Below are positions 1-64,000 of a stretch of DNA of 64,000 nucleotides, piece after piece. How positions within the stretch are numbered: the first letter of the stretch is position 1; every line of letters starts with the position of its first letter. Origin of the DNA: Elusimicrobiaceae bacterium (lineage in GTDB: Bacteria; Elusimicrobiota; Elusimicrobia; Elusimicrobiales; Elusimicrobiaceae); contig JAZRAH010000088.1 of NCBI GenBank assembly GCA_045634505.1, positions 6,474 through 70,473 on the forward strand, written 5' to 3'. Below the pieces are notes generated by a model. That model was not told where the DNA came from. It made no database searches and saw only the letters and a program-made list of their open reading frames with translations. The position numbers were made by a program, and so were the translations under genes.

Positions 1-2
1 AT

Positions 3-755
3 AATTTGCCCCTGGCACTATTTAAAAATTTTATGGACTATGTCACGGCCACCAGCGGGCATGATAACATTGCCTTAGGCATGGACATGCGCGAAGGGGA
101 CCGCTTGAAAGATTTACCCAATTTGGTTAAAACAATTAAAAGCCAAGAGCTGGACGTAAAAGTGGTTTTTTTGGACGCGTCCGACGAGTGTTTGATTCGC
201 CGCTTTTCGGAAACCAAACACCGCCACCCCATTCACAAAAAATTGGCTGCCGCCATTACGCACGAACGTGAAGCGTTGCGCGGCATGCGCACCTTGGCCG
301 ATAAAGTGATTGATACCAGTGATTTAAAACTGGGGGAACTCAAAGAAAAACTGTCTATTTTACTGGGGTCCAAGCGCACGGGAGATATGCAAATTTCCGT
401 TGTATCGTTTGGGTTTAAGCACGGCATCTTAAAAGATTGCGATATTGTGATGGATGTGCGCTTTCTGCCCAACCCGTACTATGTGCCCGCGCTAAAAAAT
501 AAAACCGGGCTGGATAAACCGGTGCAAGATTATATTTCTTCGTTCAAAGAAACGCGGGAATTTGCTACCAAATTTACAAGTTTAGTGAAATACTTAATCC
601 CTAAATATATCAAAGAAGGGAAAAGTTATTTGACCATTGCCATGGGTTGCACCGGCGGCAGACACCGCAGTGTGTTTATGGCTCATGAACTGGCTAAACG
701 CTTAAACGAAGCGGGGCTGACGGCCTCGGAATTTCATAGAGATATAGGAAACTGA
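3..755 (+). CDS. rapZ: RNase adapter RapZ/YvcJ family P-loop protein, 5' truncated by window edge
   Basis: [33 protein letters not shown]-like and [10 protein letters not shown] motifs; adjacent to PTS genes. Confidence 0.9.
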
Positions 756-757
756 TT

Positions 758-1165
758 ATGGTAAAAATTATACTGGTAACCCACGGCCAATTGGCTAAAG
801 AAATGTTAGAAACGGCGGGGCTGATTATCGGCAAACCAACGGATGACGGTTTTGCAACCTTTGCCGTTACAACGGCCTCTTCGGTGGAAAAGGAAGCCGC
901 TAAATTAAAAGCACTTTTAGAAACCTGCGAAGACGGGGCGGTGGTGCTGACCGATATTTTTGGCGGCAGTGCCACGAACATTTCGCTCATGGCTAGCAAA
1001 GACTTAAACAACTGCCACGTAATTACGGGGCTTAATTTAAGCATGCTGCTAACAGCTATCAACAGCCGCAAAAAATTAAACGCCAAAGAATTGGCCGAAA
1101 AAATTGAATCCGACGGCAAACGTGCGGTGATTAACGCCACGGAACTACTGATTAAAGGACTGTAA
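758..1165 (+). CDS. PTS mannose/fructose/sorbose family EIIA
   Basis: ILVTHG phospho-His motif, LTDIFGGS, GLNLSML. Confidence 0.9.
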   Translation: MVKIILVTHGQLAKEMLETAGLIIGKPTDDGFATFAVTTASSVEKEAAKLKALLETCEDGAVVLTDIFGGSATNISLMASKDLNNCHVITGLNLSMLLTAINSRKKLNAKELAEKIESDGKRAVINATELLIKGL

Positions 1166-1629
1166 TGCCCATTATTTTTGCCCGGGTAGATGACCGCCTG
1201 ATCCACGGACAAATCGTCCAGGCGTGGCTGCCCGAATTAAACGTAGATGAAGTGCTGATCCCCTGTGCTAAACACCGGGCGGTCTTGCTTAACAAAAATT
1301 TACTGCGTTTAAGTTTACCCTACGAGTATGAACTAACCGTACTGGATTCCCATGCGTGCGTGCAGTATGCGCGCAATTCTAGCAAGCGCATTTTTGCCTT
1401 GGTGGGAACCTTGCAGGAATTAGCCGACCTCATACAAGACGGGTTGCAAATTAAATCCGTGAATATTGGTGGCATGCACTTTAAAGAGAATGCCCAAAAA
1501 CTGGCCGAAAATGTGTTTGTGGACGAAGATGATAAACGTTGGCTCAAAGTAATTAACGGGTTAGGCATTCGCATTGAAACACGGGCCGTACCTAATGCCA
1601 AGTCCATCTCTGTAACGGAGGTGCTATGA
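1165..1629 (+). CDS. PTS mannose/sorbose family EIIB
   Basis: RVDDRLIHGQ motif, VNIGGMH. Confidence 0.92.
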   Translation: MPIIFARVDDRLIHGQIVQAWLPELNVDEVLIPCAKHRAVLLNKNLLRLSLPYEYELTVLDSHACVQYARNSSKRIFALVGTLQELADLIQDGLQIKSVNIGGMHFKENAQKLAENVFVDEDDKRWLKVINGLGIRIETRAVPNAKSISVTEVL

Positions 1630-2228
1630 CGCTTTTACTACTGCTTTGTTTACTGGGTGCTTTGCTAGAGTTGGATACGACGTATGCGTTTCAGTTGACG
1701 TTTTCCCGCGGGATTATTGCCGGGCCGCTGTTAGGGCTCGTGAGCGGGGACGCGCTTACCGGGCTACAAGTAGGTATTTTTACAGAGCTTTTGTTTATTG
1801 ATGTTTCCCCTTTAGGCGGAATGTTGCCCCCCAGCGCGGCGGTGTGCTGTGCAATTACTATGGCACTATGCAGTTTACAAATACCGGCGTATGCGGCTTT
1901 TTTTGTGGGGGTCGTAGGGGCGATTGCATTTGCCCAGTTGGAGCTTGCCATGCGCCGTGCCCGGGCCGGTTGGATTGCACGGCAAGAACAGAAAATCCGG
2001 CGTAACCCCAGTTATTTACGCCACGCCGTGGTAGAAGCGTTATCACTTGGACTCATGGGAAATTTTTTGTTTATTTTAGGGGTATGTTTAGGGGTAGGTT
2101 TGCCGTTAGCCAAGGTGATGCCGCTAGTGCCGGAGAAATTACAACTGGCGGGAAAATTTTCATACATGGCGGTGCCATGGATTGGGCTGGCTACGCTATT
2201 GTCCACATTCCGGCTTAAAACGAGGTAG
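1626..2228 (+). CDS. PTS mannose family EIIC
   Basis: Hydrophobic; RGIIAGPLLGL..GD..TGL.VG..ELL pattern; operon position. Confidence 0.8.
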   Translation: MTLLLLLCLLGALLELDTTYAFQLTFSRGIIAGPLLGLVSGDALTGLQVGIFTELLFIDVSPLGGMLPPSAAVCCAITMALCSLQIPAYAAFFVGVVGAIAFAQLELAMRRARAGWIARQEQKIRRNPSYLRHAVVEALSLGLMGNFLFILGVCLGVGLPLAKVMPLVPEKLQLAGKFSYMAVPWIGLATLLSTFRLKTR

Positions 2229-2230
2229 CT

Positions 2231-3058
2231 ATGCTGAGCAAAGGGATGCAACTCAACTTGTTTTTGCGTTCGTTTTTCCTGCAAACGGGGTGGAACTTTG
2301 CCAAGTACCAAAACCTGGGGCTTTGTTTTACGATGTACCCGTTCGTAAAAAAATTGTACGCGCAAGACCGAGAGTCTATCCCCTCGGTCTTGGAGCGGTA
2401 TTTGGAAAATTTCAATACGCAGCCTGTAATGGCGTCTTTTTGCATAGGGGCCCTAGCTAAACAGGAAGAACGCTTGGCGGGCGCAAAAAACTTGGCCTTA
2501 TATCAGCAACGCCTGAGCGAGTGGAACAGTATGAAACGCAGTTTGTCTATTACCACCGCTTCTATTGGGGACCGCCTGTTTTGGGGTACGTTAAAACCGT
2601 TTACGTTGCTCCTCGCGTTATGTATTTGGTTGGTGCAGGATACCAATTTTTTTGAGGTAAATTTGCAGGAAAACGTAACCTTTTGGCAGGTGTTTGGCGG
2701 CGCGTTAGTGGCATTTTTTGTGTTTAATGCGGTGGCTCTGTTTGTAAAATGGCAAGGGTTTTCGCTGAGCTACTTTGCGGAAAATAACGGTTGTTTTGGG
2801 CTTACTAAATTTGACTGGAATAAAACTATTTTCAATGCTAAAAAAATGGGGATTATTTCTGCAGTGGTTCTTTTGTTATGGGGAGTTTATTATTTTGTGA
2901 ACGACTTGCAGGCTTCCCTGGGACTGGGGTTTGTGACGCGGGCGGTAATTGTGCTTTTCTTTGTGAGTATCAGCCTAATGACCCGTAATTTGCGCATCCC
3001 CAATATGTATGTTTATTTGATTGCCGCTGTAACATTTGCGGTGGCTTGTTTGTTTTAA
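2231..3058 (+). CDS. PTS mannose family EIID
   Basis: RSFFLQTGWNF..YQNLG, FNTQP, SIGDRLFWGTLKP. Confidence 0.9.
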   Translation: MLSKGMQLNLFLRSFFLQTGWNFAKYQNLGLCFTMYPFVKKLYAQDRESIPSVLERYLENFNTQPVMASFCIGALAKQEERLAGAKNLALYQQRLSEWNSMKRSLSITTASIGDRLFWGTLKPFTLLLALCIWLVQDTNFFEVNLQENVTFWQVFGGALVAFFVFNAVALFVKWQGFSLSYFAENNGCFGLTKFDWNKTIFNAKKMGIISAVVLLLWGVYYFVNDLQASLGLGFVTRAVIVLFFVSISLMTRNLRIPNMYVYLIAAVTFAVACLF

Positions 3059-3060
3059 GT

Positions 3061-3330
3061 ATGATAGAAAAAGAATTAAAAATTTTAAACCGCCTGGGCT
3101 TACACGCCCGCCCCGCCGCGCAAATTGCGCAGACGGCCAGTGGGTTTGCAAGCGAGATTGAACTAACCAAAGATAACGTAACGATCAATGCCAAAAGTAT
3201 TATGGGTGTGATGATGTTGGCGGCTGAGTTTGGCTCGTCCGTGCGTATTACAGCCAAAGGCAGCGACGAAGTACAAGCGGTGCAAGCGCTTGAAAAATTA
3301 TTTGACGAAAAATTTAATGAGGAATTTTAA
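3061..3330 (+). CDS. ptsH: Phosphocarrier protein HPr
   Basis: GLHARPAA and NAKSIMGVMML; start moved to ATG 3061. Confidence 0.95.
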   Translation: MIEKELKILNRLGLHARPAAQIAQTASGFASEIELTKDNVTINAKSIMGVMMLAAEFGSSVRITAKGSDEVQAVQALEKLFDEKFNEEF

Positions 3331-3333
3331 ACC

Positions 3334-5073
3334 ATGCTCGTATTGAAAGGGATCCCTGCCAGCCCGGGTATAGCCATTGGCAAAGCCGTTTTACTGCCGG
3401 GGCAGACGCTTACCGTATCTAAACATTACATTGCGTTAGAAGCGGTAGAGGGGGAACTGCGTAAATTAGAACGGGCCTTGGAAAAAACCTTGCAAGAGTT
3501 GGACGAAAGTGCCGTCAAAGTGCGCGAAACGTTGGGGGCCGAATATGCTAACTTGATGGTCACCCATAAACTTATTTTGCAAGACCCTGCCTTAAAAGGG
3601 GCGGTGGTGAAAAAAATTCAAACTGATTTTTTAACTGCGCACTCGGCTATTTCGCTCACCATTCAAGAATTAGCTGCCAATTTTGATAAAATTGAAGACC
3701 CCTTTTTTAAAGAACGCCGTAACGATATTTACGACGCGGGCAAACGGTTGCTTGCAAATTTAGAGGGCAATAAAAAAGATTTTTTGGCCTCTATTAAAAA
3801 ACCTTCTTTGCTAGTGGCGCACGATTTATTTCCGTCCGACACTATTGCCCTGCCGGAAAACCAGATTTTAGGGTTCTGTACCGATATTGGCGGCAAAACC
3901 AGCCACACCGCACTTTTGGCGCAAAGTTTAAACATCCCGGCCGTGGTGGGATTGTCCACCGCGTCCAAAGACGTAGCCAATGGGGACACCCTTATTATTG
4001 ACGGGGAAAACGGACTTTTAGTGATCAACCCGGACCGCTATACCTTGGCTAACTACCGCCAAATTAAGCGTGAACTTAAAAAAACAGAATCACTCCTCAA
4101 AACCATTAACCATTTGCCCGTCATTACGCAGGACGGACGGCGGGTGCATTTGTATGTAAATTATGACCCGCGCACCGACAATAAATATAATAAAACTTTA
4201 ATTACCGACGGTCTTGGCCTGCTGCGCACGGAATTTTTGTTTATGAATACGCCGGTGCCGCCGTCTGAAGAGGCACAATACAAAATTTATTTGGCAGTAG
4301 CCAAACGCTTTGATATGCGCCCGGCCACCATTCGTCTGGCAGATTTGGGCGCGGACAAAATGCCCGATTTCCCACTGGATGAATTAGATGATGACGACAA
4401 CCCGTTTATGGGGTGCCGCGGGGTGCGTTTACTGCTTAAAAACCCGGATATTTTGCGCACGCAACTACGCGCCATTGTGCGCACGGCGTGTGAAGTGCCG
4501 GCGCAAGTGAAAGTGATGATCCCGATGGTGTCCTCGGTAGAAGAGGTGCGCCATGTACGCCATGCATTTGACGAAGTGCTAGCCGATTTTGCCCAAGAAG
4601 GTAAAAAACCGCTTAATAAAATAGCCCTGGGAGCTATGATAGAAGTGCCCGCCGCGGCTATTGCGCTAGACGGAATGATTAACGAGCTGGATTTTATTTC
4701 CATTGGTACCAACGATTTAATCCAATACTTAGTAGCGGTAGACCGCGTCAACCCCGAAGTGGCCCACATGTACGACCCGTGCCACCCGGCGGTGGGGCGC
4801 ACGATACACAGTATTATTCAAACGGCACACAAACGCAATAAAAATGTGTCTATTTGCGGGGAAATAGCCTCGGACGCTAAAATGCTGCCGCTGCTTTTAG
4901 GGTGGCAAGTGGACGGGCTCTCCGTTACGCCGCGGATGTATTTGCGTGTAAAAAACAATATCCGCAATTCCAATTTTGAGCATTGTTGCGACTTGGCACA
5001 AGCCGCCCTTTTAATGGGCAGCTCGGCTGAGATTCGCGCACTAGTAGAAGATAATAACCATGAAAATTCGTAA
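3334..5073 (+). CDS. ptsI: PTS enzyme I
   Basis: GGKTSH, GLLRTEFLF, DFISIGTNDLIQY, SICGE. Confidence 0.95.
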   Translation: MLVLKGIPASPGIAIGKAVLLPGQTLTVSKHYIALEAVEGELRKLERALEKTLQELDESAVKVRETLGAEYANLMVTHKLILQDPALKGAVVKKIQTDFLTAHSAISLTIQELAANFDKIEDPFFKERRNDIYDAGKRLLANLEGNKKDFLASIKKPSLLVAHDLFPSDTIALPENQILGFCTDIGGKTSHTALLAQSLNIPAVVGLSTASKDVANGDTLIIDGENGLLVINPDRYTLANYRQIKRELKKTESLLKTINHLPVITQDGRRVHLYVNYDPRTDNKYNKTLITDGLGLLRTEFLFMNTPVPPSEEAQYKIYLAVAKRFDMRPATIRLADLGADKMPDFPLDELDDDDNPFMGCRGVRLLLKNPDILRTQLRAIVRTACEVPAQVKVMIPMVSSVEEVRHVRHAFDEVLADFAQEGKKPLNKIALGAMIEVPAAAIALDGMINELDFISIGTNDLIQYLVAVDRVNPEVAHMYDPCHPAVGRTIHSIIQTAHKRNKNVSICGEIASDAKMLPLLLGWQVDGLSVTPRMYLRVKNNIRNSNFEHCCDLAQAALLMGSSAEIRALVEDNNHENS

Positions 5074-6889
5074 CTTTTCCATTGTGGCACACATTGACCA
5101 CGGCAAAACCACGCTTTCCGACCGCATTTTAGAAGATACCGGCACTGTACCCAAGCGCAAAATGCAAGCGCAACTGTTAGACGGCATGGACTTAGAAAGA
5201 GAGCGCGGCATTACTATTAAAGCCAAAGCCGTGCGTATTGCGTACAAAGATTATATTTTAAATTTGATTGATACTCCCGGCCACGTGGATTTTTCGTACG
5301 AAGTCGCGCGTTCCTTGCGGGCGTGCGAAGGGGTATTACTCCTGGTGGATGCCTCGCAAGGGGTGGAAGCGCAAACGGTAGCGCACGCGCATTTGGCGCA
5401 AAGTTTAGGGCTTAAAATTATCCCGGTGATGAACAAAGTGGATTTGTCCCAATCGGATGCGGACGCGTCGGAAGAGCAACTGTGGGACATTTTAAAAGAG
5501 CCCATTGAGGCTGAGCGCGTGAGCGCGAAAACCGGGATGGGTATTGAACATCTATTAGACCGCATTATTACCGATATCCCCGCGCCTACCGGGCAAACGG
5601 ACAAACCGCTACGCGCCCTGATTTTTGATTCATATTATGATCCGTTTCGCGGCGTTATTATGTACATCCGCCTGGTGGACGGCAGTTTGAAGCCGGGGCA
5701 AACCGTGCAGTTTATGTCTTCGGGCGCCACGTACAAAGCCGAGGAAATCGGTTTTATGACGCCCAAGCAACTGCACAAGTGTGACGTTTTATCCGCCGGG
5801 GAAGTGGGGTATTTGGCGGCTGGGATTAAAGACATCCACCAAGTAAAAGTGGGCGATACGATTACCTTGGCCGAAAACCCCGCCCAAGAACCGCTCCCCG
5901 GTTACGAGGACGCCAAACCGGTGGTCTTTGCCAGTATCTTCCCGGTGGAGACGACTGATTTTCCGCTACTTAGAAAAGCACTGGAAAAACTTCACTTGTC
6001 CGACAGTTCTTTTCAATACCAAAGTGAAACATCCAAGGCACTGGGGTTTGGGTTCCGCTTAGGGTTTATGGGGATTTTGCACATTGAAATTGTCAAAGAG
6101 CGGTTGGAACGCGAGTTTAATTTGTCGCTCATTGCTACGTCGCCCAACGTGGTGTATCACGTTAAGTTTACACCGCGCAAATCCCACTCGCAGGAACTAG
6201 CCGCCCTGCCGGAAGCTCCCGACGATCCCGGTTACAAAATTATTGATAACCCGGCTAATTTCCCGCCGTACGGGGATATTATTGATATTAAAGAGCCCGT
6301 CATCCACATCACGATTGTAACGCCGGTGGAATTTATGGACGGCGTGATGACGCTACTAAAAGAAAAGCGCGGTACGTTTATGAGTATGGACCATCTTTCC
6401 AACCAACGCGTGATTATTAAGTACGAAATGCCGATGGGCGAAATGGTCATTGATTTTTACAACAAATTAAAATCGGTCTCCAAGGGCTACGCGTCTTTTG
6501 ATTATGAAGTGGCCGGCTTTAGAAGCTCCGACGTGGTGCTTATGGAAATTTTACTGCACGGTAGCCCGGTGGATGCACTCTCTACCGTAGTGCATAAAGA
6601 CAAAGCGCAAACCATTGGCCGCGCGTTGTGTGCCAAATTAAAGGAGCTCATTGGCCGCCAACAATTTGAAGTAGCCGTGCAAGCCGCTATTAACGGCAAA
6701 GTGATTGCGCGCGAAACCATTCCCGCCTACCGCAAAGACGTTATTGCCAAGTGTTACGGCGGTGACATCACGCGCAAACGCAAACTGCTGGAAAAGCAGA
6801 AAGAAGGCAAAAAGCGCATGAAAAGCATTGGCAGCCTAAACATTCCGCAAGAAGCCTTTGTGGCTATGCTCAAAATTGATGAGGAATAA
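5060..6889 (+). CDS. lepA: Elongation factor 4
   Basis: RNFSIVAHIDHGKTTLSDR, ERERGITIK, KCYGGDITRKRKLLEKQKEGKKRMK. Confidence 0.98.
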   Translation: MKIRNFSIVAHIDHGKTTLSDRILEDTGTVPKRKMQAQLLDGMDLERERGITIKAKAVRIAYKDYILNLIDTPGHVDFSYEVARSLRACEGVLLLVDASQGVEAQTVAHAHLAQSLGLKIIPVMNKVDLSQSDADASEEQLWDILKEPIEAERVSAKTGMGIEHLLDRIITDIPAPTGQTDKPLRALIFDSYYDPFRGVIMYIRLVDGSLKPGQTVQFMSSGATYKAEEIGFMTPKQLHKCDVLSAGEVGYLAAGIKDIHQVKVGDTITLAENPAQEPLPGYEDAKPVVFASIFPVETTDFPLLRKALEKLHLSDSSFQYQSETSKALGFGFRLGFMGILHIEIVKERLEREFNLSLIATSPNVVYHVKFTPRKSHSQELAALPEAPDDPGYKIIDNPANFPPYGDIIDIKEPVIHITIVTPVEFMDGVMTLLKEKRGTFMSMDHLSNQRVIIKYEMPMGEMVIDFYNKLKSVSKGYASFDYEVAGFRSSDVVLMEILLHGSPVDALSTVVHKDKAQTIGRALCAKLKELIGRQQFEVAVQAAINGKVIARETIPAYRKDVIAKCYGGDITRKRKLLEKQKEGKKRMKSIGSLNIPQEAFVAMLKIDEE

Positions 6890-6892
6890 ATT

Positions 6893-7753
6893 ATGATTTT
6901 AGAGGGAAAGACACTGGCACAGTTGATTCGTGAGCCGCTTGCAAAGCGCGCGGAGCAGGTTCATCAAAAAATCGGGCGGCCTATTACGCTGCGCGCGGTG
7001 GGCTCTACCGAGGATTACGGTGCGTACACCTACCTCAAAAAAGAGGTGGCTGCCGCGGAGAAAATCGGCATTCAAACGCAGGTGTACGAAGTAAACAACC
7101 AAACGCTTGCCGCTGATTTTGTGGCACTGGTCAAAAAGCTTTCCCAAGATAAAAATACCGACACTATTTTAATCCCGCGTCCGCTCCCGCCGCATTTGGC
7201 GGCCACCGATTATGCGGCCTATTTGGCCCCGCAAAAAGACGTGGACGGTATGTCCAACGTAAACATGGGGAACTTGTTTTTGTGTAAAACGTGGGCGGAA
7301 ATTGAAGCATTGCCCGGCTTTGTACCGTGCACGGCTATGGCGGTTATTAAGCTACTTGAATTTCATCAGCTGGATTTAACCGGCAAAGAAGTGGCTGTGG
7401 TAGGGCGTTCCTCTACTGTCGGGCGACCGCTGGCGCATCTCTTAACGTGCAAAAATGCTACCGTTAAGATTTGCCACCGCCAAACCGATTTGCCCCGCGC
7501 CGTAAAAGATGCGGATATTATCTGTTCGGCAGCCGGTACGCCCGGGCTGTTAAAGGCCGCGTGGCTTAAACCGGGGGCGGTGGTGATTGATATTTCTACC
7601 AATTGGCACAATAACCAGTTAGTGGGGGATGCGGACCCGGCAGAACTGACGGCGCGCGGAATTAGTTATTCCCCTGTGCCCGGCGGAGTGGGGCCGGTAA
7701 CGCTTGCGGTACTCCTAGAAAATATGGTACGCTCAAAAGAGAGGAATTTATGA
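6893..7753 (+). CDS. folD: FolD-family methylene-THF dehydrogenase (cyclohydrolase residues altered)
   Basis: KDVDG, PCT, VGRS..VGRPL, PVPGGVGPVT. Confidence 0.88.
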   Translation: MILEGKTLAQLIREPLAKRAEQVHQKIGRPITLRAVGSTEDYGAYTYLKKEVAAAEKIGIQTQVYEVNNQTLAADFVALVKKLSQDKNTDTILIPRPLPPHLAATDYAAYLAPQKDVDGMSNVNMGNLFLCKTWAEIEALPGFVPCTAMAVIKLLEFHQLDLTGKEVAVVGRSSTVGRPLAHLLTCKNATVKICHRQTDLPRAVKDADIICSAAGTPGLLKAAWLKPGAVVIDISTNWHNNQLVGDADPAELTARGISYSPVPGGVGPVTLAVLLENMVRSKERNL

Positions 7754-8160
7754 AGAAAATTACACTTTTTTGCTTATTCGTAGCAGTAGGTTTTGTAGCG
7801 GGTTGTAAAACCAACGACACGCGCGAAATTAACGGCGAACGGTATGCCAAAAAAATCTATCTTACTAAAGAAGATTATATGGAAGATTTAAAGCAAACCG
7901 CCCAACGCCGCGAATTGCAACCCAACAAAGAATCCGAATATGTGTTTAAAGTAACCCCGGAAACAACGCAAGACCCCGCGGTGTATTTTTTTGATAAACG
8001 CCAACAGCCTAAAGTGCCCGGCGAATATTCTGCCCAAGATTATAAAAACGAAAAACGGTTGTGGAAAAAGCCCAAACGCTACACGCCCGAACAATACTAC
8101 GGCATGCAAGAAAGTGCCGCACCTAGTAACAGCGGTGGCGAAGAAAGTTATTACGAATAG
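7750..8160 (+). CDS. Hypothetical lipoprotein
   Basis: MKK-hydrophobic-VAGC lipobox. Confidence 0.75.
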   Translation: MKKITLFCLFVAVGFVAGCKTNDTREINGERYAKKIYLTKEDYMEDLKQTAQRRELQPNKESEYVFKVTPETTQDPAVYFFDKRQQPKVPGEYSAQDYKNEKRLWKKPKRYTPEQYYGMQESAAPSNSGGEESYYE

Positions 8161-8162
8161 TT

Positions 8163-8191
8163 AAAAACCCCGGTTTAGGCCGGGGTTTTTT
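8163..8191. terminator. Bidirectional intrinsic terminator
   Basis: AAAAACCCCGG-loop-CCGGGGTTTTTT between convergent genes. Confidence 0.85.
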
Positions 8192-8879
8192 ACGCTAAAA
8201 AATCAGCAATTTTATCGGTAAAAATACCGTCTGCTCCTTGGGCCGCTAAACGGGTGGCCAGGGGTTTTTCGTTTACCGTGTAGCAGTAAATTTTAAGATG
8301 GTGTGCGTGGCACGCTTGCGCAATTTGCGGCGTAAAACGCGTGTGGTTTAGGTGTACGCTTTCGGCTTTTAAAGAAAGGGGCTCTTGCACGTTAAAATGA
8401 CGCGTTAATTGCCCGATACGGGCGGTGGGGCGTAATGCGCGCAAGCGTTGTAAAGTGGCATAGTCAAAACTGGAAAATAAAATACGCGGCAGTAATGTGG
8501 GAGGCAAGGCCTGTAGCAGTGTTTTTTCCAGGCCGGGATACACGTTCCCGTCGTTTTTAAGTTCTATGTTTAGTATCTCTAGCCCGGGGGTAACAAGCGG
8601 CAAAATTTCCGGCAGTAACGGTACATACACCGGGTGCGGCGTGAACGGGTTTTCAAGCGGATATTTTTTTAAATCCGCCGCGGTTAAATTTTTAAGTTGT
8701 ACGTCCACCCCGGCGGTGCTTAAAAGGGAATAATCGTGGTGGACGGCGAGGGTGCCGTCTTTTAACAAGTGGACGTCCAGTTCATAGTAGCGTGCGCCTT
8801 GGGCGCGCGCCAACGCAAATGCGTCCACGGTGTTTTGCACGCGCAAGGTATTGGCCCCACGGTGTGAAAAATAAATCAT
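8190..8879 (-). CDS. Glycerophosphodiester phosphodiesterase family
   Basis: SHRG, ELDVHL.KDG...VHHD, NIELK, SSFD, GIFTD. Confidence 0.92.
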   Translation of the reverse strand: MIYFSHRGANTLRVQNTVDAFALARAQGARYYELDVHLLKDGTLAVHHDYSLLSTAGVDVQLKNLTAADLKKYPLENPFTPHPVYVPLLPEILPLVTPGLEILNIELKNDGNVYPGLEKTLLQALPPTLLPRILFSSFDYATLQRLRALRPTARIGQLTRHFNVQEPLSLKAESVHLNHTRFTPQIAQACHAHHLKIYCYTVNEKPLATRLAAQGADGIFTDKIADFLA

Positions 8880-8920
8880 AGTTATAGTGTAAAAAAAATT
8901 ACGCTACTAGGCAAATAAAG

Positions 8921-8926
8921 TATAAT
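8921..8926 (+). promoter_or_regulatory. -10 box of pilin cassette 1
   Basis: TATAAT, 6 nt before ACAATTTG; same spacing in copies 2, 3, 8, 9. Confidence 0.7.
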
Positions 8927-8932
8927 GTAAGT

Positions 8933-9160
8933 ACAATTTGATTCTGTTTTTGGAAGCGTTTAAGAAACGCAGTGCTTAGCAAAGCCCTCATTCCCTCCAA
9001 AAACAGCCGTTTAACAGGTACAAAATGACGACGGTCGTTTTGTACCTAGTGTTTGCCGTTCGCAAGGACGGCAAGCCGCGGCTGTTATGTTGGGACTGGG
9101 AATGAGGACCAATACTAACAGCCGTTTTTGCATGCGTTTTCCAAACCAGACAAATTGAAT
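8933..9160 (+). ncRNA. Structured pilin-leader element, copy 1
   Basis: ACAATTTGATTCTGTTTTTGGAA...TCCAAAAACAGCCG...CGGCTGTT...AACAGCCGTTTTT...TTCCAAACCAGACAAATTG; barcode CCTCATTCCC (8986-8995)/GGGAATGAGG (9098-9107). Confidence 0.85.
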
Positions 9161-9162
9161 TA

Positions 9163-9185
9163 TAGGTCAGGTGTTAGCCTGACAT
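9163..9185. repeat. GTAG-type REP-like palindrome
   Basis: TAGGTCAGG-N-CCTGACA; 7 copies in window (9163, 19088, 19165, 20330, 56433, 56604, 61664). Confidence 0.75.
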
Positions 9186-9202
9186 AAAAAAGGAGACGTA
9201 AC

Positions 9203-9982
9203 ATGCAAAACAAAAACCAACCCGTCATTGCGAGGAGCACCGCGACGAAGCAATCCACTCAAAACAAAAAAGGCTGTCATTCCCGAGTGTTTTTATCGGG
9301 AATCTACAACGCATGCCGTTGTAAAATTGAGGGAAATTCCTTATTAAATAGGTACGTGGAAGATCCCCGACAGAAACCCTCGGGGATGACCTCTTGTGTT
9401 ACAACAGCCCGCGGCTTTACCGCCCGCTCCGGTTTTACTCTTATGGAGCTGTTAGTTGTAGTTTTAATTATTGGCATTTTGGCCGCCGTGGCTGTGCCAC
9501 AATACCAAAAAGCGGTTAAAAAAGCGCGGCTAGCAGAATTTATTTCTACCATTTCTTCTATTGAAAAAGCGGTGGATGTATGGCTTTTGGAAAATGGCGG
9601 ATACCCTGAAGATTGGGTGTGGTTTACTAGTAAGGAGAACCCTTCCCTTACTTATTCTTCGCTAGATATTAAGATGTCTTGTGCGAAAGAGGATCGCTCA
9701 TCTTGTTACACCCGGCTGGGAGGATGGGATATCTATTGTATGCCTTCTTCCTGCGGTATCAATTTATATACAACTTATGATGAAAATGGAGCAACTACAA
9801 ATACTTGGTTAGATAAGGCGTTTATTTCTGTACGCAAACGCCCGTCCGATGAAAATATATGGAAAATAGAAAGTGCTACCCAAAATACAAAATTAGTTTG
9901 CCAAGTGTGGAAGGAAACTTTTGGTACGTCTCATATGCGTGCAAGTTTTAAAGAGACGTGTGCGGAATTAGGGGTAGAATAA
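9203..9982 (+). CDS. Type IV pilin-like protein 1 (PilE-type) with 77-aa leader
   Basis: G|[28 protein letters not shown]; SD AGGAG; Cys-containing variable C-terminus. Confidence 0.9.
   Translation: MQNKNQPVIARSTATKQSTQNKKGCHSRVFLSGIYNACRCKIEGNSLLNRYVEDPRQKPSGMTSCVTTARGFTARSGFTLMELLVVVLIIGILAAVAVPQYQKAVKKARLAEFISTISSIEKAVDVWLLENGGYPEDWVWFTSKENPSLTYSSLDIKMSCAKEDRSSCYTRLGGWDIYCMPSSCGINLYTTYDENGATTNTWLDKAFISVRKRPSDENIWKIESATQNTKLVCQVWKETFGTSHMRASFKETCAELGVE
9223..9390. repeat. CGTC-type REP half plus REP doublet inside prepilin leader 1
   Basis: CGTCATTGCGAGGAGC..GACGAAGCAATCC (9223-9256) and TGTCATTCCCGAG...CTCGGGGATGAC (9275-9390). Confidence 0.8.
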
Positions 9983-9994
9983 GCACATAAAAAT

Positions 9995-10022
9995 GCCCCG
10001 AAACAATTAGTCTCGGGGCGTT
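9995..10022. terminator. Putative terminator between pilin 1 and mscL
   Basis: GCCCCGA/TCGGGGC stem between convergent stops. Confidence 0.6.
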
Positions 10023-10037
10023 AAACTATATACAACT

Positions 10038-10499
10038 TTATTTAATTTCGCTCGTGCAGTGCGGGCAGCGGGTGGCTTCAAGGGCAATTTCGCTGCAGCA
10101 GAACGGGCACTTTTTGGTAGTGGGCGCGGCGGCCGGAGCCGGGGCCGGTTTGTTGAGTTTATTGATGGCTTTAATCAAAATGAAAATACAGAAAGCCACA
10201 ATCACAAAGCTAATAATAGCGTTTAAAAATAAACCTAAGTTAAGGGTGGTAGCACCGGCGGCTTGCGCGTCGGCCATGGTGGCAAAATTGCGGGCGCCTT
10301 CTTTGCCGGCTTTAATGACAATAAACCAGTTGGAAAAATCCACTTGGCCTAACAGTAAGCCCAAAGGCGGCATGAGTACGTCGGCCACCATAGAGTTTAC
10401 AATTTTGGTAAATGCGCCGCCAATGATGATACCAACTGCCATATCAATTACGTTGCCGCGCATGATGAATTGCTTGAATTCCTGAGCAATACCTTTCAT
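10038..10499 (-). CDS. mscL: Large-conductance mechanosensitive channel with C-terminal Zn ribbon
   Basis: EFKQFIMRGNVIDMAVGIIIGGAF; CPFC...CPHC tail. Confidence 0.96.
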   Translation of the reverse strand: MKGIAQEFKQFIMRGNVIDMAVGIIIGGAFTKIVNSMVADVLMPPLGLLLGQVDFSNWFIVIKAGKEGARNFATMADAQAAGATTLNLGLFLNAIISFVIVAFCIFILIKAINKLNKPAPAPAAAPTTKKCPFCCSEIALEATRCPHCTSEIK

Positions 10500-11213
10500 T
10501 TATTTCTCCTTTGTTACTAATTTTGCCGCCTCAAAAAGAGGCGTGTACAAATCGTTTTGGACCGGATATTGAATTTCTTTGCGGTCTGTTTTTTCTGTAA
10601 ACGTTACCGGGGCGTTGGTAACCACGCACAAGGGGCATTGTTCGTCTGCCTCTCCCATAAGAAATGCGCAGGCAGTAGCTAAACTATCCGCCACATTTAC
10701 AAGCGTAGTTTGGAGCGGTTTGCCAAAAATGTCCGGCGTGCCGCGCAAGTCTTTTACGCCCTTAAACCCTGCATACCCCACCGCGCCTGCAATTACACCC
10801 GCGCGCAGGGGCAAAATCATACTGTCTGTAATCACAATCCCTAAATGTTGCACGTGCCAATTTTGCGTTAACATTGTGCGTAATTCTTCGGCCGCGGCAT
10901 AACAGTCGGGCAATAAGATAAGCAGCCCGTTTGCATTACTTTCGTCAATCCCGGCATTGGTCATTACCATACCGTCTTTAATCGTCAGCCACGCAAGCGG
11001 CGTTTTAAGGGCCGCCGTGCTGTGCTGCTTAATGAGCGTTTCTTTTTGGGCCGTGCTTGTGTAAGGGACAGTATTATTTTTCCAAAGAGCTACCACTTTT
11101 GAGGACACGGCAAGTACGGTGTTTTCTTCCGCGTGCGTAATATGGCGCGTAATGAAGGCCGGTAAATTGTCCCCGGGTTTAAACACGGCTGTATGTACGG
11201 CGGTTACCTGCAT
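10500..11213 (-). CDS. F420-0:gamma-glutamyl ligase (CofE)-like protein
   Basis: LAVSSKVV, NAGIDESN, VITDS, D.RG.PDIFG, DSLA.A..MGEADE..P. Confidence 0.8.
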   Translation of the reverse strand: MQVTAVHTAVFKPGDNLPAFITRHITHAEENTVLAVSSKVVALWKNNTVPYTSTAQKETLIKQHSTAALKTPLAWLTIKDGMVMTNAGIDESNANGLLILLPDCYAAAEELRTMLTQNWHVQHLGIVITDSMILPLRAGVIAGAVGYAGFKGVKDLRGTPDIFGKPLQTTLVNVADSLATACAFLMGEADEQCPLCVVTNAPVTFTEKTDRKEIQYPVQNDLYTPLFEAAKLVTKEK

Positions 11214-12313
11214 GCGTCCTCAAACGGGGCTACAAAACTGCGGAACACTTCGTTAGCCAGATAGAGCCCCTCTTCACTTAATTTTACCTTTTTATGGTCC
11301 TGCGTGAGAAGCCCGTTTTGGACATGCTTTTCAATAGCGGGGCCAAAAAATTCTTTTTGCTCATCGGAAAGATAAAGTCCGTCCAACAGCCGCAACGCTA
11401 AGAGTAGCCCTTCCCCTACGCGGGCTTTGCCGGTAAGCTGTTCGGAAAAAACAAGCGGAGATTTGCCGTTTAACATATCAAAAATATAGTCTTTTAGTAC
11501 CGGCGTGTTTTGCCGACGCACCCCGCCCCGGTACGAGGCCGCCGCACAGCCCAAGCCTACATATTCGGCACTTTGCCAGTAAAGGGTGTTGTGTTTGGCT
11601 TCGTAACCGGGCAAGGCATAATTAGAAATTTCGTAATGATGATAACCGGCGGCGGTTAAAAAATCGTGCGTGTGTTCCAGCATTTGGCGCATTAAGGCGT
11701 CGTCACACACTACCCCGCGCGTGTAAAAAGGCGTTCCTTCTTCTATTTGAAGCCCATAGACCGACAGGTGTTGCGGGTGCAAATCAACCAGGCGGTGCAA
11801 ACCGGAGGAGAAACTTGCTAACGTTTGACCGGGCAGGCCGGCTATTAAATCTACATTGATGTTTTCAAAACCGCCCGCCTGTGCGTCCGCATACACTTGC
11901 AAAAACTGCGCGGCCGTGTGGATGCGGCCTAGGGTTTTAAGTTCGTCATCATGAAAACTTTGCAGCCCCATGCTTAGGCGGTTAAAACCCAACTGGCGAA
12001 GGGCGGCAATTTTTTGGGGGGTTAAACTTTCCGGGTTGGCTTCAAAGGTACTTTCTAAAAAAGCGGGCACGGGTTGGAAGTTTTTGCGGATAATTTTAGC
12101 CAGGCGTTGGAGCTGGTGGACCGCCAATAAACTGGGTGTGCCGCCCCCTACGTACAAGGTTTGGCAGGCAATTTCTTTATTTAGCGCGGCTTCGTGCGAT
12201 AGGGCGGCCAGGTAATCGTCTAACAGCAATTCTTGGCCGGGGTAGGAGGCAAAGTCACAATAGAGACATTTTTGTTTACAAAAAGGGATGTGTATGTATA
12301 GGCCGCGTTTCAT
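11204..12313 (-). CDS. hemW: Radical SAM heme chaperone HemW (HemN-like)
   Basis: [30 protein letters not shown]. Confidence 0.9.
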
Positions 12314-13425
12314 TTATGTTCCGCTTCGTAGTTTAAATAAGCCAAAATAAAGGGGTCTAGGTCGCCGTCCATAACGGCGGTAATTTGGCTAGTTTCGTAA
12401 CCGCTGCGTAAGTCTTTAACTAACTGATAAGGCATAAACACATACGAGCGGATTTGGTGGCCCCAGGCAATTTCGCCTTTTTGACCGTAGCGTTTTTCGG
12501 CCTCGCCGCGTTTTTTGTCCATTTCTAGTTCGTAAAGTTTGGCTTTGAGCATCTTCATAGCGGTTTGGCGGTTTTGCAATTGGCTGCGTTCAATGCGGCA
12601 AGATACCACTATGCCCGTGGGTTTGTGTAACAGGCGCACGGCACTTTCCACCTTGTTTACGTTTTGTCCGCCGTGGCCGCCGGCGCGGGAGGTTTCCAGC
12701 TCAATGTCGCTTTCCGGGATTTCTATGTTGATGTCTTCGTCAATATCGGGCAGTACGTCGCACGAGGCAAACGATGTGTGACGCCGTGCGTTGGCGTCAA
12801 ACGGGGACACCCGCACCAAGCGGTGTACGCCGTTTTCCCCTTTTAAGTACCCATAGGCAAAGGGGCCTTCCACCATGGCAGAAAGTGTTTTGATACCGGC
12901 TTCGTCGCCGGGTTGGGAATCTAAAATAGAAAACTTGAAGCCGTGTTGTTCGGCCCAGCGGGTGTACATGCGTACCAACATTTGGGCCCAATCGCACGAT
13001 TCGGTGCCGCCTGCCCCGGCGTGAATAGTTAAAATGGCGTTTAGTTTGTCGTTCGGTTCGCTTAGGCGGATTTCGCCTTCTTTTTGCGCGATTTGTTTTT
13101 CGGTTTGCGCTAAACTGGCAAAGAGGTTATTTAGTTCGGTTTGGTCTTGCATTTCTTTGCAAAGTTCAAAAAGCGCATGGGCATCTTCTACCTGTTTTTT
13201 GAGTTCAAAAAAAGTGGTAATAGACGTTTTTAAAAAATCAATTTGGCGCGATACTTCTTTGGCTTGGTGCGGATCGTTCCAAAATTCCGGCGCGGCAGAG
13301 CGGGTTTCCAACGCGGACAGCTCGGTCTTTTTATCGGCAATTTTATCAATGGCCTCAATTTTGGCTACGCGGGCGGAAAGGTCCTCTATTTTTTGTTCCA
13401 CATCTTTAAATTCAATATTATTCAT
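12310..13425 (-). CDS. prfB: Peptide chain release factor 2
   Basis: [12 protein letters not shown] (SPF), [10 protein letters not shown] (GGQ); continuous frame. Confidence 0.96.
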
Positions 13426-15016
13426 AAAAAAACACCACCGTAGAAATACCTATGGTAAAAAAGCAAATGGCACACAGCCAGGCAAACCAATCGCCCCATT
13501 GGGCGTAAAACGTAGTTTTCCCCCGTACGGACAGCGGAACATTTGGCGTGAGAATTTGCTGAGTAAACAAACCGGACACCTCTTTGAGGTGGCCAAAAGC
13601 GTCTATATAAGCCGAAAAGCCGGTGTTGGCCGCCCGTACCACGGGTAACCCGTTTTCGGCTGCGCGTAAAACGTTCACAGCTAAGTGCTGATAGGGAGCA
13701 GACGTGTTAAAAAACCAGGCATCATTGGTAATATTTACAAACAGTTGCGCGCCTTGGCGGTTTAATTGGCGCCATAGCTGCGGGAAAATAGATTCGTAAC
13801 AAATGGTAGTGCCCAGTTTAATGCCACCCGCTTCTAAAAGGGGTTGCTCCTTCGGGCCTGGAGTAAAAGACCCCAGCGCCCCCATGACTTCAATGTTTTG
13901 GGTAATGTGGTTTAACAAACTTTGAAACGGGATAAACTCCCCAAACGGCACTAACTTAATTTTACGGTAAGCAGCGAGTGTATTTGCCGCCGGAGAAAGC
14001 AAATAGGCACCTACGTATTGATCCCCGGTTTGAGAAGAAATATTGGACCCAATGAGTTGGTGCGCGCCGGAGGTTTGGGCAATGTGGAAAAATAAATCGT
14101 AGTAGCGTTCATCCGTGAGAGAGCCGGGAACGGCACTTTCCGGCCAAATGGTTACATAGAGATTTTTGTCTGTGAGCTGCGCACCCATAGTTTGCAGGGT
14201 TTGGGCGATTTCATCTTCGTACTGTTGCGTCCACTTTTTGTACTGGTCAATGTTGGGTTGCATAATTGCCGTTTGTACGCTAAGTAGGGCGTGCGGATGT
14301 TTGGCAAAGTGAGCGTAGCGCGTTTGCATGTGGCGGCCTATGCCGTACACACTGGCAAAAACCAGGGTGGCTAGTGCCAAGTGCCACAGCCCTTTTTTAA
14401 GCCCCGGTAGCGCAAAACACCAACCTACACTGCTGCCTACAAAGGCCAGCAAAAAACTCAGCCCATATACCCCGGTAAAGGAGGAAATATAAAGAAGATC
14501 GGGCACGTTCCATTGTGTGTAGCCTAACATTACCCACGGGAAGCCAAGCCCGTAAAAAGCAATGGTTTGGTGGAGCCATTCCAAAGCCACCCACCCACAG
14601 GCCGCAAGTAAGGGGAAAAATCCCCCTGTTTTTTTGAGGAAATGACAGGCTCCCCCCAAAATAGCCCAAGAAAGTGCTAATAAACCGCTCAGGCCCAACC
14701 AGGCTGCTAGCGCAAGCGGCTTAGAAAGGCCGCCCCCATGCACACAGGTATAGTAAATCCACGATAATAAAAGCGCGTTACTAAGTACCCCGGTCAACCA
14801 CCCGTATAGCACACTGCCCCATATACTGCGTACATGGCAAATGCCCCAAATAAACGGGGCCAAGATAAACCACGCCGCAAAGGAAAACGAAATTTTTGGG
14901 TAACTAATGTAAAAAAGCCCGGCCGTTACCCCCGCACAAACCGCCACAAAAAACAGGCGGCTTGTGTGGTGAACAAACAAACGCAAACGGCTTGGGGATT
15001 TTACATCAGCAGACAT
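13418..15016 (-). CDS. lnt: Apolipoprotein N-acyltransferase
   Basis: [31 protein letters not shown]. Confidence 0.95.
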
Positions 15017-15018
15017 AA

Positions 15019-15450
15019 CTAGTATTCAATTTTGCAGCGGCGGGCCTTACAAACCGGGCGGGCCGAGGGACTACATTCTTTTTCTTGAGAGACTGTTTCC
15101 GCGCAGGCGGAAGTAACCGCATTTTTATTATTCATTGCGTTGAAATCCACAATATGATTTACGTTAATAGCTACAACCCCTTTGGGCCCTGCGGAACAAC
15201 CACAAGGGTCCTTATCTACAATAATGCAGTCTTCATCTGTGCTGCACGCATAAACACGTGCTGCACGGGCTTGGCGGGCGGCTTGTTTTTCCGCCTCGGC
15301 GGCCGCCTCTTTTTGAGCGGCAATTTCCTGTGCGTCTAATTTAACAAGATCCACTTGTAGGGGGGTGTGATGCGCTAGCAACATCGGGATGGCCAGGATA
15401 ATTGCCCCGGCACAGACGGCAAAAAAGATGTTTTTTATGTGTTTATTCAT
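15019..15450 (-). CDS. Hypothetical membrane-anchored protein with 8-Cys C-terminal domain
   Basis: N-terminal hydrophobic helix; CSTDEDC...PCGC...C...C...C...C. Confidence 0.7.
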   Translation of the reverse strand: MNKHIKNIFFAVCAGAIILAIPMLLAHHTPLQVDLVKLDAQEIAAQKEAAAEAEKQAARQARAARVYACSTDEDCIIVDKDPCGCSAGPKGVVAINVNHIVDFNAMNNKNAVTSACAETVSQEKECSPSARPVCKARRCKIEY

Positions 15451-18044
15451 TGATTAGCTCCACAACATTTTTTGTATTTTTTTCCGCTCCCACACGGGCA
15501 GGGATCATTGCGGCCAATGTGTTTTTGCACGGGCTCATTTTCACCTTGTTGCGGGTTTTTAGCGGCGGCCGCTTGGGCGCGCTCCGCCGCGGTTTGGCGC
15601 GGGGGCAGTTGCAAGCGGAAGATATAGCTGACCATCAAATCGCGAATGCGGTTCATCATGGAAGTATAGAGTTTATAAGACTCTTTTTGATACTCAATGA
15701 GCGGATCTTTTTGGGCGTAGCCGCGCAGGCTGACGCTACTTTGCAATTGGTCCAACTCATAGAGGTTTTGCTTCCAGGCGGTATCAATAATTTGCAAGAG
15801 GAGCATGCGTTCCACTTCGCCAAAGTCTATGCCTTGCTCGGCAAAATACAACGTGCGTTGGGCGTAGAGGTCTTTGACGGCGTTCATAATATCTTGCACC
15901 AGTTCTTCTTGCGTTTTTTTGCCGACGGTTTGGTCGGTCAGTTCAAACGGCAGCGGGAAGAAACGGTGTAAGTTGGCGTTAAGGGCAGCAAAATCACTGC
16001 GTTGCGGATGTTGGGGGTGGTAGTATTGCTCTACCAACTCTTCCACAATTTCCTGCATCATTTGGTGGGATTTGTCGGCCATGTTTTCGCCGTCTAAAAT
16101 AGCGTTGCGGATTCCATAAACAGCGGTGCGCTGTTGGTTCATTACTTTATCGTAATCTAAGAGCTGTTTGCGGATGTCAAAGTTGCGCCCTTCTACCATG
16201 CGTTGCGCCCCTTCAATCTGGCGGGTAAGCAGAAAGGATTCAATCGCTTCGCCCTCTTGCATTCCCACGTGTGACAAAATAGATGCAATTTTTTGTGAGT
16301 TGGCAAACAAGCGCATCAGTTCATCATCCAGCGCAATGTAAAAGCGCGAAGAGCCCGGGTCCCCTTGGCGCGCACAGCGGCCGCGTAACTGGTTATCAAT
16401 GCGGCGGCTTTCGTGCCGTTCACTCCCAATCACGTGAAGGCCGCCCAAGGCAACTACCGCATCTTGTTCTTCTTGCGTGGCCGGGTTGCCGCCTAGCACA
16501 ATGTCCGTACCGCGCCCGGCCATGTTGGTGGCAATGGTAACGGCCCCTTTGCGCCCGGCTTGGCTGATGATTTGGGCTTCCATTTCGTGGTATTTAGCGT
16601 TTAATACTTTGTGCGGGATGCCTTTTTGGCGCAACATTTGGCTGAGTTTCTCGGACTTTTCAATACTGCGCGTACCGACCAGTACGGGGGCTCCTTTTTT
16701 CCACAAGTTTTCTACTTCTTCCACAATGGCATTAAATTTGGCACGCTCGGTCAAGTACACCAAATCCGGGTAGTCAATGCGTTTGGAAGGACGGTTGGGG
16801 CGGATTTCCACCACGTCTAATTTATAGATTTGCCAAAACTCGTTGGCTTCGGTCATGGCGGTACCCGTCATGCCGGAGAGTTTGTTGTAGAGTTTAAAGA
16901 AGTTCTGGAACGTAATGGTGGCTAAGGTCTGGTTTTCTTCTTTAATTGGCAGTCCTTCTTTGGCTTCTACGGCTTGGTGTAAGCCGTCGCTCCAGCGGCG
17001 GCCAGGCATTAAGCGGCCGGTAAATTCGTCCACGATAATGACTTCGCCGTCTTTTACCACATAGTCCACGTCGCGCTCGTAGAGGTGGTGGGCACGCAAG
17101 GCTTGGTTAATGTGGTGGACCCATTCGGACTGGACGTCGTCATAAAGGTTGGTCACATTTAAAAATTTTTCTGCCTTGGCAATCCCCGTGTCCGTCAGGG
17201 TAGCGGTGTGGGCTTTTTCGTCAATAATGGCGTCCACTCCGTCGTCCAAGTTGATGCCTTCGTACTTGGCTTTTACTTCGTCTTTTTCCGTAATAATGCG
17301 CACTTTTAACGAAGGGATTAAACGGTTGACAATGTAATATTTGTCGGTGCTTTGGTCCGACGGACCGGAAATAATGAGCGGGGTGCGGGCCTCGTCAATC
17401 AAAATGGAGTCCACTTCGTCCACAATACAGTAATTTAAGGGGCGCAAGACGCGGTCTTGGCGGTTGATGACCATATTGTCGCGCAGGTAGTCAAAACCCA
17501 GTTCGTTGTTGGTAACGTAGGTAATATCTTTTTGATACATTTCACGCCGTTCGGCATTGGGCATATCGTGCCCAATAAAACCGACGGTAAGGCCTAAAAA
17601 TTCGTGAATAGGGCCCATCCATTGGCGGTCACGCTTGGCAAGGTAATCGTTCACAGTTACGACGTGAACCCCTTTACCGGTTAAGGCATTTAAGTAAGAG
17701 GGTAATACGGCCACCAGGGTTTTCCCTTCCCCAGTGCGCATTTCCGCAATTTTGCCTTGGTGTAGCACAATGCCGCCTAAAAGCTGTACATCATACGGGC
17801 GCAGACCAATCACGCGTTTGGCGGCTTCGCGCACGGTGGCAAAGGCTTCGGGCAGCAAATCATCTAACGTTTCGCCTTGGGCCAGGCGATCTTTAAATTC
17901 TTGCGTTTTAGCTTTGAGTTGGTCGTCCGTTAGTTTTTCCATGTCTGCAGACAGGGCGTTGGCACTATCCACGTAATGTTGAATTTTCTTTAAATCACGT
18001 TCACTTTTTGTTCCAAAAATTTTGTTAATTACAGTTTGAATCAT
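15447..18044 (-). CDS. secA: Preprotein translocase SecA
   Basis: MRTGEGKT, IVDEVDSILIDEARTPLII, SEC-C GRNDPCPCGSGKKYKKCC; start moved to MIQTVINKIFG. Confidence 0.98.
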   Translation of the reverse strand: MIQTVINKIFGTKSERDLKKIQHYVDSANALSADMEKLTDDQLKAKTQEFKDRLAQGETLDDLLPEAFATVREAAKRVIGLRPYDVQLLGGIVLHQGKIAEMRTGEGKTLVAVLPSYLNALTGKGVHVVTVNDYLAKRDRQWMGPIHEFLGLTVGFIGHDMPNAERREMYQKDITYVTNNELGFDYLRDNMVINRQDRVLRPLNYCIVDEVDSILIDEARTPLIISGPSDQSTDKYYIVNRLIPSLKVRIITEKDEVKAKYEGINLDDGVDAIIDEKAHTATLTDTGIAKAEKFLNVTNLYDDVQSEWVHHINQALRAHHLYERDVDYVVKDGEVIIVDEFTGRLMPGRRWSDGLHQAVEAKEGLPIKEENQTLATITFQNFFKLYNKLSGMTGTAMTEANEFWQIYKLDVVEIRPNRPSKRIDYPDLVYLTERAKFNAIVEEVENLWKKGAPVLVGTRSIEKSEKLSQMLRQKGIPHKVLNAKYHEMEAQIISQAGRKGAVTIATNMAGRGTDIVLGGNPATQEEQDAVVALGGLHVIGSERHESRRIDNQLRGRCARQGDPGSSRFYIALDDELMRLFANSQKIASILSHVGMQEGEAIESFLLTRQIEGAQRMVEGRNFDIRKQLLDYDKVMNQQRTAVYGIRNAILDGENMADKSHQMMQEIVEELVEQYYHPQHPQRSDFAALNANLHRFFPLPFELTDQTVGKKTQEELVQDIMNAVKDLYAQRTLYFAEQGIDFGEVERMLLLQIIDTAWKQNLYELDQLQSSVSLRGYAQKDPLIEYQKESYKLYTSMMNRIRDLMVSYIFRLQLPPRQTAAERAQAAAAKNPQQGENEPVQKHIGRNDPCPCGSGKKYKKCCGANQ

Positions 18045-18088
18045 AGTTAAAATCCTTAAAAATAAAATTGCGAGGTACGACGGAAACA

Positions 18089-18715
18089 CTAACCGGCTAC
18101 CGGTTTTTTGTGGTTGGTTTTAATGTGTAAATTGGTAGCCTGCGCGGCTTGTTGGGCTTGCTGCTCGGCTTGCGTGAGCGCCTGCTGTGTAAGCGTTATC
18201 AGTTGCTCCCCGACGTTGGTTTTTAACTGGGCTATATCCGCTTGCAACGCGGTAATAGCAGGGGTTAATTGCGCGTTTTTTTGTGCTTTATAGGCGCGCA
18301 GTAAAGTTTCTTTGACTTGCACGCTAACGGCCCAAATGCGCGGATAAAGCGTATTTAATTTTTCCCGTGCGTGTGCGCGTGCGGCGGCGGTTACGTCTGT
18401 GCCGTGTTGGGAATAAATCAGCGCTTGCTGATATTGGGCGAGCGTTTGATTAAGAGCGAGTGAATTTTCAAAATTGCGCGCTAACGCAATAAGCGTATAG
18501 CGGTTTTCCAGCGTATCAGCCGAATGTTGGGACACAAATTGACGTAAAAGTTGGTCAAGCAGTTGGTTTAACTGTTCGTCCTGCGCGGCTTTTTGTAGTA
18601 ACGCCGGGTTATACGCGGCAAAAACCTCGCGCGCCTCTTCGCGCGTGAGCGTTCCCTGAGCGTAAAGTGCCGAGCAGAGCGAAAAAGTAGCTACTAAAAG
18701 AATGCCGCGTTTCAT
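18089..18715 (-). CDS. Hypothetical secreted helical protein
   Basis: Signal-peptide-like N-terminus; Ala/Gln/Leu-rich. Confidence 0.65.
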   Translation of the reverse strand: MKRGILLVATFSLCSALYAQGTLTREEAREVFAAYNPALLQKAAQDEQLNQLLDQLLRQFVSQHSADTLENRYTLIALARNFENSLALNQTLAQYQQALIYSQHGTDVTAAARAHAREKLNTLYPRIWAVSVQVKETLLRAYKAQKNAQLTPAITALQADIAQLKTNVGEQLITLTQQALTQAEQQAQQAAQATNLHIKTNHKKPVAG

Positions 18716-18796
18716 AGCTTATATTTTACTATATTCTTAGAACGCGCGCGCGTGAAATTTTTTCACACCCATTGTGTTTTTTGCTATACTATGGAT

Positions 18797-19016
18797 ACAA
18801 TTTGATTCTGTTTTTGGAACCGTTTAAGAAACGGGGTGCTTTATAAGCTATCTTCGAGTCCAAAAACAGCCGATATTAGGCACACAAAGGCGACGGCCTG
18901 CGTGTGCCGAGTGTTTCCCGTCTTAATGACGGGAGGCTGCGGCTGTTGTCCTAAGACCTCGAAGATACTTAGTGTCAATAGCCGTTTTATGTGTTCCGGA
19001 TGACAGGAAAATTGAA
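18797..19016 (+). ncRNA. Structured pilin-leader element, copy 2
   Basis: TATACT 18785-18790, 6 nt, then ACAATTTGATTCTGTTTTTGGAAC; barcode TATCTTCGAG (18849-18858)/CTCGAAGATA (18958-18967). Confidence 0.85.
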
Positions 19017-19038
19017 ATTTATCACAGGAGCACATACT

Positions 19039-19710
19039 ATGAACCTTACAAACAACACCCGGCGGGGGAAAACGCAAATCAAACGGGTAGGTCAGGCTCG
19101 GCCTGACAATGCCCCTAGCAAGAAGCATCCCTCAGTTCTTATAATGGGAAAGGACACCCTATGTTGTCAGGTAAAACCTGACCTACATAGCAGGCGCGGC
19201 TTTACGCTTATTGAGCTACTGGTAGTGGTACTCATCATTGGTATTTTGGCGGCGGTGGCGGTGCCACAATACCAAAAAGCAGTAAAAAAAGCGCGCTTGG
19301 CCCAACTGGATGTTACCATCAATGCCCTTACCAAAGCTATTGATCTGTACGTACTGGAAAATGGATACCAGGAAGTGTCTTTGACGGGAAATTCCGGTAA
19401 TAGCTTGGATTTAGATGTGCTATCGTGTTCATCCACCACGAGCTCTTCTTGTACGAATGAATATGGCGAGTGGGAAATTTACTGTTTAAGTGAAACCTCT
19501 TGTATGATTGGCATATATGGTCCTTATGGTACCACTCCATTTGCCGATGAACTTTATTTTTATAAATACCAAAATCAACACAATCAACAATGGGTATTTT
19601 CTATTTTGGAAGGTGACGAAGATAACCTAAAATTATTGTGTCAGTGGGCTAAGGATAAGTTTATTTTCGACAGTGATGCCACAAGTGCCTGCGCGGCAGT
19701 AGGTGTTTAA
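19039..19710 (+). CDS. Type IV pilin-like protein 2 with 54-aa leader
   Basis: G|[28 protein letters not shown]; SD AGGAG at 19026; two GTAG-type palindromes in leader (19088, 19165). Confidence 0.9.
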   Translation: MNLTNNTRRGKTQIKRVGQARPDNAPSKKHPSVLIMGKDTLCCQVKPDLHSRRGFTLIELLVVVLIIGILAAVAVPQYQKAVKKARLAQLDVTINALTKAIDLYVLENGYQEVSLTGNSGNSLDLDVLSCSSTTSSSCTNEYGEWEIYCLSETSCMIGIYGPYGTTPFADELYFYKYQNQHNQQWVFSILEGDEDNLKLLCQWAKDKFIFDSDATSACAAVGV

Positions 19711-19730
19711 CCAGCTAGGCCCCCTTACAT

Positions 19731-19759
19731 AAAAACACCCCCAAATTGAGGGTGTTTTT
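19731..19759. terminator. Bidirectional terminator
   Basis: AAAAACACCC-loop-GGGTGTTTTT. Confidence 0.8.
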
Positions 19760-19773
19760 GTCTTTAAATTTTT

Positions 19774-20250
19774 TTACCTAGCGGCGGTGCGGAAGAAATT
19801 GCCTTTGACGTTTTTGGCCAGTTGCACTTTGCCGAGCGTCTTGCCGGCCTCTACTTGAATATCCTTGGCGTGGGCGGTAATTAGGCCGTCCACACTACCA
19901 AACACGTCGCCTTCTTTAATAATACCCAGCTGGCCGTGGTTGTTAATTTGTACTTCCAATTTTAATTCGTCGCTAACGCTTTCAGTGAGTAAATCTTCTT
20001 CCCCTAACGTAAAAGCAAGCGGGAATTTAGGGTTTACCACGCGCTTAATGGCAACGGGGACGTCCGCCTCGTTCTTTACAATAATCGCGCAGGAGTTGTT
20101 ATCGGCTTGTGCTAGTTGTAATAAACGCTCCGGCACGGTAACGGTGCCCGCTACGCTAAAACGGCCTTGTTGTTCGGGCAGGTGTTTACAATAATAATAC
20201 GCGCCGGCGGCGCAAAAAACAGCTATAAATAAAGCGAAAATCTTTTTCAT
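19774..20250 (-). CDS. Membrane-anchored protein resembling the CcmI/CycH C-terminal domain
   Basis: SVAGTVTV...VPVAIKRV..PKFPLAFTL...L.VQIN..G...EGD pattern recalled from CycH C-termini; start at MKKIF. Confidence 0.5.
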   Translation of the reverse strand: MKKIFALFIAVFCAAGAYYYCKHLPEQQGRFSVAGTVTVPERLLQLAQADNNSCAIIVKNEADVPVAIKRVVNPKFPLAFTLGEEDLLTESVSDELKLEVQINNHGQLGIIKEGDVFGSVDGLITAHAKDIQVEAGKTLGKVQLAKNVKGNFFRTAAR

Positions 20251-20329
20251 ACTTATATTGTACCCTAAAGCAAGTGAAGTTTGCAAGGGGGTTGAACTTA
20301 AAAGAAAATGCGTCACGTAGCGTAATTTC

Positions 20330-20445
20330 GTCAGGTAAAACCTGACCTACAACGACTGAAACAAGTTCAGCAGGACGATGGAAAAAGTGCAGGGTTCCCC
20401 CTCTCCTGTCCTGCGGACATCCTCCCCCTCTAGGGGGGAGGGGGA
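20330..20445. repeat. Cluster of REP-like half-elements
   Basis: GTCAGGTAAAACCTGACCTAC; CTGAAACAAGTTCAG; CCCCCTCTCC..GTCCTGCGGAC..CTCCCCCTCTAGGGGGGAG. Confidence 0.7.
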
Positions 20446-20532
20446 AATAAGATATAGAATCCCCGAGTCCTGCAGACGGCATAAAAGCCACCGGATGTGT
20501 CCCCGTAACATAAAATTTTTGCCGGCCGCAAC

Positions 20533-20681
20533 ATCACCGAGTAAAGTAGTCAGTAGGCTGATTTGTCAGATTTGAGGCAAATTGGAACCGTAAGTTGCCC
20601 GAAGCTGTACTGATAGGTACTGCGAGTGGCAAGTCGGTTTCAAGTTGCCCAAATGTGGCAAATGGTTGCCTGGAAAGCAAC
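20533..20681 (+). repeat. Rod-shaped structured repeat (family S), copy A
   Basis: ATCACCG-AG-TAAAGT...GATTTGTCAGATTTG...AGTTGCCC...GGCAAG...CCAAATGTGGCAAAT; homologous to 39279-39496 and 62351-62512. Confidence 0.7.
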
Positions 20682-20711
20682 GCACCCCAAAACTTTGTGT
20701 TTTGGGGTGCG
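20681..20711. terminator. Strong hairpin, probable terminator
   Basis: CGCACCCCAAAAC-loop-GTTTTGGGGTGCG. Confidence 0.6.
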
Positions 20712-20744
20712 TGCGTTAAAAAGTTACTTCACCGGGGTCGTTAA

Positions 20745-21212
20745 TTATTGCTTGAAGAAACCCCACAGGTTGGCATTATACACCCACCCCTTGCATACGC
20801 CGCCTTTCGGGTTTTCGGGTTCGTCTTTTACTTGAATCCATTTGCCTTTTTTGGCTAAGTATTTAAAGGGATATCCTTTTTCTACGGTGCAGACAATGTC
20901 CGAATTGGCAGAAGGGCTTTTGCGCACGTTTACGTCTAACTTAGCAGACATACCGCCTTCAGGGCTGAGTAACGGGGCGGAAATCCACCCTTGGTAGCCT
21001 TCAAAATCTTTTACAAGGACCCAGTCTTTGGTTTCATTGGTTTTAAGCATAATGACCGGGGTGTAGCGCCAAGCATACCATTTAATGGCACAATTAGTGC
21101 CGGCGCAAGAACGGATATTGGCGCGTTTGGCATTTACGCTAGCGTATTTTTGGGCCGTGGCCGGAATACTAACAAGTAAAACAAGCGCTACTAAAGCGAT
21201 CAGTTTTTTCAT
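20745..21212 (-). CDS. Secreted tandem bacterial SH3-domain protein
   Basis: Signal peptide; ANIRS..G, WVLVKDFEGYQGWI, VNVRKSP, GWVY. Confidence 0.8.
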   Translation of the reverse strand: MKKLIALVALVLLVSIPATAQKYASVNAKRANIRSCAGTNCAIKWYAWRYTPVIMLKTNETKDWVLVKDFEGYQGWISAPLLSPEGGMSAKLDVNVRKSPSANSDIVCTVEKGYPFKYLAKKGKWIQVKDEPENPKGGVCKGWVYNANLWGFFKQ

Positions 21213-21358
21213 ATTTCTCCTTACTGCGTAAGTTAAAATCTTATACACTCAGTATAGCAATACTGGACGGGCTTTTGCAAGTTTTTTTACAAAAAAGGGT
21301 AGTGGGCGCATAGGCGCTAAAAAAGATATAATATAAGAAATCGTTTTGAGAGGTATTT

Positions 21359-21583
21359 ATGAAAGAACAAGTAGAAAAAGTAATTAACGAAATCCGCCCG
21401 ATTTTACAATCCGACGGGGGAGATATTGAACTAGTGAGCGTGGACGAAAAAACCGGGATTGTAACCGTGGGTCTGCGTGGCCACTGCGGCAGCTGCCCCC
21501 ATGCGCAAATGACCTTGCAAGCCGTAGTAGAACGGCGCATCAAAGAAGTAGTTCCCGGCGTAACGGCGGTAGAACGCGTTTAA
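21359..21583 (+). CDS. NifU C-terminal domain (Nfu-type Fe-S carrier)
   Basis: IRPILQSDGGDIELV...GHCGSCP. Confidence 0.92.
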   Translation: MKEQVEKVINEIRPILQSDGGDIELVSVDEKTGIVTVGLRGHCGSCPHAQMTLQAVVERRIKEVVPGVTAVERV

Positions 21584-21584
21584 T

Positions 21585-22394
21585 ATGCCCACAGTGGACT
21601 TGCATACCCATTCTACTTTTTCGGACGGAACCTGGACGCCCGAAGAGGTGGTGCATGCTGCCTTAAAAAAAGGGGTGCAAGTATTAGCTCTTACGGACCA
21701 CGATACCACGGACGGTGTAGCGCGGGCGCAAGCGTTGGCACAGGCGCGCAATTTACGTTTTGTGACCGGGGTAGAAATTAGTACCAAGGACCACGACCAT
21801 CTGCACTTTACCGGGTATCATATAGACGTAACCAACACGGAGTTTCAGCAGTTTTTAGCCGCTAACCGCACCGCCCGGCAGGGGCGCATCAAACAAGTCA
21901 TTGCACAACTGCAAGCCGCGGGCGTAGATATTACCGAGCAGGACGTCTTTTCCCGCGCGGCCAATACCGTTTCACGCGCGCATGTGGCGGATGCCCTGCA
22001 AGCCAAAGGGTATGCCCATTCGCGCCAGGCGGCGTTTCGCAATTATTTATTAGAAGGGCAACCCGGCTATGTGCCCGCTATCGGCGTCAGTGCGGTGGAG
22101 GCTATTAAGCACATTAAAAGAGCCGGCGGACTGGCGGTAATTGCACACCCCGGGCTGGTAAGCGACCATTGGGACTTTCCGGCATGGGTAGAGGCCGGAC
22201 TAGACGGAATAGAAGTATATTATCCGGCACATAGTTTTGCCATGCGCCAGGAGCTGACGTACTTGGCGGACCGGTATGGGCTTTTGGTTACGGCCGGGTC
22301 CGACTTTCACGGCCCCCGTGGCGGAAAAACCGTTTCCCCCGGTATGCCACTACCTAAAAATCATTTTGACAGACTCCTTAGCAAATTGTTTTAA
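21585..22394 (+). CDS. PHP-domain phosphoesterase (TrpH/YciV-like)
   Basis: DLHTHSTFSDG, LTDHD, GVEIS, AHP, GSDFHG. Confidence 0.9.
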   Translation: MPTVDLHTHSTFSDGTWTPEEVVHAALKKGVQVLALTDHDTTDGVARAQALAQARNLRFVTGVEISTKDHDHLHFTGYHIDVTNTEFQQFLAANRTARQGRIKQVIAQLQAAGVDITEQDVFSRAANTVSRAHVADALQAKGYAHSRQAAFRNYLLEGQPGYVPAIGVSAVEAIKHIKRAGGLAVIAHPGLVSDHWDFPAWVEAGLDGIEVYYPAHSFAMRQELTYLADRYGLLVTAGSDFHGPRGGKTVSPGMPLPKNHFDRLLSKLF

Positions 22395-22410
22395 CGAATG
22401 ATGCAAACTG

Positions 22411-22438
22411 AAAAGAGCCCCAAACGGGGCTCTTTTTT
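22411..22438. terminator. Bidirectional terminator
   Basis: AAAAGAGCCCC-loop-GGGGCTCTTTTTT. Confidence 0.85.
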
Positions 22439-22449
22439 GATGAACAAAA

Positions 22450-25400
22450 TTAGTGGGCCGTAGCTTCGGCGGCCGGGGGAACATCCCCGCCCCGGTGGAA
22501 GAAACGGTGTAATCTGGCTTTGAGTTGTTTCCAACCGTATTTGGCTCCTTGTACCATGCTGGAGTTAGCAAGCATGCCAGGGGTCAACGCAACGCTGGCG
22601 GCTAAGGCGGCCCCGGCAATGGCAATATCTAAAGAAGCAATCCCCGTTTGGGACACAGTTTCGCGTAATAGAGCGGCCGGGATAGCCGCGGCGGGCATGG
22701 TGTAAGTAATTAAGAGGGCAATTTCGCGCTTATATTTGGGATGTAAACCTACCATATATTCATACATTTGCGAGAAGAAGTTGCTGATACCAAAACATGC
22801 AATAATGGCCCCCGTCGCTAACATCCCTACATTGCTGCCGGCTAAGGTCATCATTGCGGGCCCCGCTACAGAGGCTAAAGAGGACACGGCATACATGCTC
22901 CCGCCGCTCATGCGTTGGCTTAAGACGTTGCCTACAATACGCCACCCAAACATACAACCATATAAGAGTAACCCTACAATCCCGGTGGCGACTGTGCCGT
23001 TGCCTACCAGTTCGCGCATGGCAAAGGCTAAGCCGTTGGAAAGCCCTAATTCGCCCAGGGTGGCCAGTGTCATAGCTCCTAGCGCGGCGGGTAACCCGGC
23101 CATTACCATCACATCTTTTAATTTAACATTACGGTTGCCTAGTTTATCAAACGCTTGTTGCAACGCCTCGCGCGCCGCTAAGGCTTGCTGTGGCGTGTAA
23201 TTTTGGGAGAGAGCAAGCATATTTTCTAATTCTTCCCCTACTTCTTGTTCGTGCTTGGCTGTTAAAGTGTTAATGGTGGTTTTGGTCTTACGCGCTTCTA
23301 CCGGGGTTAAGGCGTCAATAGCGGACTTGATTTTTTTAGCGGCTTGAATAATAACGGGATGATCGGCAGAAATTTCAGCAGGGTTTGTTTTGTGGATTTC
23401 CAACGTAGCGGCTTGGGCCACATCTTGCAAATTGTTTTGCAGTACCGTTTGATTGAGTGGGAACGCATCTTTATAACGGGTTTTCATCACTTGGCGTAGA
23501 GTGTACAAACTGTAAATGGAGTACGGAACGTAACTGGCAGAAAAGTCCAACCCCAGGTCATACCCCAAGGATTTGCCGGCAATATTGGCTAGCCAAGGGA
23601 AAGACAAGAATAGCATGGTCCCTAAGTTTTTAAACATAGCTCCGCGTTGGTAGAACACAATGTCGCGCAGGGATTTGTTGGATTTTTTAGTGAGCACTTC
23701 ATAGCCGCGCTTTAAGAAGAACTTAGCATTGTACGTTGGCGGTACGACGTTGGCTCCTTGAACTGCCTCTTCCTTTTGGAAAGAGTTCGTTTGCGGTACA
23801 ATGCCGCGGTTAGCACTCATCAGTAGGTTTTGTACAAAACGGGTAATGTTGGTGCCCAGTGCAATTAGGACACTGGAGGTTAAAAACCCGGCTAGTTGCC
23901 AGTTTCCCATGACACCGGCCCCGATATGCCCATATAGACCACTGGCCAGTGCAATCAATCCGCCAGCAGTAAACATAGAGGCCCCCACCCGGAAAACAGC
24001 GGCTTCCCCGTATTGTTTGAGAAACGGGTGGACGAACCCCATCATAGCGGGCAGCACGTTGTTAATCCCTAACATAATAGCACTGGAGGTGGTTTCCCCT
24101 AAGGTGGACAGGTCATTTAAAACAGGGGCTAAGGTTTTACCTAATCCAATTTGCAAGCTAGGGACTAAGTAAGTAAGAGGAACCATTTTTTCGGAGGTGG
24201 AAAAGACGCCCAATTTAAACGGTTTTTGCGGGTACATAGCTAAAATTTGCGTCCAGTATTTACTTTCCGTTTTGGGCAGGCGAACAAAAGCGTTGGTGAG
24301 TTCGCTTATTTCCCCTTCTCCGTTGCGGAAATAGAGAGAGCCGTTGTAGGACCAGATGTGCCCTTTTTCGGGGTCTTTAATGCCGCTAAGCAGGCTGCTA
24401 TCTACTTCGGCCATGATGACGGGCGGTTCTTGTAAATTGGTGTCATATACGGGCAGTGTAACGGATTTTTTAGGAGAGCTAGTACGTTGGATTTTAATGC
24501 GCATGGGGCGGGCTAAGTTAAGCTGACGGGCCCCGGCTAAGAGGGTGTTTAATTCCCCGTTCAACGTGCAGAGTGTAAAGTAAAAGTGGTCGGGACGTTT
24601 GGCGGGGACGGTTAAATTGCGCAGTTCAAAAATGTGGTTTTTATCTAAGGCTAAGCGGTTATATTCGGAGGAGAAGTTTTTGAGCGTATTGCTGACGGTT
24701 AAATCTACGTTGCGCAAAATGTGTTCTGTATTATCTTCCCCTACTAGCGTTAGTTTAAAACCGTCTGCGCCGACGGAAACTTCTTGCACTTCATCTACAC
24801 CTAGCAAGTCCCCGCCTACAACGGCTTTGGAAGGGATTTCTACTTCGGCAAATACAGGGCGGACGTTGCTTTCGTGTAGGCCGGCTTCTTCAACGGGGCT
24901 TTCATTAGGGACGCGTTGGTGGAGTTTTCGCCGGGCCCAAGTCCCAAAGCGTTCCAATGCGTCAGTAACTACAAAAACGGGAATGCCGCTATACAATACC
25001 CCGCTACGCGTGGCGGTAGGTTTTGCCGTTTGCGCCGACGGTTGGGGAACTGCTTGTGCAACGGTGGTGGGGGCTGTTTGTAATGTAGGAGCCGCGGGAA
25101 GTTGCGGCTTATTAGGAGCACTGAGCGTGAGCCATTGTTCGGTGGCTTGGACGGACGGATCGGCGTGTAAGTGGTTGGGGGCAAACGTTTTCTTTAAGAA
25201 GTTGGCAAGTTGCTTATCCGCTGGGGTGGGTTCCAGTTGTGCATAAGCTGGGGGCACCGTAAGGGGGAGATGTTGCTTGGCAATATAGGCGGTAACCCCG
25301 GACAAGGCATTTTTAGGTTCCAGTTCGCTAAGCCATTTTTCTAACGCTTGGTAGGCTTGCATGCGCAGTAGCCCGCGTGCCGTAATAAGGGCGGCGGTAT

Positions 25401-25986
25401 CTTCAAACAAGGTACCTTGGGCTTGTTTGTAAAAATGTAAGAGGATGGGGGCGTTTTCTTGGGTGCCGACTATACCTAAGGCGGAGGCATCAGCAAGTGT
25501 ATATTGTACGGAAAGTACGGCGGGATGAGAGGGGTTTTGGGCGGCAAAAGAGAGGAAAGCGGGTAAATCCGTTTGGGCAACTTGCAAGGCTTTTTGGGTA
25601 TGTTTTAAATGGGACGCATATGCTTGGGCGGCTTGGGTACGTTGGGCAGGGGTAACAGTACCGGCAATTAAAGAGAGGGAGACAAAATCACTCCGTAAAA
25701 TAGGGGCGCGCAAGTCAGCAGGTTTATTTAAAATTTCAGTGGCCAAACCTTGGGTATTGCCCATAACAATACGGGCAGAAACCGTGGAGGGCACCGCAGC
25801 GGCTTGGGCCAAAACACGGCGGTTTAAATTTTGGTTTAGTTTAGTAAGCGCTCGCTTATCGGCCAAGGTAGTAGTTTTGCGTAGGCCTTTTATAACGCCG
25901 CGGCCGGCTTTGATTTGCGCCATAGCCGGAGTGATACTACTTACCAAGATGCTTATGCTCAGCACGAGCGATAGTAGCTTATGCAT
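22450..25986 (-). CDS. 1178-aa protein: signal peptide, large soluble N-terminal region, C-terminal 6+6 TM MFS-like domain
   Basis: Twelve hydrophobic segments in two groups separated by a long loop; WRIVGNVLSQRM resembles an MFS loop motif. Confidence 0.6.
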   Translation of the reverse strand: MHKLLSLVLSISILVSSITPAMAQIKAGRGVIKGLRKTTTLADKRALTKLNQNLNRRVLAQAAAVPSTVSARIVMGNTQGLATEILNKPADLRAPILRSDFVSLSLIAGTVTPAQRTQAAQAYASHLKHTQKALQVAQTDLPAFLSFAAQNPSHPAVLSVQYTLADASALGIVGTQENAPILLHFYKQAQGTLFEDTAALITARGLLRMQAYQALEKWLSELEPKNALSGVTAYIAKQHLPLTVPPAYAQLEPTPADKQLANFLKKTFAPNHLHADPSVQATEQWLTLSAPNKPQLPAAPTLQTAPTTVAQAVPQPSAQTAKPTATRSGVLYSGIPVFVVTDALERFGTWARRKLHQRVPNESPVEEAGLHESNVRPVFAEVEIPSKAVVGGDLLGVDEVQEVSVGADGFKLTLVGEDNTEHILRNVDLTVSNTLKNFSSEYNRLALDKNHIFELRNLTVPAKRPDHFYFTLCTLNGELNTLLAGARQLNLARPMRIKIQRTSSPKKSVTLPVYDTNLQEPPVIMAEVDSSLLSGIKDPEKGHIWSYNGSLYFRNGEGEISELTNAFVRLPKTESKYWTQILAMYPQKPFKLGVFSTSEKMVPLTYLVPSLQIGLGKTLAPVLNDLSTLGETTSSAIMLGINNVLPAMMGFVHPFLKQYGEAAVFRVGASMFTAGGLIALASGLYGHIGAGVMGNWQLAGFLTSSVLIALGTNITRFVQNLLMSANRGIVPQTNSFQKEEAVQGANVVPPTYNAKFFLKRGYEVLTKKSNKSLRDIVFYQRGAMFKNLGTMLFLSFPWLANIAGKSLGYDLGLDFSASYVPYSIYSLYTLRQVMKTRYKDAFPLNQTVLQNNLQDVAQAATLEIHKTNPAEISADHPVIIQAAKKIKSAIDALTPVEARKTKTTINTLTAKHEQEVGEELENMLALSQNYTPQQALAAREALQQAFDKLGNRNVKLKDVMVMAGLPAALGAMTLATLGELGLSNGLAFAMRELVGNGTVATGIVGLLLYGCMFGWRIVGNVLSQRMSGGSMYAVSSLASVAGPAMMTLAGSNVGMLATGAIIACFGISNFFSQMYEYMVGLHPKYKREIALLITYTMPAAAIPAALLRETVSQTGIASLDIAIAGAALAASVALTPGMLANSSMVQGAKYGWKQLKARLHRFFHRGGDVPPAAEATAH

Positions 25987-26397
25987 AGATGGTTTGCCCT
26001 CTCTTATATATAGTATTGCATGTTAAGTGCCCAAAAAACAGGGCCAAAAGTCCTAGTTGTAAGTATCTTTTGGCCCTATATAACACATCAAATTGTTTAA
26101 CGCATTGCAAGTATATGGAATAAGTAGTAATTTGTTTGTTTCTAAAAGGATTTAAAAAGTGTGAAAGGAAAATGGAAAAAAGGGAACTGACCCGCGGCGT
26201 TTGAGGATGCTTTCGCCGGGCGATGTACAAACACGCAAATTGGGTGGTGTTGCACTGGTACATAACAATTTAACCTTCTCCACTTATATATTAGGAAATT
26301 TGGAGCGCGCGCGCAAGGGAAAAAGGACCTATATTTAAACATAGGTCTTTTGGGTAAAATACTGGTTTTTTACACCTAGTTTTACTATACTATAGAT

Positions 26398-26630
26398 ACA
26401 ATTTAATCTGTTTTTGGAAGCCGAAAGGCACCGTTGCCAAGGGCAACAATTATCACTCCAGAAACAACCCAATCGGGTGCAAGGGAAACGGACTAATTAC
26501 CCGTTTATCTTGCGCCAAATGTTTTCCGTTTTGCGGAGAGCTGCGGCTGTTTGTGTTTCATGGGTGTGATAATTCATGGGGCTATGCAGCCGTTGTTTTA
26601 TGGGTGCGTTTTCCAAACGGACAAATTGAA
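26398..26630 (+). ncRNA. Structured pilin-leader element, copy 3
   Basis: TATACT 26386-26391 + 6 nt; barcode AATTATCAC (26448-26456)/GTGATAATT (26566-26574); ends TTCCAAACGGACAAATTGAA. Confidence 0.85.
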
Positions 26631-26654
26631 TTAAATGAATAGTGAGGAAAACGT

Positions 26655-27308
26655 ATGAATCACAAAAACACCCGGCGGGGTAATACGCAACAAGTAATAA
26701 ATAAAAATTGTCATTCCAAATTTAATTTGGAATCTCACCACTTTTTACTGCCTAAGGTGAGATCCCGTATCAAGTACGGGATGACGGGCTTATTAAATAA
26801 CGGCGGGTTTACCCTCATTGAGCTATTAGTAGTGGTGTTGATTATTGCTATTTTGGCGGCGGTGGCACTGCCGCAGTATCAAATGGCTGTACTGAAGAGC
26901 CGGGCCGCACAAATGATACCGCTAGTGCGTAGTCTGTCTGTGGCACAAGAAACCTATTATTTAGCCAATGGACAATATGCAGAGACTTTTGATGAATTAG
27001 ATGTGTCTTTGCCTGGCAAAACAAATCAATCTTGTGTTTATCTGCGTCATGGGGACTGTGTGGTTTTGAAAAATGGGTGGGAAATCAATTTCACAGGGGA
27101 TACTCACAAGGGGGGCGTAGAGGCATATTTACCAGACAGCGGTTTTAAAATTACGTCATACTGGTTAAATACAGATGATGATATAGACAGAATTGGCCTA
27201 TACGGGAATATAACTTGTGTCGTATTTCCTGGATTAAACGAACAAGGGAAACGGATATGTTCCAACTTGGGAAGGCCAACCTCTAATGAAAGATTTTTTA
27301 AACTGTAA
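26655..27308 (+). CDS. Type IV pilin-like protein 3 with 51-aa leader
   Basis: G|[28 protein letters not shown]; REP doublet 26709-26786 in leader. Confidence 0.9.
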
Positions 27309-27335
27309 AAAGCGCACCTAATGGGTAAAAAGCTA

Positions 27336-28583
27336 TTAGTTTAATTCCTCATATAGTGGGAATTTTTCCAAAAACTTTTTCACTTGCGCGGCAATACCCG
27401 CTAAATAAGCATCATCCTCATAGTGGGTAAGTGCATCATCAATAAATGCGGCTACTTGGGCCATGTCCGCCTCTTTCATCCCACGCGTGGTAATCGCCGG
27501 CGTGCCAATGCGTAACCCGCTAGTGACAAACGGTTTTTCCGGGTCAAAGGGAATCGTGTTTTTGTTAGCCGTAATACCGGCTTTATCCAGGGCGGCTTCG
27601 GCCACTTTGCCCGTCATATGTTTGCTGCGTAAATCTACGCACATTACGTGGCAATCCGTGCCGCCCGCTACCAAGCGGTATCCACGGTTTTTAAGTTCTT
27701 GCGCCAAGGCTTGTGCGTTGACTTTAATTTGATGTTGGTACGTTTTAAACTGCGGCTTTAATGCTTCGCCAAAACAAACGGCTTTGGCGGCAATCACGTG
27801 CATTAACGGGCCCCCTTGTGCGCCGGGGAACACGGCCGAGTTAATGGCTTTGGCTAAACTTTCTTTGCATAAAATTAAGCCGCCGCGCGGGCCGCGTAAC
27901 GTTTTGTGGGTCGTGGTGGTAACTACGTCGGCATAGGGCACGGGGCTAGGGTATTCCCCTGCCGCTACTAAACCCGCGTAATGGGCAATATCACACGCCA
28001 AATACGCGCCGCAACTATCGGCAATTTCGCGCAGTTTCTTCCAATCAAAAATGCGGGAATAGTTGGACGCACCCGCCAAAATGAGTTTGGGCTGATGTTC
28101 TTTAGCCAGTTTGGCGGCTTCTTCGTAATCTATTTCCTCGGTATCGGGGCGGACGTTCATGGCAATCATGTTATAGAGTTTGCCGGAAAAATTTAAGGGG
28201 TGTCCGTGCGTTAAGTGTCCGCCGTGGGATAGGTTCAACCCCAGTACGGTGTCGCCGGGTTTTAAGAGCGCAAAATACACAGCCATATTGGCTTGTGCGC
28301 CGGAGTGAGGCTGCACGTTGGCGTGCTCGGCCCCAAAAAGTTTTTTGGCGCGCTCAATGGCTAAGGTTTCCACTTGATCCACAAATTCGCACCCGCCGTA
28401 GTAGCGTTTGCCGGGGTAGCCCTCGGCATATTTGTTGGTTAGTACAGAGCCTTGCGCTTGCATAACAGCTAGCGACGTAAAATTTTCGGAGGCAATCAGT
28501 TCCAGTTTTTCGCGTTGGCGTTGTAATTCTTTGGAAACGGCGGCAAAAACTTCCGGGTCGGTTTGTTGCAAATTAGGATACAT
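27336..28583 (-). CDS. glyA: Serine hydroxymethyltransferase
   Basis: [38 protein letters not shown]. Confidence 0.98.
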
Positions 28584-28675
28584 AAAAACCTCCAAAATTT
28601 TTATTTAATTTTATGTGATTATTTCATATAATTTACTAAATAGCAGTACAAAAAATCCAGTATGAGGTGTAAAAA

Positions 28676-29743
28676 ATGGCAAAACTAACCAAAAAAGACT
28701 TTCTCAAAAACACAATCAAACACATTGATATGAAAAAATACAATGTGGTGCCGATGGTGGAAGCGTTTGAGAATATGGCGTATGCGTCGCGCGAAGTGGC
28801 GCGTGCCAGCAAAATCTACAACATGATGCTTAGCGACAAGAATTGCTCCGTCATTTTGTGTATTGCCGGTTCGTTGATTTCCGCCGGGATGAAAAAGATT
28901 ATTGTGGATATGATTCAAAACCACATGGTGGATGCCATTGTTTCTAACGGGGCGAACATTGTGGACCAGGATTTCTTTGAAGCCTTGGGTTTTAAACACT
29001 ATATCGGTACCCCCTACAACCAAGACGATAACCTCTTGCGCGATTTGCACATTGACCGCATTTACGATACCTATATCGACGAAGACCAACTGAAAGTATG
29101 CGACGAAACCATTTATAAAATCTGCAACGCGTTAGAGCCGCGCCCTTATTCCTCCCGCGAATTTATTTGGGAAATGGGTAAATGGTTGGAGAAAAAAGGC
29201 AAAGGCAAAGACAGCGTCGTTTATAACGCGTACAAATACGGTGTGCCGATATTTGTGCCCGCGTTTAGCGACTGCTCGGCCGGGTTTGGCTTTGTAATGC
29301 ACCAAGCCGAAAATCCTACGTCCCACATCTCTATTGACAGTGCCAAAGATTTCTTAGAACTTACGCAAATTAAAATGAAAGCCAAAGAAACCGGTCTTAT
29401 GATGTGGTCCGGCGGGGTGCCGAAAAACTTTGCGCAAGACACCGTGGTAGCGGCCGAGGCCTTAGGGGCCGAAATCCCCATGCACAAATATGCCGTGCAA
29501 ATTACCGTGGCCGACGTGCGCGACGGGGCTTTGTCCGGCTCTACTTTAAAGGAAGCGTCTAGCTGGGGCAAAGTATCCACCGCTTTGGAACAAATGGTAT
29601 ATGGCGAATGTACCACGCTTATTCCGCTTATCATTGGCTACGGATACCACAAAGGGGCTTGGAAAAAACGCAAAGCCACCAACTACGTTAAATTCTTGCA
29701 AGAATTAGACGCTAAAAACGCAAAAGCCAAAAAAGCCAAATAA
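28676..29743 (+). CDS. Deoxyhypusine synthase family protein
   Basis: GSLISAG, IDRIYD, PAFSDCSAG, GGGVPKNF-like, DGALSGST..EA.SWGK. Confidence 0.9.
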   Translation: MAKLTKKDFLKNTIKHIDMKKYNVVPMVEAFENMAYASREVARASKIYNMMLSDKNCSVILCIAGSLISAGMKKIIVDMIQNHMVDAIVSNGANIVDQDFFEALGFKHYIGTPYNQDDNLLRDLHIDRIYDTYIDEDQLKVCDETIYKICNALEPRPYSSREFIWEMGKWLEKKGKGKDSVVYNAYKYGVPIFVPAFSDCSAGFGFVMHQAENPTSHISIDSAKDFLELTQIKMKAKETGLMMWSGGVPKNFAQDTVVAAEALGAEIPMHKYAVQITVADVRDGALSGSTLKEASSWGKVSTALEQMVYGECTTLIPLIIGYGYHKGAWKKRKATNYVKFLQELDAKNAKAKKAK

Positions 29744-29751
29744 TGTAGTTC

Positions 29752-30600
29752 ATGCGTTTAAAAGCTGCACTTGCTAGTTTATTACTGCTCTGCCCGTGTG
29801 CGTTATGCTACGGGCAGTTGCGTTTTGCAAGCGTAGGGGGCGAAAAAGGCTACTCGGCCATGCGGGCCAGTTACCGCGCGGACCTGGACAACGGGTTTAT
29901 TTTAATTCCGCAGTACGGCTACTACCGCATGAGTGATAAAGAAATTGACGAGGCAGGGTCCACTTCCCGCTACGGTTTGGAAGGCCAATATGAAATCAAT
30001 GATTCGTGGAAAGTATTGGCACAACTGGTTTGGCAGCCCCAAACGTTGGGATATGAAGCCGTGGGGTATGGGGGCGGAATCGCCTGGCAGCCGTTTTATT
30101 ATTTCAGCGGGATTAAAGAACCTTGGCTACGGGTAAAATTGGGGCAAGACCGCACCCGCAGTTATGTGGATGCAAACGGCCGGGATTTGCCTGACGGGTT
30201 TAGACAGGTGGCTATTTCCAGTTTTGCCGAGGCAGAAATGGATGTACTGCATTTTCATTTGCAAGCGGCGTGGCAGAAAGTGATAAAATATAGTAGCCGT
30301 GTGCCGCATGATGTTACGTTTAGTTGGGCAGAAATTCCGTATATGACGGCCGTTTTGCAAGGATATATTAAAGACGCCTATGCGTTGCGGGTAAGTTATC
30401 CCACCCCGTTTATTTCGCCGTATGTGTCCTTGGCACGGTATCACTACGACCAACGGCGCCAAGTGGCCGGAGCAGTGAGTGCCGGGCTTCACGTAAAATT
30501 ATGGGGAGCCGACGTAACGGGTGGTATAGAGGTTTTTGAACCACGGCGCGATAAAAACCGTAAAACATATTTTTCGCTTTCGTTAGATGTGCCTATGTAA
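29752..30600 (+). CDS. Putative outer-membrane beta-barrel protein
   Basis: Signal peptide, aromatic-rich alternating strands. Confidence 0.55.
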   Translation: MRLKAALASLLLLCPCALCYGQLRFASVGGEKGYSAMRASYRADLDNGFILIPQYGYYRMSDKEIDEAGSTSRYGLEGQYEINDSWKVLAQLVWQPQTLGYEAVGYGGGIAWQPFYYFSGIKEPWLRVKLGQDRTRSYVDANGRDLPDGFRQVAISSFAEAEMDVLHFHLQAAWQKVIKYSSRVPHDVTFSWAEIPYMTAVLQGYIKDAYALRVSYPTPFISPYVSLARYHYDQRRQVAGAVSAGLHVKLWGADVTGGIEVFEPRRDKNRKTYFSLSLDVPM

Positions 30601-30645
30601 GGAGTAAACCACGCCCAGGCGTGAAAAACAGTGTAGAGGTTGCTT

Positions 30646-32382
30646 ATGGAAAATACAAAACAATATGTCAGCTTAGCTAATAAATACCGTCCCCAAACCT
30701 TTGAAGATATGGTGGGGCAGGAAAGTATTTCCAAAACCTTACAAAATGCGCTAAAACTAGGGCGCATTGGTCATGCGTATTTATTTTACGGACCGCGCGG
30801 TTGCGGCAAAACTACCACGGCGCGTATTTTGGCCAAAGCCCTTAACTGCACCGGGCACGGCGCAAATGGACCGACCGATAAACCTTGTGGCAAATGCCCG
30901 CAATGCTTGGAAATTGCCCAAAGTGCCGATTTAGATGTATTGGAGTTAGACGCCGCCAGTAACACGCAAGTAGAAAAAGTGCGTGAAGCTATTATTGATA
31001 CCGTGGCCCTAGCCGCCAGCCGGGACCGTTTTAAAGTGTTTATTTTGGACGAAGTACACATGCTTTCGGCTAGCTCATTTAATGCGCTACTTAAAACCAT
31101 TGAGGAGCCGCCGGCCCACGTTGTTTTTATCTTAGCGACAACGGAAAAACACAAAGTGCCTGCCACCATTGTCAGCCGCTGCCAGACGTTTCGCTTCCGC
31201 CCGCTAACGGCAGATGAAATCAGTACGCATTTGGTGGAACTGGCTGAAGCGGAAGGAATTGATTTGTCTGTAGGGGCGGCCAAAATTATTGCTAAAAACG
31301 CCAGCGGGGCCATGCGCGATGGGCTTACCCTGTTGGACCGCGCTATTGCTTACTGCGGCGACCACGTGGATGAAAAAGCGGTGGCGGAAATGTTGGGGCT
31401 TACGTCTAACGAGCTACTTAAAGACGCCGTGGATGCGCTATGCCATAAAGATAACGCTAAAATGCATCAAGTATTTGTAACGTTACAAGCCGAAGGATTT
31501 GATGCCAACACTTTCTTAAAAGATTTGAAAAACACGCTAGGGGATTTGTTTTATTTAACGCTCGGCCAAGGCAGTGAACCCTTTGACGGCGCGTCCACGA
31601 TTATAGAGGGTATTTCCAGCGGATTTTTAGCGCGTCTAACGCGTAAACTTAACAAACTAATTGACGAAGTAAAATTTTCAGACAATGCCTTAGTAAGTGC
31701 CGAGGTAGGTCTGTTTACCGTGATGGATAGCGTAGTGGATATGGATAGCTTTATCCGCCGTTTGGAAGCGTTGGAGGGAGGAACTGTGTTGCCGCCCAGT
31801 ACGCCGACTCCGTCCGTGCCGCCGGCTAAAAAACCGGCGCCGCGCACGACGACTCCCAAAATAAACACTACCAACAGGGTGGCCGAACAACCGGTTCAAA
31901 AAGCGGAACCAACCGTGAAAGAAACCACGCCTACGGAGCCCGTACCGGTGTTAGACAAAAAAATTTCCAACCGCCAAGTATGGGACAAAATGATGGCGAA
32001 ATTTTCGTCCAGCCCGTTTGTGTATGATGTGATGATTAACTGCGCGGTGGAGTTTACCACCCCCGACACCTGGACGTTGACGTTTGCCCCCGGCAAAGAG
32101 TTTTACCAAATCCCCGCGCAACATAAACTAGGGGAGCTGTCTGCGGCGGCCAGTGAAATTTCCGGACGGAAAATTACGATTAAGCTGACCGAAGATAAAG
32201 CTGCGGCAGCGGCTTCGGCCCCGGTGGTGAAAACGGCAGCCCCCGTAACGCCGGATCATACTATTACGGACGAAGAACCGTTTGCAAAAGGTCCGTTTGA
32301 AACGCAAACCACGGACGTGGAAAATGCGCCCGAAGAAGTGAAAGATATTTTAGAAATGTTCCCCGGAGAGTTAATTGCTTAA
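30646..32382 (+). CDS. dnaX: DNA polymerase III gamma/tau
   Basis: KYRPQTF, GPRGCGKTT, C..C..C Zn site, ILDEVHML, SRCQ. Confidence 0.97.
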   Translation: MENTKQYVSLANKYRPQTFEDMVGQESISKTLQNALKLGRIGHAYLFYGPRGCGKTTTARILAKALNCTGHGANGPTDKPCGKCPQCLEIAQSADLDVLELDAASNTQVEKVREAIIDTVALAASRDRFKVFILDEVHMLSASSFNALLKTIEEPPAHVVFILATTEKHKVPATIVSRCQTFRFRPLTADEISTHLVELAEAEGIDLSVGAAKIIAKNASGAMRDGLTLLDRAIAYCGDHVDEKAVAEMLGLTSNELLKDAVDALCHKDNAKMHQVFVTLQAEGFDANTFLKDLKNTLGDLFYLTLGQGSEPFDGASTIIEGISSGFLARLTRKLNKLIDEVKFSDNALVSAEVGLFTVMDSVVDMDSFIRRLEALEGGTVLPPSTPTPSVPPAKKPAPRTTTPKINTTNRVAEQPVQKAEPTVKETTPTEPVPVLDKKISNRQVWDKMMAKFSSSPFVYDVMINCAVEFTTPDTWTLTFAPGKEFYQIPAQHKLGELSAAASEISGRKITIKLTEDKAAAAASAPVVKTAAPVTPDHTITDEEPFAKGPFETQTTDVENAPEEVKDILEMFPGELIA

Positions 32383-32977
32383 TATCCGCCCCCTAGACCG
32401 CCTTGTGCGTGCGCTTAAACGTTTGCCCGGCGTAGGACCGCGGCAAGCTGAGCGTTTTGCTACGTATTTTTTGCGTGCCAGCCAGGGAGAAGTGGAAGAG
32501 TTTATGTCCGCGTTAAGCGAAATGAAAGCGGCGGTTGTGTTGTGCCCGCAATGTTTTGCTTATAGTGAGGGGGGACTGTGTGAAATCTGCCGTGATTCGT
32601 CACGCGAGGCTAGCCAAATTTGTGTAGTGGAAGATCCGCAAGATATTGAAGCCATTGAAAAAACAGGTGCTTACAAAGGATTATACCATGTGTTACATGG
32701 GGCTATTTCCCCCATGGAAGGGCGCGGAGCCGAGCACGTAAAAGTGCGCGAATTATTAGCCCGCGTGCAAAATGCATCTCCCAAAATTAAAGAAATTATT
32801 TTGGCCACGGACCCGGATAGCGAGGGCGAAACCACCGCGCTTTACTTGGCGGATTTATTACGCAACCAAGTGGAGCAAATTACGCGCATTGGCTATGGCG
32901 TACCGCTAGGTGGGGATATTGACTATATGGATGAGATGACGCTGGGGTATTCCCTCAAGGGAAGGACGAAAATTTAA
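32375..32977 (+). CDS. recR: Recombination protein RecR
   Basis: LPGVGPRQAER, C..C...C..C, YHVLHG.ISP, G.PLGGDIDY. Confidence 0.97.
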   Translation: MLNIRPLDRLVRALKRLPGVGPRQAERFATYFLRASQGEVEEFMSALSEMKAAVVLCPQCFAYSEGGLCEICRDSSREASQICVVEDPQDIEAIEKTGAYKGLYHVLHGAISPMEGRGAEHVKVRELLARVQNASPKIKEIILATDPDSEGETTALYLADLLRNQVEQITRIGYGVPLGGDIDYMDEMTLGYSLKGRTKI

Positions 32978-33061
32978 AAAGGGTAAATACCGCGAAGTAG
33001 CGTTTAGGACACCGATACCATTTTTCACATTGGGCCGCCTTTGCTATTTCACTTCTTGCTT

Positions 33062-34921
33062 ATGCATCCCGACATTTATAAACGCCCCCTACTTTTACTA
33101 CTTATCTTACTCATAGCGGGGATTTGGCTTTTCTACAAACCCAAACCGGCCCCGAACGATATTCACTCTTTTTTACCGCAAAAACACGTAACGCTTACCG
33201 GGCGGGTAGAACGCTTTTATACTGCTAAACCCACCTCTAATAATGTGATTGTAAAAGTCCTTTCGGTGGACGGGCAGCCCGCGGGCGGCCTGGTATATGC
33301 ACGGCTTAAAAATAGGGAGCCTTTGTGGAAAGATACGTTGGAAATTTCGGGCCGCTTGCAAGAGCCGTACGGCACAGACCTGTTAGGCAATTTTAACTGG
33401 CGCAAATATCTGGCACACAAGCACGTATTTACTGAAATTAAAAGCGACGACGCGCGCGTGCTAAAACCGGCCGCGTGGGGGTGGCGCGTACTGCGTTTTG
33501 TACGTGGGGATATTTTGCGTATATTTAACCAAAGTTTCCCGGCACCTTTGGCTCAAATTGCAGGCGGGGTGCTACTGGGGGAACGGGGCGATTTAACCCC
33601 GGAACTACTGGGTGCCTTTCAGGATAGCGGGGCCATCCATTTGTTGGTTGCCTCTGGCGGGAATGTGGGGTTTGTAACACTGATGAGCTTGGCGTTTTGC
33701 GGACTGTTTGGGGTAGGACGCAAAAAAGCGTTATGGGCGGCGTTATTAGTGGCGGGTATTTATACGCTGATTGCCGGGGCGGATGCACCGCTACTGCGCG
33801 CTTATTTTATGACGGTGTGCGGCTGCGTTGGGTATTATTTGGGGCGCAATAGCGGGGTGTGGCAGGGGCTCGTGCTTTCGTGCGTGATTATTTTGCTAGC
33901 CAGTCCGGCGTCTTTGTTTGAGACAGGGTTTCAAATGTCCTTCTTGGCTACGGCGGGGCTTATTATGGGGCTAGCTAATTATCCCGTGCCCGCCAAATGG
34001 CCTAACGCGGGGCGGTTTTTTGCACAAATTTTTGTGGCTACTTTGGCGGTACAACTGGTATTACTCCCCGTATTTACCAACGTGTTTTATAAAGTTTCCT
34101 TAACGGGGTTAATCGCTAATATGGTACTGGTGCCGTTAGCGTCGGTACTGTTGGCCCTTAGTTTTGCTTACTACGTATGTAGTGTGCTACATATTGGAAT
34201 TTTGCTGTATTACCCAACCGTTTTTTGTTTAGAAACTTTCCAACAACTGGTGGAATTTTTTGCCGGGTTTAAACTTTCTGCCGTCGCGGTCAGCGCGTGG
34301 GGCGTGGGCAGTATTGTGTCGTATTATGCAGCTTTGTTTTGGACTTTTCACGCACCGCATCAAAAGTTTGCACGCAAGATAATAGGTCCTGTACTTGTTA
34401 TAATAGCTGTAGCATTGGGGGCACAACTGTTTTATAACCACCACACCCGCGTGTATATTTTAGACGAATGGTATAAAAATGCGGTGCTTGTAAAAACTTC
34501 CGGCGGGCCAGTGTTTGTGGTGGGGCCGCAACTAGCACCCGAAAAAATTTCCAATGCACTGCACAAAGTGGGGTACTTGCAAGCCGACGCTGTATTTTTG
34601 ACGGAACCAAAGCCTAGCAAGTATGATTATACTGGTTTATCCCCGTTGGTGGTGCGCCCGTTTGAAAACAATTGGCCCGGGGAAAACCACTGGACATTTG
34701 GCAAAACATCAGTTAAACTAGTATGGGGGTTGCACGAAACGAAAACCGGGCGAATTTGGCAAAATGTGGGGTATAGCGGCACGGATAAGGAGGACGTTTC
34801 CTACTGTTTTGCGGTTAAACACCAGCCGGAGTTTTGTGTGGGGGCGCAAGGTAAATTTGTGCGTCTTGTAAACCGCACCGTGGACCCGGTTCTTAATCAA
34901 ACGGTGGAAGTGAACTTATGA
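33062..34921 (+). CDS. comEC: ComEC/Rec2 DNA uptake channel
   Basis: OB-like N-domain, G..HLLVASG, P.LRA, GFQMSFLAT, GLIANMVLVP. Confidence 0.88.
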   Translation: MHPDIYKRPLLLLLILLIAGIWLFYKPKPAPNDIHSFLPQKHVTLTGRVERFYTAKPTSNNVIVKVLSVDGQPAGGLVYARLKNREPLWKDTLEISGRLQEPYGTDLLGNFNWRKYLAHKHVFTEIKSDDARVLKPAAWGWRVLRFVRGDILRIFNQSFPAPLAQIAGGVLLGERGDLTPELLGAFQDSGAIHLLVASGGNVGFVTLMSLAFCGLFGVGRKKALWAALLVAGIYTLIAGADAPLLRAYFMTVCGCVGYYLGRNSGVWQGLVLSCVIILLASPASLFETGFQMSFLATAGLIMGLANYPVPAKWPNAGRFFAQIFVATLAVQLVLLPVFTNVFYKVSLTGLIANMVLVPLASVLLALSFAYYVCSVLHIGILLYYPTVFCLETFQQLVEFFAGFKLSAVAVSAWGVGSIVSYYAALFWTFHAPHQKFARKIIGPVLVIIAVALGAQLFYNHHTRVYILDEWYKNAVLVKTSGGPVFVVGPQLAPEKISNALHKVGYLQADAVFLTEPKPSKYDYTGLSPLVVRPFENNWPGENHWTFGKTSVKLVWGLHETKTGRIWQNVGYSGTDKEDVSYCFAVKHQPEFCVGAQGKFVRLVNRTVDPVLNQTVEVNL

Positions 34922-35406
34922 AAAAAGAAGAAATCCAACAGCATATTGAATTTTTGCAAGAAGCTATTAAAGAGGCCCGCAAAGGCATGAAAGCCGGGGC
35001 GGGCGGCCCGTTTGGTGCGGTCGTCGTAAAAAACGGTAAAATTATTGCACGTGGACACAACTGCGTAACTTCTACCAACGACCCTACCGCCCATGCGGAG
35101 GTATCTGCTATCCGCAACGCGTGCAAGAAATTAAAAAGTTTTGAGCTTAAAAACTGTGTAATTTATTCTTCGTGTGAGCCGTGCCCTATGTGTTTGGGCG
35201 CCATTTATTGGGCGCGCCCCAAGGCCCTTTACTTTGCGGCGGACCGGGTGCGTGCGGCGGCCTCCAATTTTGACGATGCTGTCATTTATAAAGAGGTTCC
35301 GCTTCCGCCCGGTAAACGCACCTTGCCCACGGTATGCATTAAAGTACCGGGGCGCAATTTGCCGTTTGATGAGTGGGACGCCAAAGCGGACAAGACGGAG
35401 TATTAA
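34918..35406 (+). CDS. Guanine/nucleoside deaminase (Zn-dependent)
   Basis: GGPFGAVV, HAE, EPCPMC. Confidence 0.9.
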   Translation: MKKEEIQQHIEFLQEAIKEARKGMKAGAGGPFGAVVVKNGKIIARGHNCVTSTNDPTAHAEVSAIRNACKKLKSFELKNCVIYSSCEPCPMCLGAIYWARPKALYFAADRVRAAASNFDDAVIYKEVPLPPGKRTLPTVCIKVPGRNLPFDEWDAKADKTEY

Positions 35407-35412
35407 AATTTG

Positions 35413-36066
35413 TTAATAGTTGCAATGTTTGTCAGGCCCACATATACTTTTGCATAAATTTTGGAAATTTTCTCCTCCGGCATAGCACCAAAAACGGTTG
35501 GGTTGATATTTCTTTTCATTAAAAGGGAATGCATATTCTAATGAAAGAAGGCCTGAATCTGTGGGTTGGTATATGCCGGCGGCTCTGTCTTTTCCGATGT
35601 TTGAAGAATTGTAATAAGCGCGGTTACAATCTAAGGTAAAGTATTTTTTTTCGTTTACTAAGTGTTTTTTTCCGTCTAATTCATACTCGTTAGGGGCATC
35701 TATGCCTAATTCTTCACAATTGGCGGCGTATGTGCCGTTCTCCAAATAGTAAACATCTTGCATTTCTTTGATGTGTTTTACAAGCAGGAGAAGTTCGGTT
35801 ACACGGGATTTATCCACCGCCTTTTGATATTGCGGCACCGCCACCGCCGCCAAAATACCAATGATGAGAACAACGACCAATAGTTCAATGAGCGTAAAGC
35901 CCCGCGCTGTTGTTCTATGAAGTGTCATCCCCGAGTGTCTCTGTCGGGGATCTCCTCCTTGCGCGTCGTTAAAAGCGGTAGGGATTCCCGACAACATTCC
36001 TCGGGAATGACCCTTTTTATTTACTACTGGTTGCGTACTCCCCCGCCGGGTATTTTTATTTTGCAT
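35413..36066 (-). CDS. Type IV pilin-like protein 4 with 56-aa leader
   Basis: G|[28 protein letters not shown]; REP doublet 35923-36011 in leader. Confidence 0.9.
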   Translation of the reverse strand: MQNKNTRRGSTQPVVNKKGHSRGMLSGIPTAFNDAQGGDPRQRHSGMTLHRTTARGFTLIELLVVVLIIGILAAVAVPQYQKAVDKSRVTELLLLVKHIKEMQDVYYLENGTYAANCEELGIDAPNEYELDGKKHLVNEKKYFTLDCNRAYYNSSNIGKDRAAGIYQPTDSGLLSLEYAFPFNEKKYQPNRFWCYAGGENFQNLCKSICGPDKHCNY

Positions 36067-36089
36067 AATTATTTCCTTTTTATTTTCCC

Positions 36090-36316
36090 GGGCCCGGCAT
36101 AAAAAACGGCTTATTATACCGAGCTCAACAAGGTCGCTCTATATAACAGCCGTAGCTGCCGTTTTTGTAAACGGCAAACATTCAGCACAAAACAATGGGG
36201 TTATAAGGCCCATCATCTTGTGCTTTATACAGCTGTTTTTGACCTTGTTGAAAGTTGCTTTCGCAGCTGACCCGCATGCTTATCATGCGGTTTCAAAAAC
36301 AGTAAAAAACAATTGT
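36090..36316 (-). ncRNA. Structured pilin-leader element, copy 4
   Basis: Minus strand ACAATTG..CTGTTTTTGA...TCAAAAACAG...CGGCTGTT...AGCCGTTTTTT; 11-bp barcode at 36241-36251/36125-36135. Confidence 0.82.
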
Positions 36317-36400
36317 AATTGTGTATGCGCCTGTTGGCGCTGGGGTACACCTCCCACGCTAAAAGATACTTTATTATAGCAAAAAAGCTACAATATAATT

Positions 36401-37096
36401 ATGCCCCAATACCTGGCTGATATCAAACAAACCGAATTCTTTTTAAACGACGCCGAAGCGCATCACGCGTGCGCCGTGGCACGCCATAAAGAGGGGGACA
36501 CCATCCGCGTGTTTGATGGTACCGGCAAGCAGTTTAGGGGGCGCATTACGAAAGTGCAAAAAAAATTTGTGCGCGGAACGCTCTTAGAGCCGTGCCCAGT
36601 GCGCCGCGTGCCGCTCAATTTAACCCTGGCCTTTGTGCCTAATTCCCGCACGGGGTTAGAAGAAGTGCTGGATAAAGGCACGCAACTGGGCGTAAGCGCG
36701 TTTTTGCCGTTACTGTCGGCGCGCAGTGAGTATGATGTACTTAAAAAATACGACGGTAAAAATGACCGTTGGCACCAAATTATGGTGTCGGCCTGTAAAC
36801 AGTGCGATACGCCGTTTATCCCCCACATTTTGCCGCCTATGCCTTTTGAAAAAGCCCTCATGCAACCGGGGCCGGCTCTGCTAGCTTATGAAGCGGAACA
36901 GACCCACACGTTAGCGTGGGGCATGGAGCAACTTAAAAATCCCCAAGCGGTGCGCGTATATATTGGCCCGGCGGGCGGGTGGACGCAAGAAGAAGTTTCT
37001 TGGGCGCAAAGCCGCGGCGTACTGCCTGTTACGCTGGGCGTAAATATCCTGCGCGCAGAAACCGCGTGTATAGCGGTGGCGGCGAAACTGTTATGA
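36401..37096 (+). CDS. rsmE: 16S rRNA m3U1498 methyltransferase
   Basis: H...V.R, KGTQLG, IGPAGG, LG.NILRAETA. Confidence 0.92.
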   Translation: MPQYLADIKQTEFFLNDAEAHHACAVARHKEGDTIRVFDGTGKQFRGRITKVQKKFVRGTLLEPCPVRRVPLNLTLAFVPNSRTGLEEVLDKGTQLGVSAFLPLLSARSEYDVLKKYDGKNDRWHQIMVSACKQCDTPFIPHILPPMPFEKALMQPGPALLAYEAEQTHTLAWGMEQLKNPQAVRVYIGPAGGWTQEEVSWAQSRGVLPVTLGVNILRAETACIAVAAKLL

Positions 37097-38322
37097 CCAC
37101 TTTTTTTATTAAAACATTTGGTTGCCGTGTCAACCAGGTGGAAAGCCAAGCCATTTTGGAACAGTTCAAACGAGCCGGGTTTACCCCGGCTGAAAGTTTT
37201 GAAACGGCCGATATTTGTTTGTTAAACACGTGTACGGTAACCCACCAAGCCGATAAAGACGTGGAAAAATTAGTCCGCCAAATTTTGCGCCGCAATCCGG
37301 CGGCACGTTTAGTGCTTACCGGGTGCTACGCCGCCGCCCATAAAGAACATATTTTGCAGACGTTTCCGACGGTAGAGATTGTAGGGAAATACGATTTGGG
37401 GCGCGTGCTTTTTGCGCAAAACGATATTTGTTGGACGGTGTCGGGCCATGAGGGGCACAGCCGCGCGTTTATTAAAATCCAGGACGGGTGCGACAATTTT
37501 TGCTCGTACTGCATTGTGCCTTATGCGCGCAGTGTTAAACGCAGTAAACCCGTGGAAGAGGTGCTGCGCGAAATTAAACAGCTTGTGCAAAACGGGTTTT
37601 TGGAAATTGTGCTAACCGGCATTAACATTGGCAATTATATGTGTCCCCAAACCGGGGCGGATTTGGCTGCTTTGTGCGCGCAGATTGCGCAGCTGCCGGG
37701 ACGGTTTCGCGTGCGGTTTTCGTCCATAGAACTGCCCACGGTAACGGACGGCGTTATTGCACGCATGCACCAATACCCCGCGCGGTTTTGCAATTATTTT
37801 CACCTGCCTTTGCAAGCCGGGTGCGATAAAATTTTAAAAGATATGAACCGCCATTACACTACGGCGGACTACGCCCGGCGGGTAGCAAATTTGCGGGAGC
37901 AAGTTCCGCACATTGGTATTTTTGCCGACGTAATTGCCGGCTACCCTACCGAAACAAAACAAGATTTTCAAACAACTTACCAGTTTATTAAAAGCCAACA
38001 GCTTGCAGGCCTGCACGTATTTAGTTATTCTCCGCGCCCGGGCACGCCGGCCGCCAAACTGCCGCAACTTGCGCACGAGGAAATTAAACACCGGGCAGAT
38101 ACGTTGCGCGAATTAGATAAACAGTTGCGCGCGAACTTTGCCGCTAGTTTAGTGGGCAGTACGCAAGAAGTTTTTATAGAAGAGAAAAAGGGCGGTGCCG
38201 TGCATGGCATCACGTCCAACTTTCAGCAAGTTCTTCTTCCCGCAAATACCCAGGCACATGGGTTGGTGCGCGTACAAATTGTACGCGCCGAAAATAACCT
38301 GTGCTATGGGGAAGTGTTCTAA
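37093..38322 (+). CDS. mtaB: tRNA t6A methylthiotransferase MtaB
   Basis: TFGCRVNQVES, NTCTVT, KIQDGCDNFCSYCIVP; start moved to 37093. Confidence 0.92.
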   Translation: MTTFFIKTFGCRVNQVESQAILEQFKRAGFTPAESFETADICLLNTCTVTHQADKDVEKLVRQILRRNPAARLVLTGCYAAAHKEHILQTFPTVEIVGKYDLGRVLFAQNDICWTVSGHEGHSRAFIKIQDGCDNFCSYCIVPYARSVKRSKPVEEVLREIKQLVQNGFLEIVLTGINIGNYMCPQTGADLAALCAQIAQLPGRFRVRFSSIELPTVTDGVIARMHQYPARFCNYFHLPLQAGCDKILKDMNRHYTTADYARRVANLREQVPHIGIFADVIAGYPTETKQDFQTTYQFIKSQQLAGLHVFSYSPRPGTPAAKLPQLAHEEIKHRADTLRELDKQLRANFAASLVGSTQEVFIEEKKGGAVHGITSNFQQVLLPANTQAHGLVRVQIVRAENNLCYGEVF

Positions 38323-38366
38323 GTTTTTCCTACGTAAATTTGTTACAATAAAAAAGTAGTAAACAT

Positions 38367-38597
38367 ACAATTTGATCTATTTTTGAGCCGTATGTAGAAT
38401 ACGGGTCTGCTTTGAAAAAAGCACCCATCGAAGTCAAAAATAGCCGATAAATAGGTGCAACGGGACCGTACATCCTGTTGCACCGAGTGTTTCCCATTTT
38501 TGCCTTGTGCAAAAGTGGGAACCTACGGCTATTATATTAGGTATCTTCGATGGGGCCTGGTATAAAAGCCGTTTTTGCATGCGCTTGGGATAGGTCA
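38367..38597 (+). ncRNA. Structured pilin-leader element, copy 5
   Basis: Compensated CTATTTTTGA/TCAAAAATAG and TAGCCG/CGGCTA; barcode CCCATCGAAG (38424-38433)/CTTCGATGGG (38545-38554). Confidence 0.85.
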
Positions 38598-38611
38598 CTA
38601 AGGAGGAAACC

Positions 38612-39274
38612 ATGCAAAACAAAAATGTAACTATAAAAAATAATGATTATTCCCAACAAAAATACTCGGGAATAACTATTACAAGAAACTGTCGTCATGC
38701 TGAACTCGTTTCAGCATCTAGTCGTTATGATAACAACCAGACCCTGAAACAAGTTCAGGGTGACGGCAGTAGCGGCTTTACGCTCATTGAGCTGTTAGTT
38801 GTGGTACTTATTATTGGCATTTTGGCCACCGTGGCGTTGCCACAATACCAAAAAGCGGTGTATAAAAGCCGTGCCGTGGAAGCAGTAACTGTGCTAAAGG
38901 CACTTGTGGATGCGCAAGAAATTTATTACTTAGCCAATGGGGAATATACGGATGATATTTCAAAATTAGACGTAAATATCCCGGCTGAGTTAATAAAATC
39001 TTCCTGGGCGGCAGAGCCCCTATTTGAAGACAAGTATTCTTATACATGTGCTAGAAAGAGGGAATGTGGCGCCAGCGCAAAAAATAATAATTTGCCCGAT
39101 TTTCAATTTAATTTTAGGCATAGGGACGATGTGAATGCGGGAAAGTTCTATTGTAATTTAGGGGCCGGTAATTCTAAAACAGATATGGCTAAATCTATTT
39201 GCCAGAGCATGGGCCGTTTGGATGAAACCCGTACGGAAGCGTGGGCTGTGGGTAAGTATTTTATTATCAATTAA
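38612..39274 (+). CDS. Type IV pilin-like protein 5 with 55-aa leader
   Basis: G|[28 protein letters not shown]; REP doublet 38693-38765 in leader. Confidence 0.9.
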   Translation: MQNKNVTIKNNDYSQQKYSGITITRNCRHAELVSASSRYDNNQTLKQVQGDGSSGFTLIELLVVVLIIGILATVALPQYQKAVYKSRAVEAVTVLKALVDAQEIYYLANGEYTDDISKLDVNIPAELIKSSWAAEPLFEDKYSYTCARKRECGASAKNNNLPDFQFNFRHRDDVNAGKFYCNLGAGNSKTDMAKSICQSMGRLDETRTEAWAVGKYFIIN

Positions 39275-39278
39275 ACAC

Positions 39279-39496
39279 ATCACCGCGTACAATTTACAGT
39301 GAGCTGATTTTCGCACAACCTGTACTAAAACACCACGCTTCCCCAAGCACCAGATTTATAGAAGATAAGATGATTTTTCAGATTTGAGCCGTATTTGTGG
39401 GGCTAGTTGCCCGCATAGGCGTGTCTGAATGACACGTCAAGGGCAAGGGACCGCAAAGACGGCCAAATGTGGAAAATTGTATCGCTGGCAAGCAAC
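39279..39496 (+). repeat. Rod-shaped structured repeat (family S), copy B
   Basis: ATCACCG-CG-TACAAT...GATTTTTCAGATTTG...AGTTGCCC...GGGCAAG...CCAAATGTGGAAAATTGTATCGCT. Confidence 0.7.
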
Positions 39497-39558
39497 AAAA
39501 TTTAAACATCTTTCGTGTTTAAATTTTGTGTGCTCAAAGAAATTTCGCGGTGTGTTTT

Positions 39559-40983
39559 TTATAACTTCATGGGCAGTTTGCCCACCGGCTCAAATAGCCC
39601 CATCACACATTCCGCTGCCGCTTGCTGAAACACCGCCGAAGGACTAAAGGCTAAGAGTTGCCCCTCCGTGTTTACGTGGGCGGCGGCAAAGGGATTAGCA
39701 AAACAAATCAGCAGCGTGCGGCGCACGTTTTTGACCGCATTATTAACGAATGCCGTTTCTTCGTCCGTTAGCCCAATCTTGCCCGAGAACGGCTTGTAGC
39801 GGCGCCAAAATAAAATAATGAGCGTATCGGTTTGTGCCGGGTCTTTGAAATCTTCCGTAATAATGCCGTAGGCACGTAACGTGTCAATAAAAGGAACGGA
39901 TGAAAAATTTTCGTCATTCCCTACATTTAATAAATGCACCGTGTCCCCCGGCTCTACCGGCGGGAAGTGCCCCAGGGGAACCAGTGCTTTGCGCGCTACT
40001 TGTTGCATAAAATCGGACGCAGAAAAGGATACTTTTTTAGCGGTGGCGGCCAGTTCGTCCGCTTGCGCGCAAAGCCCGTTGAGCACGCGCTCGGCCCGTT
40101 TTAGCACTTCGTCCGGGAAAACTTGTAATTTTAAAAATTCAATCAGCTCAAAAGGATTTTCGGGTACCAATAAAATATGCGCGCCTGCGTCCAACGCTTG
40201 TAAAGCGGCCTGCTTTTCATCCCCCAAGGCTTTCATTAAAAGAGCATCTGTGCATATACAGCGCGTAAAACCCATAGCTTCTTGTAATAAACCGTGGATA
40301 ATGGTTTTGGAAAGAGAAGCGGGGTTTTTGTCGTCCAGCGCGGGGACGAGCAAGTGCCCGGCCATAACGCTGTCGGCCAAAGGGAGTAATTTGACAAAGG
40401 GGACTAATGTTTCTTTTTGCAGTTGGGCCAATGTGTCCGTAACCACAGGCATAGCCATGTGGGAATCGGTGGTGGTGTTTCCGTGCCCGGGGAAATGTTT
40501 TAAGCAGTTGAGTGCTCCGCCTTGCGAAAGCCCTTGCATAAACGCACCTGCCAAGCGTGCTACTTGGTTGGGGTCCGCGCCGAACGAGCGTGTGTTTACA
40601 ATCGGGTTTGCGGCGTTGTTAGCTAGGTCCACCACGGGGGCAAACACCCAATCTACCCCAATGCGCAGTGCCTCACACGCGGTAATATACCCCTTTTCAA
40701 AAGCCAGTTGCTCGTCATCTGCCGCCCCAATTGCTAAGTTGGACGGTAACAATTCGGCGTCAGGCAACCAACGGCCCAGGCCGTCTTCATAATCGGCGGC
40801 AATTAACAACCGCGGCAAGGGGGAAGCGGCGCGTAATTTACGGGTAAGGGTGGCTACGGCTGTTTTGGTGCCGCCGTAGAGGCAAAAGCCGCCCACTCCG
40901 GCGCGCGCCAAAGCTAGGGCGTCCTCTTCGGGCGTTTTGCCAAACCAAAAACCGGGGAAAACTAAACGCGTTATGTTAAGCAT
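39559..40983 (-). CDS. GH3 beta-N-acetylhexosaminidase (NagZ-like)
   Basis: DYEDG, FAPVVD, RSFG, KHFPGHG....DSH, CTDAL.M. Confidence 0.92.
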   Translation of the reverse strand: MLNITRLVFPGFWFGKTPEEDALALARAGVGGFCLYGGTKTAVATLTRKLRAASPLPRLLIAADYEDGLGRWLPDAELLPSNLAIGAADDEQLAFEKGYITACEALRIGVDWVFAPVVDLANNAANPIVNTRSFGADPNQVARLAGAFMQGLSQGGALNCLKHFPGHGNTTTDSHMAMPVVTDTLAQLQKETLVPFVKLLPLADSVMAGHLLVPALDDKNPASLSKTIIHGLLQEAMGFTRCICTDALLMKALGDEKQAALQALDAGAHILLVPENPFELIEFLKLQVFPDEVLKRAERVLNGLCAQADELAATAKKVSFSASDFMQQVARKALVPLGHFPPVEPGDTVHLLNVGNDENFSSVPFIDTLRAYGIITEDFKDPAQTDTLIILFWRRYKPFSGKIGLTDEETAFVNNAVKNVRRTLLICFANPFAAAHVNTEGQLLAFSPSAVFQQAAAECVMGLFEPVGKLPMKL

Positions 40984-42058
40984 AGGTTATTTTCCCTAGG
41001 ATAGCATTTTTTTGTGCCCCTGTGGCACTGGCGCAGTGATTGGGGCGGCGTTTGAGGCATAGCCAGGCAAATAAGGCAAATGCGGCGGCCTCTTTAGCTT
41101 GCGGGTCAATGCCGTAGGCGGCCGAGGTTGCAATTTGAACGTGCGGCAGTAATTCATGCAAAAACCGCAGTAATGTTTTGTTGTAACAACCGCCGCCGGA
41201 AACAATCAGTTCTTGTTGCTCAGTGGCAGGCACAAAATCCGTAATGCTTTGCGCGGTAGCCGCCGCCGTAAAATACGTAAGAGTAGCCAGTAAATCGTGC
41301 GGATTTTTAATCGAAAAATAGCGTTTTAAATAGGTGGCTCCAAACGTGTTTTTATCTAAACTTTTGGGAGGGAGCGTGCGGAAAAATTTCTGCTTGAGTA
41401 GCCTTTGCACGAGCCTTTTGTCCGGCGTGCCTTGGGCGGCTAGTGCGCCGTTTGTATCAAATGGTTTTTTAAAATGCGCTTGGCAGGCCAGGTCCATAAG
41501 CGTATTGCCGGGGCCGCAATCAAAGCCCTGCGTTTGACTGTTTTTCCCGACGACAGATAAATTGGAAATGCCGCCTATGTTAAGTAGCATTTTGGGGGTT
41601 TTCTTCCCAAAAATATATTGGTCAAAAAATGGAATGAGGGGTGCCCCTTGGCCGCCTAATACGATATCCAGGGCGCGAAAATCGCTCACCACCGGGCTAT
41701 GCAGTGCGGCCGCTAAAAACGAAGGCTCACCCAGTTGCAGGGTGTTCGGTGTTTTATCGTGCGGACCATGATAAACGGTTTGTCCGTGCATCCCTACAGC
41801 TGTAATTTGCGCCGCAGACAGCTGAAAATCTTTTAAAAATTGGAGGACCGTTTTAGCGTAGTGCGCGCCAATTTGGTAATGGAGCTGACTTAATTGGGGG
41901 GCTTTAAGCGTGTATGCTGTTAATAAGATGCGCTGAAATGAGGGCGTATAGGGATAATTTTTAAAATGCACTATTTTAAAGGGATGTGGTGTAATAGCGC
42001 ATACGGTAATCCCGTCGGCACTGGTGCCGCTCATCAGGCCCAAAACTAATTTTTTCAT
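40976..42058 (-). CDS. anmK: Anhydro-N-acetylmuramic acid kinase
   Basis: GLMSGTSADG, HGQTV, GGQGAPL, NIGGISN, DCGPGN, AKEA.AFA. Confidence 0.95.
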   Translation of the reverse strand: MKKLVLGLMSGTSADGITVCAITPHPFKIVHFKNYPYTPSFQRILLTAYTLKAPQLSQLHYQIGAHYAKTVLQFLKDFQLSAAQITAVGMHGQTVYHGPHDKTPNTLQLGEPSFLAAALHSPVVSDFRALDIVLGGQGAPLIPFFDQYIFGKKTPKMLLNIGGISNLSVVGKNSQTQGFDCGPGNTLMDLACQAHFKKPFDTNGALAAQGTPDKRLVQRLLKQKFFRTLPPKSLDKNTFGATYLKRYFSIKNPHDLLATLTYFTAAATAQSITDFVPATEQQELIVSGGGCYNKTLLRFLHELLPHVQIATSAAYGIDPQAKEAAAFALFAWLCLKRRPNHCASATGAQKNAILGKITYA

Positions 42059-42933
42059 TGAAGTGCCTCCGCCAAACGGCCTTTGGATTGTGTAAGTAAT
42101 TTTTTTGCTTGCACGCGGGTGCATTTTTTGCGGTGCATGACAATAGCCGTTTTGACGTTTTTGCCGGAAGCTAACAACAAGCGGCGGGCGGTTTTTTCGT
42201 CCGTTTGTGCCACCGTGCAAATCAGGCGCACGGCACGGGCGAGCAGTTTTTGGTTGGTGGGTTGCACATCCACCATTAAGTTGCCGTACGTTTTGCCGCA
42301 TAGTGCCATAGCACCGGTGGTAATGGCATTTAGCGCCATTTTGGTCGCAGTACCTGCTTTTAGGCGTGTCGATCCGGTAAGGGCTTCGGGCCCGGTGGGT
42401 AAATAAACGTGAACATCTGCGTAGGTGGTCTGCGCGTTTTTATTGCACGAAAGAAGCGCGGTATGGGCCCCTAGTTGGCGCGCTTGTTGGAGCGCCCCTT
42501 GTACGTAAGGCGTATTACCGCTGGCGGCTAGACCAATTACTAAGTCGCCTTCGTGCGCTTGATGGGCAATTTCTTTTGCCCCTTGTGCGGCGTTATCTTC
42601 CGCCCCTTCTTGTGAGCGAAACACTGCCTTCTTTCCCCCGGCAATCAGTCCGATAATTTGAGAGGGCTTGGTGCCAAAGGTTGGCACACATTCCACAGCT
42701 TCTAAAATCCCTAAACGCCCGCTCGTACCGGCTCCTACAAAAATAATTTTGTGCCCGCTGGCATATGTGCGGGCGGCTTGCACAATGACCGCCGCAATCT
42801 CTTTGGCGGCTTTTTTAACGGCGCGGGCCGCGTTAAAATCTTCCGCATTAAACACGCGCGCTAACTGGCGCGGGGTAAGCACGTCCAAGCGGGTGGTGTG
42901 GGGGTTGGTTTGTTCGGTTGCGGGTAATTTCAT
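42055..42933 (-). CDS. murQ: N-acetylmuramic acid 6-phosphate etherase
   Basis: TEQ.NP, GAGTSGRLG, GPEALTGSTRLKAGTATK. Confidence 0.96.
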   Translation of the reverse strand: MKLPATEQTNPHTTRLDVLTPRQLARVFNAEDFNAARAVKKAAKEIAAVIVQAARTYASGHKIIFVGAGTSGRLGILEAVECVPTFGTKPSQIIGLIAGGKKAVFRSQEGAEDNAAQGAKEIAHQAHEGDLVIGLAASGNTPYVQGALQQARQLGAHTALLSCNKNAQTTYADVHVYLPTGPEALTGSTRLKAGTATKMALNAITTGAMALCGKTYGNLMVDVQPTNQKLLARAVRLICTVAQTDEKTARRLLLASGKNVKTAIVMHRKKCTRVQAKKLLTQSKGRLAEALQ

Positions 42934-44216
42934 TGGTGCTTTTCCGCCTCGTCTATGGCTTGAATATGAAAGGCTAAGGGTACAATGGCAAAGGTTACTA
43001 AACTAATTACAAAGGCAACCCAAAAGAAATTTTCGTATCCCAGCGCGGCTTGCATTTTGCCCGATAGCATAGACGGCACCATCATCCCCAGGGCCATAAT
43101 CCCTGTGGAAATAGCATAGTGCGACGTTTTATACGTACCTTGCGACACGTACATAATAAACACGGTTAGGGCCATCATGGCAAGCCCGTAGCCAAAATTT
43201 TCTAACGTAATCAGCGTAGCCACTGTGGCAAGGCCCGGTTTTGCCGCGGCCATATAGACGTAAAAAATGTTGGGCAGTACCAGTGCCACCGCAAACGGCC
43301 AAATACATTTTTTAAATCCAAATTTGCCTAACAGCCACCCTCCTAGAAGGTTTCCGGCAATAATCGCGCCCAGGCCCAGGGTCCCTTTAATGAGCCCAAA
43401 ATCTTGCATGGAAATCCCCAAGGCTCCTTCGGTGGCGGGTTTGAGTAAAAAGAGCGGAACAATTTTTTCCAATAACGCCTCGCCAAAGCGGTAGAGTAAA
43501 ATAAAAAGCAAAATAGAGAGGATGTTTTTTTGCGTGAAATATTCGCCAAACGATTCCTTCCATGCGCGTGTTTGCGTTACAGCGGCCGGTTGGTCGGCAC
43601 GGGGTTTGGGTAAAACCATGTGGTGATAGACCGCACAACCCGCAAAAAATAACCCTAAAGCCCCTAAAAAAATTGACCAGTTATAGGGAGAAGGAACAAC
43701 ATGTTCTGCCAAATATCCCGTGGCGGACACCAAAATACCGCTACCCAAAATCATGGCAATACGGTAGAAAATAGTGCGGATGCCCACAAAATATCCTTGC
43801 TCTTGCGGAGTTAAAGCCAGTAAATAATAACCGTCGGTTGCAATATCTAACGTGGCGGACACAAAGGCCCCCATAAAAAACCCCAGTAAAGACAAAATAA
43901 AAAACGAGTTATTTGCCTGGGGGGCGTATATAAACGCGTAAAAACAAATGAGCCCGGATAAGGCTAGTAGTACCGCGCTCATCACGCTTTGCGCGCCCAA
44001 CAGCCAACGGCGTTTGGTGGAGCGGGCATCTACCAGCGGGCTCCAAAACATTTTTAAAACCCACGGTATATAAAGCCACCCGGTCCACAAGGTTATTTGC
44101 TCATTTGAATAGCCCAAGGCACCGTATAAGATGACGGATACCGTGTTGATAATGATGTAAGGAAATCCCTCCGCCAGGTAAAGCGTAGGGATAAAAAACC
44201 AGGGGTTTTTTGTCAT
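42930..44216 (-). CDS. ampG: AmpG-family muropeptide MFS transporter
   Basis: LYLAEGFPY, PWVLKMFWSPLVD, SATLDIATDG; operon with murQ/anmK/nagZ. Confidence 0.85.
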   Translation of the reverse strand: MTKNPWFFIPTLYLAEGFPYIIINTVSVILYGALGYSNEQITLWTGWLYIPWVLKMFWSPLVDARSTKRRWLLGAQSVMSAVLLALSGLICFYAFIYAPQANNSFFILSLLGFFMGAFVSATLDIATDGYYLLALTPQEQGYFVGIRTIFYRIAMILGSGILVSATGYLAEHVVPSPYNWSIFLGALGLFFAGCAVYHHMVLPKPRADQPAAVTQTRAWKESFGEYFTQKNILSILLFILLYRFGEALLEKIVPLFLLKPATEGALGISMQDFGLIKGTLGLGAIIAGNLLGGWLLGKFGFKKCIWPFAVALVLPNIFYVYMAAAKPGLATVATLITLENFGYGLAMMALTVFIMYVSQGTYKTSHYAISTGIMALGMMVPSMLSGKMQAALGYENFFWVAFVISLVTFAIVPLAFHIQAIDEAEKHQ

Positions 44217-45223
44217 TTGAACGAGTAGCCTCCACCTAAAAAGCGGGCAAGGGGTTGGGTGGTTTCGTGCTGTTCTAAGATCATTTTGATAATAGCCGTA
44301 AGCGGTACTGCCAGTAGCGCGCCCATAACGCCCCACACCAGGGCCCAAAAGATTAAACTGGCCACTACTACAATCGGGTCCAAGTTCATGCCTTTGCCGA
44401 GCCAACGAGTTTCTAAAATGTTGCCCACTACAAAGTGAACGGCTGTTAACGCCAAAAGCACTAACACCATTTGCCAATCAAACCCGTATTGTAAAAAGAG
44501 TACGGGGAGTGGGGACGCGGTGGCAATTAAGGGGCCAATGTTAGGGATGAAATTTAAAATGAATGTAAGTACGGCAAGCATCAGGGCAAGCTCTGTCTTG
44601 ACGCTTGTAAGCACTAGCCAGGTACAAATGGCCGCTAAAACAGACACGCTGATTTTAACCAGCAGATAAAACGAAATTTGCTTTTGCAGTTTGCCCACTA
44701 AAGACGGTTTTTCGGCTGAGGCTTTCCCCATGAAAATAAAGATGACAAACAGCGTGATCAGTAAAATATTGGTAGAAATGGAAACAATTAAACTCCCCAC
44801 GCCTTTTACCATGTTAAACACGGGAATTTTGGAGAGGGAATCTGTGATAAAATCAGCGTTAATGTGGATATGGTTTTCGCCGGCTTTGGCCAGTACCCAA
44901 TCCAAGCTGTCATTTAGACGGTCGGCATAAATGTCAGCTCCGGAAACAAAACTTTCAATAGAGGTGGAAATAAAGGAGATAGACGCAATAATGACCGCCA
45001 TAAACACTACAAAATTAAGCACAATGCCCAAGTTGTAAGGTACTTTCCATTTGCGGTTCATCCACGTGGCGGACGAGTTAGCCAGCATGGAAATAAAAAG
45101 TGCAATTACAAAAGGCATTAAAACCGTTTTGGTATAGACAAGTACCCAGGTGGCGGCACTTGCTGCTAAAATCATTAAACAAATGGTGTTAATGGGTGCA
45201 AATTTAGAAGTATTTTCTTTCAT
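44213..45223 (-). CDS. AI-2E family transporter
   Basis: LNFIPNIGP, GNILE, LDP.VV, WG..GALLAVPLT. Confidence 0.9.
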   Translation of the reverse strand: MKENTSKFAPINTICLMILAASAATWVLVYTKTVLMPFVIALFISMLANSSATWMNRKWKVPYNLGIVLNFVVFMAVIIASISFISTSIESFVSGADIYADRLNDSLDWVLAKAGENHIHINADFITDSLSKIPVFNMVKGVGSLIVSISTNILLITLFVIFIFMGKASAEKPSLVGKLQKQISFYLLVKISVSVLAAICTWLVLTSVKTELALMLAVLTFILNFIPNIGPLIATASPLPVLFLQYGFDWQMVLVLLALTAVHFVVGNILETRWLGKGMNLDPIVVVASLIFWALVWGVMGALLAVPLTAIIKMILEQHETTQPLARFLGGGYSFK

Positions 45224-45242
45224 AAAAATAGTATAGCAAAAA

Positions 45243-45262
45243 AGCCTCCAAAAAAGGAGGCT
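45243..45262 (-). terminator. Terminator after tRNA
   Basis: AGCCTCC/GGAGGCT stem. Confidence 0.6.
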
Positions 45263-45267
45263 CTAAA

Positions 45268-45342
45268 TGGTGGGCAGTACAGGATTTGAACCTGTGACCT
45301 TCCGCGTGTGAGGCGGACGCGCTACCGCTGCGCCAACTGCCC
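45268..45342 (-). tRNA. tRNA-Val(CAC)
   Basis: GGGCAGTTGGCGCAGCGGTAGCGCG TCCGC CTCACAC GCGGA...GGTTCAAATCC...CTGCCCACCA cloverleaf with encoded CCA. Confidence 0.95.
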
Positions 45343-45392
45343 GAAAATCAGGGTTACTACCTTTCTATTATATCATATTATGATAAAAGTTT

Positions 45393-46400
45393 CTACAGCA
45401 GGTTAATGCCGTGGTCGGCACAGGTTTTGCGCATGTGGGCCGGCCAGAGGGAAGATTGTACCTCGCCAATGTGCGCTTTGCCCAACAGCAGCATACACAG
45501 ACGGCTTTGCCCAATCCCGCCGCCAATAGTTAGCGGCAATTCTCCGGAAACAATGCGCTGGTGATAAGGGTATTTCATCCGGTCCAAACAGTGCGCGGCG
45601 GCCAGTTGCGCCTGCAAACTTTGCGCGTTGACGCGGATACCCATAGAAGAAATTTCAAAGGCATCTTGTAGTATTTCATTATAAACCAGTAAATCACCGT
45701 TTAAATTCCAGTCATCATAGTCCGGGGCGCGCCCGTCGTGCGGGAGCCCGTTTTTTAAGGGAGACCCAATTTGGCTGACAAACACCGTGCCATACTGTTT
45801 GGTAATTTCTTTTTCACGCTCTTTGGGCGTTAGCGAGGGGTATTTTTCTTCTAACTGCCGTGTAGAAATAAAATGTATATCCGGGCAGAGCGTCGTTTTT
45901 ACTTGCGGATAATTTTTTTTAAGTTCCGCAAGCGTGTCCGTTAAAGCGTGTACAATGTTGCGTACGGTTTCCTGCAGAAATTCCGGGGTGCGTTCGTCCG
46001 GGGTAATAATGCGTTCCCAGTCCCACTGGTCCACGTAAATAGAGTGTAAATTATCGGTTTCTTCGTCGCGGCGGATGGCGTTCATATCTGTATATAAGCC
46101 TGTGCCGGGGGCAAATTTGTACCACTTCAGGGCCATGCGTTTCCACTTGGCGAGCGAATGGACAATCACGGCCTCCACGCCGGTTTGCTTGATGTCAAAC
46201 GCAACCGGCCGTTCTGTGCCGTTTAAGTCATCATTTAGACCGCTGTTTTTTTCTACAAATAACGGCGCGGAAACACGTTGCAAATTAAGGGCCGTTGCCA
46301 ATTTAAATTGAAACGTGTCTTTAATTAGCTTAATAGCTTTTTGGGTTTGTTGTAAATCGGTCGTGCTTTGGTAGCCGGCCGGGAAAATAAGGTTTGTCAT
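45393..46400 (-). CDS. asnA: Aspartate-ammonia ligase
   Basis: DDLNGTE, VHSLAKWKR, YVDQWDWE, HDGRAPDYDDW, TIGGGIGQSR. Confidence 0.97.
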   Translation of the reverse strand: MTNLIFPAGYQSTTDLQQTQKAIKLIKDTFQFKLATALNLQRVSAPLFVEKNSGLNDDLNGTERPVAFDIKQTGVEAVIVHSLAKWKRMALKWYKFAPGTGLYTDMNAIRRDEETDNLHSIYVDQWDWERIITPDERTPEFLQETVRNIVHALTDTLAELKKNYPQVKTTLCPDIHFISTRQLEEKYPSLTPKEREKEITKQYGTVFVSQIGSPLKNGLPHDGRAPDYDDWNLNGDLLVYNEILQDAFEISSMGIRVNAQSLQAQLAAAHCLDRMKYPYHQRIVSGELPLTIGGGIGQSRLCMLLLGKAHIGEVQSSLWPAHMRKTCADHGINLL

Positions 46401-46402
46401 GG

Positions 46403-47083
46403 TTAATTGTTATGCACGTGGATAAAGTCGGCATTTAAGGTACCGGGCAGTAATTGGGCAATGCCGTCAATCATAAACTGCATGGCAATCGCGCACAAAA
46501 TCATACCCATAAACCGGATGACAATTTGCGTGCCGTTGGGGCCGATTTTACTAAAAATATAACGCGCACTTACTAAGCACGCCCCCACAATGCACGCGCT
46601 TAAAAACAGTACAAACACCATACTCATAGTCATAGCCAGGGTGGTGCTTTTTTCGGCGTACAAAATAACGGTGGTAATAGAACCGGGACCAATAAACAGC
46701 GGCATAGCAACGGGTACTAAAATGTGGCTTAAGCTGTTGCGGGCTTGGTCAAACGTGGTACCGGAGGACGCGGCGGTTTGGATGCCGCTATTTTCAAATT
46801 TGCTTTTCCCCTGTAACATGCGTAACCCCACGCGCAAAATAATTACCGCCCCGGCTAAGCGGAACGCGGGGATAGTAATCCCAAACATAGTTAAAATGCG
46901 GTTACCGCACAAAAAGAAAACAAGCAGTAACCCAAAGATAGCCCCGGCCATTAAAAGGGCCACGGCGCGTTGGACTTTGGGGGTTTCGTTTTCTACATGC
47001 TCCAAAAAAATCGGCACGTTGCCGATCGGGTTTAAAATGGCGATAATACCGATAAACGAGTTAACGACTAAACTCCAATCCAT
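46403..47083 (-). CDS. MarC family membrane protein
   Basis: NPIGNVP, FRLAGA, VPVAMPLFIGPGSI, RFMGMIL. Confidence 0.9.
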   Translation of the reverse strand: MDWSLVVNSFIGIIAILNPIGNVPIFLEHVENETPKVQRAVALLMAGAIFGLLLVFFLCGNRILTMFGITIPAFRLAGAVIILRVGLRMLQGKSKFENSGIQTAASSGTTFDQARNSLSHILVPVAMPLFIGPGSITTVILYAEKSTTLAMTMSMVFVLFLSACIVGACLVSARYIFSKIGPNGTQIVIRFMGMILCAIAMQFMIDGIAQLLPGTLNADFIHVHNN

Positions 47084-47198
47084 AGTGGGTTTGGGCTCCT
47101 GTAATAAGGGAAAATAACAACTTACTAATAGTATATAAAATTGGGAGAGGTTGCTTTTGTTTATTTTTGTATAATAAAACTTGCCCAGTAAAGGGTTG

Positions 47199-47407
47199 CA
47201 ATTTTTTGTTTATAGATTATTTGTTGAAGTGCGGGGCAAGCCCGTGCCGAGCAAAATAGGGGACACCCTATGAGCATGTTAGAGATCATCAAATAATCGC
47301 CTTGCTTTGGCCTGCCTCTTATGGGGCAGGCTGGCGGCGGTTATTGTTTAAGGGTCATCTCTAACAGCTCTTAACTAAGATTGCCGCTTTTTTGTTGGGT
47401 AAATTAA
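47199..47407 (+). ncRNA. Structured pilin-leader element, copy 6 (divergent subtype)
   Basis: GATTATTTGTTGA/TCATCAAATAATC; GCGGCGGT/ATTGCCGC+T6; barcode TGTTAGAGAT (47277-47286)/ATCTCTAACA (47357-47366). Confidence 0.78.
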
Positions 47408-47425
47408 AAGCAAGGAGTAATAAAT

Positions 47426-48007
47426 ATGAAAAAAGAAAATGTAATTGTCATTTGTCCCCCTTGTGGGGAAAACGTCGCGTTAGCGACAAAAAGAGGGGCC
47501 AATAAAGTATTACCTATTTTGCCCCTCCTACCCCGCCTTACGGCGGTACTCCCTCCACAAGGGAGGGAGATAACAGCCCGTGGCTTTAAGCTCATTGAGC
47601 TCTTAGTCGTGGTACTCATTATTGGCATATTAGCCGCCGTAGCCGTGCCACAATATCAATTAGCTGTAGAAAAATCGCGCGCAGAGACAGCCCCTTCTGT
47701 ATTAAAGACCATCTGGACAGCCCAGCAAATATATTATCTTGCCAATGGTACATACGCTTCTACATTTGATGTTTTAGATATAGAAATACCGCAAAATGAA
47801 TATTTTACCTATCAGCAAGACAGTATGTCTGTTTTTGCCGTTAGTACACGAAAAAATTACACAATATCTTTTCGCTTTAATCGACAAATTTATGAATGGA
47901 TTGTATGTTATGCTACTTTAGACACTGATGTTGAACAAGCCAGACGGATTTGTAAAAATTTAGGGGCAGATATTAGTAGTGGAGATCGTTGGCCAATCGT
48001 AAAATAG
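47426..48007 (+). CDS. Type IV pilin-like protein 6 with 53-aa leader
   Basis: G|[28 protein letters not shown]; C/G-rich palindromic doublet 47455-47570 in leader. Confidence 0.9.
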   Translation: MKKENVIVICPPCGENVALATKRGANKVLPILPLLPRLTAVLPPQGREITARGFKLIELLVVVLIIGILAAVAVPQYQLAVEKSRAETAPSVLKTIWTAQQIYYLANGTYASTFDVLDIEIPQNEYFTYQQDSMSVFAVSTRKNYTISFRFNRQIYEWIVCYATLDTDVEQARRICKNLGADISSGDRWPIVK

Positions 48008-48048
48008 TACCTTGTTAGCTTAGTGTCCATATTTCGTACAATATATCT

Positions 48049-50037
48049 ATGGACACATTTGAACTTGTTTCCAATTTTAAGCCGGCCGGGGATCAGCCTA
48101 AAGCTATTGATGCGCTTGTAAAGGGCGTGCTGGCGGGCGATAAACGCCAAACATTACTAGGGGTTACGGGCTCGGGCAAGACGTTTACCATGGCTAACGT
48201 TATCCAAAAGTTAAACCGCCCGACGCTTATTTTGTCGCCCAACAAAGTGTTAGCCGCCCAGTTGTATGGCGAGTTTAAACAGTTCTTTCCGCACAACGCG
48301 GTAGAGTATTTTATTTCATATTACGATTATTACCAGCCCGAGGCATATATCCCGCAAACGGACACCTATATTGAAAAAGACTCCGCCGTGAACGAGCAAA
48401 TAGATAAATTGCGCCTCAAGGCCACCACGTCGCTCCTCATGCGGCGCGACGTAATTGTCGTGGCGTCCGTATCGTGCATTTACAACATTGGCTCGCCGGA
48501 TAGTTTTAACGAAATGCGCATTTACGTCAAAAAAGGGGCCGAAATGACCCGCGGGCAACTCTCCGGCCACCTCATCAAAATCCAATATCAGCGCGACGAA
48601 ATTGAATTTACCTCCGGCAAGTTCCGCATGCGCGGCCCGTTCACGGACGTAATGACGCCGTACTCGCAAAACGCGATTCGTGTGGAAATTGCGGGCAAAA
48701 CCATTGCGCATATTTACGAAATCCACCCCATTACGGGCAACGTCGTGGCGGAACTGGACGAAGCGTGGATTTATCCTGCCAAGCACTTTGTAGCGACGGA
48801 TGAGGACACACAAAACGCCCTTACCCAAATTGAGCACGACTTGCAACTGCGCCACGCCGATTTAGTAGCCCAAGGCAAAGAAATGGAGGCCTACCGCTTG
48901 AAACAGCGCACCGAGTATGACCTGGAGATGATTCGCCAGGCCGGCTTTTGCAGCGGGATAGAAAACTATTCGCGCTATATGGACGGGCGTAAAGAGGGCG
49001 AACGCCCGCAGTGCTTGCTGGATTATTTCAAACGCTTTGACGATTTTTTGATGTTTGTGGACGAATCGCACGTGGCACTGCCGCAAGTGCGCGGGATGTT
49101 TAATGGGGACCGCGCGCGCAAGCAAATGCTCGTAGATTTTGGATTTCGCTTGCCCTCGGCCCTGGATAACCGCCCACTAAAATTTGACGAATTTGAAAAA
49201 CTCCTTCCCTCCACTGTGTTTGTGTCTGCCACGCCGGGCCCGTACGAGCTGACCGTCAGCGGCAACCACATTGTGGAGCAAGTCATCCGCCCCACGGGCC
49301 TGGTGGACCCGAAAGTAATTTTGCACCCTACCGAGGGGCAAATTGACCATCTGGTGGAGAAAATTACCGAGCATAAAAACCGCGGCGAACGCACGCTAGT
49401 GTTGGCCCTTACCAAAAAAACGGCGGAAGATTTAAGTGAGTTTTTTGTAACCAAAAAAATCAAAACGCGCTATTTGCATAGTGATATTGACTCCTTAGAG
49501 CGTGTGGAAATTTTGCGCCAGTTTAAAGCGGGCGAGTTTGACGTACTGGTTGGCATTAACCTCCTGCGCGAAGGGATTGATATTCCGCAAGTGGGGCTCG
49601 TAGCTATTTTAGGGGCCGATAACGAGGGATTTTTGCGTAATACTACCACCCTTATTCAAATTTCCGGCCGCGCCGCGCGCAACGTGGGGGGCGAAGTTGT
49701 TTTGTATGCGGACCGCAAAACCGATTCTATTAAATACGCCCTGAGCGAAATGAACCGCCGGCGTGAAATCCAAGAGGCTTACAACAAAGCCCACCACATT
49801 ACGCCTAAAACCATCCAAAAGACCGAGGCGGATTTGCAAGAATTTGAACGCCAAACCCAAACCAGTGCGTTTGGTATTTTGAGCGAAAGCCTGCCGGAAC
49901 CGACGGCTAAAAACATCAAGCATTTGGAAAAAGATTTGGAACAACAAATGCGTGACGCCGCCGATGCGCTGAACTTTGAACTGGCCGCGGAACTGCGCGA
50001 CCGCTTATTTGAACTCAAACAAATGAAACTAAAATAA
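48049..50037 (+). CDS. uvrB: Excinuclease ABC subunit B
   Basis: LLGVTGSGKT, YYDYYQPEAY, GFRLPSALDNRPL. Confidence 0.98.
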   Translation: MDTFELVSNFKPAGDQPKAIDALVKGVLAGDKRQTLLGVTGSGKTFTMANVIQKLNRPTLILSPNKVLAAQLYGEFKQFFPHNAVEYFISYYDYYQPEAYIPQTDTYIEKDSAVNEQIDKLRLKATTSLLMRRDVIVVASVSCIYNIGSPDSFNEMRIYVKKGAEMTRGQLSGHLIKIQYQRDEIEFTSGKFRMRGPFTDVMTPYSQNAIRVEIAGKTIAHIYEIHPITGNVVAELDEAWIYPAKHFVATDEDTQNALTQIEHDLQLRHADLVAQGKEMEAYRLKQRTEYDLEMIRQAGFCSGIENYSRYMDGRKEGERPQCLLDYFKRFDDFLMFVDESHVALPQVRGMFNGDRARKQMLVDFGFRLPSALDNRPLKFDEFEKLLPSTVFVSATPGPYELTVSGNHIVEQVIRPTGLVDPKVILHPTEGQIDHLVEKITEHKNRGERTLVLALTKKTAEDLSEFFVTKKIKTRYLHSDIDSLERVEILRQFKAGEFDVLVGINLLREGIDIPQVGLVAILGADNEGFLRNTTTLIQISGRAARNVGGEVVLYADRKTDSIKYALSEMNRRREIQEAYNKAHHITPKTIQKTEADLQEFERQTQTSAFGILSESLPEPTAKNIKHLEKDLEQQMRDAADALNFELAAELRDRLFELKQMKLK

Positions 50038-50105
50038 GCCCGCAGGCCTGTAGTGCGGGACAAAGCGGGCATAGCTAGCGCCTAAAAATAGTACAATATA
50101 TCATT

Positions 50106-50660
50106 ATGGAAAAGACATTTACATTAAAAACTGTTAAAAAAGTAATCGGGCTGGAAGAAACCCCCAGCACGCAAGGGTTGGCGCGCAGTTTGGCCGCCAC
50201 AGAGACCGACGGCACACTTATTTTGGCGTGCCACCAAACGCAAGCCAAGGGCAAAGAGGGGACCTCATTTTACGCGGGTGAGGGCGGCGTTTATTTTACG
50301 CTTATTTTGGACCCGCAAACTAACATTTCTTCGCAAAAATTAACGCTGGCCATGTCTAACGCGATTAGTGATGTGATTTACAGCGTACTGGGCATTAAAA
50401 CCAAGCTCTCTAAAACGGGCGATATTTTATGTTACGACAAATCCGCACGCACCTGGAAAAAATGTGCCGGCATCTTGGCCGAGCAAACCGAAACGGGAAC
50501 ATGGCTTTTAGGCGCGGGGATTTATTTAAATAACCGCCTGCCCATTGGGCTACGCACCACGTGTATTAGCCTTAAAGCTATTTTAGGCAGTGAGACCAGC
50601 AAAGAGCTGTTTTTAGATGAAGTTTTAAACAACTTTTGGAAGGAATACGCGTTTTTGTAG
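50106..50660 (+). CDS. Biotin-protein-ligase-like catalytic domain with degenerate motifs
   Basis: PSTQ, QT.AKG, GGVYFTLIL, KKCAGIL, GAGIYLN. Confidence 0.7.
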   Translation: MEKTFTLKTVKKVIGLEETPSTQGLARSLAATETDGTLILACHQTQAKGKEGTSFYAGEGGVYFTLILDPQTNISSQKLTLAMSNAISDVIYSVLGIKTKLSKTGDILCYDKSARTWKKCAGILAEQTETGTWLLGAGIYLNNRLPIGLRTTCISLKAILGSETSKELFLDEVLNNFWKEYAFL

Positions 50661-50688
50661 AACGGAGGAAAGGCCGCTGAACATATAC

Positions 50689-50884
50689 ACAATTTGATGA
50701 TTTGTTGGAAGTAAGGGGCAAGCCCTTACTGCGCCGGGCGCAACTTGCGCAAGGCACATACGAGTCCGCAAATATCGTTGTTTTTCACCCGCCCCGTAAG
50801 GGGCGGGGGAGCGACGATTTGCACGGGTTACTCGTATGGCTCAGGCAATCGTCGTTTTTTGTCTGTGCCCGAAGAAACTATCAT
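50689..50884 (+). ncRNA. Structured pilin-leader element, copy 7 (divergent subtype)
   Basis: ACAATTTGATGATTTGTTGGA/TCCGCAAATATC; CGACGATT/AATCGTCG+T6; barcode CATACGAG (50757-50764)/CTCGTATG (50831-50838). Confidence 0.8.
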
Positions 50885-50897
50885 ACGAGGTGCACTT

Positions 50898-51642
50898 ATG
50901 CACATGTTTAGTCATACCCGGCGGGGTTTCACGCAAGACAGTCCTTGTCAAAATAAACGTCATTCCCGAGTGTCGTTATCGGGAATCCCCACCTTAGTCC
51001 CTCAAAATGGAGAAGATCCCCGATTACAGATCTCGGGGATGACGCTTTATAGAATAACAGCTCGTGGCTTTTCTCTACGCCGTCATCCTGAACTTGATTC
51101 AGGATCTTCAACGCTTGCCGTTGTCGTTCATAAACAGCGTGCGTGGAAGATGCCAAATCAAGTTTGGCATGACAACTTTACTGAATAATGGCGGGTTCAC
51201 CCTCATTGAACTCTTGGTCGTAGTACTCATCATTGGTATATTGGCGGCAGTGGCTTTGCCACAATATCAAAAAGCGGTTATGAAAAGTAGGCTCGGGCAG
51301 GTTCACAGTGTGCTGCGCACGTTGCGTACGGGTATAGATAATTATATATTGGCCAACGGAGCCGATGGGACAATCTTTTTAGGATATGATGAGGATAAAA
51401 CCTCGTTGTTAGACATTAACTTTGGTACCCAATTTGATTGTTCTGACCATGGAGACGATATTGCTGAAGGCTGTTTGCTTCACGATTTTGTGTATAGAGC
51501 CACCACTGATTATGTGGAAGCATACGATAAGGAACAACGTTTTTTAATAGGATATGACAACCGGGGTGAACAAGGTTGGCAGCCCAGTTGTGCTTCAGGA
51601 GGAGAATGGGCATGGATTTGTGATTATTGGAATAGTTTATAA
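50898..51642 (+). pseudogene. Type IV pilin-like gene 7; leader frame stops at 51188, pilin frame is +1 (possible restart at ATG 51169)
   Basis: SD GAGGTG then MHMFSHTRRGFTQ; two REP doublets 50958-51044 and 51081-51173; G|FTLIELL in the other frame. Confidence 0.75.
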
Positions 51643-51645
51643 GTA

Positions 51646-51677
51646 AAAACTCCCCCGGTTACTAACCGGGGGAGTTT
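51646..51677. terminator. Bidirectional terminator
   Basis: AAACTCCCCCGGTT-loop-AACCGGGGGAGTTT. Confidence 0.85.
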
Positions 51678-51699
51678 ACTAAACAATATCGTTGGGCGT

Positions 51700-52065
51700 T
51701 TAATCCCCAATGGCTTTTTTAACTTTTTCCACTAAGTCCGTCAGCACAAAGGGTTTAGAGCAAAACCCTTTCACTTGCGGGTAGGGTTGGAAAATCGGGG
51801 CCGATTCTACGAGCGCGGAAGTTACAATCACCGGGATGTTCATAAGCATTTCATCCTGGGACATAATTTTTACAATCCCCGCCCCGTCTAACCCGGGTAG
51901 CATTACATCTAGCAAAACCAAATGCGGGTGAAATTCTTTCATCATGTTGATTGCATCGCGTCCCGTTTGGCAGGAGGCCACTTCATACCCCTCGCGCATG
52001 AGCACCATGGTAAGCAGTTCTACAATGCTGATTTCATCTTCTACAATTAAAATTCTTTTTTGCAT
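51700..52065 (-). CDS. Single-domain response regulator (receiver)
   Basis: ILIVED, LVLLDVMLPGLDG, TS, KPF. Confidence 0.92.
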   Translation of the reverse strand: MQKRILIVEDEISIVELLTMVLMREGYEVASCQTGRDAINMMKEFHPHLVLLDVMLPGLDGAGIVKIMSQDEMLMNIPVIVTSALVESAPIFQPYPQVKGFCSKPFVLTDLVEKVKKAIGD

Positions 52066-52097
52066 ACATACCTCTATAATTTATTATACTTTTTTAT

Positions 52098-52826
52098 ATG
52101 CCCAAAAAAAACTTTAATGCCTCCGTTCTTCCTAAAATGCGTGCGTTTGCGGCCAAGCTCATTGACCGTAAAGACGTCGTTTTGGTGGGCCTTTCCGGCG
52201 GGGCAGATTCGGTGTGTTTGCTCCATTTTCTGCAGTACTTAGCCAAAGAAAAACACTTTGCCCTGACCGCGGTGCACGTGAACCACGGGCTACGGGGCCG
52301 GGCCGCCGACGCAGATGAACAATTTTGCCAAGCGTTGTGTGAAACCTTAAAAATCCCTTTATTTGTAAAACACGTGGACGCCCAAGCGGTGGCCCAACAG
52401 TACGACTTAAGCCCCGAGCACGGCGCACGCAAAGCGCGCTACAAAGCCTACGCGCAAGTAGCCAAAACCTGGGGGGCCACCAAACTGGCCCTGGGGCACC
52501 ATTTAGACGACCAGGCCGAAACGTTCCTCTTAAATTTACTGCGCGGTACCAAGGCCCAAGGATTGGGGGGAATCCCGCTACGCCGTCCGCTTAAACCCGG
52601 GGTGGAAATTGTGCGTCCGCTACTGTGTGTAACGCGCGCGGAGGTGGAGGCGTATTTGGCACAAAACAACCTCTCGCACGTAACCGACCAGACTAATTTT
52701 GACGACGTGTACCGCCGCAACTGGGTGCGCAACACCTTGTTGCCGCTACTGGAAACCAAACAACCGCAAATCCGGCAGCACTTAGCACAGTTTGCCGCCC
52801 AAATTGCCGAACTTACCCAAAAATAA
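52098..52826 (+). CDS. tilS: tRNA(Ile)-lysidine synthetase, short form
   Basis: SGGADS, HVNHGLR, GHHLDDQAET, RPLL, RNWVR. Confidence 0.93.
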   Translation: MPKKNFNASVLPKMRAFAAKLIDRKDVVLVGLSGGADSVCLLHFLQYLAKEKHFALTAVHVNHGLRGRAADADEQFCQALCETLKIPLFVKHVDAQAVAQQYDLSPEHGARKARYKAYAQVAKTWGATKLALGHHLDDQAETFLLNLLRGTKAQGLGGIPLRRPLKPGVEIVRPLLCVTRAEVEAYLAQNNLSHVTDQTNFDDVYRRNWVRNTLLPLLETKQPQIRQHLAQFAAQIAELTQK

Positions 52827-52880
52827 AATAGGTCCTTTTTTTGCTTTTTTTATAGGCGGCATTTTTGCTACCATATGGCT

Positions 52881-54335
52881 ATGTTTAAAAGTGCTGTTTT
52901 AGCGTTTGCCGCGCAAAAAAATTTGTCCGTTACCGGGCTGACGTTCCGCTCGCAAGACGTGCAGGCGGGGACTGTATTTTTTGCGCTTAAAGGGGCTAAC
53001 GCAGACGGCAATCTGTTTATCCCCGACGCGGTAAACAAAGGGGCCTGTTTAATTGTTTCGGCCCAGCCTGCCGCGCAAGATTATGGGGTTGCCTTTTTTC
53101 ACTCCCCCGATATTGATAAAGACATGGCCGACGCCGCCTATGAGTTTTACGGTCGTCCGTCGGATACTTTGCACATGTGGGGGGTTACCGGCACCAAAGG
53201 CAAAACTTCTATCGCGTATTTATTGGAAAGTGTGTTACAAGCGGCCGGACGCAAAACCGGCGTATTTGGTACAGTCAATTATCGCGCGGACGGCGTAGAA
53301 ATTTGCAAAGCCCCCAACACTACTCCCGCCGCACTTACACTATTTAAACTGCTTGCACATATGAAACGGGAACGCTGCACCGACGTAGTGATGGAGGTTT
53401 CCTCCCACGCGTTGGAGCTGCAACGGGTGCGCAATATCTGGTACAACACCGCCATTTTTACCAATTTACAACGCGACCATTTGGACTTTCACAAAACGTT
53501 TGAAAATTATTTTGCCGCCAAAGTAAAATTGTTTGAAAACCTGGCCGACCCACGCAACCCCAAGCCCAACCGCGTGGCCGTCATTAACGTGGACGACCCG
53601 TACGGTCAGCGGCTTATGGCTCAGCTTAACGGACGTGTGCGCGTAGTTACCTTTGGGCTAAACAACCCGGCCGATTTTAAGGCGGACCATATTCAAGAAT
53701 TTTTAACGCATACCGCCTTTGAAATAAACGGCGTGCCTATGCAAATTAACCTATTGGGTAAACACAACGTTTGTAACGCGTTAGCCGCGTGTGCGGCCGC
53801 GCACGCAAACGGGATTTCGCTAGAGGTCATTGCCCGCGGGTTAGCTGCCTTGCCGGGCGTGCCCGGGCGTATGGAGCGCGTAGACGTGGGGCAGGATTTT
53901 TTTACATACGTAGATTTCGCTTACACCAACGAATCGTTACAACGTGCGTTTGATACGGTGCGTCCGTTTAAAAAAGGGCGCATTTTGCTTGTATTTGGCT
54001 GTGGCGGCCAGCGCGACCGTACCAAACGCCCCTTAATGGGCCGTACCGCGTGCGAACAGGCGGACCAGGTCTTTTTAACCAACGATAACCCGCGCTGTGA
54101 AGACCCCCAGCAAATTTTTAACGACATTTTAGCCGGTATGCAGGGGCGCACCAATTATATAATTGAGCCGGACCGCCAAAAAGCGATTGAACTTGCCTTA
54201 CGTGCCGCCCAAAAAGACGATATTGTAATTATTGCCGGTAAAGGGCACGAAGATTACCAACTTGTTGGCACCGAAAAGCGGCACTTTTCGGACCAAGAGG
54301 TCGTACGCGCGTTCTTAGGAGGAAAACATGTTTAG
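52881..54335 (+). CDS. murE: MurE ligase
   Basis: VTGTKGKTS, MEVSSH, FTNLQRDHLDFH, FGCGG.RD, DNPR, AGKGHE. Confidence 0.95.
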   Translation: MFKSAVLAFAAQKNLSVTGLTFRSQDVQAGTVFFALKGANADGNLFIPDAVNKGACLIVSAQPAAQDYGVAFFHSPDIDKDMADAAYEFYGRPSDTLHMWGVTGTKGKTSIAYLLESVLQAAGRKTGVFGTVNYRADGVEICKAPNTTPAALTLFKLLAHMKRERCTDVVMEVSSHALELQRVRNIWYNTAIFTNLQRDHLDFHKTFENYFAAKVKLFENLADPRNPKPNRVAVINVDDPYGQRLMAQLNGRVRVVTFGLNNPADFKADHIQEFLTHTAFEINGVPMQINLLGKHNVCNALAACAAAHANGISLEVIARGLAALPGVPGRMERVDVGQDFFTYVDFAYTNESLQRAFDTVRPFKKGRILLVFGCGGQRDRTKRPLMGRTACEQADQVFLTNDNPRCEDPQQIFNDILAGMQGRTNYIIEPDRQKAIELALRAAQKDDIVIIAGKGHEDYQLVGTEKRHFSDQEVVRAFLGGKHV

Positions 54336-55686
54336 ACTCGCTGATTTCCCGACGAAAAAAGCCGCTGTGTTAGGCGGCGGCAAAAGCGGGCAAGCCGTAG
54401 CCCAACTCTTAGCCGCGCACGGGTGCGAGGTCCTCATTAGCGACGAAGGCTCCGTGCAACTGCAAACCCCTTCCGCGCATATTACTGTAGAAACCGGCGG
54501 CCACACCGATAACGTATTTTTAGCCGATTTTATTGTGAAGAGCCCGGGTATTTTCCCCGGTAGTGCGGTACTGTTAAAAGCGCACGAACTGAACATCCCC
54601 GTATTTAGCGAACTGGAAGTGGCCCTTAGTTTTCTGCCTGCCGGGGTAAACGTGTTGGCAGTCAGCGGCACTAACGGCAAAACTACCACTACGGCACTGC
54701 TGGGCAAAATTTTAGAAAAAAAGTTTTTACGTGAAAACGCGGTTGGTAAAGTGTGTGTGTGTGGTAATATAGGAACTCCCATTTCTACCTGTGTGGATAA
54801 AGTTAGTAAAGGGGACGCGCTAGTCATAGAAGTATCTAGCTATCAGCTGGAAGACAGCACCTATTTTCACCCGCATATTGCCGGGCTACTTAACATCACG
54901 CCCGACCACCTGGACCACCACAACGGTATGAAAAATTATATTGCCGCTAAAGCGCGCTTATTTAAGGACCAAACCGCGCAAGATTTTGCCGTGCTAAACG
55001 CGTCGGACGCGGTGTGTGCGCAACTGGCAGAACATATTAAAAGTGATGTGTGGGCATTCTCGGCCCAGCCTAAACATTGGCTGAAAAGTGATGTGTTCTA
55101 CGACGGGGATGAGCTGATTTTTAGCGAAGGGCCGCACTTACGCCCGCCACAACTTCGCGGGATTCATAATATAGAAAACGCGATGGCCGCCGCACTTATG
55201 GCACTGCGGGCCGGGGCTACAGCGGAGGACGTACAAGCCGCATTTGCAGATTTTCACGCCATGGAGCACCGCATTGAGCCGGTGGCTACCGTGCGCGGGG
55301 TGAGCTATATTAACGACTCTAAGGCCACCAATTTAGATTCCACCATTACGGCACTAAAAAGTTTTGAGAAAAACAAAACCATTTGGCTTATTTTGGGCGG
55401 GCGTGATAAAGGGGCCTCGTACGAGGTGTTACTGCCCTATCTAAAGGACCACTGCAAGTGTGTATTGTCCATAGGCGAGTGTATGGATAAAATTGAAAAA
55501 GAATTGCATGGGGACTTTCCGATTGTACGTTGCGGTACACTTGAAAAAGCCGTGGCCTACGGGGCACAGCACGCCCAGCCCGGGGATGTGGTGTTGTTAT
55601 CCCCGGCATGTGCGAGCTTTGACCAATTTAAGAGCTTTGAACATCGTGGCGACGTGTTTAAAGAACTGGTACGCCGCTTAGTATGA
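54328..55686 (+). CDS. murD: MurD ligase
   Basis: KSPG, SGTNGKTTTT, EVSSYQLE, DHLDHH, NDSKATN, LSPACASFDQF. Confidence 0.96.
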   Translation: MFRLADFPTKKAAVLGGGKSGQAVAQLLAAHGCEVLISDEGSVQLQTPSAHITVETGGHTDNVFLADFIVKSPGIFPGSAVLLKAHELNIPVFSELEVALSFLPAGVNVLAVSGTNGKTTTTALLGKILEKKFLRENAVGKVCVCGNIGTPISTCVDKVSKGDALVIEVSSYQLEDSTYFHPHIAGLLNITPDHLDHHNGMKNYIAAKARLFKDQTAQDFAVLNASDAVCAQLAEHIKSDVWAFSAQPKHWLKSDVFYDGDELIFSEGPHLRPPQLRGIHNIENAMAAALMALRAGATAEDVQAAFADFHAMEHRIEPVATVRGVSYINDSKATNLDSTITALKSFEKNKTIWLILGGRDKGASYEVLLPYLKDHCKCVLSIGECMDKIEKELHGDFPIVRCGTLEKAVAYGAQHAQPGDVVLLSPACASFDQFKSFEHRGDVFKELVRRLV

Positions 55687-56354
55687 AAAAAATTATAGTA
55701 GGTTTATGTTTGTTGTTTGCAGGGTTGCAGGCCGGGGCACAAAGTGCCTATTCGGAGCATGTGATTGGGGCGGGAATAGCCCCGGAAGATGTGCTATTCT
55801 CGGTATTTTTAGGAAGTGGGCAACCCATGGGGTCGTCTGCCTTCACCGTCAAAGGAACCGACCAGACACTTGGGTGGGGGAAAACCGGGGTGGAATATGG
55901 CGTATCTACTATGTATTTCGTGAACGCATACCTGGGATTTGGCTTAGAAGCCAGCGGGATGAATACCACCTATGCCCACCAATGGGTTAACAACGTACAG
56001 TATAAGACAGCCACCGATATGTGGAACGGTAAAATTTTGGCCCGCTTGACGTTAAACCCGCATCACCCCGTTCGCGTGTATGTGCCGCTGGGGGTAGGCC
56101 TTGCGTGGGCACGCAACCGCTGGCAAACCGATTTGCACCAAAAACAACCGGTGGAGAAAAGTTTGTCTTACGGATATATGGTGGGGCTTGGTTTAGAGGC
56201 CAACGTGCGCGGCCCGGCCCAGTCTATTGGCGTAGAAGTGCGCTATAACGGATTTGGGGCCGATTTAGACACCCGCGTGGACAACCATTTTGTTTCCAAC
56301 AAACGCCCGTTAAATTACGTTTCATTTTTGCTTAAGTTTAATTACCGGTTTTAG
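55683..56354 (+). CDS. Outer-membrane beta-barrel protein
   Basis: Signal peptide, G.GL.A..strands, C-terminal KFNYRF. Confidence 0.7.
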   Translation: MKKIIVGLCLLFAGLQAGAQSAYSEHVIGAGIAPEDVLFSVFLGSGQPMGSSAFTVKGTDQTLGWGKTGVEYGVSTMYFVNAYLGFGLEASGMNTTYAHQWVNNVQYKTATDMWNGKILARLTLNPHHPVRVYVPLGVGLAWARNRWQTDLHQKQPVEKSLSYGYMVGLGLEANVRGPAQSIGVEVRYNGFGADLDTRVDNHFVSNKRPLNYVSFLLKFNYRF

Positions 56355-56393
56355 GGTAACGCCGACTAAGGTGTATTTTTTCCATAAAGGTGG

Positions 56394-56625
56394 AGATCCC
56401 CGATAAAGACTCTCGGGGATGACGCTAATAGATGTCAGGCTTACACCTGACCTATAAGATATCAGCCAAACCATTCCGGCCGTCATTGCGGGGAACGAAG
56501 GGACGAAGCAATCTTATAAACAACATAGATTGCCGCGCTTACGCTCGCAATGACGACAACGACAGATCCCCGACAAAGACACTCGGGAATGACACTTATT
56601 TAATGTCAGGCATAGCCTGACCTAC
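56394..56625. repeat. BIME-like mosaic of REP-like palindromes
   Basis: AGATCCCCG..CGGGGATGAC (56394, 56564), TGTCAGG..CCTGACCTA (56433, 56604), CGTCATTGCG...CGCAATGACG (56481-56555). Confidence 0.82.
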
Positions 56626-56667
56626 AACAACTGCCTATCTGACGCCAGATTTTGTTATAATGTAAGT

Positions 56668-56896
56668 ACAATTTGATTCTGTTTTTGGAACCGTATGCAG
56701 AATACGGATAGCTTAAAAGGCCATAGACAGTCCAAAAACAGCCGATACTAAGGTGCAGACGGGGACTATAGCCCTGCCTGTGCCGAATTGTTTCCCGCTT
56801 GCTAAAAGCGGGGAACTACGGCTGTTATGGCGTGTCACTGTCTAGGCGTGCTATAGCAGCCGTTTTATGTGCGTTTTCAGGGCAGAGTAAAATTGA
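56668..56896 (+). ncRNA. Structured pilin-leader element, copy 8
   Basis: TGnTATAAT + 6 nt; 8921-8955 and 56656-56690 identical; barcode TAGACAGT (56724-56731)/ACTGTCTA (56837-56844). Confidence 0.85.
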
Positions 56897-56919
56897 AAAT
56901 TAAAACGAGAGGTAAACGT

Positions 56920-57597
56920 ATGAACAAAAGACTTGCCCGGCGGGGAATAACGCAACAATTAATCAAAGGCAATTCAGTAAATATCCCTGAACTTGTTTCA
57001 GGGTCTTCCACGCAAGCTGCTGTGCAACAAAGGCCCCAACGACAGGCGTTGAAGATGCCGAAACAAGTTCGGCAATATCCTTATTTAACAAGGGGCCAGG
57101 GATTTACCCTGATTGAACTGTTGGTGGTTGTGCTAATTATAGGTATATTGGCTGCTATTGCCTTGCCGCAATACCAAAAAGCAGTATTAAAAAGTAGAAT
57201 GGTGGATGCAATTGGTATGTTGCGTACCATACAAAAGGCACAAGAAGTATATTATTTAAATCATGGGAATTATACAACCGATTTAGATGATTTGGATATA
57301 GAAATTCCAGCAAATCAAAAAGCTACTTCTTTTGCATATTCAAGTGAGTCTTATCCTTTGCGGTATTTTTACAGTTGCCATGCAAATGGATTTTGCGTAG
57401 CAGCGGCGCAGGATGATAATTTACCAATTATAGAAGTACACATGATGCATGCATTTTCTGGTAACAACAATCAGATGACTTGTGCTGCATTTAAAAACAA
57501 TACTTATAACAAAAGTAATTTGGCGGAGAAGCTTTGCCGAAGTATGGGGCCTGTTAGCCACACATGGGAAGGTACGGTATATTATGAAATACGTTAG
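56920..57597 (+). CDS. Type IV pilin-like protein 8 with 61-aa leader
   Basis: G|[28 protein letters not shown]; degenerate REP doublet about 56980-57078. Confidence 0.9.
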   Translation: MNKRLARRGITQQLIKGNSVNIPELVSGSSTQAAVQQRPQRQALKMPKQVRQYPYLTRGQGFTLIELLVVVLIIGILAAIALPQYQKAVLKSRMVDAIGMLRTIQKAQEVYYLNHGNYTTDLDDLDIEIPANQKATSFAYSSESYPLRYFYSCHANGFCVAAAQDDNLPIIEVHMMHAFSGNNNQMTCAAFKNNTYNKSNLAEKLCRSMGPVSHTWEGTVYYEIR

Positions 57598-58355
57598 CGT
57601 GTTGTCTGCAAGGTTACCCGCCACAGAAATTCGGTATTGCCGTGAGTGCCTTTAATGGGGGACTCAATTACTTCGCCGGAAACGGCACCGTATTTTTCGC
57701 GCAGGTTTTCTTCAAAAAAATCTTGTACGCGCTTGATAGCCAGTTGGCGGTTTTCGTCCGTTTTTACAATGCCGTGAGGTACTTGTTTGGGGGTCAGTTC
57801 AAATTGCGGCTTAATTAAAAACACAATTTCGCTTTGTGGGGCCATTACCTTAAATAGCGGCTCCATAATTAGGGTGAGGGAAATAAAAGACACGTCCACT
57901 GCCGCCACTTGCGGGGCTTCTTCAAATAAATCGGGCGTCATATAGCGGGCGTTGGTTTCCGGCTTAAAAATAAAATTGGTGTACCGCCGCATTTCGTCCG
58001 CCAGTTGGCCCTTTCCTACGTCCACGCCGTAAACCGTTTTAGCGCCGGCTTGCAGCATACAATCACTAAACCCGCCGGTGGCTACGCCAATGTCCACGCA
58101 GACTTTGCCCTTTACAGAAATGTTCCAGTGTTTTAAAGCGTGTGCTAATTTTAGCCCGCCGCGCGAGACATAAGGGCAGGATTTTTCTTTTAAGGAAAGG
58201 TGGTCTTCGGGCAGGATAGCACGGTCGGCCCGGGTTTCCACCTGGTTATTTACCAGCACTTCGCCCGCCATAATGGAGGCTTGGGCACGGTTGCGGCTTT
58301 GAAAAAAGCCTTGCGCCACCAGTGCCATATCCAGGCGCAGTTTATTCTTCGCCAT
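57594..58355 (-). CDS. tlyA: TlyA-family rRNA methyltransferase
   Basis: RLD, YVSRGGLKL, DIGVATGGF, DVSFISL, LIKPQFE, GN.EF. Confidence 0.93.
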   Translation of the reverse strand: MAKNKLRLDMALVAQGFFQSRNRAQASIMAGEVLVNNQVETRADRAILPEDHLSLKEKSCPYVSRGGLKLAHALKHWNISVKGKVCVDIGVATGGFSDCMLQAGAKTVYGVDVGKGQLADEMRRYTNFIFKPETNARYMTPDLFEEAPQVAAVDVSFISLTLIMEPLFKVMAPQSEIVFLIKPQFELTPKQVPHGIVKTDENRQLAIKRVQDFFEENLREKYGAVSGEVIESPIKGTHGNTEFLWRVTLQTTR

Positions 58356-58590
58356 CCGTATCCTCGGCGAGTTCCGTATCAAAGGGTGCGGCAACCAATT
58401 GCGCGCCTTTCTTTTTAAGCTCGCTTACTTTAAATTTAACGGTTTCTAATTTTTGCGCTAACTCTTTGGAAAGTGTAATGCCTTCTTCAAAGAGTTTAAC
58501 AGAAGCGTCTAAATCGGTTTGTTCTTCTTCCAGTTTTTCTACAATTTCTTCCAGGCGGGAGAGTTGTTTTTCAAAAGAGAGTTTGGGCAT
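58342..58590 (-). CDS. xseB: Exonuclease VII small subunit
   Basis: SFEKQLSRLEEIV..LE...L..SVKLFEEG. Confidence 0.9.
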   Translation of the reverse strand: MPKLSFEKQLSRLEEIVEKLEEEQTDLDASVKLFEEGITLSKELAQKLETVKFKVSELKKKGAQLVAAPFDTELAEDTDGEE

Positions 58591-58592
58591 GG

Positions 58593-59798
58593 TTATTTGA
58601 CCTCCGTATGAATCATACCGTCTTGTACTTGTATGTAAATGGTTTCGCCGGGCGCGGTTTGTGCGACGTGGCTAATCACACTGCCGTCTGCCTTGCGCGT
58701 AATGCTGTAGCCGCGCTTGAGTACCGCTTGCGGGCCCAAGGCGTTTAATTTTTGACGCGCCACGTCAAAGCGGTGCGTAAATTGCGTTAGTTTTCCCGCC
58801 CAGGCATTTGTAAGGCGCAAGGAAAGTTCGTCCAGTTCTTGTTCTTTTTCCTGGGTGAGCGTTTGCGGGTTTTTAAAAACGCGTGCGTTAACCGCTAAAT
58901 CAAAGCGGCGTTTGAAGCGTTCGTAAAATAAAGACACGGCTTGGAGCATGCGCTTTTGCAAATTGGCAATTTGTTCGGCAGTGTTTTGCGAATTTTGCAC
59001 GACCAGTTCCGCCGCTGCCGAGGGAGTGGGGGCGCGCAAGTCGGCCACGAAGTCGGCAATGGTAAAATCCACCTCGTGCCCGACGCAGGAAATAACCGGG
59101 ATGTTACTGGCGTAAATCGCGCGGGCGACTATTTCTTCGTTAAAGGCCCACAAATCTTCCATACTGCCGCCGCCGCGGCCCACTAATAAAACGTCTAGCG
59201 CGGGGGAAAATTTATTCAAATCCGCAATGGCCTTAGCAATTTGCGGGGCGGCTTCGTCCCCTTGCACCAGGACGGGGGCAATAAACACTTCCAAATGCGG
59301 GTTGCGGCGTTTTAAGACGGATAAAATATCGCGCACCGCCGCGCCGGTGGGGGAAGTAACTACTCCAATGCGTTGGGGGTATGGAGGAATTTCTTTTTTA
59401 TGTTCCGGCGCAAATAACCCTTCGGCCTCCAGTTTTTGTTTGAGTTTTTCAAATTCCAGGTACAGGTTGCCTTTGGAAAGCGCTTCCACTTTTTTAACAA
59501 TAATTTGGTACTTGCCGGATTTGGCATATACGTCCAAACTGCCCCACACACGCACTTGCACGCCGTCTTGAAGTTCTAAAGAGTATTTGCGCGCATCCCA
59601 CTTGAACATGACGGCGGCTAAAAGGGCGTCGCGGTCTTTTAGGTTGAAGTAGAGGTGGCCGGAGGCGGACTCGCTTAAATTGCTGACTTCGCCTTCTACA
59701 AAAATGTCACGGAACACGCCAGCCATCATTTGTTTGACGGCCAGGGTAAGGGCGGTAACGGTAAAAACTTGACCTCTAAACGGGGCTTCGGGCTCCAT
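58593..59798 (-). CDS. xseA: Exonuclease VII large subunit
   Basis: GEVSN, SGHLYF.LKD, GVVTSPTGAAVRD, GRGGGS.EDLWAFN, APTPSAAAE. Confidence 0.96.
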   Translation of the reverse strand: MEPEAPFRGQVFTVTALTLAVKQMMAGVFRDIFVEGEVSNLSESASGHLYFNLKDRDALLAAVMFKWDARKYSLELQDGVQVRVWGSLDVYAKSGKYQIIVKKVEALSKGNLYLEFEKLKQKLEAEGLFAPEHKKEIPPYPQRIGVVTSPTGAAVRDILSVLKRRNPHLEVFIAPVLVQGDEAAPQIAKAIADLNKFSPALDVLLVGRGGGSMEDLWAFNEEIVARAIYASNIPVISCVGHEVDFTIADFVADLRAPTPSAAAELVVQNSQNTAEQIANLQKRMLQAVSLFYERFKRRFDLAVNARVFKNPQTLTQEKEQELDELSLRLTNAWAGKLTQFTHRFDVARQKLNALGPQAVLKRGYSITRKADGSVISHVAQTAPGETIYIQVQDGMIHTEVK

Positions 59799-61042
59799 TA
59801 TTCCCCCTTGAGTTCCTTGAGTTTTTGGATGAGGGCGGCCTCGCGCCCGAGGGTGCCCGGCTCAAAAAATTTCATGGGGCTGGGCATATAAAGCTGTTTG
59901 ACGTAATGGTTTTTAAAATCGTGTGCGTATTTGTATCCTTTGTTTTTCATGCCGCTACGCAGGTGGTCCGGCACCGGGCGGTAACGGCCCTCGCGCACTT
60001 CGGTAAGTGCTTTGTCCACGGCTAAATAAGCCGAGTTACTTTTGGGGCAACAAGCCACGTAAATAGCGGCGTGGGCCAGCGGGATGCGTACTTCGGGCAT
60101 GCCAAGCTCTTCGGCCGCGGAAAAGGCGGCTTGGGCAATCATTACAGCATAAGGCTCTGCCAAGCCGACGTCCTCGCACGCGCAAATTAAAATGCGCCGG
60201 GCAATAAAGCGCGGGTCTTCGCCACTTTCCAACATGCGCGCTAGCCAATAGACGGTGGCGTCCGGGTCGCTGCCGCGCATGGATTTGATAAAAGCGGAAA
60301 TAATATCGTAATGTTCGTCGCCTTTTTTATCGTAGCGCAGGTGTCGCTTTTGGATGCACTCCTGGGCAATTTCCAGCGTGATGTGCTTTTTGCCCTTTTT
60401 ATCGGGCGCGGTGGTAACAAAGGCAAGCTCGGCCGCGTTTAGCATTTTGCGGCTGTCGCCATTGGCCTGCGTGATCAAAAAATCAGCGGCATCGTCGTCA
60501 ATTGTGGCATTTTCGGCCGCGGCGGCGCGGGTTAAAATTTTAAGTAAATCTTTGTCGCCCAGCGGCTTAAATTCAAAGACCGAAAAGCGCGACAAAAGCG
60601 CGTTATTGATGTAAAAATAGGGGTTTTCGGTCGTAATGCCAATTAAAATAATATCGCCGCGCTCCACCGAGGGGAGCAAAACATCTTGCTGGGTTTTGTT
60701 AAAGTGGTGGATCTCGTCCAAAATAACGAGCGTGCGCCGCTCGTCAAACGACGGCGTAAGGGCGCGCTCTTTGGCTTCGGCCAGTACTTTTTTGAGGTCC
60801 GCTACACCGGCCGCGGCGGCGTTTAACTCCACCGTGTGCGCCTGTGTGCGCGAGGCAATATAGCGCGCCGTGGCAGTTTTGCCGCAACCGGGCGGACCAA
60901 AAAAGACAGCGGATTTAATCATGTCCGCCTCTAACAAACGCCGCAACATTTTGCCCGGGCCTAACAGGTGCGGTTGGCCTGCAAAATCTTCCAGTTTTTT
61001 AGGGGCTTGGCGCGCGGCCAAGGGCATGGTTTCGTTGGTCAT
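59798..61042 (-). CDS. rarA: Replication-associated recombination protein A
   Basis: [38 protein letters not shown]. Confidence 0.94.
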
Positions 61043-61329
61043 TTGGCTGTTTGGGCGGCTTTTAGTTTTAAAATAAGTTCGTCCAAGCGGTTTAGTTCTT
61101 CCTGGCGTTTGCCGCCTTCGTTTTGGCTTTTTAAGTAGGCTTGCGCGGCAAAGTGCAAAGCGGCGTGTAAGGCTTGTTTTAAAGTGTCAATTTCGCCGTC
61201 CATTTGCATTTGCAACATGTACGCCTCCACTTGCGAGGCCAGTTCGGTTAGCTCCATGCCGCCCAGGCCGGAGTTTTCTACCTCTAAGGGAATGCGTTTG
61301 ATTTCTACTTGGACAATGTCTTTTGCCAT
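61039..61329 (-). CDS. ZapA-like cell division protein
   Basis: V.I..I.L...L..LA..V...M...DTLK.ALHAAL pattern plus coiled coil. Confidence 0.55.
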   Translation of the reverse strand: MAKDIVQVEIKRIPLEVENSGLGGMELTELASQVEAYMLQMQMDGEIDTLKQALHAALHFAAQAYLKSQNEGGKRQEELNRLDELILKLKAAQTAK

Positions 61330-61377
61330 ACCTTTATTGTACTTTATTTCCCAACACTTTTTTACTATACTATAGAT

Positions 61378-61597
61378 ACAATTTGATTTGTTTTTGAGCC
61401 GTATGTGGAATACGGGTTGCTTCGTAAGAAGTATTCAGCAAAGTCAAAAACAGCTGAACAAAGGCACACAAAGGCGACGGCTGGCGTGTGCCGAGTGTTT
61501 CCTGCATTTTTTGTGGGGGCTGCGGCTGTTATGTTTGGTTACTTTGCTGAGACCTGACAAAGCAGCCGATTTTGTTGGCTCTGAATGGATCAATTGA
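61378..61597 (+). ncRNA. Structured pilin-leader element, copy 9
   Basis: TATACT + 6 nt; barcode TCAGCAAAGT (61435-61444)/ACTTTGCTGA (61541-61550); closing GAGCC/GGCTC compensation. Confidence 0.85.
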
Positions 61598-61622
61598 ATA
61601 GATAAACTAAGGAGCAAGCAAA

Positions 61623-62276
61623 ATGACGAACAAAAAGAATGTAGTAAATGAAAGAGTAACGTATAGGTCAGGTGCAAACCTGACAATGGCCTGTAAAGGC
61701 CAGTATAATGGATGTTGGGTTAGCACCCAACCTATAAAGAATACGGTTGCGAAGGGTTTTACCCTCATTGAACTGTTGGTCGTGGTGCTTATCATTGGTA
61801 TTTTGGCGGCGGTAGCCGTGCCTCAATATCAATTTGCCGTTGAAAAATCCCGGATGGCCGAGGCCCTTGTACAATTAAATTCGCTACAAAGGGCAATAGA
61901 TTCGTATTTGTTGGAAAACGGATATCCTGAAGGTGCAGAAAGTTTCTTGGGAAACCAGACAGATGGCAATGGTAAGTTGGTTATAGATGTTACCGGCTCG
62001 CTAGATTGCACCGTAAATAATGGACAGCACTGTGCCAGCCGTGATTTTTTATATAGCTCAGTATGTGACGGTGAACATAATTTCTGTGCCTTAGAAGCGC
62101 AACGGGTATTATCCGGTTATGAATCTACGGACAGCAACACAAAATATCTGTTAACGCTTTCAAAAACGCAGGATACCTGGACTAAAACATGTTATTATAT
62201 TGAAGAAAATTATCCGCAAGGTAAAAAACTGTGTGACAGTTTACAAACCCAAGGGTGGATTAGTGAGGAGTATTAA
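61623..62276 (+). CDS. Type IV pilin-like protein 9 with 45-aa leader
   Basis: G|[28 protein letters not shown]; GTAG-type palindrome 61664-61685 in leader. Confidence 0.9.
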   Translation: MTNKKNVVNERVTYRSGANLTMACKGQYNGCWVSTQPIKNTVAKGFTLIELLVVVLIIGILAAVAVPQYQFAVEKSRMAEALVQLNSLQRAIDSYLLENGYPEGAESFLGNQTDGNGKLVIDVTGSLDCTVNNGQHCASRDFLYSSVCDGEHNFCALEAQRVLSGYESTDSNTKYLLTLSKTQDTWTKTCYYIEENYPQGKKLCDSLQTQGWISEEY

Positions 62277-62312
62277 CACCTACCCCCTGGGGATGTACCG
62301 GAGGTTGTCTAT

Positions 62313-62512
62313 ATACAATTTTTCCGCACGCGTTACGCGTGCGGAATTTCATCACCGGGTAAAATAGCGGATAAGATGATTTTTCAAATTCGTGCTTAGT
62401 TTGTGGGGAAAAGTTGGCTCGTGGCGTACGTCTGCCGGACCGCGCGTAGCGCGGCAAGTACGTGAGAGCCAAGTCACCACAAACTAAGCCGAATTTGGAA
62501 AATTGTATCGCT
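62313..62512 (+). repeat. Rod-shaped structured repeat (family S), copy C
   Basis: ATCACCG-GG-TAAAAT...GATTTTTCAAATTCG GCTTAGTTTGTGG...CCACAAACTAAGC CGAATTTGGAAAATTGTATCGCT. Confidence 0.7.
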
Positions 62513-62584
62513 AAGAAATACGGAACTTTATGTCCGTCGTTTATTTTTCTTATACGCGCGTTCTAAAAATACTATAATAATAAT

Positions 62585-63625
62585 ATGACCATTTTAGAAT
62601 TCAAAACCGCGTGTGAAACCATCGCACAAGAATACAAAACCAAAATAAACGCCGCACAATCCGCCGCGGAGGTGGAGGAACTGCGTGTGGCCGCGCTAGG
62701 GCGCAAAGGAGCCTTAACAGACTTACTTAAAGGGCTCAAAGATTTTTCTATAGAAGACAAAAAACAAGCCGGCCCTCTGGGCAACGCCTTAAAAGCCGAA
62801 CTCACGGCTGTTTTAGATGAAAAAGCACAATTTTTTGCCGCCAAAGAAATTAACGACGAGCTTAATAAAACGAATATTGATTTAACCTTGCCCGGTTACC
62901 CGGTGGCGTGCGGACATAAACATCCGCTTTCCGTAGCGCAGGACCGCATGACAACCATTTTGGCACGCTTGGGTTTTGAATGGGCCGAAGGACCTTGGGT
63001 GGAAGACGAAAAACACAATTTTGATTTGTTAAATGTTCCCTTACACCACCCGGCGCGCGACGCACAAGATACGTTTTTTGTGGACACCAAAGCACCGTTG
63101 GTGCTCCGTTCCCACACGTCTAACGTGCAAAGCCGCTATATGGAAAAACACAAACCGCCGCTGCGCATTATGGCACCAGGGCGCGTGTTCCGCAACGACA
63201 GTTTGGACGCTACCCACAGCCCGGTGTTTCACCAAATTGAGGGCTTGTATGTGGATAAAAACGTCAGTTTGGCCGACCTGAAAAGCGACCTTACCGCATT
63301 TATGAAAGGATTGTTTGGCGACAAAGCGGAAATCCGTTTCCGCCCGTCGTTCTTCCCGTTTACGGAACCGAGTGTAGAGGTGGACGTAAAATGCGTTTTC
63401 TGCCAAGGCAAAGGGTGCAACGTGTGCAAACAAAACGGTTGGATTGAAATGTTAGGGGCCGGGGTAGTTCACCCCAACGTCTTAAAAAATTGCGGCATTG
63501 ACCCTAATGAGTTTAGCGGCTACGCGTTTGGTATGGGCGTGGAACGCTTAGCTATGATGATGCTAAACATCAAAGACATCCGTGCCTTTTATGAAAACGA
63601 CGTGCGGCTACTTAAACAGTTCTAG
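62585..63625 (+). CDS. pheS: Phenylalanine-tRNA ligase alpha subunit
   Basis: HPARDAQDTF, LRSHTS.VQ, DATHSPVFHQIEG, FPFTEPS, GMGVERLAM. Confidence 0.98.
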   Translation: MTILEFKTACETIAQEYKTKINAAQSAAEVEELRVAALGRKGALTDLLKGLKDFSIEDKKQAGPLGNALKAELTAVLDEKAQFFAAKEINDELNKTNIDLTLPGYPVACGHKHPLSVAQDRMTTILARLGFEWAEGPWVEDEKHNFDLLNVPLHHPARDAQDTFFVDTKAPLVLRSHTSNVQSRYMEKHKPPLRIMAPGRVFRNDSLDATHSPVFHQIEGLYVDKNVSLADLKSDLTAFMKGLFGDKAEIRFRPSFFPFTEPSVEVDVKCVFCQGKGCNVCKQNGWIEMLGAGVVHPNVLKNCGIDPNEFSGYAFGMGVERLAMMMLNIKDIRAFYENDVRLLKQF

Positions 63626-63633
63626 GAGCAAAT

Positions 63634-64000
63634 ATGAAGATTCTATATTCTTGGTTAAAAGATTTTATTGATGTGGATTTAGCCCCCGAAGAACTGGCTA
63701 AAAAACTGACCGATTTGGGCATTGAAGTAGCCGCTATGGAAACCACCGGGGCGGACTTTGAAGGCGTACATGTAGCCCAAATTATTAAAATTGAGGATCA
63801 CCCCAATTCCGACCATTTACACTTAGTAACCTTGGATAAAGGCAACGGCGTTACGCAACGCGTGGTGTGCGGGGCCCCCAATGTGGCCGTAGGGCAAAAA
63901 GTGCCGCTTGCGAAAGTAGGTGCGCGCCTAGGGAAAATTGTACTGAAACCCGCGGTCATCCGCGGCGTAGAATCCGAAGGGATGATTTGTTCGTCCGACG
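63634..64000 (+). CDS. pheT: Phenylalanine-tRNA ligase beta subunit, 3' truncated
   Basis: MKILYSWLKDF, HPNSDHL, VVCGAPNV, IRGVESEGMICS. Confidence 0.95.
   Translation, partial: MKILYSWLKDFIDVDLAPEELAKKLTDLGIEVAAMETTGADFEGVHVAQIIKIEDHPNSDHLHLVTLDKGNGVTQRVVCGAPNVAVGQKVPLAKVGARLGKIVLKPAVIRGVESEGMICSSD

Follow-up and report, generated by a model that had tools for sequence, protein, structure and literature searches.

Pilin-like genes are unusually numerous in Elusimicrobiaceae, and we know of no description of how they are controlled. The window analyzed here, i.e., the whole stretch of 64,000 nucleotides, contains nine copies of a leader of about 230 nt, each located 5' of a pilin-like gene, and the copy at positions 18797–19016 raises the question of what such a leader does. 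From the sequence alone, the original prediction proposed a three-way strand competition yielding a bistable switch between a terminator and an antiterminator. According to the comparative and folding analyses presented below, the leader is probably a cis-acting transcription attenuator placed ahead of each pilin-like gene.

In the copy at 18797–19016 all elements lie on the plus strand. A sigma-70-type promoter is predicted at 18762–18790 (TTCACA, a 17-nt spacer, and TG-extended TATACT; 10 out of 12 matches, TG present), and the promoter spacing places the predicted transcription start at about A18797. In the family, a −10-like hexamer is located 5–11 nt ahead of ACAATTT in 53 out of 88 members. 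The 5' end of the leader (ACAATTTGAT, 18797–18806) includes CAATTT, which can pair with AAATTG at 19009–19014 and thereby close the full-length form with an outer helix. Then follow strand a (CTGTTTTTGGA, 18808–18818), whose partner is strand b in the terminator form or strand e in the full-length read-through form; hairpin H1 (18820–18834, here CCGTTT-AAG-AAACGG), in which six out of six stem pairs covary; and hairpin H2 (18838–18848), which has a variable stem. The loop of H1 is a G-N-R-G-A pentaloop in 42 out of 87 leaders, the loop type of the phage lambda boxB, and the loop of H2 in the family is mostly a GNRA tetraloop.

The 5' strand of a long-range "barcode" helix (BC5, TATCTTCGAG, 18849–18858) directly precedes strand b (TCCAAAAACAG, 18859–18869; b/b', TCCAAAAACAGCCG, extends to 18872), which is shared, having either a or c as its partner. 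The next two hairpins, H3 (18879–18908, here with a GACG-type loop) and H4 (18913–18937, GTTTCCCGTC pairing with GACGGGAGGC), are present in both folds; 16 out of 16 stem pairs covary in H3, while H4 is 93.3% paired, with changes on both sides in nine out of 11 pairs. The terminator hairpin (18940–18984) has strand c (CGGCTGTT, 18940–18947) at its 5' foot, the 3' strand of the barcode helix (BC3, CTCGAAGATA, 18958–18967) at its apex, and strand d (AGCCG, 18980–18984) at its 3' foot, with the U-run TTTT (18985–18988) directly 3' of it. Strand e (GTTCCGGATGACAG, 18993–19006), followed by AAAATTG up to position 19014, would become paired to a and the 5' end after read-through only. Further downstream lie a ribosome-binding site (RBS; AGGAG, 19026–19030) and the ATG at 19039 of a prepilin-type gene ending at 19710 (PF07963, E = 8.8e-9), whose product has the prepilin N_methyl motif G|FTLIELL after a 53-residue pre-sequence. 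The placement of strands a, b/b', c, d, and e and of the barcode helix agrees with that given in the original prediction, and the minimum free energy (MFE) fold of 18797–19016 is the fully nested form (−94.5 kcal/mol, z = −8.2, 200 shuffles).

Seven of the nine copies in the window are typical, starting at about 8933, 18797, 26398, 36324 (minus strand), 38367, 56668, and 61378, and two, at about 47190 and 50689, are divergent. Copy 1 occupies 8933–9202 on the plus strand, through to the pilin ATG. Copies 3 (26398–26654, plus strand), 4 (36067–36324, minus strand), and 8 (56668–56919, plus strand) have the H3 loops ACTAATTAC, CCTTATAAC, and ACTATAG, respectively. Copy 5 (38367–38611, plus strand) has a variant of strand a, CTATTTTTGAGCC, together with the matching b AAATAG, c CGGCTATT, and e GGGATAG, and copy 9 (61378–61622, plus strand) combines another variant of a, TTTGAGCC, with e GGCTC. 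In the divergent copy 6 (47190–47425, plus strand), the a:b, b:c, and c:d pairings are retained with other sequences, and in the divergent copy 7 (50689–50897, plus strand) b is ATCGTTG, c is CGACGAT, and d is ATCGTCG followed by six T. A profile built from these two copies retrieved only one further divergent leader, that of locus L055 (5823–5598, minus strand). In all three, the sequences of a, b, c, and d are quite unlike the typical ones, and the a:b, b:c, and c:d pairings, the long-range helix, and the U-run are retained. Other small hairpin repeats are frequent in the genome of the window.

A pattern scan of 185,579 species genomes yielded at least 102 loci. Among the matches listed, 82 belong to the family, every one of them from Elusimicrobiaceae or Elusimicrobiota; these 82 include the genera Elusimicrobium, Parelusimicrobium, and Avelusimicrobium and are mostly from gut or rumen metagenome-assembled genomes. 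The remaining listed matches are chance occurrences in other phyla, where the rest of the motif is absent. A profile search of the loci listed together with the window increased the number of copies to at least 106, with at least 10–13 copies in each of three metagenome-assembled genomes. Two leaders of the window are nearly identical to those of the rumen Elusimicrobium genome RUG10714, and two leaders of a related genome (L016 and L086) are found on one contig with a spacing like that between copies 8 and 2 of the window.

An RBS and an open reading frame (ORF) lie directly 3' of the leader, in the sense orientation, in 102 out of 106 copies. The majority of these ORFs (87 out of 102) are pilin-like, and several others encode pilins with very long pre-sequences. 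The remaining ones encode family 2 and 8 glycosyltransferases, a membrane protein with a zinc ribbon, and proteins with signal-peptide- or lipoprotein-like N-termini and no Pfam match. A cmscan of the window against Rfam 15, at the gathering thresholds and at E up to 1, assigned no family to any of the nine leaders, and a cmscan of 18700–19100 at E up to 10 also found none, including riboswitch, T-box, and cis-regulatory models; a full-text literature search retrieved no description of a pilin leader RNA in Elusimicrobia. The leader represents a previously undescribed family of putative attenuators of gut and rumen Elusimicrobiaceae.

Pairing and covariation were assessed in 87 distinct leaders, aligned by MAFFT blind to structure, with 500 column shuffles and slid-register controls. 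Both folds exceed 500 out of 500 column shuffles, which overstate the significance because the sequences are paralogs and orthologs, and also exceed all slid-register controls, which, like the comparisons of cognate with non-cognate strands, are unaffected by the kinship of the sequences.

The terminator form consists of a:b and the hairpin formed by the interval from c to d. Folded alone, this interval is self-complementary in all 87 leaders, forming a hairpin of 17–20 bp with c:d at its foot (mean −21.0 kcal/mol, z = −4.6). Four to eight consecutive T follow GCCG in 70 out of 87 leaders, the T-run being interrupted in the other 17; at least four T are present in the next 8 nt after the hairpin in 87 out of 87 leaders, and at least five in 84. 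In the alignment, the terminator hairpin alone is 83.6% paired vs. 73.0% in shuffled columns, its covariation is 0.399 vs. 0.223 (a value reached by 0 out of 500 shuffles; slid registers give about 0.10), and in the upper stem all seven pairs have changed on both sides. The a:b helix is 95.5% paired: positions a3:b9 are GC in 60 leaders, GU in 20, and AU in seven, with no mismatches, so that in each of the seven leaders with A at a3, U is found at b9.

A stable stem-loop with a U-rich tract directly 3' of it, both on the transcribed strand, the sequence signature of an intrinsic terminator, is thus present, although a simple terminator scanner misses it because the stem is bulged and the scanner admits loops of 3–8 nt only. 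The c-to-d hairpin with its U-run is intrinsic-terminator-like, and transcription would terminate there, ahead of the RBS. The hairpin and the U-run of the terminator that was originally proposed at c:d are retained in this model, with a stem of 17–20 bp rather than 5–6 bp.

In the antiterminator form, b' pairs with c, and BC5, the 10 nt just upstream of b, pairs with BC3 at the apex of the terminator hairpin, the two helices enclosing H3 and H4. The b':c helix is 97.8% paired, a near-invariance that is partly due to ascertainment, because the collecting pattern itself prescribed portions of b, c, and the 5' end. The barcode helix is hypervariable, and nine out of nine of its pairs covary, with four to six pair types each. 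Cognate BC5:BC3 duplexes have a mean energy of −17.4 kcal/mol vs. −7.5 kcal/mol for non-cognate ones, and in 65 out of 87 leaders the cognate strand outperforms all others. Taken together, b':c and the barcode helix are 90.7% paired vs. 70.4% in shuffled columns, with covariation of 0.497 vs. 0.151. A continuous antiterminator helix, in which the 5' half of b (UCCAAA) would pair with a UUUGGG-like segment after c, was rejected, since it is paired at 57%, the same as in the shuffles. Hairpins H1, H2, H3, and H4, common to both folds, covary as well, and many pairs are G·U; therefore, the structure under selection is that of the sense-strand RNA.

The two forms exclude each other: c pairs with b' or d, the core of b pairs with a or c, and BC3 is either a strand of the barcode helix or the apex of the terminator. 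Positions with two partners vary only in ways tolerable to both of them. For example, in the three leaders with A at c6, U is found at b9 in three out of three and in d in two out of three. Compensatory changes at c4 and c6 compatible with both b and d are also seen in copies found without the search pattern: in L051, the C-to-U change at c4 is matched by a G-to-A change in b and forms a wobble pair with d; in L028, A at c6 is accompanied by U in both b and d; and in L021 the U-to-C change in a is matched by an A-to-G change in b. What is found, then, is what defines an attenuator, two exclusive folds with a shared strand, both evolutionarily maintained; as judged from these substitution patterns, both folds are shown to be maintained by selection. 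Of the proposed three-way competition, the two exclusive folds with b and c as the shared strands are borne out, by the covariation of both folds and by the divergent copies, which retain this logic.

The role of strand e is more restricted. Since e is transcribed after the U-run, a:e cannot participate in the termination decision; it could only lock or stabilize the read-through mRNA once the decision has been made. The helix itself is real: 66 out of 85 duplexes reach −15 kcal/mol or lower, while shuffled partners have −9.7 ± 2.6 kcal/mol. It was judged by duplex energies and by the partners of a3; the column covariation test is uninformative for it because a is almost invariant and e contains indels. 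The mean duplex energy is −16.8 kcal/mol for cognate, −15.4 kcal/mol for non-cognate, and −9.7 kcal/mol for shuffled partners, and the partner of a3 in e forms G:C in 68 leaders, G:U in seven, and A:U in three, with no mismatches. The a:e pairs quoted in the original prediction as covarying are indeed present in copies 1, 2, 3, 5, and 9, but there is little true covariation in the family, the signal being weak because both strands are conserved in sequence. Similarly, a:e had been assigned to the read-through form, and the nested full-length fold that contains it is indeed the MFE fold; yet e acts, if at all, after the decision, and it is dispensable, being absent in 18 out of 96 leaders (about 20%), where a, b, c, d, and the U-run are still kept.

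The balance between the two folds was estimated with a nearest-neighbor model, from which all energies and barriers are derived. For a transcript ending at d, the energy difference between the terminator and antiterminator folds, E(T) − E(AT), is −2.0 ± 4.2 kcal/mol, with totals of about −60 to −90 kcal/mol, and the gap between the folds does not exceed 3 kcal/mol in 43 out of 87 leaders. The estimated direct-path barriers are about 25 kcal/mol each way, these values being heuristic upper bounds. According to the equilibrium base-pair probabilities, a transcript ending at c is in a mixed state; once BC3 is out, b:c is favored in all sequences, with P(b:c) of 0.90; after d has emerged, the mean P(c:d) is 0.63, and the terminator is preferred in 68% of the sequences; and with 60 additional nucleotides, including e, P(b:c) is 0.61, and the antiterminator is preferred in 67%. 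Before d is transcribed, the antiterminator is favored over a:b by 6.7 kcal/mol, and the barrier is estimated at about 14 kcal/mol.

Given two folds of nearly equal energy with a kinetic barrier between them, whether a holds b during transcription would set the outcome; in these model estimates, the switch design looks kinetically decided. The term "bistable terminator/antiterminator" is a fair description of the RNA design, because two maintained exclusive folds of near-equal stability are separated by a high interconversion barrier.

Taking this into account, the following order of events may be proposed, in which both the succession of the steps and the actual termination are conjectural. 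Transcription would start near ACAATTT from the extended −10 promoter, and a would first pair with b, closing a small domain that comprises H1, H2, and the single-stranded BC5. Next, H3 and H4 would fold. As c and then BC3 emerge, they could pair with b' and BC5, respectively, forming the long-range antiterminator around H3 and H4. The emergence of d would add the c:d option: the interval from c to d could zip into the long hairpin followed by the U-run, with a re-pairing with b, and transcription would terminate before the RBS. After read-through, the freed strand a would likely be captured by e, and the 5' end by AAATTG, so that the read-through fold would be locked with the 5' end of the mRNA in a duplex.

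A 6-nt palindrome is present in the apical loop of H3 in 53 out of 87 leaders vs. 4.6 expected, represented by 10 different hexamers, and is found in none of the 87 H4 loops. The palindromes are AU-rich, the loops are about 9 nt long (e.g., A-A-UUGCAA-A and A-C-UAAUUA-C), and the flanks are unpaired, mostly purines or A/C; a self-complementary hexamer with unpaired flanks is the sequence pattern of a kissing loop similar to a dimerization initiation site (DIS). An intramolecular partner for the palindrome was sought and rejected, as a second occurrence of the hexamer within its own leader is seen in only three out of 53 cases.

Attenuation via a leader peptide was considered and rejected for the main class of leaders: the promoter spacing predicts a start about 10 nt before a, which leaves no room for an RBS in between, and the common AAG-loop variant CCGTTTAAGAAACGG lacks the ATG seen in H1. 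In a minority subclass, an AAGGAG-ATG mini-ORF is found upstream.

It is rather unlikely that the leader is a small-molecule riboswitch, in which a metabolite or a second messenger (e.g., a cyclic dinucleotide) tips the balance at a three-way junction. Two junctions would be available for this purpose, a:b/H1/H2 or b':c/H3/H4, the logic of the expression platform would be the same, and the GNRA-type loops on H1 and H2 are typical of compact tertiary folds. However, riboswitch aptamers have extended invariant cores, whereas the pilin leader gives no hit to the riboswitch models of Rfam at E up to 1–10, the junction linkers vary in length and sequence, and our impression from reading the alignment is that conserved unpaired positions outside the switch strands are few, mainly GAG between H3 and H4. 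The scarcity of such positions and the lack of an Rfam riboswitch match weigh against a ligand, which seems the less likely trigger. Our guess is that the trigger is most likely an RNA-binding factor acting in trans, or transcription kinetics (pausing, elongation factors), at a and the a:b domain. The conservation of strands a–e, which is partly explained by each of them serving two partners, would also fit a common trans-acting factor. A quite unlikely reading dispenses with regulation altogether: the nested fold alone would matter, as a 5' structure stabilizing the mRNA or being processed, and the hairpin with the T-run would be a by-product or a leaky constitutive dampener. The full-length fold is indeed very stable (see the z-score above), it prevails in two-thirds of the sequences once e is present (67%), and a:e would hold the 5' end in a duplex. 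Nevertheless, the upper terminator stem, which cannot coexist with the nested fold, still has both-side changes in all of its pairs (7/7), the U-run is retained, and the approximately 20% of leaders lacking e keep a, b, c, d, and the U-run.

The main product might instead be the terminated leader of about 190 nt, forming small RNAs, possibly dimers via H3, with the pilin mRNA as a read-through by-product. The strong-looking promoter, the efficient-looking terminator, the high degree of structure of the terminated RNA, and the excess of H3 palindromes are all in line with such RNAs, but the sense orientation directly 5' of an RBS and an ORF (102 out of 106 copies) is not, and the antiterminator and e, while conserved, would have no role in a stand-alone RNA; as a replacement for attenuation, this reading is very unlikely. 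Production of small RNAs is compatible with the attenuator model. Finally, a miniature mobile repeat of the Correia/MITE type, spread upstream of genes and owing its pairing to terminal inverted repeats, would account for the copy numbers (at least 10–13 in three metagenome-assembled genomes, nine in the window) and for the inverted-repeat ends (the 5' end and a vs. e and AAATTG), and hairpin repeats of other kinds are common in the genome. Such an origin of the leader is extremely unlikely: the orientation and the distance to the start codon are fixed, with an RBS and an ORF on the same strand in nearly all copies (102/106), the copies are not nearly identical but have hypervariable internal helices with compensatory changes, G·U pairs indicate selection at the RNA level, orthologous positions are occupied in a related genome (L016 and L086), and the e arm is missing from some members.

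The attenuator reading can be compared with known systems. In the trp, his, and pyrBI attenuators, pairing of segments 1:2 and 3:4 (the terminator) competes with that of 2:3 (the antiterminator), and strands a, b, c, and d take roles 1 to 4, respectively. Unlike these attenuators, the pilin leader has no leader peptide, and it adds a fifth strand, e, and a long-range helix. The c-di-GMP-II riboswitch controls the type IV pilin gene pilA1 of Clostridioides difficile; like the leader studied here, it is a 5' leader with a competing terminator and antiterminator ahead of a type IV pilin gene, whereas the Elusimicrobiaceae leader matches no Rfam riboswitch model and has no evident aptamer core. 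The H3 loop alone may be likened to the HIV-1 dimerization initiation site, a kissing loop, by its length of about 9 nt, its central 6-nt palindrome, and its unpaired flanks; the H3 palindromes differ in being AU-rich, in their bacterial context, and in lying inside a putative attenuator.

In the pil1 locus of Streptococcus gallolyticus, a premature terminator in the leader sets pilus expression, resulting in cell-to-cell heterogeneity, and this control involves a leader peptide of variable repeat length, ribosome-induced destabilization of the terminator, and sortase-dependent pili (PMC3894217). A premature terminator in the leader ahead of a pilus gene is predicted here as well, but the leader peptide and the repeat tract are absent from the Elusimicrobiaceae leader.

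By analogy, the closest known design is that of cATTpLS20, a zipper-type attenuator of the conjugation operon of the Bacillus subtilis plasmid pLS20, which was dissected experimentally in 2026 (PMC13401043). It consists of a weak upstream stem-loop, a long central stem-loop, and a downstream terminator, with the 3' strand of the upstream stem-loop complementary to the 5' stem and the loop of the terminator (PMC13401043). Its two forms are similar in calculated free energy, the upstream 5' strand is the most conserved one, antitermination is the default in vitro, the trigger is not known, and the attenuator is associated with the conAn antitermination genes (PMC13401043). The pilin leader has the same three-part layout, the a:b domain corresponding to the upstream stem-loop and H3/H4 closed by b':c to the central domain, and it has the zipper features: BC5 with b' is complementary to c with BC3, that is, to the 5' foot and the apex of the terminator, the gap between the folds is small (−2.0 ± 4.2 kcal/mol), and the 5' strand of the upstream element is likewise the best-conserved part. 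The comparison rests on the published description of cATTpLS20 rather than on the pLS20 leader sequence, and no sequence resemblance was seen. There are also several differences: the phyla are distinct; the genes are stand-alone pilin genes rather than a conjugation operon; the central domain holds two hairpins at a three-way junction, in place of a single long stem; the antiterminator helices are split by an internal loop; and the pilin leader adds the post-terminator a:e lock and is present in dozens of chromosomal copies. Because the downstream genes are pilins and not conAn, the pilin leader is at most an analogue of cATTpLS20, not a homologue.

As the copies have the switch strands in common and draw their palindromic H3 loops from a small set, cross-talk between sibling leaders is conceivable, i.e., a network of RNAs in which abundant terminated leaders from one locus dimerize with nascent siblings and bias their switch choice, though we regard this as decidedly unlikely. 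For the one-of-many pilin variation considered possible in the original prediction, the sequence offers no evidence of mutual exclusion between the copies. If the network did exist, pilin paralogs could be expressed in a coordinated or mutually exclusive way with no need to rearrange the DNA, and the copy-specific long-range helix would hold each switch to folding in cis.

The putative attenuators described here form an orphan family outside Rfam, with about 100 examples, two covarying folds, and a preference between them that changes three times during elongation. The leader is also a clean natural system in which to study co-transcriptional folding under kinetic control. The zipper-type design, known from conjugative plasmids of Gram-positive bacteria, may have arisen independently in a distant phylum, and the palindromic H3 loops raise the possibility of RNA–RNA dimerization in a bacterial leader. 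For Elusimicrobiaceae, the leader provides a concrete, testable control point common to most of their pilin-like genes.

The apical loop of H3, a leader hairpin present in both conformations, corresponds throughout the family to columns about 128-137 of A2, our structure-blind MAFFT alignment of 87 distinct leaders. A 6-nt palindrome occupies this loop in 53 of the 87 leaders, versus 4.6 expected from shuffled loops, and in none of the 87 H4 loops. The palindromes comprise ten distinct hexamers, among them TAATTA, TTCGAA, TTGCAA, TCATGA, TTATAA, and CTATAG, and sit in loops of about 9 nt with unpaired bases on either side; a second occurrence of the hexamer in the rest of the same leader is rare (3/53). 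Several loop classes are found per genome, with one to four leaders per class. Examples of H3 apical loops in the window are ACTAATTAC (about 26470-26480), CCTTATAAC (about 36205-36197, minus strand), ACTATAG (about 56756-56762), and CCGTACA (about 38457-38463). H3 loops with such a central palindrome and unpaired flanks resemble a retroviral kissing-loop dimerisation site.

Recurrent loop types are also seen in the first two hairpins. H1 (window 18820-18834 and equivalents, e.g., 56688-56704, CCGTATGCAGAATACGG) is closed in 42 of 87 leaders by a G-N-R-G-A pentaloop (GCAGA, GAAGA, GTGGA, and others), the kind of loop found in boxB of phage lambda, and H2 loops are mostly GNRA tetraloops.

In copies 5 and 9, a second structured element lies just 3′ of the pilin gene (window 39350-39495 and 62356-62521, respectively). 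The element folds into a long, imperfect hairpin spanning about 125-145 nt (-61.4 kcal/mol, z = -7.1), eight pairs of which are retained between the two copies through two-sided changes, and its ends show likeness to the leader 5′ end and strand a. Neither copy has an Rfam match, the sole one within the window being a tRNA gene (45271-45342, minus strand; tRNA model, 73.5 bits).

A minority of leaders have no -10 box just upstream and are preceded instead by AAGGAG and an ATG with a mini-ORF of 1-9 codons, contained within a small hairpin (family loci L011, about 2881-2930; L013, about 3900-3951; L092/L074; L018; and L099, from other Elusimicrobiaceae genomes). These leaders mostly stand ahead of non-pilin genes and lack strand e; one mini-ORF ends at the TAA inside ACAATTTAAT, immediately 5′ of strand a.

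In copy 7, the ORF opening at the ATG of the leader (window 50898) ends at a stop at 51188, and the +1 frame relative to it encodes the pilin domain (GFTLIELL at 51193). Judging by these frames, the gene is a frameshifted pilin, which may reflect an assembly error or mark a pseudogene or a phase-variable gene.

In prepilin ORFs, the pre-sequence before the G↓FTLIELL cleavage motif comprises 44-76 residues (window 19039-19200, 9203-9430, 26655-26805, 38612-38775, 56920-57100, and 61623-61755). Many pre-sequences begin with M..NTRRG and continue into translated small hairpin repeats, e.g., GATCCCCGA…TCGGGGATGAC and GTAGGTCAGG…CCTGAC, and in simpler family members a 13-residue stretch is read directly. 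From the sequence, it looks as if repeat elements have been inserted into the leader-peptide coding region of prepilin genes.
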